Assembly (NCBI GenBank): GCA_964632315.1
Contig: CAZWEM010000067.1
Location: 1-17,401, forward strand
From: an uncultured archaeon
GTDB taxonomy: Archaea > Asgardarchaeota > Lokiarchaeia > Sigyniarchaeales > SOKP01
Reading direction: 5' to 3'
DNA: 17,401 bases
This document shows, in pieces, positions 1 through 17,401 of the stretch. The notes beneath the pieces are model-generated. The model worked only from the letters and a program-made list of their open reading frames with translations, did not search any database and was not told where the DNA came from. The stretch's first letter is position 1; every line of letters begins with the position of its first letter. The position numbers and the translations under genes were made by a program.

Positions 1-78
1 CTCGATACCCAGATCTTCAGTCTGGTGCGTTCGGAGAACTTTAATGTTCAGTTCATTCCCGGGCTACGCCATCTTGCC
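1..78 (-). tRNA. tRNA-Phe(GAA), 3'-truncated by the window edge, with a 26-nt intron at about position 22/23 (window 30..55)
   Basis: The reverse complement reads GGCAAGA TG GCGT AGCCCGGGA A[TGAACTGAACATTAAAGTTCTCCGAA]CGC A CCAGA CT-GAA-GA TCTGG GTATC GAG. Removing the bracketed segment restores the D-stem GCGT/ACGC. The anticodon stem CCAGA/TCTGG is perfect and the anticodon lies at 16..18. Confidence 0.92.
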
Positions 79-314
79 TAGAAATAGATTAACAATTAAT
101 TTATGAAATTAAATTGAATGTGTATAAAAAGAGAAAATCTCATTTAAATTTTATTAAGAAAGGATAAAGGCGTGTCTATATATACAATAAAAAAAGATTT
201 GATAATAATTTATTCATAAAATAACCAACGAATAAGCCAAATACTGTAATAATAAAAATTATAGTCGTTGCTGAGTATTCAACAAGTTAAAGTCTCAAGA
301 AAGGTAAATGAAAT

Positions 315-464
315 TTGATAATATATCATTTGACTGGATTAGATTTAATAAGTGGTAATTCTATAGACCATCATATTAGAACAACTGAAAATTTGAAGGA
401 TATGAAAAGAATGGGTTTAGAAAAATGGATTTCTTCACAAGATGAGCCAAAATTTTATTCATAA
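315..464 (+). pseudogene. 49-codon remnant resembling the C-terminal part of DUF3795-type proteins
   Basis: Manual translation from TTG gives LIIYHLTGLDLISGNSIDHHIRTTENLKDMKRMGLEKWISSQDEPKFYS*. The HHxxTxENLxxMKxxGLExWIxxQ pattern is recalled from DUF3795 C-termini, and the Cys-rich N-terminal part is absent. Confidence 0.4.
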
Positions 465-557
465 ATTTTTTATCAAAATTTTTTAGGTTGATATAGATGA
501 TTCAAAACTTATATTTTGTTTAACATCCATAATTTGGTGATCCATTTCAAAAACCTA

Positions 558-776
558 ATGTCTGAAAAGTAACATTTAAAAGATCGTTTTACTACGTATT
601 ATTTGGAAAACCAAGATCAAAAGGTGAAAGAGATAAAGCGGGAAATAAAAAAATATAAGGGAATTATTGAATGGGAAGAAGATAGCCAAGAATTTAATCT
701 TAGATTATATAAGCCTGAAAATACTCCAAAAAAGTTATATACGATTTATGGAAATTTTGAAATAGAACAAGAGTAA
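558..776 (+). pseudogene. Possible decayed small gene with an in-frame TAA at 570..572
   Basis: Translation is MSEK*HLKDRFTTYYLENQDQKVKEIKREIKKYKGIIEWEEDSQEFNLRLYKPENTPKKLYTIYGNFEIEQE*. Composition is purine-rich and coding-like; no family recognised. Confidence 0.3.
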
Positions 777-826
777 ACTTTTATAATTCTTATTTTAAAA
801 AAAGTAAAAATTTTTGAAAAAATATT

Positions 827-1420
827 TCATAAGAAAGCTATTTTATTTTTCTCTCTTCGATGATCTGATTCAATTAAATGTTTAAACTCAACATTATTAT
901 CATCAATAAATTCCCAAAATTCAAGATATATCTCTTCTAAAGACAATCCTTTCTTAACTGGATTTTGGTCTATATTTTTGCTTTCAAGAATTCTATTCTT
1001 AGGATTTGAAATAATCTCCTCTTTGATATACAAATTTTCTTTTTTCATTTTATTGAGTTTTCTAACTTCAATCGGTTTAAATTCCACATAATTTCCATCA
1101 ATTATGATTTGATCATAAAGGTGACTTTTGTTTTTATTCGGTTCCTGTCCTGTTTTGCCCAACAGGTCGTAAGCTACTTCGAAATCAACCTTTTGGTATC
1201 CTCTAATCGCAAAGTTTTTATCTACAAAAGCTTGAAAGTGATGTGAGCATACCAAACCTTTTGGAATAGATACCGTAGTTAATTGCCGAGCTTTATTGAT
1301 GATAGACCTAGGAATTTTCAGTTCTTTATTAATCTTGCAGACAGGGCAGATAAATTTTACCTTTTGATATCCATTAACATCATCCATTGACGGATGAATA
1401 GATTCTCTGATTAATGCCAC
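827..1420 (-). CDS. Hypothetical protein with an N-terminal CPxC...CxHHF putative zinc-binding domain (family recalled from Lokiarchaeia)
   Basis: 197-aa ORF with a GTG start. Conserved-looking segment CPVCK...LTTVSIPKGLVCSHHFQAFVDKNFAIRGYQKVDF, followed by a Lys/Asn-rich linker and a C-terminal EIYxEFWEFIDD helix. Confidence 0.8.
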   Translation of the reverse strand: MALIRESIHPSMDDVNGYQKVKFICPVCKINKELKIPRSIINKARQLTTVSIPKGLVCSHHFQAFVDKNFAIRGYQKVDFEVAYDLLGKTGQEPNKNKSHLYDQIIIDGNYVEFKPIEVRKLNKMKKENLYIKEEIISNPKNRILESKNIDQNPVKKGLSLEEIYLEFWEFIDDNNVEFKHLIESDHRREKNKIAFL

Positions 1421-1532
1421 TTTAAATACACCCTATTATCATTAGAATTGAATTAATTTAAAGTCCTATATTTATGCATCAAGTGTCTGTATAAATATTA
1501 ATAGGGTGAGTGGATTAATCGTAAAATTTGAC

Positions 1533-2075
1533 TTATAATTCTTCTGGATGAAATTCTATATTTAGATTATCATCATCTAATTCAAAATCAAATTCAAGTT
1601 TTGGTATTAATCCTGATTGAAAGATGAGTTTATGTTTTCCTTTTGTGAACTTTTTAATACCTTCTGATTTAATCTTGATCAAGATATTAATTGTATCCCC
1701 TAAAGCGATAATTCGTCCTGCTAAATTTCCCGCTAATAGATCATCAATAGTGAAACTCTTTCCCTTATGATAAATCATAAAATGATTTTTAATAGTTTCC
1801 ACGTTATATTCATTTTCTGCGATAGTGACAGGATTTTCATCGATATAGAGTTTTCCATATTCTTTTAGATCAAATCTTTTAAGATTAAAATCTTTACTAC
1901 TGAACCCTCCAAGTTCGATCTCTGGAGGGATCTCAATTGCCATTACCACGTTAAACGCTCTTATCAATAATGAATCTGCATTCCCATTCCCAGTCGTATC
2001 AACAGTAAATATGCATTTTTTGGGAGGAAAAATTTTCTTGAATAAAACTTTTAAAGCAGATATGTCATAATCCAA
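1533..2075 (-). CDS. Hypothetical protein, probably beta-rich
   Basis: 180-aa ORF with a TTG start and typical composition; it fills the gap between co-oriented genes. No family recognised. Confidence 0.75.
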   Translation of the reverse strand: MDYDISALKVLFKKIFPPKKCIFTVDTTGNGNADSLLIRAFNVVMAIEIPPEIELGGFSSKDFNLKRFDLKEYGKLYIDENPVTIAENEYNVETIKNHFMIYHKGKSFTIDDLLAGNLAGRIIALGDTINILIKIKSEGIKKFTKGKHKLIFQSGLIPKLEFDFELDDDNLNIEFHPEEL

Positions 2076-2158
2076 TGATTATCAACTTTTTTCTCGTTTC
2101 AAATATTCAACCTTAAGAATTATAATCAGTTATATCTTAAAAATTTTGAATTGAATTT

Positions 2159-3217
2159 TTATAAATTTACAATGATCTTGATGCATTTTTTTTTTTTCAT
2201 TAAATCAAAACCTTTTGATAAATCTTTTAAGCGAATTCGATGTGATATTAACTTTTCAACGTCAATTACCCCATTTGCGATTAATTCTATCGCATCTAGA
2301 AAATCTTGTGGGTATCCTATGTAAGAACCCATTATTTTTCTTTGGTATCTTACTATCTCATTTGGTTTAATTCGCGCTTCAGCACGATAATCTTGCCCAA
2401 AACACACGAGACGTGCTCCAGATGCCCAAATAGAGGTGGCCATTTCAAACGTTTCGGCAATTCCAACAGCATCAATTATAACATCTGCTCCCCTATTCCC
2501 AGTACTCTTTTGAATTTCATCATGGACATTTTGAGTATTGGGATTAATCCATAAATCAGCTCCGAGTTCCAAAGCTTTTTTACCACGCCATTCATCCAAT
2601 TCGATGAAAATTAATTTTTTAATGGGGTGCTGCCGCACAATAGACCCTATTATCAAACCCATAGGACCCGCTCCAATGATTACTACATAGTCTGACTCCT
2701 TAACGTCAGCAAGATTGTGACAATGTACAGCACATGATAATGGTTCGATCAAAGCTGAAGCTTCTAAATCAATATCTTCAGGAAGTTTGAAAATAGTGCT
2801 TCGAGGAATAACACAATATTTCGCGAACCCCCCATTTTGAAAAATCCCAAAAGTCGTTCCTGTAGCCATATATTCACATAAGCTTGATAGTCCTTTCCTG
2901 CAATTAGTACAGTAACCACACTTTTCATTAGGATCGATGACAACTTTATCTCCAATTTCGATATCTTTAACACTTTCTCCTTTTGCTAGTACAATTCCAC
3001 TGAATTCATGACCCAAAATTGTTCTATCGTTTGCGGGATGCCCTCCATTCAATATTTTTAAATCAGTCCCACAAATCCCACAAGCTTTTACCTCGATTAA
3101 TAATTGGTCTGATCTCGTAATTTTTGGTTTCTCTATTTCTTCTAAGCTAATAAAACCTCCTTTATTGTCATCTTTATTGAAAACCGCAGCAAACATTTTA
3201 TCCATTTTTAACATCAT
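2159..3217 (-). CDS. Zinc-dependent medium-chain dehydrogenase (polyol/threonine dehydrogenase-like, probably NAD-dependent)
   Basis: Catalytic Zn motifs CGICGTD, GHEFSG and EPLSC; structural Zn site CGYCTNC-x7-C; Rossmann motif GAGPMG with an acidic residue in IELD. The true start may be one of the downstream Met codons. Confidence 0.93.
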   Translation of the reverse strand: MMLKMDKMFAAVFNKDDNKGGFISLEEIEKPKITRSDQLLIEVKACGICGTDLKILNGGHPANDRTILGHEFSGIVLAKGESVKDIEIGDKVVIDPNEKCGYCTNCRKGLSSLCEYMATGTTFGIFQNGGFAKYCVIPRSTIFKLPEDIDLEASALIEPLSCAVHCHNLADVKESDYVVIIGAGPMGLIIGSIVRQHPIKKLIFIELDEWRGKKALELGADLWINPNTQNVHDEIQKSTGNRGADVIIDAVGIAETFEMATSIWASGARLVCFGQDYRAEARIKPNEIVRYQRKIMGSYIGYPQDFLDAIELIANGVIDVEKLISHRIRLKDLSKGFDLMKKKKCIKIIVNL

Positions 3218-3340
3218 TTAACTAATCTATTAAGTTTTGATTAAGAATTTTAAATCAAAGATTTAAATTTTATTAAGTTTAATTTGAATAGATAATTTAT
3301 CAATTGTAACCAATTAAATCTAATCAAAAAAGATGATACT

Positions 3341-4546
3341 ATGAGTGAAAATAAAGTACAAGTTTATAGTTATCGTTGGATCGTTCTACTTGTATTTATG
3401 TTTACTAACATAACGATGCAAATTTTGTGGATAACTTTTGCACCAGTAACTATTGGAGCGATGGCATTCTATAATGTGGATGAATTCTCGATTGTTTCCT
3501 TATCATTAATTTTTATGATTGTTTACATTCCAGTTACTTTCTTATCGTCCTGGTTGGTTGAAAAAGTAGACTTTAGATGGGGAGCGGGTATTGGTGCATT
3601 GTTGGGAGGAATTTTTGGTTTTTTAAGATTTTTTGCTGGTACAGATTATACTTTATTATTGATCTTTGAGATTCTTATCGCAATTGGCCAGCCATTCCTT
3701 TTAAACAGTATTACAAAGTTATCTGCAAACTGGTTTCCTGATACCGAAAGAACTACTGCTACTGGACTTTGTTTAATTTCCCAATTTATTGGAATTTTGT
3801 TGGGATTCTTGATTACCCCATTTTTAGTGTTTGGAAATGACTTATCAATTATGCTTTTAGTCTATGGGATCGTTGCCTTAATTTCGGGAGCGCTATTTAT
3901 TATTTTTGCCAAAGCAAGACCGCCAACACCTCCATCAGATATAACATCCTCAGAAACTGTATTCATGTGGGAGGGTCTTAAGAAATTATTCACTAATAAG
4001 TACTTTCTAATACTGGTCGTTTTGTTTTTTGTTGGTTTAGGAGCATTTAATATGATTTCTACATATATCCAGTTGATTATTAGTCCAAGGGGATACACAG
4101 AAGAAGATGCTGGAATTTTAGGAGCCTTGATGCTTTTAGGTGGTATTATAGGGGCTATATTAATGTCAACAATATCGGATAAATTTCGAAAGAAGAAGCC
4201 GCTTCTGTTAATTTCAATTTTTATAACACTAACATCTCTATGTGTTTTATCGTTTACATCCAATCTATTTCTTTTAGACCTTTTTGGTTTCCTTTTTGGA
4301 TTTGGAGTTTTATCTGCTGGGCCTGTAGCATTAGAATACGCTGCTGAAATTACGCGTCCTGTTCCTGAAGTTTCTTCGAATGGTATGCTTATGATGGTTG
4401 GCCAAATTGGAGGCATTTTATTCATTATCACGATGATATCTCCCACCGGAGATTATTTTCCAGCTCTCCTTTTACTTGCTATTCTAACCTTTATAATTTT
4501 TGTACTATCATTCTTTCTAAAAGAAGCCAAAATGAACAATCTATAA
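3341..4546 (+). CDS. MFS transporter, SLC49/FLVCR-like
   Basis: About 12 hydrophobic helices. N-terminal YxxRW, GQPFLLNSITKLSANWFPDTERTTA, central-loop RPPTPPS and SDKFRKKK motifs, as recalled for FLVCR/DIRC2-type MFS proteins. Confidence 0.9.
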   Translation: MSENKVQVYSYRWIVLLVFMFTNITMQILWITFAPVTIGAMAFYNVDEFSIVSLSLIFMIVYIPVTFLSSWLVEKVDFRWGAGIGALLGGIFGFLRFFAGTDYTLLLIFEILIAIGQPFLLNSITKLSANWFPDTERTTATGLCLISQFIGILLGFLITPFLVFGNDLSIMLLVYGIVALISGALFIIFAKARPPTPPSDITSSETVFMWEGLKKLFTNKYFLILVVLFFVGLGAFNMISTYIQLIISPRGYTEEDAGILGALMLLGGIIGAILMSTISDKFRKKKPLLLISIFITLTSLCVLSFTSNLFLLDLFGFLFGFGVLSAGPVALEYAAEITRPVPEVSSNGMLMMVGQIGGILFIITMISPTGDYFPALLLLAILTFIIFVLSFFLKEAKMNNL

Positions 4547-4662
4547 CTTAAAAAAATTTTATTTTTTTAATTTTTTAATAACACTTACTAAATCAAAAAA
4601 AAAATTATTATTTCATTAGACAATTTCATCATTATTAAAATCTAAAAAATTAGCAAATAATC

Positions 4663-5838
4663 ATGAAAGCAATTGAATTATCAGCAAAATGGAATCCTAA
4701 ACCCAATTATAAGCTTGGTTTGAAAGATATAGAGGGCAAATTGACTTATTTAGGATCCCAGGTTTGGAAACATCCTGAAGTACAACTCGTGGAAAAAAGT
4801 GTTCCTAAAATCAAACCCAATGAAGTATTAATCAAAGTAAAAAGGTGTGGAATTTGCGGTTCGGATGTTCATATGAACCAAACAACTAAAGATGGCTATA
4901 TTTATTATCCAGGACTGACCGCCTTTCCCGTTACTCTTGGACATGAGTTTTCTGGTGAAATCGTTGAATCTGGGATAAAAGCTTTTAATAAAAGAACAGG
5001 AAAGCCATATGAAAAAGGAGAGCCAGTTACGGTTGAGGAGATGGTTTGGTGTGGAGAATGTAAACCATGCTGTGATGGATATCCCAACCATTGCGAGCGT
5101 CTTCAAGAAATTGGGTTTTCAATAGATGGAGCTTTTGCTGAATACATAGCAGTTCCAGCCAAATTGTGTTGGAGCCTTAAAAAGCTAGAAAAGCGTTATG
5201 AAGATATCTATAAAATTGGTAGTTTAGTGGAACCCACGTCAGTAGCTTATAATGCAGTAATAGAGAGAGGAGAGGGGATAAGACCGGGTGAAAATGGGAT
5301 TATTTTAGGAGCAGGACCAATAGGATTAGCTGCCGTGAAAATTTTAAAAACCGCTGGGGCAGGATTGATAATAGTTTCAGAACCAGAAGAACATCGAGCT
5401 CAATTAGCAAAGAAAATGGGTGCAGATTATGTTTTCAGTCCTTTAAAAGAAAACTTCACAGATAAAGTGCAAGAACTCACGGATAATGAGGGAGCAGCAA
5501 TATATCTCGAGGCAACCGGATTACCTGATATGGTAATTCCTGACATACAAAACACGATTTGGGAATGTAAAGCCGTTAATAGCACTGTTGTAATTGTTGC
5601 AAGAGCTGAACAACACATGCCAGTATGTGGGGAATATTTTCAAGTAAGAAGGGCTAGGATAGTTGGGGCTCAAGGTCATTCGGGCCATGGAACCTTTCCA
5701 AACGTCATAAGCTCAATGGGCGCTGGTATGGATATGACTCCAATGATTACAAAAGAAATCTCATTAGAAGAGGTCCCAAAACACTTACAACTCTTACAGA
5801 CTGATCGAGAAAATTGTAAGATTTCAGTGAAAATTTAA
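4663..5838 (+). CDS. iolM: scyllo-inosose 3-dehydrogenase (Zn-dependent MDR)
   Basis: The distinctive N-terminus AKWNPKPNYKLGLKDIEGKLTYLGSQVW, plus GYIYYPGLTAFPVTLGHEFSG, EEMVWCGECKPC and GAQGHSGHGTF, match Thermotoga maritima IolM as recalled. Clustered with iolN and iolO. Confidence 0.92.
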   Translation: MKAIELSAKWNPKPNYKLGLKDIEGKLTYLGSQVWKHPEVQLVEKSVPKIKPNEVLIKVKRCGICGSDVHMNQTTKDGYIYYPGLTAFPVTLGHEFSGEIVESGIKAFNKRTGKPYEKGEPVTVEEMVWCGECKPCCDGYPNHCERLQEIGFSIDGAFAEYIAVPAKLCWSLKKLEKRYEDIYKIGSLVEPTSVAYNAVIERGEGIRPGENGIILGAGPIGLAAVKILKTAGAGLIIVSEPEEHRAQLAKKMGADYVFSPLKENFTDKVQELTDNEGAAIYLEATGLPDMVIPDIQNTIWECKAVNSTVVIVARAEQHMPVCGEYFQVRRARIVGAQGHSGHGTFPNVISSMGAGMDMTPMITKEISLEEVPKHLQLLQTDRENCKISVKI

Positions 5839-5850
5839 CTTCTTTTTTTT
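5839..5850 (+). terminator. Oligo-T tract after iolM, putative archaeal terminator
   Basis: CTTCTTTTTTTT directly after the stop codon. Confidence 0.45.
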
Positions 5851-5957
5851 CGATTTTTATTTAGTATTTAGGGATTAAGTAACTGAATCCATAAATTTTA
5901 TATTAAAATTCAAAATTATTTTGTAATTAACACCTTAGAAATTATGGTGTATATCCA

Positions 5958-7412
5958 ATGAAAAAAAAAATCGAAAAATTACTAACAACTATTTTAGTTC
6001 TATCGTTTTTATCCCCATTTCTATTCTTGGCACCAGATGTCAGAGGAAATCCGACGATTATAGCTTATTCTCCAGATGAGAAGGGATATATTGAAGAAAT
6101 TGGACCGAATAAATATCTCATGCATTTAGAAGGAACTCCATATGAAATGGGATATCAACAAGGGTACCTTGGCCCTACGAGTGTTTCAAGACTAGCAACT
6201 GAAGAATGGTTCAAAGCTGTGGTTATGAATCTATTGGAAGCTCCTGAGTGGATACTTCAATTTATCATGAGTGATGTGATGGATTATAATCGACTCTTGA
6301 ACGTAGTTGGTAGTGTCGTGGATAGTGGAACTTTATCCCAACTTGCTGCTCAATCGGGTGACTCATTAGATACTTTATTAGATAAAATGTTAGATCTATG
6401 TCGCTTGACCGTAGCTTACAATACGCGGTACGTGCCCCAACAATTTCTAGATGAAATTCAAGGAGTTGCTGATGGTTGTACCGATGCAGGATATACAGTA
6501 ACATATGAAGATGTCCTACTCTTAAATATGGGAATGGATGCGATGCTTGCATTGACATACCCAGTCGTAGAACCCTACTTATTTTGGTTAGATCTCTTTT
6601 CATTTTTATCATGTAGTGGTTTTGTTGCTCAAGGTTCTGCCACTGTTGGAGGTCATACTATAATGGGTCGTCACTGGCAGTTTACCTCCTATATTCTTCA
6701 CGAGGAGATGATGTTCATGGAATTCGTGCCTGATTCGGGCAATAGTTTCTTAAGTACATCAACACCAGGCTTTGTGGGGGTCACTTCTGCAATGAACGAT
6801 CAAGGATTAGGAATTGGAAATGATATGGTTCCTGCCCAAGATTGCGATCCAGCTAATTTTGGAATGGGAACTCTCCTAACATGTAGGTACATCATGCAAT
6901 ATACAAATCAGCTAACGGCAGCTATTAATCATATAAAATACTCCACTAGGGGAGCTTCATGGATATATGGTATTGGTGATGGAAGAAATGGAGAAACAGG
7001 AGGAGTAGCGTTGGAAACATCAGAAAATTATTGTTCAATTCGAAGCATGTCTTATGAACATCCTTGGTGGGCTATATTCTCATATAATCAAATTGAACAC
7101 AAGAGTGATCTTGTTACCTATACGAATCATTATATCTATCGTAGAATGAATGACTGGGCAGATGCTACAGCCATAGCGGACTCGAGAGATAGATATTCTT
7201 GGTTAACCAATGAAGCATTAGATGTTTATGGCACTATTAATCTCGAAGTGGGTGCTGAGTTAATTGATTATTTACATCCACCAAATTACAATTACTATGA
7301 TGATCCTAATGGTCCTGTGGGCGCGGCATTAACATGTTGGGATTTAACGACACTTGAAGCAAAAGCATTATTTGGATTTTATAGTGATTCATGGGTTTAT
7401 GCAAATCTTTAA
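5958..7412 (+). CDS. Secreted or membrane-anchored Ntn hydrolase, peptidase C45 / acid ceramidase-NAAA-like
   Basis: Basic plus hydrophobic N-terminal signal; GTPYEMGYQQG and DEIQGVADG in the alpha chain; predicted autocleavage nucleophile Cys219 (S|CSGF); downstream PGFVGVTSAMNDQGL and TNH motifs. Confidence 0.87.
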   Translation: MKKKIEKLLTTILVLSFLSPFLFLAPDVRGNPTIIAYSPDEKGYIEEIGPNKYLMHLEGTPYEMGYQQGYLGPTSVSRLATEEWFKAVVMNLLEAPEWILQFIMSDVMDYNRLLNVVGSVVDSGTLSQLAAQSGDSLDTLLDKMLDLCRLTVAYNTRYVPQQFLDEIQGVADGCTDAGYTVTYEDVLLLNMGMDAMLALTYPVVEPYLFWLDLFSFLSCSGFVAQGSATVGGHTIMGRHWQFTSYILHEEMMFMEFVPDSGNSFLSTSTPGFVGVTSAMNDQGLGIGNDMVPAQDCDPANFGMGTLLTCRYIMQYTNQLTAAINHIKYSTRGASWIYGIGDGRNGETGGVALETSENYCSIRSMSYEHPWWAIFSYNQIEHKSDLVTYTNHYIYRRMNDWADATAIADSRDRYSWLTNEALDVYGTINLEVGAELIDYLHPPNYNYYDDPNGPVGAALTCWDLTTLEAKALFGFYSDSWVYANL

Positions 7413-7427
7413 CTTTTCTTTTTTTTT
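7413..7427 (+). terminator. Oligo-T tract between the convergent C45 hydrolase and iolO genes
   Basis: CTTTTCTTTTTTTTT immediately after the TAA. Confidence 0.45.
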
Positions 7428-8247
7428 ATAAAATAAGATCAAGATACTCAGACGCATCTTTTGCTAATTCTTCGAAGGAGGGTTTCATGATCGTCTCTAA
7501 AGACAAAAATCCCTCATATCCTCCCTGTTTGAATCCATTAATAAAAGTTTTAAAATCAAAATGCCCAGTTCCGGGTGCTCTCCTCGTACAATCTGCTAAA
7601 TGCACATGACCAACGAAAGGAACAATATCTATGAGGTCATCCCAAATATATACTGGATCTTCTTCTAAATTTGTATGAAATGAGTCTATTAATAATTTTA
7701 GATGATCCGACCCTATCTCATGGATTAGAGACAACGACTGAGAAATAGTATTGAAGGAATCGATTTCAAACCTATTTATTGGCTCAAAAACCAATTCAAT
7801 ATCACGAGTTTCTGCAACTTGGCAGCATTCTTTTAAACAAGAAGTAATGTTTATTTTTTCTCTTGTAGAATTACTTTCATGACTATAACGACCACGAATC
7901 AATCCAATAATTACTTTAGCATCAAAATTTTCAGCAAATTCAATGTACTTAACGATTCTTTCGATAGCTGCTTTTCGAATTGATTCTCTAAGGTCACCCA
8001 GAGAATATCCAAAGCGTATATAAGTGCTTCCAGTACCCAAAGCTGGGATTTTCAACTCATATGATTCGCAGAGTTCTATTATTTCCGTTGTCTCAATTTT
8101 CTCGGGTTCTAACAGACTTAATTCGATTCCATCATAACCTAAAGGTTTTAGTATGTGGCAAAGCGATGCAAATTTTTTGACAACCGCTCCTTTACTCTCT
8201 TTAGACTCATTAAGGTTACAAACAATACTGAGATTGAGTCTTGCCAT
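7426..8247 (-). CDS. iolO: 5-keto-L-gluconate epimerase (xylose isomerase-like TIM barrel)
   Basis: ALGTG, VIIGLIRG, EPINRFE, DSFH, HVHLAD-x2-RRAPGTGHFDF and SLE metal/catalytic motifs resemble T. maritima IolO. Divergent from iolN. Confidence 0.85.
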   Translation of the reverse strand: MARLNLSIVCNLNESKESKGAVVKKFASLCHILKPLGYDGIELSLLEPEKIETTEIIELCESYELKIPALGTGSTYIRFGYSLGDLRESIRKAAIERIVKYIEFAENFDAKVIIGLIRGRYSHESNSTREKINITSCLKECCQVAETRDIELVFEPINRFEIDSFNTISQSLSLIHEIGSDHLKLLIDSFHTNLEEDPVYIWDDLIDIVPFVGHVHLADCTRRAPGTGHFDFKTFINGFKQGGYEGFLSLETIMKPSFEELAKDASEYLDLIL

Positions 8248-8323
8248 ACTTTACTAAATACATGCAATGATTAAAAAATTTAACATATAGAATTGACTTT
8301 ATTAATTATATAAATTACTATTA

Positions 8324-9307
8324 ATGATGATGAAAAAAATGAGTAAATGGAACCTTCCTCCTTCTGGAGGGCATATGGATTTACCAGATGGTATTTATCT
8401 TCAAACCATGTCAATTGCAGAAATAAAAGAAAGAGTGACGCAAAATGACGTGATTATCATACCAGTTGGATCTACTGAAAATCACGGCCCTGCTGCGTGC
8501 ATTGGAGAGGATACCTTTTTAGTGACTAGAATGGCCGAATTAGTTGCACAAAAGACTGGGTGCACGGTGGCTCAACCTACTTGGTATGGAAGTCATCCCT
8601 ACCACCACGTGGGAATGCCTGGAACGATCATTGTTCCCGAGGAAATTTTTAAGGGGCTTTTAAGAGCAGTTATGGCGGGATGTTGGAATATGGGATTTCG
8701 AAAAATGATCCTCCTCAATGGTCATGGGCAAGAATATGTTATCCCTTCTGCAATTCATGAATGGGCTAAAAACTATCAATTACCAGCCGTTATTTGTAAT
8801 CTTAACTGGTATCATGCGATCCCTCAACATTGCATGGATAAAGAACATGGCGGACCCTTTGAAACGCCTTTCATTCATGCGGATGAAGCTGAAACTTCCT
8901 TTTCATTGACTTTATTTCCGGAAATGATAAAAAAGATTGATGCTTGTGAGGATAATGAAGTCGTTGGTTGGATGCCAGATGGGCATGTCGATAAAGCGGG
9001 TAATGTCTATCAAAAACCAATTAGATGGTATGGGCAAGTAGGATTTGGTCCTATTGAAGTTGCGGCTTATCCTGAAGGTCACGTTGGATGTCCTAGTAAA
9101 GCTACTTTCGAAAAAGGAGAATCGGGAATGGTAGCGTTTTTAGACTATTTAGAATCATTGGTTAGGGACATATTAAAAACCTTTCCACCTGGAGAACTTC
9201 CTCCAATTGAATCAATCACCCAACGAGATCCAAAAGAAATAGAACCATACATTAAAGGTCCATTGAATGGGGGTAAAAGTATCTATGAGTTAAGATATCC
9301 GCCCTAA
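8324..9307 (+). CDS. iolN: 3-dehydro-scyllo-inosose hydrolase (creatininase family)
   Basis: IPVGSTENHGP...GEDTFLVTRMAE, HPYHHVGMPGT, NGHGQE, ETPFIHADEAET and GHVDKAGN match T. maritima IolN as recalled. The true start may be the ATG at 8339. Confidence 0.93.
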   Translation: MMMKKMSKWNLPPSGGHMDLPDGIYLQTMSIAEIKERVTQNDVIIIPVGSTENHGPAACIGEDTFLVTRMAELVAQKTGCTVAQPTWYGSHPYHHVGMPGTIIVPEEIFKGLLRAVMAGCWNMGFRKMILLNGHGQEYVIPSAIHEWAKNYQLPAVICNLNWYHAIPQHCMDKEHGGPFETPFIHADEAETSFSLTLFPEMIKKIDACEDNEVVGWMPDGHVDKAGNVYQKPIRWYGQVGFGPIEVAAYPEGHVGCPSKATFEKGESGMVAFLDYLESLVRDILKTFPPGELPPIESITQRDPKEIEPYIKGPLNGGKSIYELRYPP

Positions 9308-9458
9308 AAAGGGGAAAAAATAATTTATCTCATTCAAGACCATTTTCCACCATTCAATTCTTGACAAAGATATTCTTTTTTATATATTTGGTTGCCTAAT
9401 AATCCAGTTTGAGGTATTTTTAAAAATTTTAAAAGAAGAAAAAATAATAAATCAGATA

Positions 9459-9977
9459 TTATAATTTGCTACCACAGAAAGCACAATATACCGCAGTATC
9501 TCTACTTATCGGAGTTCCACAATTAGGACAGAATTGACTTTTTCCTACAGGTTCTGGAATAAATTTTGGTTCTTGTTGATGATTCACGATCTCCATCGAT
9601 TTTCCTTCACCTGTGTCAGGAGAAAAATTTCCCCTTAATCTACCTTCAGCTTTCAAATCAAGAATAATAGCACGAATATCCTTTACTGAAATTCCCGTGT
9701 TAGCACTTATTTCCTCAATTGACACGTTTGGATTAATTTTGAATTCTTGGGCAACCACGTTTCTTAATTTACTTTTATTTACCAAAGCAGCAATCTGACT
9801 ACTAGCTATCGCCGCGCCAATTCCAATCCATAGAAAACCCATCCAATTAATGCCAAATTGCCAAAAACCATGAAGAAAGGCATCTATGCCCCAATAAAAG
9901 AACATTCCCGCAATTAAGAGCGCACAAATTGAAGCCCCATGTGAATATTGATCTTTATTGTACTTAATTTTTCTCAA
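9459..9977 (-). CDS. Membrane protein: 2 TM helices, PCI-like winged helix, C-terminal zinc ribbon (paralog A)
   Basis: TTG start preceded by GAGG. Two hydrophobic segments, SIEEISANTGISVKDIRAIILDLKAEGRLRG, and CPNCG-x9-CAFCG. Confidence 0.85.
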   Translation of the reverse strand: MRKIKYNKDQYSHGASICALLIAGMFFYWGIDAFLHGFWQFGINWMGFLWIGIGAAIASSQIAALVNKSKLRNVVAQEFKINPNVSIEEISANTGISVKDIRAIILDLKAEGRLRGNFSPDTGEGKSMEIVNHQQEPKFIPEPVGKSQFCPNCGTPISRDTAVYCAFCGSKL

Positions 9978-10146
9978 CCTCTTAAAGATAATATTTTCAT
10001 GATTTAATTAAGTAAATTGCCGTATAAATAAATTGATTAGACCAATATTCATGAAATAAATCGTAAATAATGGACTCTTTAAGATATATATTATTATCAT
10101 AATTCATAGTAAGTAAAGAAAACTTCAATCAAATAAGGTTAAAAAA

Positions 10147-10641
10147 ATGCATTATGAAAAAAATCAATATTCCAATGGAGCGAGTATTTGTGGATTTATT
10201 ATCGCAGGTATGTTCTTATACTGGGGAATAAATACCCTGTTTGGATTTAGTCCACATCCTTTTAATCTTTGGTGGTTAGGGTTCATTTGGATTATGATTG
10301 GGCTCGCAATCATTTCTGGACAAGTAGCTTCGCTTTCAAATCGAGGCAGATTAAGAAGTATTGTGAGAGATTACTTTTTAGAAAATCCGGAAGCAAGCAT
10401 CGAAGAAATATCTGCAAAAACGGGAATCACGATCAAGGATATCCGTGCCATAGTATTGGATTTAAAAGCACGTGGAGAACTCAGGGGAAAATTCTCAACT
10501 AAAACCGGACAAATGAAACCAGTTCTTGTGGAACCCGAAACACCTGAAACTCCAAAAGCATCGTTCTGTCCCAATTGTGGAACTCCCATGAAAGATGAAT
10601 CCGCAATGTATTGCGCTTATTGTGGAGCTCGTCTTAAGTAA
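10147..10641 (+). CDS. Membrane protein: 2 TM helices, PCI-like winged helix, C-terminal zinc ribbon (paralog B)
   Basis: Aligns end to end with 9459..9977 (QYSxGASIC, IAGMFxYWGI, SIEEISAxTGIxxKDIRAI, FCPNCGTP). Confidence 0.87.
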   Translation: MHYEKNQYSNGASICGFIIAGMFLYWGINTLFGFSPHPFNLWWLGFIWIMIGLAIISGQVASLSNRGRLRSIVRDYFLENPEASIEEISAKTGITIKDIRAIVLDLKARGELRGKFSTKTGQMKPVLVEPETPETPKASFCPNCGTPMKDESAMYCAYCGARLK

Positions 10642-10651
10642 AAATAAAAAA

Positions 10652-12313
10652 TTAAAATCTTTTTTCAAGATTTTTTATTCTTTCTTCTAACCCAGAAATA
10701 CTTCTTTTTATATCGCTCAAGTTCTCATCTAGCATGAGGCGAAATCTCTCGTAAATATTCATAATCCCCTCTTTTCTCCCTATTTTATCCATTAAATCAA
10801 TTTCGCGCTTAAAAGTCTCGATATACTTGTATAAATTGCTGCAAAAGAGCTCAAATTTATCCTTATCAAATTCCATTCCTAATTCACGTGAGAGATTCTT
10901 TTCAGCTAAATCTTGCCAATTCACATCTAAACCTTTAATGGGAATGATTGGAATTGAAAATTTATCCGCAAGTTGCAGTTCATTCGCGCAATCAATAGAA
11001 TTAAATAAAGACTTATTAGTGGCTATAAACAATAATAACTGGCATTTTTGAACTGTTTCTAACATCCATTCATCAATATTACCTGCAAGATCTTCCTCAC
11101 AGAAAAATACTTCAGAAATTTCTTTTTGTTTCCCTAAATACTCCACTAGATCACCAATACGATATGCATCAAAATCAATTACCGCATGAGAAATAAAGAT
11201 TTTTATCGTAGCTTTCTTTCTCAAGTAATCTCTGATTAAATCAGGTACCTTTTGAATAATTGTATTTTCTTCACTACTTAAAGGATTACCATTAAGACTT
11301 AATTGCGTCAATTCTTTAAGGGCCCATATTTGAGTGGGAATTTCCTTGAATTGGTTATTGCTTAAATCTAATTTTTCAAGAGAGGTTAAATTCAAGAAAG
11401 ATTCCGGGAGAACAGATAACTTGTTGCCACTTAGTAATAAAACTTTTAGATTTTTTAATTCTGTAATGGAATCGGGTATAGTTTCGATTTTATTCTTAGT
11501 AAGAGAAATGTATCTTAGATGCTGTAAATTTCCTATATCCTCTGGAAGGTTCACCAAATCCGTATCATTTACTACCAAATGAATGATCTTTCCATTAAAG
11601 ATTCGAACCTTTACTCCGAATCCACCTGGGTCTCTCCAAGGCTCGTCAATTGAATTTAACCCACTAGGAATGACTCGATTAAGGCCCTCTTCATGCCATG
11701 ATATCCTATTTACTATGGCAATTTGATCGAGTGGAAGCCTAAATTGAAAATGTAAAGTAAAAGTAGGATCAGAGATTTTTACGCTTTTTTGATCTAAGGT
11801 TCTAAGAACATTCATATTAGTCGGAGTCAATTCAATGGTCTGTATGCGCTCATTTAAAATTAACTCTTTCAAATCATTTAGTGCTAATAACCATTCAGGT
11901 ACGATCTTTATTCGGTTTCCGGTTAAATTTAAAATTCTAAGACCTTTAAACTCTTTTATATCCTCTGGAATGGAAGTTAAATAACTCTCTGAAAATATCA
12001 ATTCTTTTATGTAATTTAAATCCTTTAACCATTCCGGAATTAAACCATTCTTAGGAACCTTTAAAAGAAATCGTTCAATAGTACGCAATTTTCTCAATAA
12101 ATCGCCCAAAAGGCTAACTTTATCCGAGTCTAAATCTAAAACGCTTAAATCAATTCCAATCATTATGATCAAACCGTCATCATTGAAATTGAATAGGTTT
12201 TCCACCTTAGAATAAGACTTCATATCGACTCTCCTAAAGGGAACTCCACAAATTGATTCGATATCTTCTAAAATTTTTCGCTCATCCTTTTGAATTCGCT
12301 TATCATGACTCAT
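10652..12313 (-). CDS. Leucine-rich-repeat protein with a C-terminal TIR domain and terminal coiled coil
   Basis: 23-residue LxxLxLxxNxLxxLPxxIxx repeats in two blocks. TIR motifs KIFISH (aa 371-376), CQLLLFIATNKS, SIDCANEL (Glu445) and IPIIPI. Heptad tail LSDIKRSISGLEERIKNLE. No TM segment or signal peptide seen. Confidence 0.9.
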   Translation of the reverse strand: MSHDKRIQKDERKILEDIESICGVPFRRVDMKSYSKVENLFNFNDDGLIIMIGIDLSVLDLDSDKVSLLGDLLRKLRTIERFLLKVPKNGLIPEWLKDLNYIKELIFSESYLTSIPEDIKEFKGLRILNLTGNRIKIVPEWLLALNDLKELILNERIQTIELTPTNMNVLRTLDQKSVKISDPTFTLHFQFRLPLDQIAIVNRISWHEEGLNRVIPSGLNSIDEPWRDPGGFGVKVRIFNGKIIHLVVNDTDLVNLPEDIGNLQHLRYISLTKNKIETIPDSITELKNLKVLLLSGNKLSVLPESFLNLTSLEKLDLSNNQFKEIPTQIWALKELTQLSLNGNPLSSEENTIIQKVPDLIRDYLRKKATIKIFISHAVIDFDAYRIGDLVEYLGKQKEISEVFFCEEDLAGNIDEWMLETVQKCQLLLFIATNKSLFNSIDCANELQLADKFSIPIIPIKGLDVNWQDLAEKNLSRELGMEFDKDKFELFCSNLYKYIETFKREIDLMDKIGRKEGIMNIYERFRLMLDENLSDIKRSISGLEERIKNLEKRF

Positions 12314-12446
12314 TTTTATATCACTATTTTTTCTTCTCTATACCTAACCTACTTAAAATTGGCTGATATGTTAAGAATTAAACCTCATCATTTTTAAGAT
12401 TAATTAAAAATCAAAGGATCGAGAAGAATTTGAGTTTTCCTTACAT

Positions 12447-12806
12447 TTAAGATGAGATATTAATGGATTTATTAATTATTTCAAAAACCTCTTGTACCTC
12501 AACTTGATCAACAGTAAGGAGGATGATTAATTTCTCGAGGATTTTCATGGTTAAAATGTAATAATTATCTGAGTGAATTATGTTAAAATCAGGATCATGC
12601 AACCCTATTGATTCTGTAATTTCTTCTGCTAATTCATATAATTGGGAAACATTTAAAGATATAGATGCTTTATTAAATTCTTCTTCATTGATGTAAGATT
12701 TCATGACCGCACCATTCTCAGATGAGACTAATATGAAATATACTGAAGAACCTAACTCCTCTATTAATCTCTGAATGGTAGTTTCTAAATCTAAAATAAC
12801 AGTCAT
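12447..12806 (-). CDS. Roadblock/LC7-like (profilin-like fold) protein
   Basis: 119 aa with the pattern helix, ILVSSENGAVMKS hairpin, long helix, three strands, C-terminal helix. Confidence 0.72.
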   Translation of the reverse strand: MTVILDLETTIQRLIEELGSSVYFILVSSENGAVMKSYINEEEFNKASISLNVSQLYELAEEITESIGLHDPDFNIIHSDNYYILTMKILEKLIILLTVDQVEVQEVFEIINKSINISS

Positions 12807-12894
12807 GATATTATATCCACCAATAACATGATAATTTAACTATAAATATTTTCGGGTACCGATCTTCAGATGTCTCAGATTCTAAATTGGTAAT

Positions 12895-13686
12895 TCAGGG
12901 GATTAAATATTTCTCGATATGGGACTCGAATTTTCGGAATGCGCTAACATGCCCGTGAAAATTTTGTAATTGAGTCGAAAATGTATTGAGAAAGTCTTCT
13001 GCAATGAGTTCAGCGAAATAATCAATATCAAAGCTATCTTCACGATTCTCAATTAGATAAGCGAATATGATTCCATTTTTCAATTTCAAGTGAAATTGGA
13101 TTCGTTCAAAATTGATTGTTTTGAGAGAGTCTCCGCTGGTTTTCCCAATAATTTCGTTAGAGAAAAGGAGTATAGCAGAGATAAATCCTGATATTTGGAT
13201 GGCATTTTGGTTCAAATAATCACTGCTAGTCTTAGAGAATAAACAATGTCCATCTTCACTTATGATAAATAAGGCGGAAAGTCTTGGAAAGTTGATAATT
13301 TCCTTGCATAGTGAATTTAAATTAAGATGAGAATTATCTGAACAATACATATTTAAGATTTTAGATGAAAAAGAACAAAGATCATCATATCGGGTAAGCA
13401 CGTCTTTTTTATTTAAATAAAAGATTGCTAATAATTCAGATTCAATATCGAAAAAATGAATGTATAGAGTATAAGAACCCACCAGATCAATAATTTTACC
13501 CTCACGTTTTGCTATGATCCTTTTCTTATATCCCCGAATCAAGCTATTTAACATGGCGTCACTCATCCCCTTCAAGAAAATAACCGTGGTGGCTCCATGA
13601 CTTATAGAAACTAAGCCTAAACCATGTAATTGGAGGGACCAAGAGTCCACCATTGAATTTTCGTGGGAGTAATCTAAAACAATCAT
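12895..13686 (-). CDS. Longin-like domain protein (clear C-terminal domain, possibly a second degenerate N-terminal one)
   Basis: LFIISEDGHCLFSK...ISGFISAILLFSNEI...LKTINF...IIFAYLI...IAEDFLNTF...FHGHVSAFRKFE is the pattern typical of Asgard longin-like domains. Confidence 0.75.
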   Translation of the reverse strand: MIVLDYSHENSMVDSWSLQLHGLGLVSISHGATTVIFLKGMSDAMLNSLIRGYKKRIIAKREGKIIDLVGSYTLYIHFFDIESELLAIFYLNKKDVLTRYDDLCSFSSKILNMYCSDNSHLNLNSLCKEIINFPRLSALFIISEDGHCLFSKTSSDYLNQNAIQISGFISAILLFSNEIIGKTSGDSLKTINFERIQFHLKLKNGIIFAYLIENREDSFDIDYFAELIAEDFLNTFSTQLQNFHGHVSAFRKFESHIEKYLIP

Positions 13687-13944
13687 GCGGTTTTATCCGT
13701 TTGTGGTAAAAAATGATATTCGTGTTAAAAAATATATTTTTTGTACTAATAAAAATATGAACATTCCATATTTAAAATTATTTGTTTTCAAAAATGAAAC
13801 GTGATCTTATTAATCGCATCTTTGATTTATAAATGAGAATTAAACTTAAATATATCACTTTCCATTAGACAATTAACCAAATAAATGTGCAAAAAATAAC
13901 GTAATGTTGGTTTTGTGTACAAAAAGTGAAGAGGTTATTAAAAA

Positions 13945-14250
13945 ATGGAACAGACAATCGAAGAAAAAAGTATTCAAGGAAGATTTGACCTCGAACGTCA
14001 CATTGAACCTTTTCGTAATAAGCTAAAATTTAACACGTCTAAATTATCTGGGATCCATGAAATTCTTACATCATTAGAATATTCAAAGTTCATTAACAAC
14101 GTATATACCTTCTTTTACGATCAAGCTCCCCACATACATGGAAACTCATCCATATGTCAATATCAAACTGTATCAAGAGTAATTGATGCCTTTTGGAACG
14201 ATCTATTAGGTTCTGGCTTTATAGAAAAGTGCTGCTTCAAATTCAAATAA
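13945..14250 (+). CDS. Hypothetical protein
   Basis: 101-aa ORF with GAGGT upstream of the ATG. No family recognised. Confidence 0.65.
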   Translation: MEQTIEEKSIQGRFDLERHIEPFRNKLKFNTSKLSGIHEILTSLEYSKFINNVYTFFYDQAPHIHGNSSICQYQTVSRVIDAFWNDLLGSGFIEKCCFKFK

Positions 14251-14279
14251 ATATGTGATCTATATATCTTCTATAAAAA

Positions 14280-14381
14280 TGGGCCAAGCAGGATTCGAAC
14301 CTGCGACTTTGGGTTAATTCTTATAAGAATTAAAATCCCACTCCGAAGGCGGGTACCCTATCCAGACTAGATTACTGGCCC
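14280..14381 (-). tRNA. tRNA-Arg(UCG) with a 27-nt intron at position 45/46 (window 14308..14334); CCA not encoded
   Basis: The reverse complement reads GGGCCAG TA ATCT AGTCTGGATA GGGT A CCCGC CT-TCG-GA GTGGG AT[TTTAATTCTTATAAGAATTAACCCAAA]GTC GCAGG TTCGAAT CCTGC TTGGCCC A. Anticodon at 14344..14346. Confidence 0.93.
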
Positions 14382-14467
14382 AATGAGGCATAGAATGGGT
14401 TTTTAAGAAAAATGATACATAGTTCTTATTACATATTGATATTCGCAATTTCTAAAAAATCTTATGA

Positions 14468-14860
14468 TTACCTATTTGAAATCTGTTTCATCTTTTCGAG
14501 AGATTGAATCCAGTCTTCTAAGTCGCGAACCATCCACGCAACTGAATCCAAATTTCCTTTCTCATTTATGAAATGTACTTTCAGAAGATTTTGGAAAACC
14601 CTTTTCCCAAGGTGAGATTCTCCACGCTCTATTTGTTGAATGGAATTAATAGGAATTTCAACATTGGTCTTAGGTTTAGCCCACATCTCAAAATATAACT
14701 TCTCTTTGGTTAGGATTAAGACACCATTTCCTCTAATCTGCATTACTCCTTTCGATTCAAGTCCGAAGTAATTTGCACTTTCACTAAGTTTTAATATCTC
14801 ATTTTCTTGAAATTTAGCTATTATTTTCTCTATTCTCTTCTTAAACAATCTTTTAATCAT
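14468..14860 (-). CDS. PH-fold (GRAM-like / bacterial PH) domain protein
   Basis: GNGVLILTKEKLYF...EIPINSIQQIE...LLKVHF...VAWMVRDLEDWIQSL follows the PH-superfold strand pattern with a terminal Trp-containing helix. Confidence 0.72.
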   Translation of the reverse strand: MIKRLFKKRIEKIIAKFQENEILKLSESANYFGLESKGVMQIRGNGVLILTKEKLYFEMWAKPKTNVEIPINSIQQIERGESHLGKRVFQNLLKVHFINEKGNLDSVAWMVRDLEDWIQSLEKMKQISNR

Positions 14861-14922
14861 TATAATTCAAATTAAAGATGTAAATTAATGAACTCTTCTC
14901 TTTGATTAGATGAAGATATTAA

Positions 14923-15327
14923 TTATTTCATGAAATAATTTATGTAGGAAAAGAAAAGATTCAGAATGTTCCTTGAAATCATTGCATCTGAAAGTTCACC
15001 ATCAATATTAATCAATCCCTTGAAATAAGCTTCAGCAGCAGTCATCTCTTGCCTTACTATCTTTATCATCGTTTTTTTATTAAGGATATAATGAATAGCA
15101 TGACTACTTTTTGGGATGACTTCATAAAGATTAGTATTATAATTTAGGTGGTTCTCGTTTGTCTTGATCCAAATGTTATGATCCAGATCAGGCAAGTATA
15201 CGTGAAATATCATGTCGTCATATAACGCCAACTCCTCCCGCATGTCTTCTGAATCATTTGCAATTTTCATGCTGAATTTAAAAAATTTATCCAAGGAACT
15301 TTTAAATTTTTCGTCGGAAACGCCCAA
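14923..15327 (-). CDS. SCP2 sterol/lipid-binding domain protein (the frame stays open upstream; possible start at 15390)
   Basis: SCP2 signature TAAEAYFKGLINIDGELSDAM; paralogous to the next gene (EELALYDD vs EEISGYDD). Confidence 0.82.
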   Translation of the reverse strand: MGVSDEKFKSSLDKFFKFSMKIANDSEDMREELALYDDMIFHVYLPDLDHNIWIKTNENHLNYNTNLYEVIPKSSHAIHYILNKKTMIKIVRQEMTAAEAYFKGLINIDGELSDAMISRNILNLFFSYINYFMK

Positions 15328-15501
15328 ATTGCTTAAGACCGTATCAATGACTTTTGTGTCAATGATATCTATTGATAATGCACTCTTAATATGACTTCAC
15401 CATTCTGTTACTCATGCCACTATTCTTATGAGTGTTATAAAATTCGATAATATAAAAATCATATAATATCCATGCCATATGAGTTGACTACCGAGTTCCA
15501 T

Positions 15502-15927
15502 TTATTTCGTCTTTTTTTCTAAATACTTAATAAAAAGGTGGAAAATTTTGATATAATGCAAACCTTGTGAGAGATCTCCATCGGCTCTAAGCTTTCCTTT
15601 CATGAATGCATCAGTACCATTAATCTCCTTTTTTAATATTTGTAATATTAACTTTTTTGTGTAAGAAACCGTAAATGTTGCGTTAGGATTGATTCCCCTA
15701 CCATACTCTAAATTTCCTTGCTTTAAAGTTAACCAATAATTATATCCAACATCTAAAATAGAAGTTTGGTAAATATCATCATATCCAGAGATTTCCTCTT
15801 GTAATTCAACAGCACCATTTATGATGGCTACACCTGCTTTAATTATTCTTTCTAAAATTGGGATGAAGTTTTGTTCATCTGTTTCTATTAATTCTACCAA
15901 GTTTCCTAAGGGTTCCTGAGTCGCCAT
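15502..15927 (-). CDS. SCP2 sterol/lipid-binding domain protein
   Basis: YWLTLKQGNLEYGRGINPNATFTV and NGTDAFMKGKLRADGDLSQGL. Confidence 0.9.
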   Translation of the reverse strand: MATQEPLGNLVELIETDEQNFIPILERIIKAGVAIINGAVELQEEISGYDDIYQTSILDVGYNYWLTLKQGNLEYGRGINPNATFTVSYTKKLILQILKKEINGTDAFMKGKLRADGDLSQGLHYIKIFHLFIKYLEKKTK

Positions 15928-16071
15928 CTAATCGGACAAATATATAGAATTGGAATTATATTTTTCTCATACCTATAAATTAAAATCGTTTTCCTTGCAT
16001 AAAAATAAATTGCTTTCACCTCAAATTTGCTTTAAGAAAAGATATAAATAACGAAAATAAAAGCTCTCAAA

Positions 16072-16644
16072 TTACTTTGGTTTTTTAAACCTGATGAGAA
16101 TCTGCTCATTCTTTACATCTCTTTTAATTACATCAAACCCTACACTTGCTCCTAATTGCAAAAAATGATCAAGATCCTGTGCTTTATTCCAACGAGTTGC
16201 ATAACCCGTTTCAATCGTTTTGTCTCCAATAATAACTTCAACTTTAGCTCCATAGAACTTTTTCTCGTTCTCTTCCTTCTCAACAATGACCATATCCCAT
16301 ATAATAAATTCTCCCCCCAGTTTTAAGACTCTAAATATTTCCTTAAAAACTTTTTCGCGCCTTTCAAGGGGGACGTACATGAACATGTAAAATGCTGTAA
16401 CCGTATCAAAAGTACCATCTAAAAATTTGAGATCTTCAGCGTCCATGATAACTTTAAGATATTCTCCATCAGCAGCTTCTTCTAACTCACTTTTCAATTT
16501 ATCAATTGCAATCACTGACTTTCCCTTGTATTGCCCGACTATACCTTCCCCTCCTCCGCCAACATCTAAAATTCTCCCTTTTAATTCCACGTTTGAGATA
16601 TCAATAATATGCTTGTCAATGAAATATATATTATCTTCTGACAT
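16072..16644 (-). CDS. Class I SAM-dependent methyltransferase
   Basis: Motif I ILDVGGGGEG, VIAID, MDAEDLKFLDGTFDTV and EIFRVLKLGGEFIIWD. Confidence 0.9.
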   Translation of the reverse strand: MSEDNIYFIDKHIIDISNVELKGRILDVGGGGEGIVGQYKGKSVIAIDKLKSELEEAADGEYLKVIMDAEDLKFLDGTFDTVTAFYMFMYVPLERREKVFKEIFRVLKLGGEFIIWDMVIVEKEENEKKFYGAKVEVIIGDKTIETGYATRWNKAQDLDHFLQLGASVGFDVIKRDVKNEQILIRFKKPK

Positions 16645-16770
16645 TCTTATACTCGCTCAATGAATCTTAAAATTATATGACCATACCTAGCATTACTTAT
16701 ATTTTTTCCGTCAGATATTAAAGCATTTTCATCCAAGAATAAAATTTTTAAACTTATATTTATTTCATAC

Positions 16771-16778
16771 TATATAAA
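16771..16778 (+). promoter_or_regulatory. Putative TATA box of tRNA-Asp
   Basis: TATATAAA centred about 26 nt upstream of the mature tRNA 5' end. Confidence 0.5.
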
Positions 16779-16800
16779 AAACTGTGAGTACTCATTACGT

Positions 16801-16937
16801 GCCCACATAGTGTAGTCCGGTCCAGCATTCAATGCGATTTTGTTCATTTGCATGTGCAAGGGACTGTCACTCCTGCGACCCGGGTTCAAATCCGCGCATG
16901 AAGACCATTCGCGATGAAAATCCCGGTGTGGGCGCCA
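16801..16937 (+). tRNA. tRNA-Asp(GUC) with two introns: 27/28 (16831..16859, 29 nt) and 59/60 (16891..16920, 30 nt); CCA encoded
   Basis: The spliced form GCCCACA TA GTGT AGTCCGGTCCA GCAT T CGGGA CT-GTC-AC TCCTG CGAC CCGGG TTCAAAT CCCGG TGTGGGC G CCA gives a complete cloverleaf. Anticodon at 16866..16868. Confidence 0.93.
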
Positions 16938-17120
16938 TTTCACGACTCGTTTTAATTCAATAATGATTTTTATTCTCATATGGATGTGTGATCGTTCAAA
17001 GACCCTTTAAAACCTTATGATTTTTCAACTTTAAAGATTAAATCTTTTTAAGGCATACTGAATTAACTATATTTAACACATAAATTCATTTCAAAAATTA
17101 TAAATAGAGTTGAACAGATA

Positions 17121-17401
17121 ATGGTAGACGAAGCTTTATTAAAGGAAGTTAAAGAAAAAATGGATGCCGGCGCTGCCGCATCAGACGTTAATGATACTCT
17201 TAAGGTTTATGAGCTCTTCAAACAAGTCGCTGAAGAGAATGAGGATTTAAAAGAAGAGCTTGAGGATATGGACATTGCAATCCAAATGGACATCACTGAT
17301 GCCGGTAAGAAATTCTGGCTTAAAGCCCACGATGGAACAATGGAATTCGGCGAAGGATCCATTGACAATCCGTCCTTTACCTTTTCAGCTACAAAAGAAG
17401 T
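17121..17401 (+). CDS. SCP2 domain protein, 3'-truncated by the window edge (absent from the ORF track)
   Basis: Manual translation MVDEALLKEVKEKMDAGAAASDVNDTLKVYELFKQVAEENEDLKEELEDMDIAIQMDITDAGKKFWLKAHDGTMEFGEGSIDNPSFTFSATKE aligns with the N-terminal half of 15502..15927. Confidence 0.85.
   Translation, partial: MVDEALLKEVKEKMDAGAAASDVNDTLKVYELFKQVAEENEDLKEELEDMDIAIQMDITDAGKKFWLKAHDGTMEFGEGSIDNPSFTFSATKE

Follow-up and report, generated by a model that had tools for sequence, protein, structure and literature searches.

TIR domains are an immune currency common to bacteria, plants and animals. The TLR/MyD88 pathway is the classical case of homotypic TIR–TIR recruitment, and plant TIRs have been reported to have 2′,3′-cNMP synthetase activity. 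In the αC motif SxWCxxEL, the Trp four residues before the Glu lines the nucleotide pocket. NADase activity requires this Glu, whose conservation exceeds 90% in enzymatic TIR groups (PMC7075850). Because the TLR1/2/6/10 group likewise conserves it at more than 90% (PMC7075850), we regard the Glu as necessary for, rather than diagnostic of, NADase activity. According to a 2026 preprint, TLR TIRs, that of human TLR4 among them, produce cADPR in a Glu-dependent manner (10.64898/2026.04.20.719644); this makes it more likely a priori that TIRs with the Glu are enzymes. Archaeal TIRs have barely been studied, accounting for 118 of the approximately 26,000 domains in a 2020 survey (PMC7075850). A survey of Asgard defence mentions TIR only within the names of PADLOC/DefenseFinder systems and does not discuss LRR-TIR proteins (PMC11291487). 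We searched the literature for LRR-TIR proteins of Asgard archaea, of Lokiarchaeota or of archaea in general; none of the papers searched describes the family analyzed here, or Asgard TM-TIR proteins.

We analyzed a 17,401-nt stretch of DNA (hereafter, the window), contig CAZWEM010000067.1 of assembly GCA_964632315.1, from an uncultured archaeon (Asgardarchaeota; Lokiarchaeia; Sigyniarchaeales; SOKP01). The window is AT-rich (GC 0.26–0.40), and its longest minus-strand ORF encodes a 553-aa protein, P0001 (Table 1). A preliminary description, made from the sequence alone, had read P0001 as a soluble protein with LRRs followed by a TIR and a helix, in the domain order of Toll-like receptors and lacking a TM helix or NTPase. 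Pfam, hydropathy and a structure model all bear this out. The LRRs are strong in Pfam (LRR_14, E 4.5e-22; LRR_8, E 4.1e-21), which detects no NTPase, Roc, COR or TM-associated family in P0001. Neither Pfam nor NCBIfam finds an NB-ARC or NACHT P-loop NTPase, and NCBIfam returns generic LRR similarities only, far under cut-offs. Since the most hydrophobic 19-aa stretch scores just 1.24, P0001 has no TM helix or signal anchor; lacking these and a signal peptide, its LRRs must be cytosolic. The predicted structure is a confident solenoid (pLDDT above 90 over aa 10–350), running from four LRRs through a 77-aa insert to five LRRs, a linker helix, the TIR and a long helix (aa 510–552). Hydrophobic residues in the terminal helix, as read from the sequence, recur at a regular spacing of 3–4. 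A homodimer prediction for aa 355–553, run without controls, gave a score of 0.02, which speaks neither for self-association nor against it. Structurally, the solenoid is closest to the LRR of C. tepidum Roco (Foldseek E 1e-13 to 6hlu), Leptospira LRR proteins, SHOC2 and LRRK2. Unlike the Roco proteins, however, P0001 has neither a Roc GTPase nor a COR domain, and the TIR stands in their place.

Table 1. Features of the LRR-TIR locus and of related or neighboring genes. Locations without a prefix are positions in the window. Mean column entropies are over 78 full-length homologues, in an alignment that mixes several paralogue lineages.
Feature	Location	Strand	Mean entropy (bits)	Details
P0001, LRR-TIR-helix protein, complete gene	10652..12313	-		stop codon 10652-10654; full-length homologues 47-92% identity
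aa 1-78, N-terminal helix/strand cap	12080..12313	-	1.95	continuous with solenoid; model pLDDT above 90
aa 79-165, LRR block 1	11819..12079	-	1.89	four 23-aa repeats from aa 79, 102, 125, 148; concave face hypervariable
aa 166-242, insert between LRR blocks	11588..11818	-	2.06	helical and beta-hairpin; least conserved
aa 243-357, LRR block 2	11243..11587	-	1.31	five repeats from aa 243, 266, 289, 312, 335; last three better conserved
aa 358-369, linker helix, LRRs to TIR	11207..11242	-	0.51	conserved; DLIRDYLRKKAT
aa 370-505, TIR	10799..11206	-	0.59	betaA FISH; BB-loop motif FCEEDLAGNID; alphaC motif SIDCANEL
Glu445 codon	10979..10981	-		aligned with TIR alphaC catalytic-position glutamate; SIDCANEL = aa 439-446
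aa 506-553, C-terminal long helix	10655..10798	-	1.26	heptad spacing; Y521, E522, R525, L526 invariant
Zn_Ribbon_1 protein gene	9459-9977	-		divergent paralogous pair with next
Zn_Ribbon_1 protein gene	10147-10641	+		directly downstream of LRR-TIR gene
P0122 gene	L002:562-2253	+		Glu kept (SPDCKFEL)
P0123 gene	L003:634-2121	+		Tyr at Glu position (SSDCKLYI); BB loop shortened
N6-DNA methylase gene	L013:5442-7544	+		equivalents in L008, L015, L016, L017, L018, L024; GNAT, acyl-CoA synthetase, Alba, enoyl-CoA hydratase genes alongside
Membrane TIR gene, window's genus and order	L028:948-2591	+
Membrane TIR gene, window's genus and order	L028:2779-5982	+
Membrane TIR gene, window's genus and order	L029:949-2583	+
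Membrane TIR gene, window's genus and order	L029:2880-6095	+
Membrane TIR gene, window's genus and order	L032:2080-4008	-
Membrane TIR gene, window's genus and order	L030:772-4392	+
G265/G261 tandem pair, shorter member				547/544 aa; anchor, WD40/PQQ propeller, TM 369-387, TIR 397-532
G265/G261 tandem pair, longer member				1067/1071 aa; anchor, 7 LVIVD repeats, TSP3, TM about 890-910, TIR about 916-1055
SIR2_2-bearing ORF of G000	C4:88021-88368
SIR2_2-bearing ORF of G000	C16:56021-56410
SIR2_2-bearing ORF of G000	C72:4169-4519
SIR2_2-bearing ORF of G000	C7:93523-93900

The identity of the C-terminal domain is not evident from standard profiles. No Pfam TIR model matches whole-length P0001; aa 355–553 alone align with TIR_2 at 24.0 bits (E 5.7e-5), below the 28-bit cut-off, and no curated TIR profile exceeds its gathering score for this protein. 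TIRs were absent from the results of PDB sequence searches that used either the single C-terminal region or a narrow profile of orthologues. Among the 78 full-length homologues, 62 match TIR_2 at E ≤ 0.01 (best, 8.2e-9), and the relatives P0155, P0212 and P0124 pass its cut-off. A broadened profile of 42 divergent domains of the same TIR subtype (34–60% identity to the query) reaches TIRs in the PDB: Cat1 (E 7e-4), TLR6 (0.003) and C. elegans TIR-1 (0.035), with weaker matches to TLR2/1/10, RPS4 and AbTIR. Because most homologues match TIR_2 and the broadened profile finds solved TIRs, we conclude that the domain is a genuine but divergent TIR. The preliminary description had staked its reading on a TIR fold, and the domain does model as one, with the flavodoxin-like alternating β/α arrangement (βA-αA ... 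αE) and with enzymatic TIRs as the best structural matches. Alignments with Cat1, TLR6, TIR-1 and TLR2, together with column counts, locate the βA (F-I-S-H/Y), BB-loop and αC (S-x-x-C-x-x-E-L) motifs.

Profile alignments pair the Glu of the family motif S-x-D-C-x-x-E-L with that of Cat1 (DWCWDEL), TLR6 (EWCHYEL) and TIR-1 (DWVHKEL, which we take to be the motif holding E642 in SARM1). P0001 therefore carries a glutamate at the catalytic αC position of NAD+-cleaving TIRs. Conservation of Glu445 in orthologues, on which the preliminary description also depended, is extreme: it is invariant in the 78 full-length homologues, and no other column is as conserved as the Glu when 149 near-complete domains, taken from 140 cluster representatives, are compared (143/149), with S439 (142/149) and C442 (139/149) next. 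The Trp found four residues before the Glu in Cat1, TLR6 and TIR-1 is Asp441 in P0001, and Asp occupies this column in 106 of the 149 domains. With the Trp of SxWCxxEL replaced, P0001 lacks the pocket Trp of NAD+-cleaving TIRs and its pocket is atypical. P0001 differs from the enzymatic TIRs (RUN1/RPV1/RPS4, SARM1/TIR-1, SPARTA TIR-APAZ, AbTIR, Cat1 and Thoeris ThsB) in other respects too. Its TIR is only 13–24% identical to theirs and sub-threshold for TIR_2, and the protein comes without an Argonaute, SAM/ARM, NB-ARC, CARF or ThsA partner.

Column entropy across the 78 homologues sets a variable sensor against a nearly constant TIR output (Table 1). Within each repeat, the most variable residues are the solvent-exposed concave x positions of LxxLxLxxN, with 2.6–2.8 bits in repeats 1–6 and 1.6–1.9 bits in the last three; framework positions have 0.2–1.9 bits and the convex side 0.9–1.9 bits. 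Such a distribution marks a binding surface that has diversified while the effector stayed fixed. The preliminary description had proposed a one-component receptor, and the part of that proposal that assigns sensing to the LRRs and output to the TIR fits these values. Because the alignment mixes paralogue lineages, the LRR variability may represent old specialization instead of an arms race, and the very high conservation of the TIR, surface loops included, would also fit a conserved protein–protein interface. STAND/NLR proteins with TIRs (plant TIR-NB-LRR, bacterial Avs/bNACHT) likewise join a repeat sensor to a TIR effector and show a variable sensor surface with a conserved effector. In contrast to these, P0001 has no NB-ARC/NACHT NTPase switch, and its LRR-then-TIR arrangement reverses the order of plant TNLs.

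The family is large, undescribed and lineage-restricted, being almost confined to one class of Promethearchaeota. A word-indexed search found more than 547 relatives. Among the homologues, P0002–P0011 are close orthologues with 88–92% identity. Those with names all come from Promethearchaeota, Lokiarchaeota, ‘Hermod’ or ‘Odin’ MAGs, and a few are already auto-named ‘TIR domain-containing protein’. An exhaustive search with the TIR-core profile gave 844 clusters at 50% identity, 383 of these at E ≤ 1e-10; the subtype TIR is mostly C-terminal, in proteins of 400–1500 aa. At E ≤ 1e-10, it is present in 101 of 400 genomes of the phylum, comprising 85/134 in the window's family, 10/19 in the order's three other families, 4/5 in two further families of the class, and about 1/240 elsewhere. 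Copies per genome reach at least 10, these counts being lower bounds since 10 candidates were scored per genome. Of the 42 genomes of the genus, about 11 contain a match of orthologue grade (E < 1e-70), and presence is patchy even at this level. Three copies are present in G143, a closed genome on one contig from the same order. The 34 loci that come from named genomes all belong to Promethearchaeota MAGs. Another record carrying an Asgard-type LRR-TIR gene, DATKTW010000024.1, is titled ‘Candidatus Nanopelagicaceae bacterium’; its contig (21,601 bp) has the same length as contig C24 of G256, a genome placed in the window's genus, and the record is probably a mislabelled or mis-binned MAG. Metagenomes of salt marshes and marshes from several studies contain the window DNA itself, and no RNA run is listed among the sequencing runs.

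The genome from which the window derives (G000) has two further copies in tandem on contig C33, P0123 upstream and P0122 downstream, 18 bp apart. TIR_2 run across this whole genome detected none of the three TIR copies (0/3), and hence the family escapes routine annotation. Locus L033 has a similar pair, one canonical and one degenerate TIR, in proteins of about 800 aa each, and paired E-values point to such pairs in several other genomes. Some relatives carry two to four subtype TIRs per polypeptide, among them P0124 (482 aa), P0219 (604 aa) and P0126 (946 aa).

The same TIR serves as the C-terminal module of many sensors. It is also fused to WD40+LRR, TPR+LRR, SBBP and LVIVD+TSP3 modules, and eleven long representatives have an N-terminal hydrophobic anchor plus one strong TM helix 8–30 residues before the TIR. 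Two genomes of the window's genus, G265 and G261, each encode a tandem pair of single-pass TIR proteins, and G250 has a NosD/β-helix polytopic protein with the TIR at its end. The single-pass relatives have the same TIR subtype and retain the Glu; by their predicted topology, they are putative receptors with a cytoplasmic TIR in Asgard archaea. Cytosolic and extracytoplasmic sensors share the subtype TIR, which is therefore a common output module. We tentatively extend this, at somewhat less than an even chance, to a receptor repertoire of Lokiarchaeia-type Asgard archaea built on one private TIR output. It would comprise cytosolic LRR/WD40/TPR sensors, single-pass type-I receptors (signal anchor, β-propeller ectodomain, TM helix and cytoplasmic TIR) and polytopic sensors, all feeding one TIR-based network, either NAD+-derived or TIR–TIR.

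Comparison with Toll-like receptors can be drawn on both levels. Like these receptors, P0001 has N-terminal LRRs and a C-terminal TIR and keeps the αC Glu, as TLR1/2/6/10 do; the family profile has the TIRs of TLR6 and TLR2 among its best sequence matches, and relatives of P0001 in the same genus show a true ectodomain–TM–TIR topology. Unlike them, P0001 has no signal peptide, extracellular LRR ectodomain or single TM helix before the TIR, its LRRs being cytosolic. Compared with Box 2 (RDxxPG), its BB loop (EEDLAG) has one residue fewer and no Pro, and its membrane relatives carry β-propeller ectodomains, not LRRs. Outside the subtype, bacterial TIRs (Cat1 and ThsB-type clusters) and animal TIRs are about equally close, by sequence profile and by language-model features. 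Given this lack of special affinity to eukaryotic TIRs and the near confinement of the subtype to one class, P0001 alone has no bearing on the origin of eukaryotic TLRs, and the relevance to eukaryotic innate receptors claimed in the preliminary description finds no support.

Gene neighborhoods were compared between the window and 20 related loci. The neighbors of P0001 are metabolic or unknown, and none recurs near the related genes. A PADLOC search, suggested in the preliminary description, returned nothing for P0001 and no convincing defence match among the window neighbors. No ThsA-like or other effector adjoins P0001, and the signal-sensing effector (SIR2-SLOG, Macro or TM) that stands beside the TIR gene in Thoeris is absent. 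Synteny divides the related loci into two or more other groups, in which most neighbors are housekeeping genes: N6-DNA methylase, GNAT, acyl-CoA synthetase, Alba and enoyl-CoA hydratase in group A (two genera), and flavoprotein, class-V aminotransferase, PAC2 and MobA-like proteins in group B. Overall, housekeeping genes predominate in the neighborhoods and synteny holds across genera, in contrast to mobile defence islands, and we reject a defence-island context. Also rejected is a conserved module with the co-oriented upstream ORFs at 12447–12806 and 12895–13686 (with a faint longin match), which do not recur in the 20 loci.

In one paralogue lineage, spanning seven genomes of two genera, the LRR-TIR gene is convergent with that of a 685–700-aa N6-DNA methylase (N6_Mtase/Eco57I-like). 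Beside P0001, a divergent pair of paralogous genes encodes small proteins that are hydrophobic in their N-terminal part and end in a zinc ribbon (Zn_Ribbon_1); this pair is not conserved beside LRR-TIR relatives. Elsewhere in G000, unlinked to the LRR-TIR genes, are four large ORFs (757–1355 aa) with SIR2_2, possibly NAD+-linked defence or signaling proteins.

The explanation we favor, as slightly better than an even bet, makes P0001 a cytosolic LRR sensor of one component: assembly would activate its TIR, which most probably processes NAD+. A ligand would bind to the variable concave side of the two-block solenoid, the nearly constant, divergent TIR would provide the output, and the family-specific C-terminal helix would probably aid self-association. 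Most likely, ligand-driven TIR–TIR assembly would complete the active site around Glu445, and the assembled site would cleave NAD+, causing depletion or yielding an ADP-ribose-derived signal in a conflict or stress response. The enzymatic activity, oligomerization and biological (immune) role that we thus infer can be weighed against other accounts of the same features. Retention of the Glu for structure alone is conceivable if the TIR is a non-enzymatic homotypic assembly module, recruiting proteins with the same TIR subtype (paralogues, TM-TIR receptors or TIR-only proteins) into signaling complexes. The near-invariant TIR surface suits such a role, as do the many same-subtype proteins that coexist per genome, some without the Glu, the tandem pairing of canonical and degenerate TIRs (P0122/P0123 and L033), and the more than 90% conservation of the Glu in TLR1/2/6/10 as well. 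We nevertheless consider this account unlikely. The Glu tops conservation over 149 divergent copies, to a degree beyond what structure alone would lead one to expect; enzymatic TIRs are the closest in structure; every prokaryotic TIR characterized so far is, to our knowledge, an enzyme; and TLR TIRs themselves are reported producers of cADPR in a Glu-dependent manner.

A role outside conflict seems less probable still. Here, P0001 would be a housekeeping or cell-biological regulator, with a Roco/SHOC2-like LRR binding an endogenous partner (for instance a small GTPase or a protein of the cytoskeleton or of trafficking) and a TIR, whether or not it is an enzyme, coupling it to NAD+/nucleotide metabolism or complex assembly. 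This would accord with the structural proximity of the solenoid to C. tepidum Roco, SHOC2 and LRRK2, with the stable housekeeping positions of two paralogue lineages across genera, and with the absence of PADLOC defence-model matches. One homologue adjoins a divergent Arf/Ras-type GTPase, and the window copy lies downstream of the faint longin-like ORF, yet these links are not conserved, as the window and the 20 related loci have no neighbor in common. Moreover, a hypervariable concave face is unexpected for one fixed endogenous partner, and the family is multi-copy, variable in architecture and patchily distributed even within a genus. Replacement of the active-site Trp by Asp also raises the idea that the TIR is an enzyme acting on nucleic acids or on another nucleotide, not NAD+. 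We judge this very improbable: the top matches, in structure as well as in sequence, are without exception TIRs that use NAD+, and P0001 shows no nucleic-acid-binding feature. An assembly-activated, NAD+-processing LRR sensor thus remains our preferred reading of P0001.

A large TIR family that goes undetected by standard tools (Pfam TIR_2, PADLOC) thus exists in the archaeal lineage that serves as a model for eukaryogenesis, and annotation and defence-finder pipelines will overlook it. Its architectures pair a sensor with an output and extend to membrane forms that resemble receptors. Should the TIR prove active, P0001 would allow ligand-gated TIR activation to be studied in a single, simple protein that has no NTPase switch, and its unusual active site, with Asp for Trp, may yield a different product. 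If the receptor repertoire proposed above is real, it would be an archaeal counterpart of TLR/IL-1R/SARM logic, whether ancestral or convergent.
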